A stretch of DNA of 64,000 nt from NCBI GenBank assembly GCA_010093815.1, contig ML996568.1; one strand, written 5' to 3'. How positions within the stretch are numbered: the first letter of the stretch is position 1; each line of letters opens with the position of its first letter. This document shows positions 1 to 64,000 of this stretch, piece after piece. The DNA comes from Pseudovirgaria hyperparasitica. Its lineage: Eukaryota. The position numbers and the translations under genes were made by a program. The notes beneath the pieces are model-generated. The model was not told where the DNA came from and did not search any database. It saw only the letters and a list, made by a program, of their open reading frames with translations.

Positions 1-486
1 GTTGTTTGTATTGTGCCAAAACACGAGAACAAAATGTTGGAAGAACAAGATTTGATTGCGGAGATAGGCTTTTATCTGCAGCTCATCCATGCATATATCT
101 AATCATCCATGCTGCTTTCGTGCCATCCATGCTTCTCTCCCCCCCGGAAGAGCAGGCCGAATCTCTGGTGTCGCTGTATTAGCGCGGCGCCGCCCTGAAG
201 CAGTCTCGAGCCAGCATGGATCTTTTCTCGTCACGGCCTCTGCCGCTCAGTAATTAACAGTAATCATTCAATAATCCCCATTCCTCAATAATCCGCTTTG
301 TCTCACTCCAATATTCTTCACTCTTTCTATCGTGAAAAATCCATTCACTGGATTCGATGCGTTGATTGAACTCTGAGCTTACCAGCTCTTCGCCATTCCG
401 TCATCGCTCCCTGATCTTTTGTTGTCTTACCGTCCGACGAGCCCTCTTTTCTTTGACCTGATCCTGCGTAAACGTCCCCAACAACC

Positions 487-2975
487 ATGGCCGATGGGGA
501 TCGCGTTCATCGTGTCATTGGTCCACATACAACCACGACAACGACCACGACCACCACCTCCATTCCTCTCAATAACAATAATACCAACTCTCGCGCTGTA
601 AACCGGACCGGCAATTCACAAACAGACCTCTCAACCTCCACTTCTACCGAAGCATTTCCGTCTCTCACTCCACAACCTTCTGCCACTCCAGCTCCTCAAC
701 CACTGCGCGATCCTCTTCCTGCACCTCGACATGCTCGTCGTCATCTGCTGCGACGCGCCCCGAGTATTGGCATTCGCAGACTTGACCAGCCTGCTGTAAA
801 TATTCAGGACTATGCACAGCTTGATGGCGTCCAAGAGACCGATTATGGCAGGCGAAGAAGCAGCTCAGAGCCACAGAGGCCACAACACTTGACAATTCCA
901 CAACCTGCGCTTGCAAGACAGCGGACTGTGGAGAATGGCCCTCGTATGCCTACGGTAGCAGAAGGTGCGTCCTTGGGACAGACGGACACGAATACGCAAT
1001 ACGCTGCAGTCAACCAAGGTGTCTCCGGAAATGGACCTAGTGTTACTATTGAGGATACAGATATAGGGAGGAGTAGATCCAATACGGCGGGGAATGGTGG
1101 CCGATCGTTCTTCGGATTCAGGCGCGGAGCTAAAAAGGAGAAGGCTGCCACGGACGAGGACGATCGTTACGAACACGACGTTGTCGACATGCTCGATGTC
1201 ATTGGTACGCAGAAAGTGATGCGGTAACCACATAGTACTAACAACTCGTAGATCCTGAAGTTTCGACCTTATCAACTCTCACAAATGTTCAGAACTCTCT
1301 CTTTGTACCTGATCTCGGACGTTTAGTCAACAGGCGACCCACGTATACACTTAGACGACGAGCAACAGCCGCAACAGATCCAGAAACAGACACTGATGAC
1401 GACCGAAAACCGGTCAGGCCGGACTACGCGGACACTCTTGGCCGCACTGTTTCACGTATCATGTATCCGAACGAGCAAGATCAGCAAGAAGATCAGACCA
1501 CTCTTGGACCAAACTTGACACGAACACACACGTCAGCATCAATATCTTCCCAACTCACCGACTCCCACTATGCCGTCTTACCACATGGTGTCGATCTTGA
1601 AGGATGGAGTCAAGATGACAAGGATCAGCTCAATGATCGCGTGAGGCACATGCTTCATTCCCGTAGATCAAAGTTCAAACGATCCATGAAAGGTTTTGGG
1701 CAATACGTCCGAAGACGTGAGTATGTACTCCACTGGTGTAGAGCTTTACTAATGCACATTGTAGCTTTGGGATTTCTGGTCACTTTGTACGCAACACTTA
1801 TTACTCTATTTGGTCTAGCGTGGGTTCTGTTCTTGATTGGCTGGATCTATGTTCCGGACAATCAAGTCTATGTTGTCCATATCATCGACAGCGTTCTTGT
1901 AGCTCTTTTTGCTATCATGGGAGATGGGCTGGCACCCTTCCGCGCCGTCGACACGTACCATATGATCTTCATCGCTCACTATCATCATCTGACCTGGAAA
2001 CTGCGACAAAAGAAGAAACTACCGGATCTCCAGGACCACAACGATCTTCCCAGTCAAAGAGTCGATAATGTAGATCTCGAGAAGGTCGATGAAGACACCC
2101 CTGAATTCTCTGTCCTTAAACCTGAACAGCAGAAGAAGTTGGACCATCACGCGTACAAGTTTGCTCGCTCGCACACTTTTTACAAACCACATGAAACCGA
2201 TACTCATCACGCCTTTCCTTTGCGTCTTCTCATCGCCATTGTCGTTTTGCTCGATTGCCATTCCCTTTTACAAATCTCCCTTGGTGCTACGACTTGGGGC
2301 ATATACTATAAAGACCGACCCTTCGCCATCACCACGGTCATTCTCTGCTGCTCCATCACATGCAACGTCACCGCTGGTATTCTCATTTCTGTAGGAGACC
2401 ACCGTTCGCGTAAAAAGGATGTTGTCGAACGTATGTTCCGCCAAACTCTCACCGAGGAAGCCATGGCTAGGATGGCTCACAAGAAGAAGCGCGAGGAGAA
2501 AGAGGCGCGCGAGAGATTTGACCGCGAGCAACTCGAATATGAAGCCACTGAAGGCGCAGAGGCAGAGAGGCGTGCCGCCGTCGTGCGTGCACACGAGAAG
2601 CTGGCACAGGAGAAGAAAAAGAAGGAAGAAGAGGAAAAGGAAGAGGAGAAGAGGCATTGGGAGGAGCGCAAGGAAGAATTCAAAGACCGCTTCCGACCCA
2701 GCACAGATGATCACAAACGATCACGGGCCAGCATGGACGAAAGACGGACACGACCGAGCATGGACGAGAAGCGTTCCTCCAAGGCACTCGATCGGGGTGA
2801 ATCGTCTGTTCCTTCGAGCCCGACTACACCGGTGACGGCGAAGGTTAGACAGAGCTTGGATGAGAGGATAGGTGCGGACCAGGAGGGCAAATGGCAAGCG
2901 TCAAAGGAAAAGTACGGTGTCAGTCGGAAGAGCCTGGACGGGGCGAATAAGCTGTGGAAACCGGCTTCGAAGTAA
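487..2975 (+). CDS. Integral membrane protein, DUF2985-like; exons 487-1204, 1252-1716, 1765-2975
   Basis: Introns 1205-1251 (GTACGC..CTAAC..TAG) and 1717-1764 (GTGAGT..CTAAT..TAG) join the ORFs in frame (..DMLDVI-DPEVSTLSTLTNVQNSLFVP..; ..YVRR-PLGFLVTLYATL..). About 4 hydrophobic segments, disordered N-terminus, charged C-terminus. Family call is from memory. Confidence 0.8.
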
Positions 2976-3542
2976 GGTTTTGCGTCTCATGTTTCTTTGG
3001 GCGCTCATCATCAGCATAGCAAGCGTGTCTTTGGATCTAGAGCTAGATGATATCCCTTGTAATACAGTCCGTTTACTTCTCATCACTGTGTGTCTCGTAC
3101 GTTCCTGGTGTGATACGACTATGGCTGCTTGGTGTCTTCTATGGTACACATTCAACATAACTTTACAGTGATTGTAGCACCGTGAGTGTTTCGATATAAG
3201 CATCACACTGCATGCCACACCTCACTATAGGTATATGTATACATTGCTCTCATTCTTTTATCTTTCCTATATCATATATAATGAGAGAATATAGTGAGCA
3301 TTTCAGACTGATATGTAGATATATATCGAGAGTGAAGAAAGATTAGACTGTTATAAGATATGAATGGTATATACCTAACACGGTGTTTTTCTCCTGTAAT
3401 CGTCAAATTATAATTTAGTTATCTGTTCTTAGATATATATGATTCATACGCCGCATTATTATATACCGTCACACATTCAATTCCGCACCTACCCATCAAA
3501 ACCTCATAAAATACATCATCGAAACATCACCACATCACCACA

Positions 3543-4911
3543 TCAAGCCCGCTCCTCCTGCTCCTCCCGCTCTCCCACCGGCCTCACATCCCACGACCTC
3601 TGATATCCCTCCAACACTCCTTCCCCATGTCCACCACTTCCACCCCGCCCCTCACAATCCCCCTCCACAACAACCACCTCCGTCGTCCTCCTAATCGCCG
3701 TCCGCACCGGCTCCCCCACCACACCATCCCCGCTCACCCCCGACCCCCGCGCATGCAAAACCCACACCCGATACTTCCCCACCAACCCCTCACCACCACC
3801 AACCTCACCACCACCCCCAACCCCCCCCGACTCCGCATCGGAGCCATACCCGCGCGGGGCTCCAGGAAGTAGCGATGTGGGCGGCATATGCTTATTGTTA
3901 GACGAAGACACAGATGGCCGCAGCGCGGCACCGAAATACGCCCAGATGGCGCGGCAAAGCGACATGTTGGTCGCGACGATGCCGAGGTGGATCTCGGTGT
4001 TGGACCAGAGGGCTGTGACGCCGTAGGCGTAGGTTATGTCTGTTGGGGCGGTGGTGAGGGTTGAGGCGCGGACGGCGGCGCAGGATGTTGCGCTGTTGGG
4101 GTGTTTGGTTGGATTAGTTGGGTGGTGTGTAGAAAGGGGGGAGAAGGGGAGGGAGACGTACATTAGGCCCATGGCCATGAGGCCGCAGACGGCTGCTTTG
4201 GTGCGCAGGGGCATGTTGAGGTTGTGGAGGAGGTAGATGGGGAGGAGGGAGCAGACGAAGTCTGAGAAGACGGAGTATGCTGTTTGGGAGAAGGGGGGGT
4301 TTGGTTAGTTTTGGGGTTTGTATGGCTTTGTATGTATACGGTGTATAAACGGGAGGGGACGGACAAGCCTGCAGCCAAATCGAATTAATCCGCACCTTCG
4401 CCGGCCAACACGAGCCGGCGGCCGGTCGCCAGAACGTCGCGACAGGCGAGCATTCGGCCAGCAAGACGACGACGCAGAGCAGGTTTGTCAGAAACAGGCC
4501 TGCGATGAGGGGGTAGACGATGCATTTGAGCGTGCGCGTGCTCTTGATGCGCAGCAGGAGGATGCAGATGGACCATTTGAGCAGGCAGAGCGTGATGAAG
4601 AGGAGGACCTGGCCGTAGAAGCCGTACATGTTGACCTTTTCCTGCTGGCCGGTGGTGAGGTACCAGCGGTGCCGGCCGTAGCCGTATGTGGCGCCGGTGA
4701 TGTTGAGGGCGGAGCGGACGGTGGCGACGGTGACGGTGGCGAGGATCGTCCAGTCGTCCCAGCCTGTCACGCCGTTGCCGCGCCGGACGATGAGGCGGAG
4801 CGCGGTCGTGAGGAGGGAGAGGGTGTTGAGGATGGAGGTCCATGCTATGAGGGCGGGTCCGACGTTGTGGTCTGGTGGGAGTGGGTCTGGCGTGCTGGCG
4901 TCGAGGGTCAT
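3543..4911 (-). CDS. PTH11-like (fungal rhodopsin-domain) GPCR-like membrane protein, no CFEM; 2 introns (about 4280-4364 and 4095-4161)
   Basis: Family motifs GWDDW, GYGRH, K-S-C-LL.RI, C.P...FW....G.C, D..CSLLP and WSN.E..LGI. Splicing at GTCCGT..CTAAC..CAG and GTACGT..CTAAT..CAG restores one frame. Confidence 0.85.
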
Positions 4912-6427
4912 GGTGTTTGTGCTGCTGTGTTTTCTGTTCTTGATGCGGTTCGAGATGAGAGCCTAATAGCTCTCCTGTCTTTGCCAATGGTGCTCGTGGG
5001 AAGAGTCGCAGGGCACTTGGGAATGCGCTTCGGGTGCCAAAGAGCAGTGACGAGATCTAATGGACTGTCAATCCAAAGATAGTATGAGTTCCTGTAAACA
5101 ATGATTAGAGGATGGCTTGAAGGAGCCTAGGAATAGAAGGCGAGCAATGATACGTGCTGTCGCGTCCTTTGTATACATCTTGGGCCGTGATAGGATCCAT
5201 TGGATGTATTTTGACCGATTCCCTTCATGCATGACAGAATCCTATTCACATACCCTGAAGTCTCTCTTTGATATTCATTGGGACGTAGGAGGAGCGAGAG
5301 CCGCGTAGTCCATGGCCATGCTTTCGCTTCAAAGTCTTCCCATTCACAGCCAATCCTTACATCTCTTGCCTGCTTCCCCGGGACAGCGACCAGACGTTTG
5401 GCTTTACCAGAGTACCGGGTGGAATCACCACAACTTCAGACTTACCAGACGTGAGTTGACCTACCTGCTTTGGGATAAGGTCCGATCGCCATGTAAGCGA
5501 GCGAAGTCGCAATTCAGAAAGTTCTTGCAATCCATGGTGTGGGGAGCTTACAGGAACATGCTATAAGCGGTGCTGACTCGAAGATCCCGGGCGATAGTTG
5601 TCTCATCTATTGCGTACAGGGGATCAAACCTGCCATTGCCGGTCCCTTGACTCGTGCGAGTCTGGGACGGCTCGGGACGACTACGCAAGGCGATAGTCTA
5701 CCGAGATTTATACCGGTGAAACGCATACTGAGATGGAGAACCGATATCTTGGGTCAGGTGGCAGCAGGAAGGCCGATTATCAATGGTCTCTTCGTGATTC
5801 AGGCATGGGTTTTGTTCGGTGCGCCATGAGTAGGTCGCCCCATACAATACACACAAGCCTCGCAGAGAGACAGCGGGTACGTGCATGCAGGTATTGCTAC
5901 AATCTTAATTTGTACAAGGCTCGATAGGCATGATTCGTCTGCCGAAGTGAGAGGAGGATTCCGTGCAGAGAGAACAAGGGAACATCAGCATAAGGCTCTC
6001 GGAGCCGGCACTAGCTCCGGCACTAGCCCCGGAACGTCCCCCCTGCCAAGACCTCGTAATGGGTCGTCCGTCGTCGTCCGTTGTCGTCCGTCCTGTCGCT
6101 GCCCTTGTCCATCTGTCTGTCCGTCCGTTCAGTGTGTCTTCAGCCTCCACTGTTCGTCTTGCCCATCGCCAGCTGTGCATGATGCTGCCCCACTCAGTCT
6201 AATTTGTATGAATTTGCACGCACACCAGATGTGTCGGCAATTGAGAGCTTTCGAATCGCCTATGTCTGTGATGTTTTGATGGACAAGGCCCAAATACGCC
6301 CTCTTCCCCAGCGAAGAGGGTCGGCTGTGTCGAGCATTTCCTCTTTTCTGGTGTGATACAACGCCAGATCTTACACATCTGCAAGTTCTCAGACGCGCTG
6401 CGTGAGAACCATCCCAAACGGGTCAAT

Positions 6428-8429
6428 ATGCGTGCTTGCACTTCTGTCACGCTGCTGCTCTCTTTCATTGGTTCGCTCGTCGAGGCGACTACTTGCTCAC
6501 AAGGGGCTACAGACTATGATTTTGTATGTGATTACTTCCTCTTCTACATGTGCAGTTCGCACGATCAGAGTCACGTTTGGTCATCTAGGAGTTACCTAAC
6601 GCATTTACTAGATCATTGTCGGTGGGGGCACCGCAGGCCTTGCCGTTGCGTCTCGCTTGAATCAACGACTTCCCCATCAATGCACACTAATAATCGAAGC
6701 TGGACCTGATGCTGCCTCAGAACCCCGGATCAACATTCCCGGATATAGAGGCTCCACCATAGGCACTGTCTACGACTGGAACTTCACTGTAACCCCTCAA
6801 CCCGGACTGAATGACAGAGCCATCGCCCACCCGCGAGGAAAAGTGCTCGGTGGCAGTTCTGCTCTGAATCTTATGACATGGGACCGTGCAAGCGTCGCCG
6901 AATTCGATGCCTGGGAAGAGCTCGGAAACCCAGGGTGGAACTGGGAGTCGATGTACGCCGCGATGCTCGACGTCGAGACATTCAATCGCACGTTTCTGGG
7001 ACCCGGACGGTATGGCGACGAAGGGATGGGCGACTCAGGCCCGATTGACACTTTCATCAATGAGCAAGTGCCCATCCAGCAACAAGCCTGGATCCCAGCC
7101 ATGGAATCGCTTGGCATATCGCAGAATCTCGAGTCTCTGAATGGCAACCCCTTGGGCGTCATGTACCAGCCAAGCAACATCGACCGCTCAACATACACAC
7201 GCTCGTACAGCACATCCTACCTGCCTCTTGCCAACGCAAACCTGCACATCCTCACAAACACCACCGTCGCTAAAGTCCTCCTCTCCTCACCAGGCACATC
7301 CAACACACCTACCGCAACCGGTGTCCTCACAACCACCAATCTCACCTTCACAGCACGCAAAGAGATCATCCTCGCCGCCGGCTCCTTCAAATCCCCTCAC
7401 CTTCTCGAACTCTCCGGCATCGGCAACACGTCAATCCTCACATCCGCCGGCATCAAACCCATCGTCTCCCTCCCGGGCGTCGGCGAAAACCTCCAGGACC
7501 ACATCCGCATCCAGAACTCCTACGAGCTGAAGCCAAACTACACAGGCACCGACATACTGCGCTTCAACAGCACACGCGCCGCCGAAGAACTCACCAAGTA
7601 CTACGCCGGCGAACCAAGCCTATACCGCTACACCGGCAGCTCATACGCCTTCCTCACCTGGGAGGACGTGCTCTCCTCAAACTCCTCCTCCCCAACCTCC
7701 CCTGCAAACTTCACCTCCCTCACACCCGCAGACATCACCGACCTCGCTCGCTCCTCCACCGACCAATCCCCCGCCAGCCGCACCAAGCTCTCCTACCTCA
7801 CCGACCCGCATCTCCGCGCCTCCACCCCACAACTCGAGCTAATCTTCTCCGACGGCTACACCGGCGCCGTGCCCTACCCAGCGCCCAGCAGCGCAGACTA
7901 CGGCAAGCAATTCGTGACCATCATAGCAAGCATCATGCACCCCTTTGCGCGCGGCAGCGTGCACGTAAACACTACCAGCCCCTCATCCAGCACGCCGTCG
8001 TCGTCGTCGTCGTCCACACCAGCAAACCCGGTCATAAACCCGCAATACCTATCCAACGCATACGATCTCACGGCCGCGACGCTAGCGAGTCGGTATATGC
8101 GGTATATTGCGTCGACGGCGCCCATAGCGGCGGTCTGGCAGGCGGAGTTTTATCCGGGGAGTGGCGTGCAGACGGATGCGCAGTGGGAGACGTATGTGAG
8201 GCAGAATACGGGCACGATTTACCATCCCGTGGGGACGTGTGCGATGCTACCGAGGGGGGACGGAGGGGTTGTGGATAGTGAGTTGAGGGTGTATGGGGTG
8301 GAAGGGTTGAGGGTCGTGGATGCGAGTGTGATGCCGGTGCTGTTGAGTGCGCATGTGCAGACGGCGGTGTATGGGATTGCGGAGAGAGCGGCTGGGATTA
8401 TTGCTGCGAAGTGGAGTGGTGGGGATTGA
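6428..8429 (+). CDS. Secreted GMC oxidoreductase (AA3-type, FAD-dependent); exons 6428-6523, 6612-8429
   Basis: Signal peptide MRACTSVTLLLSFIGSLVEA. DYDF|IIVGGGTAG FAD motif across intron 6524-6611. RGKVLGGSSALN, GVGENLQDH, YHPVGTCAM and LRVVDASV motifs. Confidence 0.93.
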
Positions 8430-8635
8430 GTCTTTGGATGCGTGAGATGGATATGTGGTGATAATGGAATGGGGGTTGAGGTGGAAGGTCGTTCAGCGAG
8501 GTGACTTCGTATGGCGCAGCTTCATACTTATGGCTTGGTGTAGCGCTTCATGGCTGTCGTTGATTAATTTATATATACTTGTGATGCTAGGTTTGTTGGC
8601 TGTCTAAAATAGAGTTTGAACGAGTCGTGTGCTGT

Positions 8636-10053
8636 TTACATGATGACCTCGTTCGCGACATCCCTCTTGAGCTCTTTGTAAGGCAGACAAACACAGTTCT
8701 GCACTCTGACCTCATCCCCAACGGCACACTCTTTACCCAAGATAGTGACGCTCTGCACTTTGACACCGTTCTTCACGATACTGGTACTATGACTTGTGAC
8801 TGGCGTGGGCGTACCTTCTACCCGCGCCCAGCATCCGACTTTGCTACCCCAGCCAACGATTGAGTATAGCACACATGCATCGTGCTTAATCTCTGCATCC
8901 TCGAGCACGATAGAGTCCTTGATACGGACGCCGGCTCCAATGTTAGCACGCGGGCCGATAGAGACGTTAGGCCCGAGCTTTGCCGTAGGATCGACATTGG
9001 CAGTAGGGTGGATGAAAACAGGGGGCAGGATATTCGCCGATGGTGCAGCGAGCTCTTCGGAGCCATTCTGGAATGCCTTGGTAAGATACAGGGCATTTGC
9101 GGGGACGGCAGAGCCCGCAGTCTTGATTTGTCGCCAAAAGTCCTTGGTCTCCAGGACGAAGAACTGGCGACTGTCCGCTACGCTCGAAAGGATGTCTTGC
9201 TCGAGGCGGATCATCTGATCTTTCTCATCATCATCATCGCCTGGGTACATCGAGGACTCCAAGTTCTCGGATGATGGGTATGAGAGCAGCCTGGGTCGCT
9301 CGGTCCTGCGTTTGATGGCGGAGCGGATAGCGGGGAAGATGCATTCCGTTGAAAATAGATATACGCCACAATTGATCAGGTTCGAGATATGCGACTCTGG
9401 CTTCTCCACATAATGCAACACGCGCTTCGTTGGTGGGTCCGAGACAATGCATCCAAAGTTTGTTGCGGCTTCGTTGCTAACTCTTGTGCCCAGAATTACA
9501 GCCTCCGCATCTTTGTCTTCGTACAGTTTCAACATCTCTCCCAACGGGAATGAGCAACACACGTCCGCATTGAGCACAAAGAGTCGATCTGGCTGACCCT
9601 TCAAAATCTGATCACGAAAATGATATAGACCGCCGGCGGTCCCTAGGGCTTGGTATTCTCTCAAGTACTGTACGCGAATTTGTGGGAAGGATTTGGAGGA
9701 GTCCTTGATAAAATCGCGGAAGACAGACTCATCGTAGTAGCCGACAATGAAGACTTCTTTAATTTCGGGGACCTTCGCAACCGCGCGAAAGCAGTGTTCA
9801 ATGATAGGATGGCCGGCGACGTCGAAAAGCGGCTATGAATGGCATATGTTAGCGGTACGTCATTATCAATATCAACGTGGCAGGTCCTACTTTTGGTACG
9901 TCAAGTGAAAGTGGTCTGAACCGAGTGCCTCTAGACGGCCCGCCGACCTGTATTGTCAGCTCAATATACTCCTGCGTAAAGTAGGAGTTCTACCAAAATG
10001 ACAGCCTTAGTTGACTTCCCACCTTTGCCTCGGTGGGGTATGTTCAGGCTCAT
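8636..10053 (-). CDS. Mannose-1-phosphate guanylyltransferase, alpha (GMPPA)-type; introns about 9948-9993 and 9833-9890
   Basis: Spliced N-terminus MSLNIPHRGKGGKSTKAVIL|VGGPSRGTRFRPLSLDVPK|PLFDVAGHP. LGTAGGLYHFRDQI, YVEKP and a C-terminal hexapeptide beta-helix. GGPSRGTRFRP is the GMPPA-type variant. Confidence 0.92.
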
Positions 10054-10787
10054 TGCGACGAATGAAGTTGTGGAGAAACACTCAAAGGTTTAAGCAGCGT
10101 ATGGTGTCTACGTGATTAGCTGAGAGTGAATTCAGATTAAGGCTGAAGAAGGTCAAGCAAGCAGATGTACCTTACAGACAGTGTTTGCTGATTGTTACTG
10201 CCCAGGCGGTGTGACGCTGTCCGTGCCCGCAAAAAGCTACCTAGGTATCTAATCCTAGATTCTAGCCTAGCCTGTTTTGGCAAGCCGCTACGACGCAACG
10301 ACACTTCACTTCGACCACCGAGTTTAGGCTTATTTAGCACTTCACACATAGTTGGGATTTTGCCTCAGTTCGAAACACTATTTAGTCCGAATTACCCCAC
10401 ATCATTGAGTCAATATTGTGCGGTTCGTATAGAGTATGCATAGGACTACACAGCAGCCTATCACATACCCAATTATTTTGGCCACTATAGAATGCGAAAA
10501 AGGAGTTCCATAACATAGCGTTTTGGAGAGATAGCTTCACCTTCTCACGAGATACTATGTGACTGTTGCAGTATATGCCGTGATACCGGGCTTATCCGGT
10601 TCACTTGCTTATCATTCACTTTAAGTGAACAATGCCAGTCCTCTTGTCGCGATGCTAGGCAACTAATAATAGTATCCTGACCGTCTGACTCCAAAAAACA
10701 CTCATCTTCTTGACACCTTCGCCCGGTCAGCTTCTCTTTACCTCATTGAATACTGTCTCATCATCAATCCCCTCAGTACTTTTAAGT

Positions 10788-13473
10788 ATGAGAACGAGAA
10801 GGTCTAATCTACCTCAAGACGCAGACTCCTCTGTCAGTATCACCGATATGTCACCATCAACCATTTCACTGCCGTCAGTCAGGTTGTCAGTGCGCCCTAG
10901 GCCCCAAGGCTCCAGCACAACCAACACAGGTATCAGTGAAGTCGCAAACGCAGAGCCCCGAAAGAGTGGACAGGGCGTTGAGGCGATGGGCCATGGCGTG
11001 AAGGAGCTTTTGTCCGCTATAAATAAACTGGAAGAGCTCGGGATGGACAAGCTTGTCGTGAACCTGCCAAAGATCGTTGCGATTGGCGATCAGTCCGCGG
11101 GCAAATCGTCGACAATTGAAGCCATTAGCCAGATTCGCGTCCCAAGAAGTACGGGAACATGTACACGATGTCCTTTTCACCTGAACCTCACACATGTGGA
11201 CGATGGCCAGGGTGGAAGTAGTTGGTCGTGTACCGTTGAAATTCATCACAAGTACAGTTTCGAGGGTGTTCAACGCGGTCGAGCAATGAGTGGACCGTTC
11301 CCGGGCTGGCGACTTAACCATCAGCCTCTTATAACGCATTTCCAGAGGACGCACGATCAAGATGCTGTGGAGGAAATTCTGCGTAGAGCACAGTTTGCCG
11401 TCCTCAATCCCAACACCGACCCTCGAAAGTATGCCGAAAAAATTGAGGTTTCAACTTCACTCGCAGTAGAATTCTCACCTAATCCGATCGTCATCAATAT
11501 CACTGGACCACACTTACCTGATCTATCCTTGGTAGACTTGCCAGGTGTCATCACGCAAACAGAAGATGGCAAGAACACTCACCTCCCCAAAGTGGTCCAG
11601 AATCTGGTTAAGGACTACATTACTCCCAAGAATACAGTCATTCTTTTAGCATGTTCTATGGAGGGCGACATTGCCAACTCCAACGCGTCGAGCTTGCTCA
11701 GAAAGATTCGAGCGGAGAACAGAACTGTGGGTATTTTGACCAAGCCAGATCGGCTTCCGAAAGGCGACCCTGTAGACCTCTGGCAAGCTATTCTGGCTGG
11801 TCGGAAGTATCCTCTGAAACACGCGTATTACGTCACCAAACAACCTTCGCAGGCTGAAATGTCGTTTGTTGACCACGCTCAAGCGCGTCGTGATGAGGAG
11901 CACTTCTTCGAGTCTGAACAGCCGTGGTGCACTGAACTCGCGTCTTTCAGCGCCCAATTTGGAACCAGAAAGCTCCAGGAACGACTATCAGCACTACTGG
12001 CGTCGACCATATCTGCAAAGTAAGCCGTGATACCCCTTCTTACCTTATAGAATCATCGCTAATTGGAATAGTCTACCGGAGATCCGGGCTAAGATCGATG
12101 AGCGGATCTTGGTCATCGACAGGGAGCTCAGCCAAATACCCGAGCCTCCATCAGCTAACGCAGTACATGTGGTCCTAAGTCATTTGGACGAATTTGTATC
12201 TGCAGTGAGCACAGCCGTTGATGGCCTGTCTCCAAAGTACATGTTTCGAAATGAATGGAAGGATATTAAGAGCATGTTAAGCCAGGACCTCTTTGCATTG
12301 AGACCAAAGCTACGCATGGTATGTGCGGAAAAGCCAAAAGAGGAGGGTGCCAATATGAGCGTGATCGAATTGTCGGATGGAGAGCCGGACAACGACAGAG
12401 CTCCAGAGCCAGTGACCCCGAAGAAGCGCAGATTGAACCAAGAGGCCGTGTTCACCCCCAAGCGAAGCAACGCAGCCGTTCGCGGTATGTCAGACTTGGC
12501 GAGAAAGTTCTCACCTGGTGAGATAAAGAAAATCATCAAGCACCATTCTACATCCGACATGCCGACGGAGGTAGACCCGAGGGCAACAGAGTTCCTCGTG
12601 TTAGAATGTTTGACACACTGGGGCTTGGCCTCGTCACGACTGTTCAATGCTCTCAAGCGATCTTTGGATGGGACGATGAGGCAGGTATTTGAGGATGTAT
12701 TGGGTAAGTTTGCCACCACAGAACTCTACACAAAGACCTGGGATCACGTTGAGAATTTTGTATCTCTTCACTTCGGCCTACAGTTCGGCAAAGGAGAAGG
12801 TGCATGTGACCGACTCCTCCAATTGGAAACATACCGTCCTCTCACCGAGAACGAAACTGCATGGAAATATAACCGAGACCAAGAACTGGAGATTTTCCGT
12901 GCCGCCAGATATCGCCATCGAGCAATGGCGTACTTCGATAAAGTGGAGTCCTCCACTGGTAAACAGGTCAAGCTGGTAGATCGTGAGAGGAAGATTGAGA
13001 ATGACGCCGCTCTTCGATCACAGCTTGGAGAAGATCCCGACGAGGTCGAGGTCCAGCTCATGGCGAAGGTGAGGGGATACTACAACATTGCCTCTAGTCG
13101 TTTCTGTGATAATGTCTGCATGAGCGTCCAAGGTGAACTGTTCAAGGCACTTAGAACTGGCCTAAAGGAGGAGCTACTTGAAGGTCTCAACGCCACGGAC
13201 CAAAATGCCTGCATCCGGTTACTTGCTGAAGATCCAGAGCGCGAGGCACGCCGTCAAGATCTGAAGCAGCAGCGAGAGTCTCTGACGAAAGCGACACAAG
13301 TGTTGGACAGTCTGACGCTGAAGTATCGTGACGACAATCAGTCAGACGCCACCATGGAGGCCGACGAAGTCGACGAGGATGAAGACAATATTTCGCCTTC
13401 GCCGTCAAATGCTCGCGCTCGTCACTGTGCCCATCGTGCATCTGATACCGAATCCATGGACATGGAAGCATGA
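10788..13473 (+). CDS. Dynamin-superfamily GTPase, fungal Mx-like; exons 10788-12019, 12072-13473 (start codon uncertain)
   Basis: G1 GDQSAGKSS, G2 GTCTRCP, G3 DLPG, G4 TKPD. Stalk plus GED-like end (VRGYYNIASSRFCDNV..LLAEDPEREARR). Intron 12020-12071 GTAAGC..CTAAT..TAG. Confidence 0.9.
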
Positions 13474-14802
13474 GAAAGTCAAAGCCAGTGATCAGCTTCA
13501 CTCTACACTTCCAATTTCTAGCATTCATAAACCAGGTTGTCTCCCACCCAAAGCTTCCCCACTGAAACGTTCCTGAGTATCTGAAGGACCATGTCGCAGC
13601 GACTTTTCTGTGTCTTGGAGCATCCCCGTTCTGGATACGCATGATCGCTCACCATGGATTTCTATACGATATATCGATGGCAAGGGCGCTGTTATATGTT
13701 CATAATTCTTTACTTGTCGTTATCCGGCGATCGTTGTCCGCCCAGCCGCCATGGTTGGATGTCTACAGCTCAAAAGACTTATGTTATCCAAGCACCTCTT
13801 GTCTAGCAATCCCGAAAACCTTACGTAGCAATAAGAAACAATAGATACTTACCTTTCCCAACCTACCCCGGCATTTCCCATCGCACAAGAATCCTCCTCG
13901 TCCACGCCCTTGAGACTCGAGTACAAATACTGTCTGACCAAACACCACCCCTCTGCCCGCTTCTTCCTTCTCCATAGCTCATCACTTGTCCAACTGCACA
14001 TCATCCAGCGTATATCCCCCGCGCCGCAGTGCGAAGCTACGTACGAGGCTGAATCTGAGCTCTGACCCGTTTCCCCATCTCATGCACTAAGCAATTTTAA
14101 CGTCGTAGATCTCGCAAACGGCTCGACGGAACTCTACTAGCGCGTGTCGATCAGACCCTGCGTCCGCATCTTGGCGGACGGGAGTGATGTGGTGGAGGTG
14201 CAGATGCTACGAAATACGAGGAGGAATCGGCGCAAGTGCCGGCATTCAGGAAACGGGGAGGTGAGGTCAGATAGGGGTGAGACTACTGTAGCTGACTGTT
14301 CTATTAGGCGAATATCTGAGAATGACTCTAGCAGAGGTTAGTGGTTTGCAACGGTTGGGGGGTGGAAAGATCTGCATCCGGATGGTTGACGATTGCTCCG
14401 CGCGGAGGCGGAAGTTTTCTCATCCATGATGTGTAGAATCTGTATGCGATGGAAGTTTGCAGGACGGTACCGAGCTCAGCCATGCGTTGATGGGAGATTT
14501 AGGATATGATGATGGCTTACTAGGATCTATTGATGTCTTGATAGCTATGAGAATGAAAACAGTAAAAGCGCGATGATATAGGTGTGAATATACAGTTCCA
14601 CGGCCGCACAGTTCTATGCTGAGCGACACGCATGCCCAATCTGCCCTTGAAAAAGTATGTTGTATGTTGTATGCGAAAATAACCCAAGGTGTGTCAGTGA
14701 TGTAGTATTCGGGGCGTGCGTGTGCTGTTTGCGTCTTTCATTATCCCTCAACGCCAAAGAAACTCGTTCGCTATGCTACACTGCAGACCAGCTGCAGTCA
14801 CC

Positions 14803-15588
14803 TCACCGACCAGGGTTGTGGCCCTGGGCGCGGTTCCAGTACGCACGACGCTTCCTTTCGCGTGCCACGGCCTGTCTCCGTTCGTCTGGGTCCGTAGTAT
14901 TCTTGATCTGTTGTTCGTGCTCCTTTCTTAGTAGCTTCTCGATATCATGGCCATGAGCACTGATGCGTTTCATGGCGGGATCTGGCTCTTCCATTGGCTC
15001 TTGGTCTTTACGAAACATGTCGGCGAAGAAGCTGTTACGGTTACTGATGCTACGTGCCATGGAGTCGCGGTGTATCGTGGACCGGCGAGCTTGGGACATG
15101 CGGCCGCTGTTGATAGAGAGTGCTTGACTGATGCGGTTCTTCTGCTTGGGATCGTCGAAGCTGTCTGCTGAGCCGTAGCTTGGTCGGGGTGACGATCTGT
15201 GTGTAGAGACTGAAGTACGACGGGAGCTCTCGATAGACTCAACGAAGGATGGTCTGCGGCTGCTTGAGGCTCCCGAGGCGGTTGAGCTATCATCAGACGT
15301 ATCGCTGTCGAATGAAGCTCTCCGAAATGAATGCGAGAGAGTGGGATTATTCTCGAATCTGCTCATGCGGTTCGTCCGGGCCTTTCGAATGGCTTCAGCC
15401 CTGTCCATATCTGCAGCAGTAGGTAGCCTCGAGATGGTATCATTACTGCGAAGAGCCTCGCTCATTTGGGTGATCTCGCCGGACCATCTTTTCTGCTCTG
15501 CTCGTGAGATACGGTTGGCACGAGGTGCTTCTCTTTCGTCCAGGGCAGTGGAACTACCAAAGCAACAGAGGGAGAGAAAGCTGGACAT
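14803..15588 (-). CDS. Hypothetical Ser/Arg-rich protein, 261 aa
   Basis: Single ORF with ATG in TTCAATG context and a TATA-like element about 90 nt upstream. No recognisable domain. Confidence 0.7.
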   Translation of the reverse strand: MSSFLSLCCFGSSTALDEREAPRANRISRAEQKRWSGEITQMSEALRSNDTISRLPTAADMDRAEAIRKARTNRMSRFENNPTLSHSFRRASFDSDTSDDSSTASGASSSRRPSFVESIESSRRTSVSTHRSSPRPSYGSADSFDDPKQKNRISQALSINSGRMSQARRSTIHRDSMARSISNRNSFFADMFRKDQEPMEEPDPAMKRISAHGHDIEKLLRKEHEQQIKNTTDPDERRQAVARERKRRAYWNRAQGHNPGR

Positions 15589-16631
15589 TGAATGAGCGTT
15601 AGGGAGGCTGTTTCTAGCTCACTGGAACAACAGAAGTCCATGAGGAAAGGTAGTAGATAGGAGATGAGACAACTCTGCCATTACTGGGTATCAGCTAGAT
15701 ATAAAGTCTCCGTCAGTCTACATAGATTTAATGACATAACGAGCATTGCGGAGTACGCGGTGGCATAACAAGCTTTCGGACAGGGTCAGTAGTGCAGCTA
15801 GTGCCGGGCTGGAAATAGCAACATCATCGTGCATTACGGGATTGACGAGAAGTACTGGTTAGTGCCACGGAGGGAATATCAAAGGATTCTGGGAGTGTTC
15901 CTTGCAGAACATCAATGCTTGTTTGGGCAAGATTCAACGTCCAAGGGCTGGGCGTTTCCGGGTAGGCCGGCAGCCGGTATGAGAAGTACTGCGTCAACTT
16001 TCCCTTCTCGACTACACTACCTCATGTATACATCTATACTTTACTTCTCCGTTGCATACAATCACTGTGTCTTGTAGTAGGTAGTGCTCATCTCGGTATC
16101 TGCTTTATCATTGATTTTGTTGCCTGCGCCATGAAAGAATAACATTGTTTATTATATTGATCCTATGCCGAATGATACGCATACGTTCGGTCTCCGAAGA
16201 CTACTCCTATCAGAAAACATCCGCTACGATACCCGCAAGGCTAGTTACTTACCATGTGTCGTGAGGGTAAGCTTCACATGATTGATCCTCTCTTTGTTCG
16301 TCGAGACCTGCATTTCTGTTTACATTTTACGCTGACTGCCATCTTCACGGATCCAAGAAGCGGGAATAAAGGGATAAGACTATGATTTGAGATAAAGTTG
16401 ATTCATCGCGAGTATCACCGCTGATGCTAGCGTATTGCACTGCTAATTATACAGCTTGCCATAGCATTCAATGACCTCGGCGGACCGAATTGAGCTCACA
16501 GTAGCAGTTCGAGTAGAGCACCTTCTGTACCATTGGTAGCATGTAATGGAGTCTATTGATCAGGGACGAATTCTCTTGGTAATACTGCGTAGTACCTGGC
16601 TCGTATATCTGAGATTTGGCTCCGCATCTGA

Positions 16632-17698
16632 TTACACTGTCGACGATGGGAGCTCGATATGACCAGTGACAGGTTTCAGGAGCTCTGGTACTATCACAGA
16701 AGCATCGCCCTGGAAGAACCAGTCCATGCTCGAAATCCTGCCCTGAGGTATATCTCTCTCGTCCATGTTGATTGTAGCAACTCTTGCACCTTTGTCCCGT
16801 GCACAGTCTACATACCCGGCTGCAGGATAGACACTCGAACTTGTGCCAATGACGAGGATCAAGTCGATTGGTTCGGGATCCGATAGAAACCTATCCACGT
16901 CGTCTAGGACGTTTGATGGTAGCGATTCCCCAAACCACACCACACCAGGCCTGAGGAGACCTTTGTTACATTGTGTGCACCGAAGCCCTCCGTCCAGAAG
17001 TGCTTTGAAGGACAGATGCGGAATCTCGACGTCTGGATCAGAGATATCGAAGATGTTCGGGAGCTCGAGTAGAGGGATGATTGGGTCTGTGAAGTTCTGC
17101 TCTTTGTGCCTACAAAAGAATTCCGAACACTTAACCTCGGCAAGTGAGCCATGAAGAAGCTTGAGAGACTCCTTAGGATGGTTCGCGCGTTGAGATAAAC
17201 CTAGTAATGTCAAATATGAGTTCGTGAAAGAGTACAGAGACCTACCATCAACATTCTGCGACAGGCACATGAAGTGCTGGTTCTTCCGTGCAAATTCCGC
17301 CAGTGCGTAGTGTGCTCTATTTGGCTGCACGCTCATCGCCATATGCCTTCTATAAGAGTAGAATTGCCATACAAGACCCGGATCCCGAGAGAAGGCACCA
17401 GCTATAGCCGGTCAGTGTTCACATCGTCACAATTCAGAACGGCGCACGCACGAGTAGCCAGCTCTGTGGCATTAAACGCTGTGGAAAGTCAGCACAAACA
17501 CCTTATCCCCAGCTGCACAGTAGACATGTAGAGTGACTTACTCCTCCACAGTCCTCCAGCGCCTCTGAATGTTGGTAGACCTGATGCAGCTGACAGTCCA
17601 GCCCCGCAAAGCGCCAGCATTCTCTTCGACTTCACCAGATGCTCATGAAAGGATTGCAGTGCAGCTTCATTGATCTGTGTATGTGTTGCAAATGACAT
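16632..17698 (-). CDS. NAD-dependent deacylase, class III sirtuin (SIRT5/CobB-like); exons 17698-17542, 17478-17452, 17401-17246, 17200-16632
   Basis: [44 protein letters not shown], catalytic HGS, two Cys pairs, [19 protein letters not shown]. Three canonical introns and a 27-nt exon. Confidence 0.92.
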
Positions 17699-18128
17699 GG
17701 TTCTTTGTGTTATGTAAGATGATATATAATGCGAAGGCTGAATAACTCTCATGGAACGACTTCTGGTCGTTGGGAGAACTCGCAGGCAGGTGTTCGTATT
17801 TTAGGCAGCTATTCTGCATCGGAACTTGGTTGTTTCCGTGTTTGCATCATCATGACATGGAGTTCATTTGCAATAATACGTTCATTGAGAATGCTGAACT
17901 GCCAAGTACTCTGGAATATTGATTCGAAAAAACCTGATGGTCATTAGAACGATGGAGGATGAGAATGCATTTGGCATGTTAAAAGTGGGGTGATATGTGA
18001 TGCCTCAGGCACCCAACAGGTGTTTGACCAGCCGGCTGCGCGAGTCATGTTCCGATGCCGAACCGATCTGACGTCTCGTCTCGAAATTGTCAGAACATGC
18101 TCATTCGCGGCGTTGTTTGTCTGTGAGG

Positions 18129-19841
18129 ATGCGAAGGGCCGCACTCTGTGCACTCGGGAGAGGATTCATCCAGCCCGTATCACGATCAATCACACGGCGT
18201 CCTAACCTGTTACCCAAAGCTGTATTGGCGACGAACCAGCAAAGAACCCTGACCCAAGTTTCCGCTGCGGACCTTCAATTTGGACAGCCTTTACACGAGA
18301 CACATCCACATCTGCTGAAGCCTGGAGAATGTAACTCATGATTGAGTCCCTGGATGCCTATTGAGGCTAACCGTCTTATAGTAACTCCTGGCATCACCGC
18401 ACTTGAATATGCCGAACGACGCGCGAACCTCGCTCGCCAGCTTCCCACAGGAAGCTGTGCTGTATTGGCTGCTTCAGAGCTAAAATTCCGTTCTGGGGCC
18501 GTATTTTATGAGTTTGGCCAAGATACAGACTTCTATTACTTGACTGGTAATCTGCGACCTGGCTCGCGCTCACAGACTGGTGCTGAAGTGAACGCATAGG
18601 ATTCATGGAGCCGGAAGCTTTGGCAATCATTGGTGAATACATACGAGAACTATAACACTAGCACACCCTGACAATCCTCAGAAAAGACGGGCGAAGGCGA
18701 CGAACATACTTTCCACCTCTACGTACGTCCCAAAGATGAGCATGCGGAAAAATGGGAAGGCTTTCGCTCAGGTGTCCAAGCCGCCGAAGACGTCTTCAAC
18801 GCTGACGAGGTACCATTCCCTCTCTCTATTCCACTTCGTCGCTAATTGCACCAGGCTGGCGACATAACCCGCATCTCGAAATTCCTACCCAACATCCTCC
18901 GCCGCTCCACCACCGTATACACCGACCTGCCAGCCCCTTTCAACCCTTCCTCCCCCTTCGGCAAATACATCTCTGGCCATACCAAATCTAGCTCCTCAGG
19001 TCTTCCCTCTCTCCTCTCCGAGCTCTCCCGCTCTACCCTCAAACCTTTGCGCCCGCTCCTCAACAACCTGCGCATCATAAAGTCCCCTTCCGAAATAGCA
19101 TGTATGCGCCACGCCGGGCAGGCGTCCGGCCGCGCCTTCACAGCCGCCATGCGGCAAGCCTTCAAGGGCGAGAAAGATCTCTGGGCGTTCCTCGCATATA
19201 AGTTCAAGACAAACGGATGTGATGGCGAAGCATACGTGCCTGTCGTCGCAGGCGGCGCTAATGCATTGAGCATACACTACGTGCGCAACGACGCGTTGTT
19301 AGATCCAAAACATCTTGTGCTCGTAGACGCCGGCGGGAGCTATGGTGGGTACATCACCGATATCACCAGAACGTGGCCTGTAGGCGGAAGATTCAGCGAC
19401 CCACAGCGGGAGTTGTATGAGGTCGTCCTCGGCGTACAGCGCACATGCGTAAGTCTTTGTCGTGCCGATGCGCGGCTCTCGCTCGACCAAATTCACCGTA
19501 TCGCAGAGAACGGGCTCAAAGACGCCCTCAAAGGCTTAGGATTCGAAATGGGCTCCGGAGATGGTGTGTTGAATGAGTTGTTTCCGCATCATTTGGGGCA
19601 TTATTTGGGCTTGGATATACATGACTGTCCGGGGTATACGCGAGGCAAGGCGTTGGTTGAGGGACAAGTTGTGACCGTTGAGCCAGGGATTTATGTGCCC
19701 GACGATGAAAGGTATCCGAAGGCGTTTCGAGGAATTGGGATCAGGATCGAAGATAGTGTAGCAGTGGGAGAGGAAAACCCAGTATTACTGACGACGGAGG
19801 CAGTGAAGGAGGTTGTCGATATTGAGGCGTTGAGGGATTGA
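18129..19841 (+). CDS. ICP55: Xaa-Pro aminopeptidase (M24B), mitochondrial intermediate cleaving peptidase Icp55-like; 4 introns
   Basis: Arg-rich, acid-free presequence-like N-terminus. FGQPLHETHPHL, TPGITALEY, DAG..Y.TDITRTWP, HHLGHYLGLDIHD, TVEPG, GIRIED. Introns begin near 18331, 18547, 18633 and 18810. Confidence 0.88.
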
Positions 19842-20689
19842 GTTGTTTGGGTATAGTGAGGTGTCGGATGAAGTGTAGGATAAAAGTTTTACATGTACGA
19901 TATTGTATCTATGTATGTAAAAGAATGGACTATGATGTATATCATCACTGAACCTTTCAACGGTGTCCGTTCTGCGATATGTTTGGGTAGTATGTCGCGA
20001 GTAACATGCGCGATAGTGAAGAGCGGTGAGAATTGAGCTCACCACAGAGTTCGTGTACTGGTATACGTGAGCACGAGGATGTGAACAGAAACAAATAAAC
20101 CTGCAGGCGTGGACTTGAGCGAGAGGATTGGAGCACCAAGGTAGGGATGTGCTGGCATGAATGCCCAGGCTCTACTGAGTGTTGTGTTCGGTCAGAGCTA
20201 TGGCATCATGAACGCGAAGGCAGGCAGCGTGTGCGAGCTCAGACACTAGACCTCAAGAGCAGCATTATGTATGGATGGTATAGGCATCAACAAGCACAAG
20301 GACCAATGAAGAGACCAACAATAGATAGAAGAAGAAGAAGACAAGATCAATTGATAAAAGCAAAACTATATAAGTAGACAACCTCAGAGGTGAAGCGTGC
20401 GATTCCCGTATCTGAACAGCCCGTGAGGACCCTATCAGGCCAGGATATCCACCTTCGGCGAGCCGAAGCTCATCTCATTTCATCACAGGAAGTCAGTGCA
20501 GAGCCTCTTTCTCCAAACCCACCCTCGGGGCCTGGATTGAACCTTCACCCCTTTCGTCGTTGGATAAATCTCTTTCTCCCAGCACACATCGACGCCTCCA
20601 CGCCTTACAACTCCGCGCGCTCCTCCCCATTACCAGCGGTATGCCGGCTCAAACATTGCCCAACAGGACTTCACACCGCCAGGAAGCCT

Positions 20690-21045
20690 TTACGACACTG
20701 GTATTCCAAGCTCCAGGCCCGAGATCCAGCCTACCCCTCCCTGCTCCGCTTGTCGATCCGATCTTGTCTTACCCTCAGCGGTCGGTGATCTGGCTTCTTT
20801 AGCGTTGGGGGATGAGGGACTTGAACTTGAACCTTTTCCTTGGGTTTCCTTGGATTTCCTGGTGTTGCCTTGGGTTGCCTTGGTTTTACCTTGAGTTGCC
20901 TTGGGTGGATGGTGGGGACTGGTGATGTTAGCAAAAACGAAATGTCAGTGACAATGACTTACCTCGTCTCTGTTGCTTCCAAACTGGCAACAATAACATC
21001 GGCCGGTGGGAGGCTCGTTCGAGGAGCATGCGGCGGGCATGCCAT
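20690..21045 (-). other. Spliced orphan ORF (103 aa) or intron-containing lncRNA; intron 20919-20962
   Basis: Consensus 44-nt intron GTAAGT..GCTAAC..CAG. Splicing joins MACPPHAPRT.. to a K/T/Q/G/S-rich frame ending at TAA 20690. Confidence 0.35.
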
Positions 21046-21992
21046 TGAGAAAGGAGAGAGGAGTGTCGAATGTGCAAAAGAGATAGACAGCCAAGACTGT
21101 ACAGAAGGTACATACAAGGCATGTCAAGGAAACCAACTGGGCGGAGAAACCAACCCAAACTGGCGCTGCGATAGATGCTTGTGAACGGTGAAGTCCACTC
21201 ATCACTGTCTCAAGACTCGCAACTTGATGTGATCAACCCCAGCACAGGGGCACATCCAGCGGTGCGCACCTTTGTTCAACATATCCAGAGAACCGACGCC
21301 CTTACACGCCGAAGCTTTCGGGGTCCCAGTGAGCCGGACGCTTCCATTGCGGCAAGCTGCCCAAACCCTCCCATGCGTTAAGGGCGGTGACCGCGCATTC
21401 CATCTCCGCAGGCGTGTAAGCGGGTGCCTCGACGGGTGCAATATTGTCTCCAATCACGCAGGACGACGAAGGGCAGACGCATTGTTGGTCGAAGAGGCTT
21501 TTTGAAGATGTTGGACAAGGCACGCGATAACGCAAAGAGCTTGCCAGACACCGACTGATGGAAACACATAACACGATGCGATCAACTTGGAGAGCATCAT
21601 GTCGCAACAGCCGAAGCTCTCAGATGTGGTTGTGGAGAAAAGGAAAGGTGGGAAAGTGGGCGAAGTGAGCTGTTTATATAGGCGGACGCCAAGCTTCGCA
21701 CAGGCCAGGCCATCACAGATTTGATGACGATTGACCTGATGACTGGGACAGATTGGGGACGCTAGCAAGAAAAGTGAATGGGAATGACAGCGAACAATAG
21801 GAAAGGAGCCTATTGAGGCCCATCGCATGACGTCGTCAAGTGGCCTCATGTTACACCAAAGATATCAAAAGGGGGTCCTCAACGAAACAAGTGAACAAGG
21901 TGGGATATATTACGTTTCCTCTACTTTTTAAGGCGACAGTCATCTGCGCAAACCTTGAGATCCGTCCTGAACCAGTCGCCGACGAGGCATTG

Positions 21993-24900
21993 TCACTCAG
22001 CGCTAGTACCAGCTTTTCGTGGACTGTCGGCGAACACGTCTCTCCCAGAGCCACCAGGACCAAGTATCCTTGATCCTATCGTCTGTGTCTTTGGCGTCGT
22101 CAGAGGAGTTTGTGCCCTACTGTTGCCTCTTTCTGGAGTCTGCAGTCCAAAATCACTCATTTCACGTCGTCCACCGCTTGTTCCGGGTCGGCCTGAGTCT
22201 TGACCTTGAAGTCTCCAGCCCACCTTGTTTCCCTCAATATACAATTCTTGGATCATCCTCTTTGTTATGCCTGCGTCCTCGAACTCGCGCCACTTGCGCC
22301 AAAGCCTGAGTGCCATATATGCGTCTTCAATTGAGTCGTGTCCAAGTTCCTTGTCGTTCTGAAAGTCTACCGTTCTGAAGAAGTGCCACGCAAGAAATTT
22401 GAGTTTAATCAGCCGTTTTGTCTCCTCATCATGGAACTTCTTAACAGTGTCAAAAACTTGCGCTGGTGGTATAAGGATGTTGATTGTACGGAAGTCTTTG
22501 ATGAGACCGTGACCGATGAAGACGCACCCCAGATTCAGGAGAAGCCATAACTTTTTGTATATAACTTTAAGAGGCACAGGCGCGTGTCTAGAAATGTTAG
22601 GGTTTAGATCACCTTCGTGGATGCCAGACCATTCTGTCAAGTAGTCCGTGATAGGCTCAGTGACAATCACATGGTCATCAATGAATGGCACACCTTCATC
22701 GATGCCATCACCTCGCAGTACTGATACTCGTGCAAGAGCTAGTCGCTGAGGGCGGGAAATCTGTTTGGTTCCTTCTGGTGTGATCTCGATCTCTTCCTTG
22801 CGAACCTCGACAAACTCAGCATCGATGGCGATGGGCATGCCCTTTCGTGGGTATTCAGTATGCTGATCAAGTAAGCGAAACTTCTTGACATCCTGTTCTT
22901 GTCTAAACAATCTGGTCAGTAGCCTACGCTTCAGATAAGGTAAATAAGAAGTACCTGTGCGACCATGACTGAAACAAAGCGCTTGTGTCGAGGTTCTCTT
23001 TCCATCCATCGTCTACTTCATGTCTATATGATTTCCTTTGGTATGCCAGTATCACTGGAAGCTTTGATCTGGCATCGAAACGTAGTGCCTTTGCAACAGG
23101 TATTGATCTTACGTGGTGATCATTGAAGAGATACCATTTGTTTTCCAATCCCTTCTCAGCGGAGGAAGGGCTCACTGTGTATGATCAGATTAGATTCTTG
23201 ACCGAATGATAGCTATCTTACCATTGATAATTGACACAAGGTGCTGTTTTGGTGCCTTATCGGGGGTTACATCGCACACCACCCCGATCAGCTCATACAA
23301 CTGCATGTCATGTGCACCGCGCTGCAAATGGGTCTTGATGTCATTGCCCTCAAAGCAGAAGAACTGGCCCTGCTGAAGAATGACGCCAATCTCCTGTGGT
23401 AACCAATTCGGTATCGTCCACAGCGATTTTGAATCCTCATTGCCACTTCCAGCTTTTGTATTGACCAGTAAAACGCCTGGGATGTCTGTAATATTCTTGA
23501 GACGATTGATAGACTGATACCGTCGACAAGTACTGCACCATCCTCGACTAGCCGTGGGTCCTTCAACACTCAGCTTAAGAATCTGAGAAAACGTCATGTT
23601 TCGGAGTGTGCGACCGGGGCTTCGGCGAGTTGTTTGAGCGTACGACAGCTCTTGCACCATGGTCTTCGAGACACTCGGATTAGCGCTTGCCACCTTGCAT
23701 ACCGAACAGCGCATGGTCTCTTGCATAGGCAGAGTGAAGATTTGTTCTAATGGGGAGGCTCCGGTAAAAATTCGTGCTGCATCGAGTACGAAGCGTTTGA
23801 CAAGAAACCCGTTAAGAGCTTGAACCATAGAGGCTAGGTGGTTATTTCCCGAAGCTTGGATCAGTATTCCAGCCGCCCGTGCTTCTTGAAGCGTCTCCAT
23901 AGTTTTCAAAAAGTTACTCGGATGACAGTTGGGTGCATCCGTCTTCTCCAGCATATCGATGAGATATCCTAGCTGACACAAAAGACACGTCTCATATAAA
24001 CACGAAGATGCAGCATGCCAAAGAGCCGCATTTCTTATCCACGGTACGAATCTGAAGAGCTGGAGGAGCGAGTTGGCGTAAGAATTATTGACATGAGTCT
24101 CGAGACCTGGGTATGGAGTGGAATTCCAGTATCTGAGCAATGTTAGCAGCTGTTGAGACTTCAGCTGAGTAGAGTAGACCTACCGGAAGTCATAATCTTC
24201 AATGCCAAATCTGCTGTACTGAATGTCCATAGGCTGATAGATACGTGAATCTTCTTTCCCATCTTGCCCATCTTTATCAATGATGGTTTCAAAGGTTTCG
24301 CTGCGCCTCCTCTCGCTGTTCATTGAAGGCGCGGTCCTGGCTTTAGCACGGTCACTCAAAAATTTAGGAACTGCCATAGCCTGAACCACTCGATGCGAAG
24401 ACCTTGTCTTCTCCGCCAAGTTCCTCGGCTTTGACTTGTCAGGATTACTTGTCCATCCTCCAGACTTCACGGCTTGCGTGAGAAGTGTCTCGTCGATTAG
24501 TGGCGGTGGGGCTCCAACTTCGTATATAGTATGGCCCGGCCAGTTGGATAGCAATGGTCCTCTATACACCGGCACTCCAATCTTGTTCAGCGGCTCATCC
24601 CATGACAACTCCTGGGTTGGTATCTGATCGTACCATTCTAGCTTGCCATTACTATATTCGGAAATGCGGAATTTTGAAGCTGACCCATGAAGACGTAACT
24701 GTCCATAAGTATCGGTGTAAGCAATTGATTCGCCCGCGGCTGATAGCTCAAAGCATTGAAGGTAGACCTCATTGAAGAGTGGCAATTGATGCATGCCTGT
24801 TGCACTGGAGGAATTCACATCGACCAGTTGAATATACCCGGTGTGGGAGGCAATCATAGCGCTCGCATGCAATCTTGGATGCATCCGGACAAATCCTACA

Positions 24901-25904
24901 GGAAGAGTACATGAAATGGGCGTGAGTGGCTTCATAGCCTTCATGTCGAATACGTTGGCATGACTGTCGTAATATGGTACCCCATCCAGCCCTCTTCTAG
25001 ACCCGCCGCAGGTGATGACAAGGTGACCGCTTGCATCGATATCGTTGACCCAACCGCCGTGAGCTTCCCATTCCTTTTTGAGTTGGAATTTACTCGTATC
25101 GAGGAAATGAACGTTTCCAAAGTTCGTACAGGCACAGATGTACTGGCCTGTACTTTTCATCCTCGTATAGTGTGCTACCGCATTCATCTACAATAAATCA
25201 GCGACGTGCATAGCAAAAAGTCTGAGCTTACCGTTTGAATGATAGATCCCTTCTCAATATCAATTACAAACATGGTATCTTGTTGTCCCGCAACTACAAG
25301 CTCCTGCGCAGCCTTAGAAGTAAAAGTCATACAATGGAGGTCCTCGAATCCATCGTACCTGTTAGTTTGATCAGCACTGTTATCGCCAAGGAAGGTGTCG
25401 AGGAAGGCTTGAGGTTCCTTACTCGAGATGCCATTGTGTTACTCCGCGTCGATTCGACAGATGTACACTCTTTGGAGATACCGATAGCACGCCTTTGTCA
25501 AAGACCAGAATTTGTCTGACAGACTGAACCTGTTTTATTTGGTCCCTTATAATGTCCCTATGCGCCCGGAACCTTGTGTATGCGTGGTATTGTCGGAGAT
25601 TGTCGATATGAAACGATGCTACAGTGCCCTATGGGTAGGAAGTCATATGAGCAGTTTGCCCCCTGAGTACCCCCAGTTGGAAACGTACTCACGCGGTCGG
25701 TCCCCGCCCATAGTAGCTCCTGATATGGATCGAGCGCGATCGCAGTAGGTTGGGGAGAAGTGAAAGCAGTTGCATGCTGTCCGTGAGGTGTAGGAGCAGC
25801 TAAAGGAATCGCCGCAATCTGGAAGATGGTTCCGATACTCAGTAAGTTCTGCCTGGTAGCTTGATGTGTGTGTATGCTCGTACCTCTCCCCAGTCTCCGT
25901 CCAT
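21993..25904 (-). CDS. PAN2: PAN2 poly(A) nuclease catalytic subunit (WD40 + pseudo-USP + DEDD exonuclease); multiple introns
   Basis: MDGDWGE|IAAIPL..DPYQELLWAG, IQYSRFGIEDYDFR, GLETHVNNSYANSLLQ (USP Cys absent), WYLFND, IAIDAEFV, FIGHGL..DF, HDSIEDA. Confidence 0.95.
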
Positions 25905-26369
25905 GCTCGCAAGATATTCACCGGGCCTTACTCATTGTATATGAGGGATAATGGGAAACGATTGGTGGTGTACAAGCGAATGGATCTTCTGTTTTCCTTG
26001 AATTGATTGGGTGGGGTTAAGAAAAGAATGCTGTAAGACTTGCAAAATGTTACGCGGTCAACACGTCCCGACGATAGAGTTCACTGGCCCGGCGAGAAGC
26101 TCGAGCGATGGAGGCCCCCACATTCGGCGCCGGCGCTTGCTCTATCAAGCGTGCAAATACGCCAGGCAGTAAGGCATTACAAACTGATACAGTGGCGCGA
26201 GTCATGTTCTGCGTCATGGTCCCCCGCGCTCTCTTTTCCATATGCAATGTGAGGATACTGAAACTGTTTACTAAGAATTCAATACAGCCCCCGTAGAGCT
26301 CACCAAAACACGCGCATAACCTCTCTTTCTTCGTTTAATCGACCACTCAACTCAGCTTGCGCATCAAGC

Positions 26370-29241
26370 ATGGCGAGCCACAGGCGCACGAAAGACATCT
26401 CGTACGATGAGGATGATTTGGACGACTATGACGAAGACTATGGCGATGGAGATTATGGCGAAGATGGTGAGATGAGCCTACTTCAAAACTCAGCCGACGC
26501 TGACCACGATCGCTATATAGGCATCAGCGCATCGGATCGAGGTATGAGACAAAACAACACCATGAGTGACCAACATCAGCCCTCAGTCTAACGAGGCGAT
26601 CGCGCAGAACAACTCCGACAGTGTACCGTAAAAGTAAAATCAGCATTAGGCTCAGAGTACATAATCTCGGATCAAGAAATTCAGGAGGCATTGTGGCACT
26701 ACTATTATGATATACACAAGTCCATCACATATCTGAAGAGTATGGACATATCGTATATGCGATAATACAGTTGCTAATGTCGATAGATAAGCACGCGACT
26801 CCGACCACGAATCTCAAGCAACCGAAAGTAACAAAACCGGCCTCTAAGTTTGACCAAGCAGTGACCGCTGCGGCAAGGGCGGTTCCTAAAGCTATCAAAG
26901 GTAGGTCCAGCACTTCAAATTTCTTCTCGGAACGAAACATACGTCTTCAATATAGCCAGAGCCTTCACAGACGCGCAGGCCACACATGTACGTCTCACTA
27001 CCGCCTGGATCAGTAATATATATTCTGACCGACACTCCCTAGATCCAGTACCTTCGACCTCGTATCCGCTTCCGAGGCCGTTGCCTGCTACATTATTGTA
27101 TGCTGTTGATGTGACAAACTTTTTTGAAGATACTCCGTGGCTCGCTGTTCCTCCTCACAGAACGAGCAACATGATCATCCAATCAAAGGTTCCTCGTGGC
27201 GGTCTACTCGGAGGTTCATCCAAGCCTTCCAAGCTGGCCGCTCTCGCAGCTGCAAGGAAGAAGAAGCAACAGGAGCAAGAAGAATCCAGATCGGGTACTC
27301 AGAATGCTACCAGAGAGGCGGCCCGCGCCGTGTCGATGCTTGATCGCCTTGGGGACAAACAGAAGCCGTCATCTGATGCAGCTATCGATATGCTGAAACC
27401 GCAACCCATTACCGTAGATAGTGAGGTCATATCTCAGCAGAAACAATACCCAGTCCGGATTAAAAAAAGTCAAAGCCCTCCTCCAATACAGGTACAGCCT
27501 CGGACGTCGGACGAACAGCCTCCTGAACCCGAATTCGAAGTTTCTGATCTGGTCGCACATCCCTCCATATTTGCTACGACGGTAGCTGGGCACCAATCCA
27601 GCCAGATGGATTTTTTTCCTTTGCCTCATGTTTCCAGCGTGTTTCCATTATATGTACCCCGAGAGGAGGCATTTGCTAAAAGTAATCCATTCCTAGGACC
27701 AAGCCCTGACGATGTCGTAACGTCCGCCCAATCACAGTCCAAAGGTTCGATCCAGCAGTAAAGGTCTGAAGAATGTCCACTGATATTAATCAGGAAATCT
27801 TGGCAAGAGCACAACGTCCAAAGTTGGGGACGCGAGCAACGATGCCGGAGGTCTCGCCAATGGTGTTGCAAAGATCACTGTGGAAGAATCTGTGAGGATC
27901 AAAAGCAAAAACCTCGACGTTAAAAAAGAGTTCGAGAGATCGAACATGAAGCGAGCAATGAATTTCGTTGTCATTGGTAAGAATTTTGAAGTTTAAGTTT
28001 CTGAGCCATGCTGATGAATTTTAGGTCATGTTGATCACGGAAAGAGTACACTGATGGGTCGACTACTATATGATTTGAAAGTTGTTGACGAGCGTTCACT
28101 ATCGAAGTTGAGAAAAGAGGCCGAGACCATTGGGAAATCGTCTTTTGCTTTTGCTTGGGTTATGGACCAAACGTCAGAGGAACGCGAACGAGGCGTGACT
28201 GTCGATATAGCGACAAACAGCTTCGAGACCGACAGCACTCGGTTCACGATTCTTGATGCCCCAGGACATCGCGACTTTATCCCAAACATGATCGCGGGTG
28301 CGAGTCAGGCAGATATCGCCGTACTCGTTATTGATGCGTCGACGAACAGCTTTGAATCCGGGCTCAAGGGCCAGACGAAAGAACATGCTCTGCTTGCCAG
28401 AAGCATTGGCGTTCAACGTCTTATCATCGCCGTCAACAAGATGGATTCCGCCAAATGGTCTCAGGATCGATACCAGGAGATCTGCCAACAAATGTCAGCC
28501 TTTCTATCGTCAGCAGGCTTTCAGAGTTCCAAATTTACATTTGTGCCTTGTGCCGGATTGACAGGCGACAATGTCACTAGACAGACCACGGATGAAGCAG
28601 CAAGGTGGTACAAGGGCAACACCTTGATCGAGGAGCTAGAAGCCTCAGAGCCTACTGTTCGGTCCATGAGCAAGTCTCTCCGCATGACAGTTGGCGATGT
28701 CTTCCGCGGCGGTATCACAAACCCCGTCTCAGTCTCCGGTCGAATTGACTCAGGAACCCTGCAGATCGGTGATTCGATACTAGCCATGCCCAGCGCGGAA
28801 TTAGCATTTATCAAAGGGATTGAAATTGACAATGAAGGTGCAGATTGGGCCGTCGCTGGTCAGATAGTCACACTTCATCTGGCGGACATAGATCCTGTAC
28901 ACTTACGACCGGGCGATATCATCTGCCACACTACAGAACCGGTCCAAAACGTAGCACACTTTACGGCAAAGATTCTTGCATTTGAGCATGTCATGCCAAT
29001 GTCCCTCAACGTGCATCGTGGTCGACTGAATATGGCTGGCAAGGTGACAAGGCTGATTTCAACGCTGGACAAGAGTACAGGGCAAGTGCTACGGAAGAAA
29101 CCGAGGATCCTGCAGCCAGGTAGCGTGGCAAGGGTCGAGGTAGAAATGGAGAAGTCAATACCTCTGGAGGCAGGTATCAGAATAGTGCTCAGATCAGAGG
29201 CACAAACGATTGCTACAGGACTGATAGAGAGTGTAAGATGA
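26370..29241 (+). CDS. HBS1: Hbs1 (eRF3/EF1A-like GTPase) gene containing a Ski7-motif cassette exon
   Basis: HBS1 N-domain IQEALWHYYYDIHKSITYLK. VVI|GHVDHGKSTLMGRLL, FAWVMD..EERERGVT, DAPGHRDF, NKMD. Exons about 26370-26466, 26521-26541, 26608-26739, 26787-26900, 27043-27744, 27794-27976, 28025-29241. Confidence 0.95.
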
Positions 29242-29454
29242 GACCGACTTTCGCGTAAAGTGGCATTATTTGGCGTCATTCTGGGCACAGCATAGCGTGG
29301 CATCAAAATTAGATGAGAGACAGTTGAATCAAGCCATAGATGCTCGAATGGCACGACCGTTTGCTTTTCCATATTGACGCCATAATCCATATCTATGGCC
29401 TTACCGGCACATCCAACGCCAGCAATGCAGAGTAAAAGTGAACACGGCATGCTC

Positions 29455-30101
29455 TCACCTTTTCTTCTTTGATACTACTTTCTCAAATCCATCTTCGTCA
29501 ATCTCTGGGACGCGTGGATCTTTCTTGGTTGCGTGTATAAGCGCAGGCGCCTCATCCATGTTTACATCATCATCATCACTGTTGTATTCATCGCTGTCAG
29601 CCTCCTCTTCTCTGTCCTCAACCTCGCCCTTTACAATTTCCTCCCGTCCCTGCCTCTCGGTCCACAGCCTCTGCCACTCATCCACAGTCGCGAAGATACC
29701 TTCCGTGCACTCCTTCCACACTTTCAGGATATTTGCTACCACTGTCTCTTCACTGTCGTCCTCAACGTCCACATCGAATTCCGCGGACATGACGTCCAGC
29801 AGCATGAACTGTATCTCATCGCCGGGCGTGGTGGGGTCTTTCAGTAGTTGGTCGGCGATGGCACCCGCGAACCAGTCGCGCTTTTCAGACGTGTTGCCAC
29901 CGCCCCAGCCTTCTTGCACGGCTTTGGTGAGGGCGCTCCATTGCGAGAGCGCATGCCATACTCCGAGGCCAAATTTTTCCTCGAAAAGTTCTGCGGGGTT
30001 TAGTAGAAGACGCTGAGCAGATGTAAGATAGACGAACTCGGGTCGACTTCGTTTACAACTGGGATGGGTTGCGGTTGGGATGGAGCATTTTGTGTTGCCA
30101 T
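29455..30101 (-). CDS. TSR2: Pre-rRNA-processing protein Tsr2; one intron (about 29991-30037)
   Basis: Spliced W.AL..AVQEGWGG (WGG motif), KRDWFAGAI, EFDVDVEDDS and an acidic tail ending DEDGFEKV..KKKR. Confidence 0.9.
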
Positions 30102-30125
30102 GGTGTGTGTGTGTGTCTGTGTGTG
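30102..30125. repeat. Imperfect (GT)n microsatellite directly 5' of the TSR2 start
   Basis: ggtgtgtgtgtgtgtctgtgtgtg. Confidence 0.8.
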
Positions 30126-30871
30126 GTTTGCTGAAGTTGTCGCAAATTCATGATTTCGATGCTTTTTAGTTATCGATAACGCTGCGACGTCTGGGCGGTG
30201 GGGAGACTTTGGGCTTCCGATTGGCCAGCGCAGACTCGCTATCACGTGCAAACTGAAATGCGTTGCTCCGCTCAAGACGCTTTGAACTCCTAGCGGTCTT
30301 GAGACGAATGTTCTCAATTATAGTTAATTATTGTAAATAGTTTTGGTAAATAATCATTAATTAGTTGGGGTCTAGGCACGTTGAATCTATCTCTCCGACG
30401 GCAGCGTGCCACGAATATCTGCATCTATCTTGGGATCTTTATCGATGTACAACCTAGGATATGCCTGATAACATGGGTATTTTTGCTTGGCAATGACCTA
30501 CTCATACAGTATGATTCCTCATTGTTACAATCTGCGAGCGTTACGTTGGTGGCGCCTCCTTTGGGCAGTAAAGTAAAAGTTATGCATCCGTTGATGGATC
30601 TGCGGTACCTAGCTTGTCCTCCCTTATCCTCCGGCTTAGCTCTCCAAACGTCAACCCAAGCTCCCAACCACCGGCAAGAGTAACTAACGTCTCCGTCTCT
30701 GATCTCTCGAACATGTTCTCCTTCTTGTCAAAACATACCTTTCTGTTACGTCCCTGTCACACTTTTCTAGTTGGGAGTCCAATGTGTATCGTCTAATTGT
30801 CTCTTTATGTTCCAAGCTCCACCCGAGGTCGTCATCAGAAGCTGTGTCAGCCGCACTCCACAGTAAAGATC

Positions 30872-33700
30872 ATGGTTCTCAATACGCTCACGGTAGCCTC
30901 TTCTGTTACTCCAACTGTGATTGAAACTTACTTTAGTCATGTCAGTAGACTATATTCATCGATGTCTGCTTAGTATTAATGTTATGTTACTTTAGTACCT
31001 CAATCGCAAGCCCCTGCGCCAAAAGCCCACGGCTCACATTTCATATCACGAAGGCCTCGAGCTCATTCGCCGCTTTCTACATCATGCATCTTTTCATACC
31101 GTCGAAGAGATTCAGGCTTTTACGCAGCAATGGGTGCCCGTACCGCATTGGATTCAAACCGATACAGTCGAGATCTCAGCTGAAAAGCTATCGAAAGCTG
31201 CAGAGTTGCTATGCGCCCAGCTTGGCCCAGAAGGCATCGAACAAGTCGGAGGCAAGAACTGGTGGCAATGGCGCCGTGATGGCAATCCATTGAAGGCTGA
31301 GTGGATCGAGATGCGCAAAGACGCTACTGCGAGGAGAAAGAGCTCAAAACCTCACGGAACTCGAATCATGATGTATGTGCATGGTGGAGCATACTATTTT
31401 GGCAGTGTAGATGAGCACAGATATCAGATGCAGCGGCATGCAAGAAAGCTCAAGGCGAGAGTCTTGGCACCGAGATACCGACTCGCACCTCAGTTCCCTT
31501 TCCCTTGTGGGTTGCAAGACGCCATTGCCACGTACTTGTATCTTCTTGTAGAACACGATCCTTCCACTATCATCTTGGGCGGGGACTCTGCAGGTGGAGG
31601 TATGGTCTTGAGCATGCTCGTCACTCTACGAGACCAAGGTATACCACTACCGGCTGGAGCAATACTCTTGTCACCATGGGTGGATCTGACACACTCATTC
31701 CCAAGTCTTGGTGGAGATGGCAAGTTTGATTACATCCCTGCGCATGGCTTCGTCCACAAGCCTTCCTTGGCTTGGCCACCTCCTAACAGCGACGACTTGA
31801 AAGCGCTAGAGAAGGGTGCAGTAGACCCTAAGAAGGGGGCTGCATCAAAACCCGCGGACGGAGAAGACAAGAGGGAACAAAAAGAAGCCGAGAGGCAGGA
31901 AAAAAAGGATCGCACTCGCGGCTACTCGGTCAATGAATCCTCCCAGAATGTGAGCGACCCACGTGCTGCCGCCTTTGACAATCACACCCCGGCGGTTGTT
32001 ACTGAACCTACTCCCAACGCACCGCTAAGCATTTCCATCGATGGAAAAGTCGTCGAGATCAAAGATCAGATTCAGATGTATGCTGCGAACCATCTCATCA
32101 ACCATCCGTTGGTGTCACCCGTTCTACAGCCAACATTGGGCGGTCTCCCACCGCTACTCGTCCAGGTCGGCGGAGGAGAGCTACTTCGTGACGAACAGTT
32201 GTATCTCGCGCACAAGGCAGCTGCCCCTTTGAAATATGTTCCTGCACCAAATCCACATATGTCAGCAGAGTGGATACAGGAAAACCTGGCAAAGTACCGG
32301 TCAACACTAGTTCAGCTACAGCTGTGGGATGACTTGTGCCACGTCGCGCCAACACTGAGCTTCACGCGGCCTGCGAAGTACATGTATAGGAGTATTGCAC
32401 AATTTGGTGCTTGGGTGCTCGCTCGAGCACAGCAGACGTCGATCGACATCATGGACGATTCTTCCATTTCTGTAATCAGTACGAGCACCTCAGACGAGCA
32501 TTCATCTGGAGATGACGGAGAGCATGTGAAGAAGCCTACAGAGGCGCAAAACGTTGAAATCATTGCCTCTGCGGGCCTAGATCCCCGACCGGACCACGTG
32601 GGAAGAGCAGGAGATCCCCTGCCACCGTTTGAGAGGCATATGATCCGCCAACGTATCGATCGTAATGGTCTGATATATCCACTACCTCCTGCTTCTGAAA
32701 TTCCAGCTTTACAGCTAGAGTCGTCCGAGATCGGACGCATCAAAGAAGGGCCAGTGAGAAAATGGATGGGAGCGCAGGAGAAGTGGACAAAGAAATTTGC
32801 TCGACAAAAGCTCAACGTGCAAAAGAAGCGGTTGCAGGCTATGGCCAAGGGATTCGAACGATTTGAAGGAGAGCAACCTCCTCCTACCGCACTTGCTGGT
32901 AGACGTGCGAAGGGCATGGACAAGCCAGCGAAGAATAAACGCAGTATGGGCATGTCACTTTGGAGCTTATGGGGCAGCAAACACGACGAGACCACCGTAC
33001 GTTTCCTGATACTAGCATCACAATACCATAGCTCACAAGCATACAGATCGAGCACGAAGAAAAGGCTGACATGGACGGAGTTCCCACTATTCCAGAAGAT
33101 GGCGCCAATGGTGGCGGCGGTACTGTCGCAAACTCGACAGGCAAGTCAGCAGCACGCAATAAGTCTCGCTCTAAGTCCCGCCCTCGTCGCCCTAAGATTG
33201 GCGCGAGTGTCGGATCGCATCGCTCTAACGTGACAGATCAAGGCCAGGGTAACGAGGGGAGCGATGGACAAATGGTAGCCGTGCAGAATACTCCCTCACA
33301 CCTTTCTCCGTCTGGTTCGCCCAACGCGTTTCCTGCGATATCTCCTCTCCCAAGTAACGGACCCGTGGTACCTGGCACTGACACAGTTGTCCCTGACAGC
33401 AACACACTCAGTACTCGACCGACCAGGGAAGGCGTCGCATACCCGTTCAAACTCAGGCTTGCAAAAGATGGCGAGCCCGTAAATGCGAGCACGTTGACAT
33501 TACAGAGCGTCCAGCCACTGGACGAGAAGAAAAACCCTAGCGCGTCTTCTCCACCAGCTGAGTCTTCAGCTTTCACGGATCCGGAAGAGCAAAAGGTCAT
33601 ACCCATTACTGCTGGAGCTATGCAATGCACTACGGAGAAGGAGAACGAGGCTCCAGAGAGACCTCAACCAGAGAGGTTCGTTACCGCGCGTGAAATATAG
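30872..33700 (+). CDS. Alpha/beta hydrolase, HSL-family lipase/esterase; exons 30872-30940, 30996-32996, 33047-33700
   Basis: HGGAY oxyanion motif, YRLAPQFPFP, GDSAGG nucleophile, LSPWVD, E-LL.D and CHV. Two canonical introns. Confidence 0.9.
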
Positions 33701-34198
33701 ACGCTAACGAAAAAGAAATATCATCATAAGTTATAGGATGGTGAGATGAAAGGTTGGCTCCTGGAGGGCCGCTACACATCTGTATATACCAGATCAAGAA
33801 TATAATACTGAATGCATAAGTGTTCCCATGTTCACTACTTGGACTATCAGGGATGCTCTGAGGACTAATCTTGATGTTGGATTCGAAGGCTGTGGCAAGG
33901 TACAACTCACGTAGGTAAGAATCCCAGCTCTGTAACTATTTTGCATTCGTTTCTTATAAGTTTGATGATCTGGCTGTTCAGTGATGTTTTGGTAGCAACG
34001 CATTCTGGACAAGTAGAGGATACACGCGCAAATTCGAATGTTTGATCTACCATGGCAACTTGTTCTTGTTCAGTCAATGATGATCATGAGTGAGATGAAG
34101 CTTCGTGGATATGGGCTGTATTGATCTAAAAGGCATTTAAGACTAGATCGCACAATGGTAACCCGGGCGACGCGATGATACGGCCAGCGCATCTAATA

Positions 34199-34856
34199 TC
34201 AAGCTCGTTCTGGGGTCCTTACAATGCTGGTTTCTTCCAAATCCTCCCAGTCTCCGATATTAAGGGCGATTTCTACGCTTGGTTTTCCCTGCAAGCGGTG
34301 ATATAGGCCCTGCCAAATTGTTTCCGGTTGCTCATCGATCATAGCTTTGATATGGTTGTAGATCTGGTCACACATAAGTCAGATCTCAACGTGTTGAACT
34401 AAAGTGCACAAGTGTTTCGACATCGTGATGTTGACTTACTCTGGTAGCGGGTGCACCCTTCTTGAGAATAATGACGCATTCTATCCCTCTGCCTTCACAT
34501 CACCTTCATTGCCTCGATTACCCTCATCATTCTCATCAACTTCTTCCGCAGGTGGGATAGTAGAGGATAAGGGGATAGATCTGCTGGCAAATGGAGGGCT
34601 ATAGTGTCCTCTAAAGTCTTTGAGGGATTCCCTCAAAACAAGACGTAAATTTCCGCCGTAAATTGTTCGGTTTTCGGACTGGGTGTTTGTTAGCCACTAG
34701 TCAACTTCGCTCTATATCAGGTCTAAAGCTTACAGATCTGGGCAGTGGGAATTGGAAAGTGCCTCGGACTCTGATAGCATCATCGCTAGGCTCCTCTGCG
34801 TGGGTTTTTGTGTCAGCCTGTCCGCGGTTTAGCAAGCTCTTTTTGTCGCTTTCCAT
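34199..34856 (-). pseudogene. Two-intron orphan gene with an in-frame stop or frameshift in exon 2
   Basis: ATG at 34856. Introns 34679-34733 (GTAAGC..GCTAAC..CAG) and 34364-34439 (GTAAGT..CTGAC..CAG). In-frame TAG at 34481-34483, while a shifted frame reads protein-like across intron 2. Confidence 0.35.
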
Positions 34857-36196
34857 CTTGGCAATGAAGAGTAGAGAATGTTAGAGCAGAGAAGAGTGCA
34901 GTGGAATCGATTGATGTCCCTGCCTGTGGTCATCTTCATACTCTTTTTATATGCCATCGTAGCCAGATCACACGTCCTTGATCTAGGTTGTCTCTTACGT
35001 ATGAAACCTTCGATGCCATGTCACTCTCGTCAATCCAAAAATGAAGACAGTCGTACAAAGAGATCTCACTTTAGAGGGTCCGGGCATAAAATTCCTTGCC
35101 TTCGTTTCTTTGATCGTAGCGATGATCACAAGGGATACTGTGTCGGCATGAGAGACAGTATGGAGACCATGGCGATATGACTGAGAAATCAGGAAGCCGG
35201 TCAAGGTACAGACAAAAGACACAAGATGCGTGGAGCCTGTTAGACGTCATTTTTCAGTATCAGCATTTCAGTTTCTTTGAAGATCGAAGACTCCAGGCAT
35301 GTTGGCGTGTCTCTCAATGCCATGCCGAAAGCGAGTGAGGTCTCAGGTTCGACACTTGATGGCTCTACGCAGTGTACAGGGTTTGCCGCCTTCGACAAGA
35401 AATGTGAGACACGATCATCCACCCAATGCACATTCCTCGATGCTCTTGTTCAATTGTCAAAGTATTTGCTGTAGGATTTGAGAAATGAAAAATGTATGTA
35501 TGCGTATGTCCGTCACCCGAAAGTGTGTTCTTGTGTTGCATTCATCATTTGTCGTTTGCGAACTAACAGTGGGATACGACTTTCCGTTATGTCTTTTATT
35601 CTTGTTGTAGTTCGTCGATATGGTTTTCCCTCACGTTCACAATATCTAACTCCATATTGTACACGTGATATCATATTTAAAGTCAAAGCATGTTCCACGT
35701 GAAGTTACAAATACGAGGCTGGTTGGTCCGAGGGTCACTAATTAGTCCTAGCGCCGCTTGACCCCTGGCCTGGGCTGTGAACGCCACCGGAGACTTTGCG
35801 ACCAACACCACAGCTTCATTGTCTGCTCATCGACACGGTCACGCCCATGATGGATGGCACGACCACGTAGTGTAGGCCTATTCTTCTTCGAGACACTCTA
35901 CGTTACTGAGTTGACGCTATTCGGTGTATCCAACTCGGATCCATATGAGTCGGGAACTCGATATATTCGACTTCCAAGTCTAGACGCTGCCAAGCTCCTT
36001 CCGCAGGTCAGCTCGAAAGCCTCCTCGCGCACGTCCAATCATTATGATTCGCGACAGTGACCCCGGACCATTTAAGCGAAGTCAACATGCGCTGTGATAC
36101 GAAGGGGACGCCTCCAAAGCCAGGCCTGGCCGGGCTGAAAAATATGAATATTGGCCATGTCGCTCTCACTAGGGTTGTCACGGCCACTTCCCAACC

Positions 36197-38194
36197 ATGA
36201 ACCACTACGCAGGACTTCCTCAAGATGAGGCCAAAGACAAACCTCAGGTTGAGGCCAATGCCATACCGCCATCGCCATCGGAAACAGCGCCCAGTGTAAA
36301 CAGACCGAAGCAGAGAGGCTGCTGGCATGGGTATCGGAGCATTGTGAGCAAGTTTTGGGTCTGGGAGGTGTTCTGTGCCGTCGCATCTCTTGTGCTCATG
36401 GCCGCAATCGTTGGACTGCTCTATTACTACAATCAGAAACCTGTGTCGGAATGGCCTTATCGGTGGAATATTAACTCTGCTGTTGCATTGCTAGGTGTGT
36501 GATAATCTGTATGGAGTGCGAAGTCCAATAGGCTAATGATGTACAAGTCGTACTTATGAAAGCTTCTATGCTCGTTCCAGTGGCTGAGTGTCTGGTCGGT
36601 CCTGCTTCTATTACTCTCGACAATTTTCTCATGCTGCGTAGGGTCAACTGAAGTGGTACTGGTTCGACCGCGGTGAGCGAACACTGAGCGACATCGACAC
36701 TTTCGATAGTGCCAGCCGAGGTGTGGTGGGATCATTAGAACTGTTATGGACACTGAGATTTTGGTATGCAGTCAATTATGGTAGTAAAGGACGCATACTG
36801 ACTTCAGTAGGCATCTTGCTGCTGTTGGAGCAGTGATCATGATCGCGTCGCTATCCATTGATACACTCACTCAGAGTGTTATCGGGACTCACAGCGATCT
36901 CACATACCTTAACAATTCTGCATCATTACCAAGGAATAACATGTACCTCGACTTCGAGAAGCTGTATACGGGCGAGGAGCTTGGAGACCAGATAGCACCT
37001 TCGGAGGTGGTAACCGGTCTCCTACTTGGTTATTCCTGGATAACCGCAATGAAAATCAACGACACCAACATCGATATTCCTATCAATTGTCCCACTGGAT
37101 ATTGCGAATTTGGAAGATACCAGACAATTGCAATCGGTCACCAATGTGTGGATCGTAGCAGCGAAGTTTTCTTCAATGAGACGGTCGGCAAGTGGGCATT
37201 CGAGGACTTTGTAGGCCTGGATCCAACAAATCAAACAATAGTCTCCGCCAACATCTCCATATATCCCGCTCCTGTCAACAAGGGCTACACTAATTTCGGA
37301 CCGCTGCTGTCGCGAACACTGGTTATGTTCAACGATACGACTGGCACAAACCAACTCCCTATCGCAGTCGAATGCATCATGTACTGGCAGATAAGCACGT
37401 TCGAGACCAGTGTCTCAGCCAACGTGCTCAATGAGACTGGCGTCATCGCCTACGTCAATTTGACAGAAGAAGCACAAACTCAATACGGCCAAGCAGCAGG
37501 AATTCGGATGCGTCCCGCCGAGTGCTGGGTCAATGATACACTCATCGAGAAAGCCGATGACTTCAATCTCGGCGTCCCAGAGTGTTCATTCGCAGTGGGT
37601 CCTAGAGCGCAAATCGGGCTGCAGAACACGCTCCAATCGTCCACGTTCGGCTTGAGTGGCGAGATACTGTACTATCCCGAAAAAGAAGTATGGGGCCCGG
37701 CAAGCCAATTCCTACTCAACGTCTTCTTCTTCCAGGAAAGATTGAACGTCACTGACTCTACATCAATGCTGAAATATATCAACACGTTGTGGATGTCCAT
37801 CTCCTGGAGTCTCACGCAGACAATTCGCCAGATTGACCTCACAACTTCCGACGAGCCAATCGTCGGCTACGCCGCGCAGGGTAAAATGTACGTGCATGAG
37901 GACTACTTCGATGTCAATTGGCAATGGCTTTCCGGTCCCATATTCTTAGTGTTACTGAGCTCGGTGTTTTTGCTGATTACGATCTCAACGCACAAGACAC
38001 ACAAGGCGTGGAAGACGTCGAGTCTACCGTTGATATTTCATGGATTGACAAGAGAGCATCGGATGGCGGTGGGTGAGCCGGAGAAAGTGGTGGATATGAT
38101 GGAGTGTGCAGATGAGGAGAAGGTGCGCCTTATGATTTCAGAATCGGATGGTGGTGTGAGGTTGGTGAGTCGGAGCCGACCTGTGAGCGCCTAG
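36197..38194 (+). CDS. DUF3176-family membrane glycoprotein; exons 36197-36494, 36548-36594, 36642-36763, 36811-38194
   Basis: Spliced PVAECL|GQLKWYWF..FDSASRG..GSL. CPTGYCEF...T......C, V.W.WL..P and WKTSSLPL.FHG motifs. Confidence 0.85.
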
Positions 38195-39537
38195 GATTGG
38201 ATCGAGGATTTGGGTCGATACTGTGTAGCGAAGGAGTTGCTGTTGTGTTTCGAATAATTAGATCAATGCATTCTAATCTTGCCCCACGATGTTACTACAC
38301 AGGGTCATGTTATTTACTTTGTTCCTAAGCAGCATCACTTGGCTTCGAATTGGTAATGTATAAATCTTCATTCTGGGTCACTTCGTATCCAACTCGTACA
38401 ACTGGAAGTGAAAATGAACAGTGCATATCGGTGCTATCTTTCACAGTTCTGAAGTAGCACCATGAGAAACGTCTGCCGTCATATACGGACGGTCAGAAGA
38501 GGGCCTCATATACTGCAGTAGTATCGCTGTTCCCACATCAGTCTCTCGGGCTACTCTCTGTGTAGATATACCATGAGCACCAGACAACCATTCTTCATTC
38601 CGGTAGCACATGACCAGAATAGTGACAGCTATAGCTTCTCCAAGATTAGTAAGGACGATCACGTAACACTCCGACGTTCACTATTTGGCGCTTTATCTAC
38701 AAGACTAACACCACACCGTAGTCTGGTGAAGTGGCGGAGCAACACTTCCTTTTCTCAACTATTTTCTGGCTGGACTTGATCTATACGAATACGACTGCAG
38801 GGGTCGGAACTACAAACTGCATTCGTCTCTATCTCGTCGTCGCCACAAGATAAAATAAATCCCACGAATACCTCAGCACAGTGTTTTGTATGAGGTACCG
38901 GTTCAGATATTCTTTATTTTAGACCTCGCACAATATCGCCCCAATCCTTCAAGTCAGGGGTTAGGCAAGCCGCGAACGAATCATTTGTCCACCCCCTGAG
39001 TGCCATATATTCGAAACTAGGTTGCGCTGAGTACATAGACTGCACAGCTCCTAGGCGCTTGTGATAGTAGCATCTCACCCGAAATAATTACCTATTCCAT
39101 GTTGTAGCCTAAATACCGCCTAATGATACTCATACCAACACTGCTCCACCCGGCAGTTGCAGCTGCTTCAAGGTAACATGAAGCTAATTGCCGGTGCTTG
39201 GATCAGTGTTCATTGATTCGAATGAACAGCGGTCGTCTGGAATATGCACAGACCCATTACGTGTGTTACTCCCAAGCACTCATGTTGCGTCCTAGAGTCG
39301 TGATTCACTACAAGACTTCACAAAGTGAAACCAACGTGCTGGGCCACGTGTGACCGAACTACCGTCGTCTGAGTTTGAAATTCCACAATGCTGCGACTGA
39401 ACACAGATTTTCAATGTGATTGACTATTGACTTGGGCGGTCTCTCTCGTTTTCTTCCAAACATTGGTCTCGCTATATACATGAACCTTCGCCGATCTGAT
39501 AGTACACCCACGGTTAGACGTCGAGTTTCCGTCGGCG

Positions 39538-40709
39538 ATGTCGTCCAACGGACCGATGCCGCCAGGCATACCAGGTGTAGTCTTACCACCGAATGTGCAC
39601 GAGACGCGAACTCTTGAAGCGATTGCATCGATGACACCCTTTGCTGCTCTAGCAATTCTTGCAGTGGCATTGCGGTTCTACTCTCGCAGATTGATCAAAA
39701 CCTACTATGGCCTCGATGACCAACTGTGTCTAGTAGCCTTGATCTTCTCCCTTGGTATTTACGCAAACGCATTGATGAGTATGGCCAAGACAACCGCTTT
39801 GAGGGACAAGCTAATGCTCCACAGTGGTATACTATGGATCTGGCAGACATCTTGCAGTTGTATCCATATTCGACAGGACTGCTTACTTCAAGTGTCTGTT
39901 TGCGTTCCAAATCGGTTATGCTCACGCAATCTTCTTCAACAAGATTTCTATGTTGAACCTCTATACGCGAATCTTCTCTACAAAAAGCTACAAGATCTCG
40001 GCATGGGTGGTAGAGGGTATGGTATTTGCTTGGTACATCGCGGTAGTCGGTGTCTCTATATTCAGTTGCTACCCTATACAAGGATTCTGGAACAAAGCAA
40101 TGGTACCTCCGGCGAAATGTATCCGGACGAAGTTGTTCTTCGTTGGAAATGCGATGCCAAACCTTGCTACGGACATGATCATCCTTATCTTGCCCATACG
40201 TGGCATTTGGGCCCTTCGACTGACGATATCTCAAAGGATCTCATTGTCATTTTTGTTTCTCTTGGGCAGCTTGTATGTCGTTCCCACAGCCAACACTTAC
40301 CATTCCTCTCTCTGGTAGAGCTTTGCTGACCATTCGAAGGATCCCAGTTGCCAGTGCGGTACGCTTTGCTGCACAGTTCGGTGTGGATAAGACAGATTTC
40401 ACATGGACCATGCACGACACAGTCATCTGGACATCGCTACAAACTAGCATTGGGATAATCTGCGCTTGCCTACCAACGCTTCGCCCACTTCTACAGAAGT
40501 TCTTAACCAATTCTAAACGCCGTGGCTCTGAGCAGCACCACGAGATGTCAAAGGGATCAGGGACTTTTGGCCCGTTCTTCAAAGATCCGTTTGAGATGGT
40601 GACAATAATATGCGCGGATGATTCTGAAGCGGCGCCACTCGCACCACCAGGTCGCATACGGGCGGAAACGCAGGTTGAGGTTGTTTACTCTTCGAAGGAC
40701 AACATCTGA
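39538..40709 (+). CDS. PTH11-like GPCR-like membrane protein, no CFEM; exons 39538-39778, 39825-40272, 40340-40709
   Basis: LRFYSR..GLDD, GSGRH, KISML.LY.RIF, CYPI..FW......KC, TD.IILILP and W...Q.SIGIICACLPTLRPL. Confidence 0.9.
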
Positions 40710-41319
40710 CACGGTCTGCGCCAGATTTGAGCAAAGACCCTGCTGTTTCATGCCCTTGGCAGCAATGTGGGCCATCCAGTTTTCGATGCATGGCATCCAA
40801 AGTTACAAACAGAGTGTGGACACAGCTACAACACGAAGCGCTACGTTACGGCGGGCTCAGTTCAGTACGGAGTCTTTATTTAATTGTTGCAATCAATGGG
40901 ACTGTAGTGCAGCGTCTTGAATACTGTGCGCAACAGTTGTTACTCGGGGTGAAGGAATCTTGTCCTGAAGGGCTAATGAATATACAATACATCGGATCTC
41001 TATCCTACAATTTAGAGATCGCACTCCGGGCGTTGCAGGTAAATGTTTACAATTTAACGGTCGTGTAGGTCTAGACTTATTGATCTAAAGATTATAAAAT
41101 CATATCTCCTGAACAGCAAGCTACTTCCTATATATGACACCGAGGAATATGGTCACCAAAGGCGTACCGGTACATCTGGGAAGAACGGCCTCGCCAGTTA
41201 GCTACTGCCAAATATTGTAATTCACTTCGGCTGGTGCGTCTTGCACACAAGAACAAAAAGCCAAATAATGTAACAAAGTCGCTTAATTCACCCCTTTCGT
41301 ATATGATTGATGGTCCAGC

Positions 41320-43051
41320 TTACAGAATATATACCGGCAGTCTTGTATTCATCAATCTCCCTGGCAGCACATTCAAATCACCGTCCTCATAATCATGCAA
41401 TAAGCCCCACAAACCCATCCTCCACATCAACGCCACCCAGACATCCTCTCTCAGTCTCTTCTTCTCTAGGGATATTGAATGCGCGCTTGCCGGACTGTAG
41501 TAGCTACCTGACGTTGTCCCAGTGCCACTGTTCGCCGCTGCAACAAGGGGACGGATCTCATTGAAGTAGTGCTCGAACAACTCCTGTTCCGTATCACAGT
41601 CACGACTCGACAAGAACGATTCGAGATCATCAAGCTGCGCTAGCACAGTGGTAACATGGGAGCCTGCGACGCTGATGACGGTAGCTTTTGGTTGTGCCAA
41701 GAGCCATTCGTCGATATTGTCGATTGCATCGTGGACTTTCTCGAGGAGGTCGATATCGATCTCATCATCTTTCGTTCGCCAGACATCGGTGAGGTCTTCC
41801 CAGGCTTCTATGATACTTTGAACCTGTGAAGATACGTGTGGAAATGTCGCGAGTTTGCGAATCTGTGCGATGATTTCAGTTACAATGGTTAGGGCGCTGA
41901 ATGCGTCGTTCCAGGGATCTTTGGTCGGATTGGGAAGCCGTCGAAATGAGGATCCGCGAATACGAATGTTCGTGGAGAGCATAGCTACGAGCTCGAAGGA
42001 TACTAGGTAATATGAATACTTGTTCCTGCAGATAGCTGGGTAGCTTTGACTTACCAGACCGGACATGATCACGTCGCTTGAACCACTTCTCGATTGTATC
42101 TTGCTTGCACCCGACAAGCTGTAGCGTACGACGAATCTCTTGGTCTCCACCAAAATTCAATGCCAGATCATCATACATCGTCTCCACACACCCGAATACG
42201 AGCTTTCGTACGTTGACAGCGGGCATTGTTCGTCGCTCTCCAAATTCCGTCATGCTGAATACCGAGAAGCTCACCCCGAGTCCTAGCCCGACATACTGCG
42301 ACGACGTCAAGATCATTCCGTTTCCTTCCGCACGCAGATTGTCCGTGTCCGGATCAAACGTGCGCCACCGCATCCCCAGCATGACTGCCAGCTCCGCCAG
42401 ATGACTCATCGTTGTCTGCGCATACGGCTTCAGCACACTATCTGGCATATAATCCCACGAGCGCTTGCGCTTCTGCATCTGCACGACCATACTGTAATCG
42501 GGCGCACCATACTTGATCCCCTTGGGCGTCATCGCATGCTTCGCATCCCACGCACGCCCGGCCCTCTCAGCACGCTGCAACATCGTCAACAGCGAAACCC
42601 ACGTCGCGCGCTCGTCATCGATCGTATGAACGCGCCGGAACCGATTCGTGGTGTTCGCCGCTTCACGGTCCTCGACTTCCTGTGCGCTTTCATCGATCGT
42701 GTTACTCGCGACGTAGCTTTCGTCAGAACCGTCAATGTTCGTAATTCCGCGGCCTGGTACAGGGCCGCGCTTGTTTTCCGGCGTGCCAACGAAGAGGACT
42801 GGGGTCTCGAAGAGTACTTCGAAGCGCACTTCGTTGAGGCGGAAGCGCCGCCGTGTGCTATGGGCCCAGTGGCCCATGACGGGCTTTGCACATTTGCGGT
42901 ATCCTTCAGCAGAGGCGAGGTATTGCTGGAGGGCTTGGGCGATAGCGACGACAAATGCGATAATAGAGATGATAAGCGAGACGATGGCGATGATGTTAGA
43001 AGTGTTGTCGGGGGCTTCGGATGCCATTTGGGGTTGGCCTGAATCGGACAT
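41320..43051 (-). CDS. Modin (Podospora MOD-A)-like protein; intron 42003-42054
   Basis: N-terminal TM, then Q.LQQY.ASAEGY..C...VMG.W, RFEV.FETP, ATWV.LL, SWD.MP..V.KPYA, LRAEGNG, RRLPNP, W.LLHD and RLPVYI. The gene model is solid; the family name is from memory. Confidence 0.65.
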
Positions 43052-43962
43052 CTTCAATGTTCGTGCTCTATTTCGTGACTCAAGCTGTTCTCTCTTCTGT
43101 GCTTGATTGATCGATGTAGCGATTGAGGCGCGACGAAGCCTGGATGTAGGGAAACGACTGAATAGGAAAGCGGGTTGGGGAAAAGTAATAGAGTCGTAAT
43201 GTACTATACGGCACTTCCTAGCTCTTGGATTCCTCTATCGTCTCAGATCTAGAAAACTTGCGACACAAGGCTGTTCAGGCATCGCGGAGAAGATGTCATG
43301 TGTACAAAGCCTTGTGAACATGGCCATGAAGTCCATTTCTATTTAGCTTTCAGCTGAGGAGATAGGTGGACGCCACACAGCGATCCTTCGGGGGGGGGCT
43401 AAATCTGGACCGTTGTTGAAAGCCGTGCCGCAAATTAGCGCTATTAGGTTATTCATATTAAATCTCGTGATCCGTTCAAGTATCGTTTATTCGCTGCTAT
43501 TTTTCGACGCAAATTGATCTATGTTCCAACGACCTGGTTCTTGCGGCGTCGTCCTGCGAAAGTTTTTGGTACTGTACGGGCGGTTGCCTCGGGCCTGTCC
43601 GTCGTATATTCACGTTGCGCTTGTATAGATAGAGACTAGCGTACCCCTTAACTTGACCAGCTTGTCGCCCAGTGGGAACAGGTGGAGTTACAACTTCAAT
43701 TCTATTGCTCATGCGAAGGAGTTCTGTAAGTCATCGTATGGAGTAGGAAGACATAGTAGAGACGGCAACATATCAGAATTGAGAATCGAGGCCCCTGACA
43801 TTCCACAGTCTACTAATTACTGTATTCGTACAACAACTTGATGTACACGTGACAGAAATGAAGGGTCATTTCTTCTTGCTTACCCGCGCCGCAATGCTGC
43901 CAATGGTTTGTTTCTATTCCTGAGGATCTCAACTTAGATACTATTTACAGTTATTGGAACAT

Positions 43963-45774
43963 CTAGTACACTGGCACGGGAATCGAATCCAGAGTATATG
44001 TGAACGAATCAACCGAACTCTGGTCGTAAACACAATCCATATTCACCCCGTCAGTCCAGTACGGACGAAGAGGATATGAGCAGATCTTCCCCTTCGCACC
44101 CTTGTTAGCGCCAGACTCAACAGTGGCGTTTAGCAGCGTCGGATTGACACCACCTTCGACCCACTCGATCAGACTACCGAAAACGTTTTGCGGAAACGGC
44201 GCTGGTTGCGTCGTGCTAGGTGCGCAATGACCAGCCCCTGGGATGAGAAACAGCCGATACCAGTCGTCCAGAGCGGCAACACTGTCGGTGTAACTGAGCT
44301 TAGGGTACATGACTGAGCGCACGGATTCATAATAGCGGACTGATGAGGCAGTCGGGACACTGTCATCGCTTTCGCCATGGAAGTGGATCACTTTGCCACC
44401 AGCAGTTTGGAAGTCCTCGAGATCAGGCCATGTTGTCTCAATGCTGTCTTGGAATTTCTGGAGCGCTTGAAGCATCCAGCTGCGGAGTTTGTCGTAGTCC
44501 ACTGTGCTGAGGTCAATGCTTGTAGTTGCAACCTCATTGAGGAGATAGTCAACAAACTGGTTACCGATACCAGATGCTGAGACGGAGTAGCCACCAGTTG
44601 TGGAGTTGTAGGTTGCGGCAGCGTCGCCGAACGTTGCCACGGGCTGAAAAGGTATGTATACCTGACGACCCTTGGAATCACGGAGTCCATTAAGTAGGAT
44701 CTTTGCAATGTTGATGGCTCCGGCGGAGACTGTTCCATTGACGGCAGGCGAAGGTGCTCCGCCACCCATCTGGCGCTTTCGCTTGCCAGGGGCACCTCCA
44801 CCACCAATTCCTCCTATTGTAGCAGCACAGGAGTAGGGTCTACCAAGAACCGAGTCGAGGTCGAAGTGTGTCTTGCAAAGATCTGTACGGCTAACAACAC
44901 CGTCGACAATTCCATCAAGACCATCACATGCGGCGATCGTGGCGTTGTTGATGGCTGTGAGTTCACACTTCGAAGGTGCATAGTTATTGAGCGTCTCAGC
45001 AACTGCTGGGAATAAGTGGTTGACCTGCTGGAACGCTTGTCTGAATGCTGGGGCTCCGATAGCCGCACCGTCAAATTGCGAGCCAAACCTCTGAACCTGA
45101 CTCCAGCCCTCACGACCACCCTCGGAACAGCCTTGGTAATACGAGTAGAAGTCTTCGATGCCGTAAAATTTGCGAGTGAGTTCCTTGCCAAGCACGCTCA
45201 TCTCGTGGATTGCTTTGTAGCCGAATGCGTAGAGAGCGTCGTAGTTGAGAGTCCCATTTGCCTTTAGCAATACATCAGTCAGTTGAGCGCTCCAGCTTCC
45301 GAACCCTCCATCCGTTGTTCCAGTCGCAGCACCAAACACGAGACCTTGGGAGAGACCTCCGGATCCAGATGAGATGGAGAAGCCGCCACCACCGGATGAT
45401 AGGTACCGATTCTGGAACTCGCTAGGCGCTGGGAGCCAGTACCACAAATTTGTCTGCTGGGAATTAGCATGGCTCTCACAAGGTGGAAGTCATCTTACTG
45501 CTTCGCCATCGCTGCCATCATGCGTGTAAGAGAATGTTACATTGCAGAAGTTTAGACCACTTCCAGCAGGATACAAATTGCTTGATGCTACGGAGTAGTT
45601 TGTGACGGTGTTTGTGGTGACTGAGTCGACGTTGATAGTGATACCAGTGATGAATTCGCTTGCAGGCAGGACCGACTGAACATAAGAGACAGTGCATACG
45701 CTACTGAGACTGGAGTTCAATGCTGCAGACACGCCAACTACAGCCATGGCTGACAATGAGATGATTGAACGCAT
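43963..45774 (-). CDS. Secreted tannase / feruloyl esterase family protein; intron about 45457-45498
   Basis: Signal peptide, CNVT..Y.H, GCSEGGREG nucleophile, HGESD, PGAGHC and an internal KRKR site. Confidence 0.92.
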
Positions 45775-47280
45775 ATCAAACACAGTTCGCCCGTGAAAAG
45801 AGAGCTAGAAGGACTGATGACGCGATGGCGGTACGGTACGAGATGTGCGATATGTAGAACCATACTTATATACTGATGCTAATTATCATCGTGCAAGACG
45901 AAGTATCACTATAAAGTGATTGTAAAGTGGAGACCGACGCGATGTCTCGAAACAGGAAGGCATAGTGTCCGTGATGATGTTTGTGGAGAGGCGCGCGTCG
46001 TGGATAATTAATTATGATGATATATAGTAGAGCGGTACTAGCCGGAATAGGCTAGCTCTCCACGACCCCTTTCGGATCCAAGTGTTATGCGTAACAATGT
46101 CTCCACACGTTAGTGGGGATGCCCTCGGTTCGCGGTGATATACTGTCAGGTACAGGGACCATGTAGATGGGGACTGGTGACGAGTCCGGTGATGGGAATG
46201 AGCTACTTTGATGGAGTTGACGTAGGTACATAATTAGATGGAGGACGTGGTTTAATGATGGAGAAGTCGGAGGCTGGCGTGGAAGCGGCTTGGCGAAGAC
46301 CAAACCTCGATCATCCCATTGAGGTTCTCGACGCCACAGTTGCACACACTTTATCGAGACCCCCGTTCCCCGTTACATCCTTTTTCTCTCTTCTCTTGTG
46401 TATTCATGCTTTGATGGTCTGTAAGCGACAGCATACTACCGCAGACCGTAGCTATGCTCTTCTGCGTTGTACAGTCTTAACAGCTACTAAATACCGGATG
46501 TGCACATGAGCATGGTTCACGACGCAAAGGAAACCACTACTAGCGTCATTCATGCTAACCTCGCCTCGAGCATCACGTAACTACTGTATACATAAGGGGA
46601 CAGCCAATCAGTCAATATAACCCGTAAGACAGTGTTGCAGATGGTTCTCGAGTCTAATATGGCCGACTCATGAAGCATGATCGACGAACGTGTCGTGGTA
46701 TCGCCTCGACGCCGTATTCGCCCCCACGGAGGCACTCTACGAGATGCAAGTTGGTGCTGAGACCACGAGGCTTCCACATACACGACTTCGCAGCCCAGAT
46801 GAGCTGCTTCTCTTCAATATGGTACCACTCTATACCGCATTTCAAGCTTAATTTTCGGATGGGCCAAAAGTCTTCACGTTTTGGTCATCGCTTACAGGCG
46901 GTTTCACAAACGTTTATGTGATACGTTCCAATAGCTGACGGTCATGGAATTGGATAATGGAACAGCTGATAACACTGCGGTCGTACGGAGTGCTATTTTC
47001 ATCAACAATATAAGGCGCAGCGCAAGGCTGGCGAATCACTGGCTGTTGTTACTTCGAATCTGGGAGGCCTCAGTAGTACAGGACGGATCGACAGCGCCAA
47101 ACGCCGTCAGCTTATGGGGGCTGAACCCAACCATTTGCTGCTGAACGGCAAGACCAGGGCGGGCCGTTGCCACAGGTATTGGGGAATACATCTTACAAAT
47201 GTTCCAATGAACCCCTCTCCTAATACTCCTCCTCTTCTCACGCGACAGAACCAACTGAAGATCGGCCGAGTCCACGGGGC

Positions 47281-47337
47281 TATTTACTTGGGGCCATTTA
47301 CTTGGGGTCATTTACTTGGGGCCATTTATTTGGGGGC
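47281..47337. repeat. Minisatellite, 4 x 14 bp (CATTTACTTGGGGC)
   Basis: tatttacttggggc / catttacttggggt / catttacttggggc / catttatttgggggc. Confidence 0.9.
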
Positions 47338-47415
47338 CCTTTGTAAGAGAAGACCGTTCGCATTACTGCCTACCTCGCTAAGGCAGCCTCATATACGAGG
47401 CCTCTTTTATCATAA

Positions 47416-49428
47416 ATGGCTGGATGGACACCTCTGCCGTCTAGTGATCCGGCTCACGAGGATTCCCTTGGAGATCTGGGCTCTCCAGGCCTTAGCTATG
47501 ATGATTACAGAGACACGATTCCGCTCACCGAAAACGACCAGTTCTCGCGCAGACGATCTTCCCAATTATCGCCGACGAATGAAGATGGTCTGGAAAGGCT
47601 CAAAGACCGTTCATACACCTCTGCGTCCGCGAGAAGTAGAAAAAGTCATTACTCAACATACTCCGATCTAGACAATCATCAGCACGTATACGACTACCGA
47701 AGGACGCGCAATCAGATATTCTTCAAGGGCTTTGGGGAACTCTTACTCACACTCGCACTATGTGCATCTATCATTGGGGCACTATTCTTATACCAAGGAC
47801 GTGATGCGAGGGACCCGAAGCTATTGGCCAAGTCAGACACGAGAATATTCAATGCACTGATGATAGGATTATCCCTGGCGCTTGGTTTCAACCTTGCGTC
47901 ATCATTGAAGAGTTATGCGAACATCCTCCGATGGTCTCTGCTAACACGACAGTGGTTCTCTCTCGAAGTTTTCGATCTGATCCTGGGCTGTGCTGGACAG
48001 ACGAAGCTCATGGAACTTGTATTCGTGTCTTGGCCCTGGCCCCGTGTTGGCATGATGGGAAAGTATCCTTCCAAACGCATTTGGGCTATGGGCCTTTGCT
48101 GGCTCACGGTGAATCTGAGTGCTCAGATAGCTGTTGCCGCTCTATCTCTATTCTGGCCAGCGGAACCTTCCAAGGATGGAATCCTTCTACAGCGTGGTAA
48201 TGTCTCCGTTGCAAACTTCGATCGCTGGGTTGCTGGCTACCGCCAGAACGAGCCTTACATCGATTTTGCGGAGCAAGGCGCGGCTGCCAACGATTGGGGT
48301 CGACAGGCGCAAGACTACAAGGAAATGCCTTACACGGGCTTCGAAAACGAAACTGACAGCTCGGAAACTGTCTACTATAAGAGAGATGGCTCAGAAAGAT
48401 TCTGGGAATACCGCTTTGATGACCGTAGCGTGAACAACATGCATCGGTGGACGAACCGGTACATCAGGGCCAGTGCTACCTGTCAGGAATATGAGGTGCT
48501 CGAACAGACGAGCAACTGTACGTGGACAGATAGTGACGACTACACCCACGAGAACGTGGACTGCTTCTGGTATACAAGATACGAGGGACAGCCAAACTGG
48601 TCCTATAAACTACCGCCCTATTCCTGGATGGCAGGTGCTACCACGTATATGAGTGAATATCCCGACGGACCCACACCATGTGGAGATCGCTGTGCACACA
48701 TAGCTATTTACCAACCCAAGGGGGGAGAGATCATCAGAAATGCTTTTGTCGAATGTAATGCGACTCTCAGCGAGATCAAGGACCATGACTCTACTGACAA
48801 TGACTTCACGAATCTACCTAGCGATGTCCGAGAGAAAATATACATGAACAAAACTACTGCGGCTTTTGGTGCAGGTGCCATTGGGTTAATTGGGTCTTCG
48901 CCATGGGGCGCATATTGGGACGCTGTGCAGTACAACCCTGTGCAGCGATGGAGTCCAAACGTCACAATCACCGCACCCATGATGGAAAACTTCGTAACGC
49001 GCTTTGCCATCGGTGCCGTCGCTGCATTCAACGACCACGGCCCACGTCTCATAGTTCCAGACCAGCTGAACGCGCCCATGCAAGCACAAACCCTTCAGGT
49101 CGACTGGCTATGGATATACGTCCTCGTCGGCGGTATATGTGGCATCCAGAGCGTCAGCTTGGTGCTGCTTATGATATTCGCAAACAAAGCCATTATCCTG
49201 GACGAAAGCTCATGGAGTCTGGCGAGATTGCTAATGCCTGTGGTCAAGAAGCTAGGTTCTGAGGGAAGCACCATGTCGGGGAAGGATATCGTTAATGCCA
49301 AGGTGTTTGAGGGAGAGAAAATAGCATATGGCGTCAAGACGACAGCGCATGGTAACCGAGTTGATATATTATGGAAAGGCGCAGATCGGTTGAAGCGGAC
49401 AAGCTTCCAGGCGGGGGTTTATGAATAA
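47416..49428 (+). CDS. Uncharacterised fungal membrane glycoprotein, 670 aa
   Basis: Long intronless ORF with 3-4 N-terminal hydrophobic segments, a Cys- and N-x-S/T-rich central domain and one C-terminal TM (WLWIYVLVGGICGIQSVSLVLLMIFA). Confidence 0.85.
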   Translation: MAGWTPLPSSDPAHEDSLGDLGSPGLSYDDYRDTIPLTENDQFSRRRSSQLSPTNEDGLERLKDRSYTSASARSRKSHYSTYSDLDNHQHVYDYRRTRNQIFFKGFGELLLTLALCASIIGALFLYQGRDARDPKLLAKSDTRIFNALMIGLSLALGFNLASSLKSYANILRWSLLTRQWFSLEVFDLILGCAGQTKLMELVFVSWPWPRVGMMGKYPSKRIWAMGLCWLTVNLSAQIAVAALSLFWPAEPSKDGILLQRGNVSVANFDRWVAGYRQNEPYIDFAEQGAAANDWGRQAQDYKEMPYTGFENETDSSETVYYKRDGSERFWEYRFDDRSVNNMHRWTNRYIRASATCQEYEVLEQTSNCTWTDSDDYTHENVDCFWYTRYEGQPNWSYKLPPYSWMAGATTYMSEYPDGPTPCGDRCAHIAIYQPKGGEIIRNAFVECNATLSEIKDHDSTDNDFTNLPSDVREKIYMNKTTAAFGAGAIGLIGSSPWGAYWDAVQYNPVQRWSPNVTITAPMMENFVTRFAIGAVAAFNDHGPRLIVPDQLNAPMQAQTLQVDWLWIYVLVGGICGIQSVSLVLLMIFANKAIILDESSWSLARLLMPVVKKLGSEGSTMSGKDIVNAKVFEGEKIAYGVKTTAHGNRVDILWKGADRLKRTSFQAGVYE

Positions 49429-50469
49429 TGAGCATAGGGGATAGTACAGCATAGTGATTTAGCATACTTTGGACCAATCCGGTCGCCACAGAACTTTTAG
49501 CTTCAGCTATTCTAATTTTACTCTCGGTTGAATGAGTTCTATTGTAAAAAGGATTATATGCAATTTCGGTCATATAAAACGCAATAAACTTCAGTCGTAA
49601 CTGCTCGACAGGACTGTCACTTGCTTAACATACTCATTTCACCGTTCTAATCGGCTTTATTCAAAGCTGTTGACAACTGTATTCATTAGCTACTAGGTTG
49701 GCATTAAGAGCCACTCAGCATCATCCTTCTATAGTCTCTTTTTCTAGCGCAAGCTACTTTGGTTCTGCTTCGATTAGCATACCAATTAGATTTCGGCAAG
49801 CAAACATGTGTCATATCGCCCAGGGGAGCAAGTTATTTCGACACATGCAGATGTGCCTAGTATCAAAAAACGAAGCAGATAGAGATGATATTGGTCTACG
49901 TTTATACAGCGATCAGCTCAAGATTAGTTCCCACGCTCGTACCTCTGGATGTACATTCTAAATGGTAGAGATCGTCTCAGCAATTTATGCTTCTTTTGAT
50001 TATGCCGTGAGTAAAGCCACATGAATGTACTTGGGGGAACTTCCGAATCTTACATTGGAATGGAACAATCACCCAGATTGACGTCCATCCTGTACAATTA
50101 CTGTTATACAGAATAGTCGTAGATTCATGTAGCGAAAGGTAAGCCATGAATACGGCACGAGTAGTTTAGACAAAGACATGGACGAAGTGTAAGTAGAACA
50201 TTTTCATAAAGATTTTCATCATACTCAGTCTCATAGAGTCTCTATCTAAGTGTCATAAACAAATGGAACATTGTAACCTCCCAAAGGTATCATTCTGTCC
50301 AACCTCGCGCCTCGGCGCGGGTGCGTATCTGGCGTCCCCAGCCGATCTGACCGAACGGTCTCTGTCCTCGTTCTGTGCAACTTGTGACCATATCAAATCG
50401 ATCCACGTGCGTTGTTTGAGTAAAGTTCAAGAGATCGAATTACTCGATCCCCAACATGAGAATCATCAT

Positions 50470-51168
50470 TCAGTGACCACGAACAAAGTCGTTGATCTGG
50501 CGAAGCAAGTACACCGGTGCATGCGCCTCCTCGGTCTCAACGTTCAGCGAGTAGTTCAATTGTGCGCGCTTGTTTGCACGGTGCGTGAAGCTCAAGGCGT
50601 GGTTGATTTGCTGAAGGAGGTGGGCGGCAGGAGGTGCGGCGGCGGTGATAGGCTCTGCAGTGTCATAGTCGGAGCTGTGGAACGCCTTGTTGATCTGCTG
50701 GAGCAAGTGTGCGGCAGGAGGCGCGGAGGCCGTGATCTCCTCGGCAGCAGACTTGTCGGTATGGAAAAAGGTGTTGATGTTACGGAGAAGATCGATAGCT
50801 GGGGGCGCGAGTTCCGCCTCAACTTCTGGTTCCGTAGCAGCGGGAGCGACCTCAGGCTCGACAACCTCAATGCTCTGGCGACGGGACACAGCGGGAGTGT
50901 CCATTGGCGTGGGGGCTTGAGTGAGACCAGGGGTTGGCATGATGGAGTCTACGGCAATAGCGGTGTGGCGCTTGATGGATGGTACACCGAGGGCTTGGTC
51001 GCGGGAAATGGATTTAGTGATTGCATCGTGAACCTGTTGAAGGAACAGGGGCGATGCGTCAGGAGCGGTCTTGACTTTTGAGAGGTCCATGGATGTGCGA
51101 GGGCTGTTTTCAAACATGGAATCTGTGATGACCCGGGTAAGGGCGAGAGGAGATTGGACGGCGGCCAT
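50470..51168 (-). CDS. Uncharacterised 232-aa protein with internal PP..LLQQIN repeats
   Basis: ATG in TACAATG context, CA-rich leader and TATA-like element near 51331. The 87-nt repeats diverge largely at synonymous positions in this frame. Confidence 0.8.
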   Translation of the reverse strand: MAAVQSPLALTRVITDSMFENSPRTSMDLSKVKTAPDASPLFLQQVHDAITKSISRDQALGVPSIKRHTAIAVDSIMPTPGLTQAPTPMDTPAVSRRQSIEVVEPEVAPAATEPEVEAELAPPAIDLLRNINTFFHTDKSAAEEITASAPPAAHLLQQINKAFHSSDYDTAEPITAAAPPAAHLLQQINHALSFTHRANKRAQLNYSLNVETEEAHAPVYLLRQINDFVRGH

Positions 51169-52377
51169 TGTATGTAATGCTGGCTATGGGAAAGTTGTTT
51201 TAATGTTTTGATGTATCAAAGCGAAGCAATAAGCTTGATAGTAGATGATAGAGGTGTAGAGATGTTGTTGTGATGTTGTTTGGATGCTGTGTTGTGATGC
51301 TGTATGAGAGATCCGAGAATGCTCAAGAAGATATATACAAACACACAGGAGTCCGTCTCCGGACGCAGAGGCCAGCAGCCGCAGACCTCATTTCCCACCG
51401 ATTACCACAAATAGCTATTTCGGGCACGTTGCCACACACGCATGCAGCAATACGGGCGAAAGAGACATGAATGATAAATTTCTCAGCTGTAGTTGCTCCG
51501 GCTCCGCCCGCCAGCGTTCGTCAATGATTCAGGGTTGATCCGTCGCCGACGGTGTGCAGATGACCTCGGCAACGCTGTAGGGCTGGTAGTGAACATCACC
51601 CAGCCCAAGAGAAGTATCGCGCACTTTAGCGGAGCCTTGGCGTTTACCAAAAATAGCAATCAACACCAAACGGCTGGCATCTGCTGGCGGCGTATTCGTA
51701 ACAGCCTTGCGAATGTCGAGACGCTACTACAAAGGAGTCGTCTAAGGACGCGCGTTCTTGTGTATCTGTTTTTAGAAATGCCACATGAGCCCGGCATGAG
51801 AAGTATTACTCTTGGTGTAGGTCGAGAATTGTTTGCGAAATGTATGATTGTCATGCCGAGGCTGACAGCCACCTGATCATGGAGACCAGGACAGCATCGG
51901 AGACGGAGACGGAGACGGCCATCCACGAAAATGGTACGGGTCTCCCACCACGGCTGTAGTCAGTTAGTCCTGCAAATCTTTTCAGGCAGATCACGTTGTT
52001 CATCCCTGAATAGAACCGTTGGGACTTGTTTAGATTGCCTCCATTGCTGCTTCCGTTCGCAGGCGATTGTCGGGTCTCGAGGGTTTTACACATCTAGCAT
52101 TTGTGGCATATGGGCCGTTCCACGCGCGCTGGAACACCCGCCCGCTACCCGCTCATTGATCATCAGGGTCGTGGCAATAAGACTTTTGATGCTGACTCTT
52201 GGGCAGAGCGTCCTTGAGTCTGTTGCTGTCGATGTAGTATACATGCTCAATTTCTGGTAAGCTCTGTTGGCCGGCTCCGCTGTTGCCAATCCATTGTGCT
52301 CGGCTCTCGCGCATTCGAACCGTTGCCGCAGAAATTGTCCACATGAAGGTTTCATTAAAAACCTCGTTAGCATGCTT

Positions 52378-53187
52378 TTAGCTTTTGAGTTTTCTGCGAC
52401 TGCTTTTCCTTGTGGCACCCCTGGGCAGTTCGTTGAGCTCCTCACTAATTTCAGCTTTGCGTTTTTTACTCTTTAGACCGTCGGTTGGGGTGTCTTCTTC
52501 CTGCTTGTCTTCGTTATCGCCGGCCGACTGGTCCACAGCATCCACATCTTCCTCTTGACCTTCAGCATCAATATCCACTTGTTCTTTTCCCAATACCCAG
52601 GCAACCCTTTCCGCGTCCAGGGCACTGACATTCAGCCTCTTCTTTAGCAAGTCGAATTCTTGAACCAGCATCTCATAATGCTTTGCGTTATAGTCAATCT
52701 TTCGCTGCCAGCCGCGTGTACCCGCTTTACCAGGCTTATCCCATAAACACCATCGAAAGAGCTCGTCAGAAAAGAAAGGTATAGCATCTGGCCGGTATAT
52801 GCTTAACAGAAGACTTCCAGTCGCCGGCCCAACACCGGACAGCCTTGTTACAATGGCCAGCGCTTTAGTAACGCTTACATCTTCGCTTTCGAGATCGAGA
52901 TGGGCGAATGCCTCCTTCGTGGTCCTCTCAATAGCCTCGTCACTATTGCCACGAACAAGATTCAATAGCTTTGGACGGAAGGTACCATGTTTGAGCTTCC
53001 ATTCGACAAGCTGCACTACCTCGCTGGGATCGAGTCTGCGGTCTGGCCGGTGTGTGAGAGCTTGTGGTAGCGTGCTATAGCGGAAGCGATCGAGCTCAAG
53101 TAATTTTGAAGGCACGTAGGTTTCGTATCGTGAAAGAATATCATTGAAGGTTGCAAGTGCAATCGAGTTCGTCTCATATGACGGCAT
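52378..53187 (-). CDS. Uncharacterised helix-hairpin-helix (DNA-glycosylase-fold-like) protein
   Basis: LD.FRY..LP, LVEWKLKHGTFRP.L, HhH-like L.GVGPATGSLLLS, PFFSDE, then an acidic/basic tail. Confidence 0.75.
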   Translation of the reverse strand: MPSYETNSIALATFNDILSRYETYVPSKLLELDRFRYSTLPQALTHRPDRRLDPSEVVQLVEWKLKHGTFRPKLLNLVRGNSDEAIERTTKEAFAHLDLESEDVSVTKALAIVTRLSGVGPATGSLLLSIYRPDAIPFFSDELFRWCLWDKPGKAGTRGWQRKIDYNAKHYEMLVQEFDLLKKRLNVSALDAERVAWVLGKEQVDIDAEGQEEDVDAVDQSAGDNEDKQEEDTPTDGLKSKKRKAEISEELNELPRGATRKSSRRKLKS

Positions 53188-53439
53188 CTTCAGTCTAGGG
53201 GTGCGCAATTGCTTTGCGCCAGGCATTTGAAGCTCCGGCGAAGCTTCCCCACTGCCCGGCTCCACATACCAGCAGTAGGTCCGAGCAAGCTACGAATCCT
53301 GTCATACGAGACACCTCTCATTTCAACAATGCCCAACACCACCGTCTTCGTACCTTTTAATTCCTTCGTAGTTGACCATCAATCAACATCACTGCCTTTA
53401 ACCTGAATTTGTAGCGTCCTTCATTTTCCAATCGCCAAC

Positions 53440-54136
53440 ATGCCCAAACTCTCTCCCCTCGTATCAGCCTGCGGCATGGCCCTCACGCTCAATTGCGTGT
53501 CCAACGTCATAGCCCAACGCGTGCGCGCATATCGCAACAGCGAACCCTTCGTTTTCGATTCCACGCTCTTCCTGCAATTCCTCGTCGTCGGCGTTATCAC
53601 CACGCCACCAAACTACCTCTGGCAAGGCTGGCTCGAGAAGACGTTTCCTGGCTGGAAGCTGGTTGCTAAGAGCGATGTGGAAAAGGGCATGGCTGGCGCA
53701 GACGTCGAACTAGACGAAAAGAGCGAGAAGAATGAGAAGGGGTACCAGCATAAACGAGACGAGAGCTTTGGAGACAAAGTTAGAGTACGAGACTGGATGA
53801 ACATTTTTAAGAAGTGGTTCACGGATTGCATCACGCTTGGAGCTATCTTCAACACGGTCGCGTTCCTGGTGCTGATGGGGATCCTAAAAGGCAAAAGTGG
53901 GCCTCAGATTATGACAGATATCCGCACTGTGAATACTCCCTTCATGTTGCGAAGCCTGCAGCGCACTGACGCCTAGATAGGAGACATGGAAAATCATCTA
54001 TAATAGCTACAAAGTATGGCCGATCGCCAATTTTGTCAGCACCACATGGATTCCGGTCGAGAAACGTATCGTTTTCCTAAGCTTCTGCGGTGTCCTTTGG
54101 GGGATTTACATGAGCATTGTCGCTGGTGACTTGTGA
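53440..54136 (+). CDS. Mpv17/PMP22 family membrane protein; exons 53440-53928, 53981-54136
   Basis: SNVIAQ, PPNYLWQ.WLE..FP, KVWPIANF......P...R..F......W.IYMS. Confidence 0.9.
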
Positions 54137-54446
54137 TTATGAACCAATCTTTTTAGTATCACAAGCCTCATGCGGCGATCTGGAGATAGTATCATCAAAG
54201 CTGTATTAGCATGTCATATGTGGGTATCGGATATTCGAGCTACATAATCGACAGGACGACACCATCATTTACATCGTACCGCACAAACACCTATGTTGGC
54301 CTTCCGTTCTTATATCAGGAGCCTTCCGTGCCAATTCGATAGAGCTCTAGCTTTAAAATCATGGCGTTTAGACCGATCAACCTTGGTCAAAAGAATGACT
54401 TAATCGTCTACTAGATCACATCAGTGGTTACAAACGCGTCTAACTC

Positions 54447-56306
54447 TCAATCTGCAAGCCGTTCGACTTCTGTCTTGCGGCGCTTCCGTGTTCGCCGTTC
54501 GAGGGCCGAATTTGATGGCGACTCCTGGGGTGTGTCAATTGTGTCACTGAACAGCTCAGAATAGGATTCGAGATCTTCGATTGCCGTCTCTTCGAGTGCG
54601 AAGGAGAGCCCTGTGTGTAATTGGGGAGGTTGTGATGTTACTGGAGTCTGGCTAATTGCAGGCTGCGGAACACGCTGTGGTGGATTGTAGGAAGCACTAC
54701 GATTGTCCACAAGATTTCGGACCACATCTTCCACCGTCGATAGGGCTTCCGCGGTGCGTTGCGCCTTGATCTGGACCGGATTGTCGCAGGCGGGTGAAGA
54801 GCTTTCCGATCGATCAAGCGCCGAAAGAGGACTCCTCTCTCGGACCCTCGAGCGTTGTTGGAGTATGCTATCAAGAGAGGGGAGCGGTGATGACTTAGGA
54901 GCGGAGGCATTCGGAAGCACCTCGGTCTTGCTCGGGCTCATTTTACGATGTAGTATTTTGTAAGGCAATTCCGCCACAGCTGTGATGCCCTTTGCAGAGC
55001 GAAATTTGATGATGATTTCAATCCACTGAGATCCGAATTGTTCTATCTTTTTCGGACCGATACCCTTAAGTTGACTGAGATGTTCTAATTTGGTGGGCTG
55101 GAAAAAGGCAAGATCCTGGAGAACAGTATTCGGTGCGACCATGAATGCCTTGTGAAATCCGTGCGCTGACTGCTGCTTGAACCGACAGCTTGCTAATTCG
55201 CCGTATAGCTGGCGCTCTAACGGAGTCAGGTCCGGACGAGCGTCCCTTGTTTTCTCCTTGGGCTGACGTGCTCTCTCCTGCGTGTTCGGGGCGCCCGTCT
55301 GCGGTTGAGAACCGTCTTCCGTCAGATTAATCACCTGATGTTGTTCCACGGACGACTCTCCGTATATCTCGGCTTTCGGCGGTTCAGGAGCCGGCCAAAA
55401 TTCCTCAGCAGACAGAGCTGTTCCCCCAGCCTTCCCCGGCATCAGGCGTAAGCCCTTAATACGAGAAAGTCCACCCAGAGCGTCCGCATCATCGCACAGA
55501 AGCGGTAACCCGGGCACAGGGTCCATCTCCGTCCTCTTCGCGTCCATGCAGTGATATAACACGAATCCGGCATATGCATCGTTTGCAGCATACTTCTGCT
55601 GCTCGAAGCTCAGCGGCCGCGGATTGTTCCAGTGGCTCGTCCTCACATTGCCCTTGTAAAGCTTCAACCCCATGATTTCTTGGACCTGTGTGTCAAAAGC
55701 CACGAGCTTTGTGGATAGCTCCTTTAGCCCCTTCTTGCGCTTCTCCTCGTCCGTCGTGCAAAGATGCTTTCCGCCAAACTTCACAAGCCGATATAGCCGG
55801 CTCAATTCAAATCCTGCGCGTGGTTTTAAGTCGAAAGACTTCCTCAGACGGCTGAAGTCGGCATTCATCACCGCCACACCAACCTTCACAATCTTTGCAC
55901 TTTCCAAAATAGTCCTCAGTGTAGGCGCAACGATGTCCGCTACAGTGCTCCCTTGATGAGCTGCAACGTGAAACACAGCGATTTTGCTCTCACACGCAAG
56001 CTGGATCACTGAGATCTCGTCTTTGATCGTATGGCGGCGTTTTGGATCGCCTTGCCATTCCATATCGAAGCCAAGGATGGGCTCGTTCATGAACATCTGC
56101 GCGACTTCTTCAGAGCGTTTTAGGCTCGTGCAGTAGAATAATGTGGGGGATTTACCGCTCGGATAGCGGAACTGTGAGTAATTAAACCAATCGCCGAGCT
56201 TGCGCGGGCGTTTGCATGTTAGTGGCCATTTGAAGGTATATCCATCGTTGGTTGAGGAGGTTGATGTTTCTGGGGCATTAGTCTCGACGAGTGTCGTTTG
56301 TATCAT
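54447..56306 (-). CDS. WRN-like DEDDy 3'-5' exonuclease with HRDC domain, no helicase (start uncertain; frame is open upstream to about 56447)
   Basis: ExoI GFDMEW, IQLA, ExoII KVGV....DF, S.W....LS.EQ.KYAANDA (ExoIII). HRDC LY.EL...R...AFMVAPN.VL..LA...P...L..LKGIGPKKIEQFG. Confidence 0.88.
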   Translation of the reverse strand: MIQTTLVETNAPETSTSSTNDGYTFKWPLTCKRPRKLGDWFNYSQFRYPSGKSPTLFYCTSLKRSEEVAQMFMNEPILGFDMEWQGDPKRRHTIKDEISVIQLACESKIAVFHVAAHQGSTVADIVAPTLRTILESAKIVKVGVAVMNADFSRLRKSFDLKPRAGFELSRLYRLVKFGGKHLCTTDEEKRKKGLKELSTKLVAFDTQVQEIMGLKLYKGNVRTSHWNNPRPLSFEQQKYAANDAYAGFVLYHCMDAKRTEMDPVPGLPLLCDDADALGGLSRIKGLRLMPGKAGGTALSAEEFWPAPEPPKAEIYGESSVEQHQVINLTEDGSQPQTGAPNTQERARQPKEKTRDARPDLTPLERQLYGELASCRFKQQSAHGFHKAFMVAPNTVLQDLAFFQPTKLEHLSQLKGIGPKKIEQFGSQWIEIIIKFRSAKGITAVAELPYKILHRKMSPSKTEVLPNASAPKSSPLPSLDSILQQRSRVRERSPLSALDRSESSSPACDNPVQIKAQRTAEALSTVEDVVRNLVDNRSASYNPPQRVPQPAISQTPVTSQPPQLHTGLSFALEETAIEDLESYSELFSDTIDTPQESPSNSALERRTRKRRKTEVERLAD

Positions 56307-57557
56307 CTTGGTGCTTGGAGGGGAGGGCCCAATTTCGGGAGGCTCATCCAAGGCTGCCGATATCTCTAAACGGATCCAAACGGGCAAATATATCCAAACT
56401 TGCAATGGCTTTTCTATGTCAACTTCGACGATATATGAACGTTGCAACGCGTCCAGTCGCGTGCCTGTTGAGTGGCCTACACACAGTAAACAGAGTGGCG
56501 ATATCGGCCAGAAATCTCGAGGTCTCTATCAGCCGCGATTAACCGCACATGGCACTCTTGAGGTCAAAGAACGATGTCTATTACACCCTTGGTACAACTA
56601 GACACACAAATATCGATGAATGATGTTGTTGATGATTACTAAGTTCAGGTGGTGAAATGAGGGAGCGTTATACCAGTGGATGCCTTGGGCTGCCTGCTGG
56701 TGATGCAAAGCCACTAGTCCATGCAAAGCCACTTCCTTCTTCAGCCACCATCAATCCTTTTCCAACATCATCCAATGATCATAGCGCGTAGCCGAGATCC
56801 TGCAGCCAAAGTACCGGCTGCAGAGTTTGCATCAGCACGACGCGTCCTGTGTCTCGGCTCCAGCACGGTCAAATGTGGATTATGACGATTCATCACACAC
56901 ATCAAATAGCGACGTTGAGTACGAATACGGCCCTTCAGTGCTAGAGGTGTCATCCATGCTACTGTCTCGCTTAAGTGATGCGGCACTGTGGCCCAGTCAC
57001 CGCCAGATATACCGAAAATAGCATCCCGGCTCACCAATTTGGCTTCTCAAGTTTAGCAGGATGGTTTGACTTTCCACGTCATATGAAAAGCGCCGAATAT
57101 TGATGTATTCTATTACCATTCTGAAACAGGCCCAATCAGATCATATTTTCAAACATTTGCTGATTATTGAGTCGTGTCGTTGCGATTGGCTGCATACACA
57201 CATGTCGTTCTTGCTGAATACTTCCAGACGATGATGAATGCAATTCCATGATCCATGATGAGGAAGCCAGGGCGGGTGCAACGTTGATCCCTATAATACT
57301 GCAGCTTTGTCTGGCGGTGGAGCTTGCGGCACAGCACCATGGCTTAAATGATTGTTCATACAGTCACAAAGTTGCCGGATCTCTATGATAGTCAAGGGTC
57401 TGGGTATCAGATCTTAGGCCTTGCGATGCACATGTAGCTTCACAAGAGGCTCTCTCGGCTGAATTATTGTGGTCTCATGTCGTTCAGAAAAGTGCTCAGA
57501 AACTAAACAATATAGCCCATAACATTTACAACACACTGAATACACTACTCTCAAGCC

Positions 57558-59250
57558 TCACGTACGGCGTGTCGCTACAATGTTCAGCTTACCCTGTTTG
57601 GAGAACCAGAGATTGTTTGTTGTCCATGGCTCCTCGTGTGCCATCTTGATGTCAAAGTTCAACAGCACAGTCGGAACCAACTTATGCAGTTCAGCCAAAG
57701 ATATCTAAGATTCTGGTCAGTATAAAGGTTCGGGTCATCCTTGGACAATCTCGCTTACATTTTTGCCAATGCATGTACGCGTACCAGCGCCAAAATGTAA
57801 CATGTGCTTGTCCATGTTGGTCGCATTTTCTTCGAGCCATCTCTGTGGTCTAAACTGATCGGCATCTTCGCCAAAAACGCCCTTGTCATAATGGATGACG
57901 GCTGCGTTTAGTCCGACACGGTACCCTTCTGGAATGTATGTGCCAGCAATTTGTAGACCACCCCGGGGTGCGTGGCGCGGCATCGTTAATTGTACGCTGG
58001 GATGAAGACGCATTGCTTCTTTAATTGTAGCGCATAGTAGTGGCAGCTTGTTAGCTTCAGCAAATTGGACGGGGTTACTGAGCTCGCCCTTGGCTGCAGC
58101 TGCGTCAAGTTCGCTCTGGGCTTCTCTCATGACTGCTGGATGCTTCATCAGGTAGTAGAAAGTGGCCCTCAGGGCTATAGCGGTGGTATCACTACCAGCG
58201 AATCTGCAATTGTTAGCTGGGTCTACCAAGGATTCTCCACGTCTTACAAGGCGACATATGCCTCAAGCTCAATCTCATGGATCCCGAAGTCGAGCTTTTC
58301 ACCCTTCTCCCTCATAATATCGAAAAACTGTTGCAGTAGGTCCTGTCGTTGAGGGACTCCAGGGTCTTTGCTGACCTCAAACCTCTTGGCTCGGTCTGAT
58401 ACACAGTGTTTTGCGGCCTTGACAATGTGATCGATAGCCTTGAGAGCATGACGCGCTGCAGGAATAGTGATCGCTGAGCAAAGAATCAAGGGTCGGACAT
58501 AGGATGCGGATACTGCTGTGACGCAAAGAGGCGGCATAAGGGTATCCAATGATTTGATCCAGGAGTCATGGTCTTCACTGTTCTTCATGAAGCCAAACTG
58601 ATCCGCGTAGAACAGCTCTCCGATGACGTCGAAAGCATACCTGACTTGTTAGTCAAACGCACATATCGACCGGAGCTTTCTCAAACATGCCATTGAGACC
58701 ATTCACCAAGGTCGAACACTTTCGCTGCATCCACATACTCCCCCAATCTCTCACAGAACAGCTTAGAACACCCATCAATGAACTTCTCACTTTTGAGCAC
58801 GCTCGACAAGGAATACACCTGGTTCACGATCCTTCTCCGAGTAGAATGCACATTCTCGTCCAAGACGGAAAAGTAATCTGGATGCTTGCTAATTCCGGGA
58901 TTACCCCATACTGAATAGAAATCGCTCTTACGGAGAGGATTCTGGGCGCGATATAGCATCTTGATGGCGCTTATATCCGCGCAGGCAACCTCATTGGGAG
59001 CAATGCGAACGAGTGGGCCATGCTGGGAGTGTAGCCGCCTCTGCGTCTTCTCCATGTCTCCACTCAGGATCTGCTTCACGTACCAGGCCCGGCTGATAGA
59101 CGCCCAGAACGGCCCTGGTATCGCGGAAAGCGGATGTAGGGTCCTGGCATACACGATCCATACGACCCAGTAGGCAACAAAGGCACTGGGTAGAATGACG
59201 CCGAGCCATGTCCCGAGGGTGTAATTGGGCACGAGGGTGAATAGACCCAT
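57558..59250 (-). CDS. Cytochrome P450, pisatin-demethylase-like; introns 58641-58690 (GC-AG), 58204-58247, 57705-57758
   Basis: N-terminal TM, HPL..IPGP, GPLVRIAPNE, AGSDTT, EAMR, FRPQRW and the heme motif FGAGTRTCIG. Confidence 0.93.
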
Positions 59251-61061
59251 AATGTTTGAAGTTGTACAAAAGCAAAGAAGGAAAGCGAGAGTCGCCAGAG
59301 ATGTGCGGGCAAGGAGAGCAATAATGGCGAAGTTGGCGGGCAGTCGATGCCGCAGTTAATATACGCACCCAGTCCCTCGGGCTGAGTCGCCGCCCTTTCT
59401 GCAACAGGCATCAGAATCGCAAATATGTCGAGGATGTTCCTTGAGACGCTACCAAAGGAGGATGTGACAATCTGATGCCCCTGATTGGCTATCAGACGCT
59501 AGCCTCTGCGCTTGTTCGTGGTTGTACATAGTACCCATCACACGCCAGCGTCCGCTGTGATTGCCGCAGCTAGTACACACGTACCCACACCTAGTACTAC
59601 ATATATGTCTCTGGCTGAGAATTCGAGGCTGGGGGGCCTTCTCTTGGCTTTTTAAACAGGGCTTATTGATAATTGATCCTCTGATAACGATCTGATTAAA
59701 GTATCGCAGCTGAAGAAAGGCTCTACGAACGTCTACTTACACATTTCCTGGTAGTATGCCTGCATAAAAAAACGAGGAAGAAGACGCCCCGGTAGCTTCA
59801 GCTCATCACTCAAGGGTTTACATTCCTAGCTCATAGTACACCCACGCGGGACAGGCTACGCGATACTGGAAAACGTGTCGCCAAGCGGCTGTGTGGTACC
59901 AGACGTGTGGTCAGCCCCAAGCAAGCGCCGCTACCTAGTCCTTGTGTGAAGAAGGACTCCGAGTTGTGCTTCCACGCCGCACGAATCAGGGGCGTTGTCG
60001 GCCGAATGTGACATGGCTGAATTGGTCCTAAACGGACATCCGAGCTCGAGGCTTTAGTGGGTGCGGACAAGGGCACTGCAGAAGGAATGGGTATGTCTTT
60101 TTACTAGTGCGCTAGTCGCAGAAGCATTATGCATACTATAGTAGTATGGCCGGTATGAGAGGGGGCGTAATACTTGACACTCAGGCCAGTTATCAGCCAA
60201 GGGTCATTCTGCTTCTCTCAGACCATACTTCCTTCAGGGTCTGCTAGGATCCGAATCTAAGTGCCTTATAAACAAACAATAAATTATGAGTGAACAGCCA
60301 AGGGCTTGCCCCACTATACCGAGTACTATGTATTCATCCGGTTAGCATAGTACGTAGCCCAACGGCCCGAAGCCGTTGTCAGTCAACATAGCGCCCTTGT
60401 TGCCTTGATCGCAGACATGACCGTTCATTCGCCCTGCCGCTGGGAAGTGGCCACTGGTCAGTGATGACTTTGACAGTAGTGACAGCAGTCCTATGTGTCC
60501 ACTCATATGAAACAGCCGTATCTCAGGATACCTGTGATGAGGCAGGGGTTGATAGAGGGATGAGAGACTGTGGATACCGCAGTGCTGCGCACGACTCACG
60601 GGCCACGCCCAACGTCCGCTCTGGGGAACTCGCACAACTTCGCACCAGATTAAGGTCGACCAGCATCCCCCTGTTGCTGCGACAAACTTTCCCCCGGCCC
60701 GGCATGCTTCCTGCACGAGCGCAGAATTCTTTCTTTGAAAATTGCGTGAGTCTGGAATACCACCTCGAGCACTTGTCGTGCCAGGTTGCTTCCTTTGGCG
60801 GAGAAAGCAAACATTCCTAATTCGCCCCTATCGGATATGCTTCCTCAATTTTGTGGGCTTCTCTGACGCACCATCGTACATGTCGACAAGTATATACTGG
60901 ACTCCGAGCTGTATATATTCTCTCTCCGGCACCAGCAGGTCTTGTGTTACCGGAGAAGCTTCCACGGAGCTTCGTCATTTAAGGTGCTCTTCAGCCTCGA
61001 AGCAATTGTCTCGCACTGCTATACCTTCACTCTCTGACTCATTTTCGTTTGTTCACTCACA

Positions 61062-62639
61062 ATGAGGGCTACCAATTTTATCTGGACGCTTGCTTTGGCA
61101 CTGGCAGTTCAAGCACAACAACTATCTCCGTGCGCGGTAAGTATACTTCCATCCCAACCTGGGCGAGCTTTACTAAATAATAGCAGACAACATGCTTGCA
61201 GACATCTATGTCTCACAACACCACTTGCGGGCCTACAGACATCCCATGTATCTGTTCGGATACAGGCTTGCAATCTGCCATCGAAGTCTGCGTCCTCTCA
61301 ACATGCACAATCAAAGAGGCTCTAGGTATGGCTTACCATGCCTTTGTAATGCCGAGCTCTAATTAACACGTACAGTGGCCAAAAACTCCAGCATGACCCT
61401 TTGTGGAGCACCCATCCGCGACCTGACAGCCATAACACCCATCGTCACCGGCGTGTCTGGCGGTCTTGCCGTCATCGCTGTCTCAGTACGCACATTCTCC
61501 GTTGGTAACATGATCCACGCCGACACTGTGTGCGCCATCATCGCCATCTTATCCGCTTTTCCGATGGGCGTCCTCGAGATGATCATGTCCCACGACGGCT
61601 TTGGACGCGACATATGGACCCTTACTCCCGATAAGATCACACGTATCGTAAAATTCACCTGGCTCACGGAGATCTTCTATTTTATCGCTGTGGCATTTAC
61701 CAAGATGTCATTCCTGTTCCTGTATTTGCGCATCTTTCCGGCGCAGCATATCCGGCGGGTTGTGCATGTCCTGATTGGATTCTGTATTGCGTACGGCTTG
61801 AGCTTTACCATCGCCTGTATCTTGAATTGCTTGCCGGTCACGTATATCTGGAACAAATGGCACGGAGAGACCACTGGGACTTGCATCAACTTTAACGGAT
61901 TTGCGTGGGCGCATGCGGCCATCAATATCGCGAGTGATCTGATCATTCTCTGTCTGCCTATCCCGGAACTGCTCAAGTTGAGCATGAACAAGAAGAAGAA
62001 GTTCTATGTCATCATCATGTTCAGCATGGGCTTCTTGTAAGTGACCCTTCCCTTGTCTGATTTCTCCTCACTCTCCTAATCAATATCTTTTGCAGCATCA
62101 CTATCGTCAGTATCATTCGCCTGCGATCTCTCATCATCTTCGCCACCACTCCAAACCCTACCTACGACGCCGTACCCACTGCATACTGGTCCGTGCTCGA
62201 GTGCTATGTTGGTATCATCTGCGTCTGTCTTCCGTCCATCCGCGTGCTGCTTAGCCGCGTGCTGCCCTCCATCTTCGCCTCTACGCAGCCCGAATACGAG
62301 TACTCGGACACTCCAATCAAGAGCTCTCGCAAGAAACCTTCGCAACTCACCGATTTCAGTATTACGAAGACCATCGATGCGACTGTTACGAGCGTGCCGC
62401 GCGGTGATGGCGAGCGGTTTGGTGGAGCCGGATTTGTGAATGAAAGAACGTATGGGAACAATTACGGAGGGGTATATGGCGAGGATGGGCTGCAGCTTGT
62501 AGAGTTCGATGGAGTGAAGAAGGCGTTCGAGGGCAAGGGAGAGAAGGGCGACAAGGGCGAGGGAACGATCAGTCTGGGCGACCAGGCAAGTCGGCGGAGC
62601 AGCCAGGGAGCTACGGAGGAGGAAATAAGGAAATTGTGA
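61062..62639 (+). CDS. CFEM-domain PTH11-like GPCR; introns 61137-61186, 61326-61375, 62037-62096
   Basis: Signal peptide and an 8-Cys CFEM (PCA|TTC..TCGPTDIPCIC..VC...C..|..C). GFGRDIW, KMSFLFLYLRIF, C.P..YIW..W, WSVLECYVGIICVCLPS. Confidence 0.93.
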
Positions 62640-63423
62640 GTGTTGTGGACGGAGAACTCGCGCAACTTGCCTCATGAGTTACGGCCGTCATGACTACAGA
62701 ACTTGTATTTCAATTGTGTATATGCGCCGCCTTGAATTGCGCGCAGACACCCCCTTTGTACTATATGCCTAACGGCCTACCTGGAATGGAAGACAAAACG
62801 TAAAATAATTGTTTATTGAGTTATGATATTTTTACTGTAGAGACAGAAGGCGGCTCACGGATGCCCTCATCATCAATACTATCCTAATCGATCGAAACCA
62901 TCACTCATCCTCGATCGTCTGATAGGAAACTGGAGGTATCAGCGTCAGGCCTACCAAGCAGGCATCCCTTGCCGCCACATTTGCCATTCACAACCACATC
63001 AAAAGCCGACTGGCGCTCAGGGTACGCGGCACCCACGATTGCAGGGCGTAGTTTCACCAACGTGCGATCGCAGGACTACCACGGCAATCGTACCATTTGC
63101 CGCGGTCGTTATCAGCCAGCACGAGGCTAGACCAGCAAGTAAACCACCCTGGTCCCTGTCAACCTTTTGGAATCGGGCCGTGCGACCGCCCGTGGGGATC
63201 CATTGTGACACTGGAACGAGATCAAACCAGCCCGAGTACTTCTTTTGACGCCATAGCTTCGTATCAGGTAAGTTGTTAGTCCGTTGTCATCCTGGTAGAA
63301 GGATTGTACTACTCGTCCTAATGACCTGCCCCGGCCCTCCCGCGCTTAGATAACGACCGGACCGTCCATTACGTTTTGCGACTAACTCTTCAGGCCTTGG
63401 ACATCACGTAGGACAGTTTGCTG

Positions 63424-63444
63424 CAGCAGCAGCAGCAGCAGCAG
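63424..63444. repeat. (CAG)7 microsatellite, apparently non-coding
   Basis: Seven perfect CAG units with no convincing gene around them. Confidence 0.85.
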
Positions 63445-64000
63445 GGGCAGCGTCGATGCTTCTGCAGTCAGGGACGGAGAATTATGATGCAGGTCTACAG
63501 CAAAGCCGCGGCATGCGAGATGGTGTACAGGCGGGCGGACATCCCACAGCACCACACAAGGCTGCCCGTAAGGTAAGAGTTAGCGATGCTGCAGTACTGG
63601 CGGTAATTAGTGGACGTGTGATATTGCCGAACCCTTTCGTCGGAACCGTCTAAACAAACTGGGGAAAGACGGGAAGTCGGGGGAGGTTGGGAAGCGGTCC
63701 GTCCAGAGCCAATGCAAGCCTCTTTTACTAGGATTGTTGTGGTGATGGTGTGCGGGACGGAATCTAGCACTGCCGTAGCGCACCGTAGCCTTTATTGAAG
63801 CGAAGTAGGGCGCCTGGACGGGAGCTGTATTGAATAGGTCGGATCACGAACATGAGATTTGGCGATATTTGTGGATGGACTTTTGTACCGGCCAGTTGGT
63901 GAACGGACATGGTTGATCGTGCATACATACTCCACTGCACGATCGGTTTGCACTACAGCAGTTCCGACGCAGCATCTTTCCAGGGCGTTGGAGCTGGATG

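Follow-up and report, generated by a model that had tools for sequence, protein, structure and literature searches.

Structure of the locus

The window, by which we mean the whole 64,000-nucleotide stretch of Pseudovirgaria hyperparasitica DNA analysed here, sits on one contig (C4) of a 35.4-Mb fungal assembly and carries a SKI7/HBS1 gene on its + strand, running from an ATG at 26370 to a TGA at 29241 and interrupted by six introns. Gene features given below lie on the + strand unless stated otherwise. Coding exon 1 (26370..26466) opens with the ATG at 26370, encodes an acidic N-terminus and is followed by a 54-nt GT..AG joint in the transcript contigs of both sequencing runs. Coding exon 2 (26521..26541), a micro-exon of 21 nt, separates introns 1 and 2, has a joint on each side and is included in both runs. 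Coding exon 3 (26608..26739), bounded by contig joints, encodes the HBS1 N-terminal domain (Pfam HBS1_N, PF08938; E 2.3e-16, above the cut-off), and coding exon 4 (26787..26900), supported by the model and the contigs, closes at a common phase-1 donor, aag/GTAGGT (26901).

Two acceptors can be paired with this donor. The proximal one ends a 142-nt intron 4 (26901..27042) with a branch sequence TTCTGAC (27023-27029) and a TAG (27040-27042); the bin 26919-27035 within it had no contig depth in either run. Use of the proximal acceptor, and only that, includes an alternative Ski7 segment (27043..27696; 654 nt, 218 codons), which is mostly low-complexity linker with short motifs. These are an S1-like motif, SKLAALAAARKKK (27228..27266), labelled S1 after PMC3597508 Fig. 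S3, a SKI7-like PSxF motif, AHPSIFA (27555..27575), seen in the sequence and in homologues, and motif S3, NPFLGPSPDDVV (F..PSPDD; 27684-27719). The distal 3' splice signal lies inside this coding sequence (27675..27696), with a branch-like GCTAAA (27675-27680) and a phase-1 TAG (27694-27696), and it cuts motif S3 between F-L and G-PSPDD.

Downstream, a 48-nt exon common to both forms (27697..27744, defined by contig joints) encodes (G)PSPDDVVTSAQSQSK and is followed by a 49-nt intron (27745..27793) with a non-consensus donor, aag/GTTCGA, which is spliced out in the main contig. When retained, this intron reads GSIQQ and then TAA (27759-27761). A linker exon up to G1 of the GTPase (27794..27976, from sequence and contigs) and a 48-nt intron before G1 (27977..28024; donor GTAAGA, whose orthologous donors formed our control set) precede the last exon (28025..29241). 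This encodes Hbs1 translational GTPase domains 1-3 (Pfam GTP_EFTU and others), with G1 GHVDHGKST, G3 DAPGH and the stop TGA at 29239-29241. The predicted products are 603 aa for the distal form, 821 aa for the long form, 587 aa for a skip of the whole segment and 360 aa for the intron-retained form. A preliminary description of this DNA had already recorded the 702-nt interval 27043-27744 with its phase-1 ends, the donor at 26901, the acceptor ending at 27042, the motifs SKLAALAAARKKK, AHPSIFA and NPFLGPSPDDVV, the in-frame 587-aa product obtained by skipping 26901-27793, and the weak donor GTTCGA at 27745 with a TAA at 27759-27761 on retention of the 49-nt intron; all of these were confirmed in the sequence.

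On the flanks, a PAN2 deadenylase gene (PAN2_N, UCH_1, RNase_T; about 22000-25650, - strand) lies head to head with SKI7/HBS1 within ~1 kb, and TSR2 (WGG domain; about 29455-30120, - strand) is convergent with it. Among related loci with enough flank, the PAN2 pairing was found in 0/26 and the TSR2 pairing in 0/20.

Identity of the encoded proteins

The best PDB match of the GTPase was HBS1L (5lzw; E 1.5e-108), followed by 3mca and 3p26, which are listed as EF1-alpha-like and which we take to be yeast Hbs1. G1 (GHVDHGKST) and the catalytic His of G3 (DAPGH) were intact. The two features that mark membership of the Hbs1 group, an HBS1_N domain and an eEF1A-like GTPase closest to Hbs1, were both found, and by homology the protein is expected to bind Dom34/Pelota and rescue stalled ribosomes.

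The nearest named relatives of the alternative segment were from Dothideomycetes (Glonium, Zopfia and Saccharata; 40-44% identity). Conservation of its motifs in relatives was borne out: all 106 segment homologues carried the S1-like and F..PSPDD motifs and 92/106 fitted the PSxF pattern. Because the homologues were found through their resemblance to the segment, these figures tell that the motifs occur together, not how common they are. The segment had no Pfam match and no meaningful PDB match, so its Ski7 identity rests on the short motifs. S1 and S3 were both present in the long form when compared with PMC3597508 Fig. S3, and the metazoan consensus for the PSxF region is given as A+PShFAahL (PMC6143672).

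At genome level, the segment had one match and the GTPase eight. The next two GTPase loci were read, from sequence features, as probable eRF3 (Q/N-rich N-terminus) and eEF1A, and four were weaker (E 4e-24 or weaker). The eRF3-like HBS1 paralogue (L001, G000:C4:890500-894000) lies ~65 kb upstream on the same contig. A single HBS1-type locus was thus found, apparently with no separate SKI7 paralogue in this genome, a search in which a very diverged SKI7 could be missed. Genes for Ski2_N and Csl4 (EXOSC1) proteins were present, and the long form would be expected, by homology, to bridge the Ski2-3-8 complex and the exosome. The view that one gene serves both Hbs1 and a Ski7-type protein, a principle already known, stood, while the accompanying proposal that a cassette skip switches between them in this organism did not, for the reasons given below.

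Acceptor use in transcript contigs

RNA evidence consisted of assembled contigs from two runs of one sample in one study, with library type unrecorded. The runs were read as spliced RNA because their contigs skip six GT..AG stretches (54, 66, 47, 796, 49 and 48 nt), identical in both (2/2 runs). The 796-nt skip corresponds to 26901-27696 and hence to the distal acceptor: the main contig joins 26900^27697 and then 27744^27794 in 2/2 runs. Joining 26900 to 27697 yields the 603-aa protein, which reads ...KAIK-GPSPDDVV... across the joint. A second contig, starting exactly at 27043 both times, extended to 27670 in one run and to 27478 in the other, at about one-fifth of the depth of the main contig (184 vs 849 and 70 vs 341; these are per-contig figures and not expression levels). 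Cover of 27745-27793, the retained 49-nt intron, was found in no contig of either run, and contigs show presence only. The main spliced contig also passes the HBS1 stop to 29600, with ~480-500 further bases, into the convergent TSR2, which suggests either overlapping 3' ends or merely the merging of two unstranded transcripts.

These joints bear directly on how the short form is made. The preliminary description had treated 27043-27744 as a single cassette exon that is skipped whole, giving the 587-aa Hbs1 through 26900^27794, and had overlooked the acceptor at 27696 inside it, which was joined to 26900 in 2/2 runs. The skip would keep the frame, and because its donor at 27745 is weak, the 48-nt exon could be left out in a minor product. 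However, in both runs the main contig is joined through the acceptor at 27696, includes the 48-nt exon and so keeps GPSPDDVV, neither the distal acceptor nor its branch-like signal is disrupted in this organism, and the joint 26900^27794 was found in the contigs of neither run, where rare variants can be dropped. We therefore regard whole-segment skipping as an unlikely account of the switch in this fungus: as the main route it is contradicted, and as a minor isoform it may survive.

The segment contigs pose a second question, since the joint 26900^27043 was found in neither run and these contigs carried no piece of exon 4. An internal start for the segment, for which Candida albicans provides a precedent (PMC3597508), would account for this missing connection. 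In relatives, however, the annotated long forms continue from HBS1_N to the segment, and alignment A1 shows no conserved Met ahead of S1. Furthermore, both contigs begin exactly after a canonical branch sequence and TAG, where a transcription start would not be expected twice. An internal start is accordingly very improbable, and we infer that the segment joins exon 4 through the proximal acceptor.

The distal acceptor in related fungi

A motif scan of metagenome contigs returned at least 116 stretches. We removed 27 in which the Phe was missing or neither a supporting motif nor a GTPase was found (including the spliced L020 described below and a few true short loci) and 23 near-duplicates, leaving 66 loci besides the window among the matches listed. 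A few of these 66 are probably not ascomycetes, and two (L034 and L069) had no protein match. Eleven loci with HBS1_N and S3 in one open frame were considered as possible transcripts and rejected, as none was demonstrably spliced.

Among the matches listed, the A that creates a YAG was present in 30/42 loci with a fourfold x codon in F-x-G/E/D/A and missing from 12, compared to YAG in 430/1562 control codon pairs taken from the same frames. A CTRA sequence 8-26 nt upstream of the YAG occurred in 26/30 of these loci versus 40/430 controls, again among the matches listed; the loci in this conservation test are related, the counts are not independent and the statistics are only indicative. One Aureobasidium-like contig (L020) was a short form already spliced, with its joint at the position corresponding to 26900^27697.

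The L020 linker was used as a query and its best 120 matches were examined; 101 were new, and 32 of those were shorter than 650 aa. SPDD was kept in 18/32 of these short proteins and lacking in 14, while the preceding Phe was present in 0/32; the SPDD counts are not frequencies, because the query favours SPDD forms. The 14 without SPDD comprised 12 clean skip forms, one odd model and one that could not be parsed (all within the best 120 matches). The 12 skip forms join the N-terminal part directly to the GTPase linker and are mostly from Pleosporales, and two come from ~2-kb Logan contigs. The skip-form proteins without S3 were P0143, P0153, P0157, P0166, P0168, P0172, P0175, P0177, P0178, P0181, P0196 and P0200. 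That these short Hbs1 proteins, mostly from Pleosporales, lack S3 suggests that this order skips the whole segment, as basidiomycetes do. Loci without the distal YAG were often nearest to Pleosporales or Sordariomycete proteins, and those nearest to Alternaria, Paraphoma, Chaetomium and Fusarium proteins mostly lacked it (among the matches listed). Together with the skip forms (12/32 short proteins from the best 120 matches), this counts in favour of the cassette reading. Filamentous ascomycetes thus include both architectures, of which the distal acceptor is the one used in this organism.

A probable switch between two acceptors

The explanation that we favour, with a probability of roughly 0.85, is a single filamentous-ascomycete SKI7/HBS1 gene in which one donor (26901) and two competing acceptors make either Hbs1 or a Ski7-type adaptor. 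In most pre-mRNAs, the distal acceptor at 27696 and then the weak donor would be used, giving a 603-aa Hbs1 composed of HBS1_N, a short linker and the GTPase, with a cut S3 lacking the Phe; judged by its homologues in L. kluyveri, yeast and human, this form would be expected to deliver Dom34/Pelota to stalled ribosomes. In a minority, the proximal acceptor at 27042 would add 218 residues with S1, PSxF and the whole of S3, and the resulting Ski7-type adaptor would presumably connect the Ski2-3-8 helicase with the exosome. Splicing of the next intron would make this form 821 aa long; retention would shorten it to 360 aa.

In support of two acceptors, the contigs of 2/2 runs show a GT..AG joint for every one of the six introns, intron 4 being in its distal version, and the second contig starts at 27043. 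The locus is single, Ski2_N and Csl4 are present, the distal YAG is conserved and the L020 joint falls at the same place. As a counterweight, the segment contigs end at 27670 and 27478 and do not contain exon 4, and the RNA comes from one sample, as contigs alone.

The weak donor and a putative GTPase-less product

A [KQR]-G site followed S3 in 63/67 loci (window included) among the matches listed. Five such sites, being neither GT nor GC, did not enter the hexamer counts, which cover 57. The donor GTTCG occurred in 28/57 loci versus 0/26 control pre-G1 donors. A purine at +3 was found in 15/57 loci versus 25/26 control donors, and G at +5 in 48/57 versus 23/26. A read-through stop within 15 residues was present in 53/57 loci versus 16/26 controls. 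The last three residues before the stop were K or R in 60/141 positions versus 4/39 in controls, and K/R frequency elsewhere was 21/141 and 32/141 in the other two frames and 20/141 past the stop. The K-G site was not GT in 12/33 loci without the distal YAG versus 2/29 with it, a comparison in which the true donor may differ in some loci. All of these counts, from the donor hexamers onwards, are among the matches listed, and since the loci are related to one another, their statistics are no more than indicative. Across 11 close pairs, some of them not independent, identity was 186/232 (0.80) before the stop, 147/198 (0.74) after it and 0.73 at third positions.

Individual loci departed from this pattern. 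In L009, L022, L053, L069 and L071 the K-G site was GA or GG, with the short tail and stop still there; by their sequences, these loci must use a nearby GC/GT donor, a non-canonical donor or a skip of the whole segment. In the lichen-fungus-like loci L054 and L099, the intron after S3 was seemingly lost and the frame continued toward the GTPase. Six database proteins with HBS1_N and without the GTPase (P0023, P0032, P0073, P0079, P0080 and P0089) were considered as evidence for a truncated product and set aside as likely genomic read-throughs: P0023, placed beside P0035, reads through intron positions, and the other five look alike.

We consider the chances evenly balanced that the working Ski7 is the GTPase-less 360-aa protein, which the preliminary description had already put forward as a third product, made when proximal-acceptor transcripts often retain the 49-nt intron, a proposal that is compatible with the two-acceptor explanation. 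The weak GTTCG donor, early stop and basic tail kept in relatives argue for it, as does decay of the K-G site where the distal YAG is missing (12/33 vs 2/29; both among the matches listed). Cryptococcus and Ustilago have been proposed to make the same truncation (PMC3597508 Text S1), and in human the HBS1LV3 isoform is devoid of the GTPase (PMC5389692, PMC6143672). Against it, 27745-27793 was covered by no contig, the fungus's own tail, GSIQQ, is not basic, identity in close pairs was only slightly higher before the stop (186/232 vs 147/198), the intron appears lost in L054 and L099, and the six database proteins without a GTPase look like genomic read-throughs. Moreover, because the stop lies 1.5 kb short of the end and an intron follows it, such a transcript might be subject to NMD, as has been argued for the 'poison intron' of Arabidopsis (PMC6143672).

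A wider proposal, which we hold tentatively and at somewhat less than even odds, is that in filamentous ascomycetes the working Ski7 is GTPase-less like HBS1LV3 and arises from coupling of the proximal acceptor with retention of the short intron. The donor would have been kept weak and the first intron codons would serve as a selected basic tail, while loss of the distal acceptor in some lineages (Pleosporales, many Sordariomycetes) would have been accompanied by a move to whole-segment skipping, upon which the donor decayed. If coupled retention is true, the long Ski7 with a GTPase given in most annotations would be a minor or mis-annotated form. Among the titles and abstracts searched, we found no description of retention of this intron in Pezizomycotina, a result that does not imply absence from print. 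A transcriptome survey of splicing changes in this gene was reportedly published in 2018 (Marshall et al., PNAS) and may already cover both the retention and the lineage switch.

Comparison with known systems

Marshall et al. 2013 (PMC3597508) used RT-PCR to describe two 3' splice sites just upstream of S3 in the SKI7/HBS1 genes of A. nidulans, Saitoella and Lachancea, and the long form of L. kluyveri complements ski7 and the short form hbs1. Like the gene described here, those of A. nidulans, Saitoella complicata and L. kluyveri are single, with one donor and two acceptors, the distal one next to S3; in each case the long form adds S1 and the Ski7 segment and the GTPase is common to both forms. 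The preliminary description had held that the local architecture might be new; it matches the published Pezizomycotina arrangement and is not new, because that of A. nidulans (second intron, site just upstream of S3) has been published (PMC3597508). Differences lie in detail. The Saitoella short form keeps the whole of S3, whereas here the distal acceptor inside S3 removes the Phe (PMC3597508 Fig. S3), and the A. nidulans gene has four introns compared to six here (PMC3597508).

In basidiomycetes, the same study reported exon skipping and proposed a GTPase-less Ski7 from an unspliced intron after S3 (PMC3597508). Cryptococcus neoformans and Ustilago maydis share with this locus a poor donor just after S3 and a stop soon after (PMC3597508). 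In them, however, Hbs1 comes from exon skipping; this locus uses the distal acceptor instead, and its main mRNA has had the intron after S3 removed.

Human HBS1LV3 (Kalisiak et al., PMC5389692) has the shared N-terminus, a PSxF-type helix motif and SPDD near the end of a GTPase-less product, and would be alike if the retained form exists here. Unlike here, it is made with an alternative last exon that has its own poly(A) site (PMC5389692), and its RxxxFxxxL is not matched exactly by the H-P-S-I-F-A-T-T-V of this protein. In Arabidopsis At5g10630 (HBS1/SKI7; Brunkard and Baker, PMC6143672), as here, the short form keeps the Patch 4-like SPDD region and the alternative piece belongs to the minor form (~20% there). 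That gene differs in having a true cassette exon, a zinc finger and a retained intron that was read as unproductive (PMC6143672).

Biological meaning

This locus adds a further example of an ancient splicing switch that has already been published, and by itself it matters little. It also shows a branch point and acceptor maintained within a conserved protein motif. The comparative side result is of modest value and bears on which Ski7 protein filamentous fungi make. Many of the ~800-aa models in databases may not be the main Ski7 form, and the form that is made bears on whether nonstop decay in filamentous fungi can use a Ski7 GTPase.
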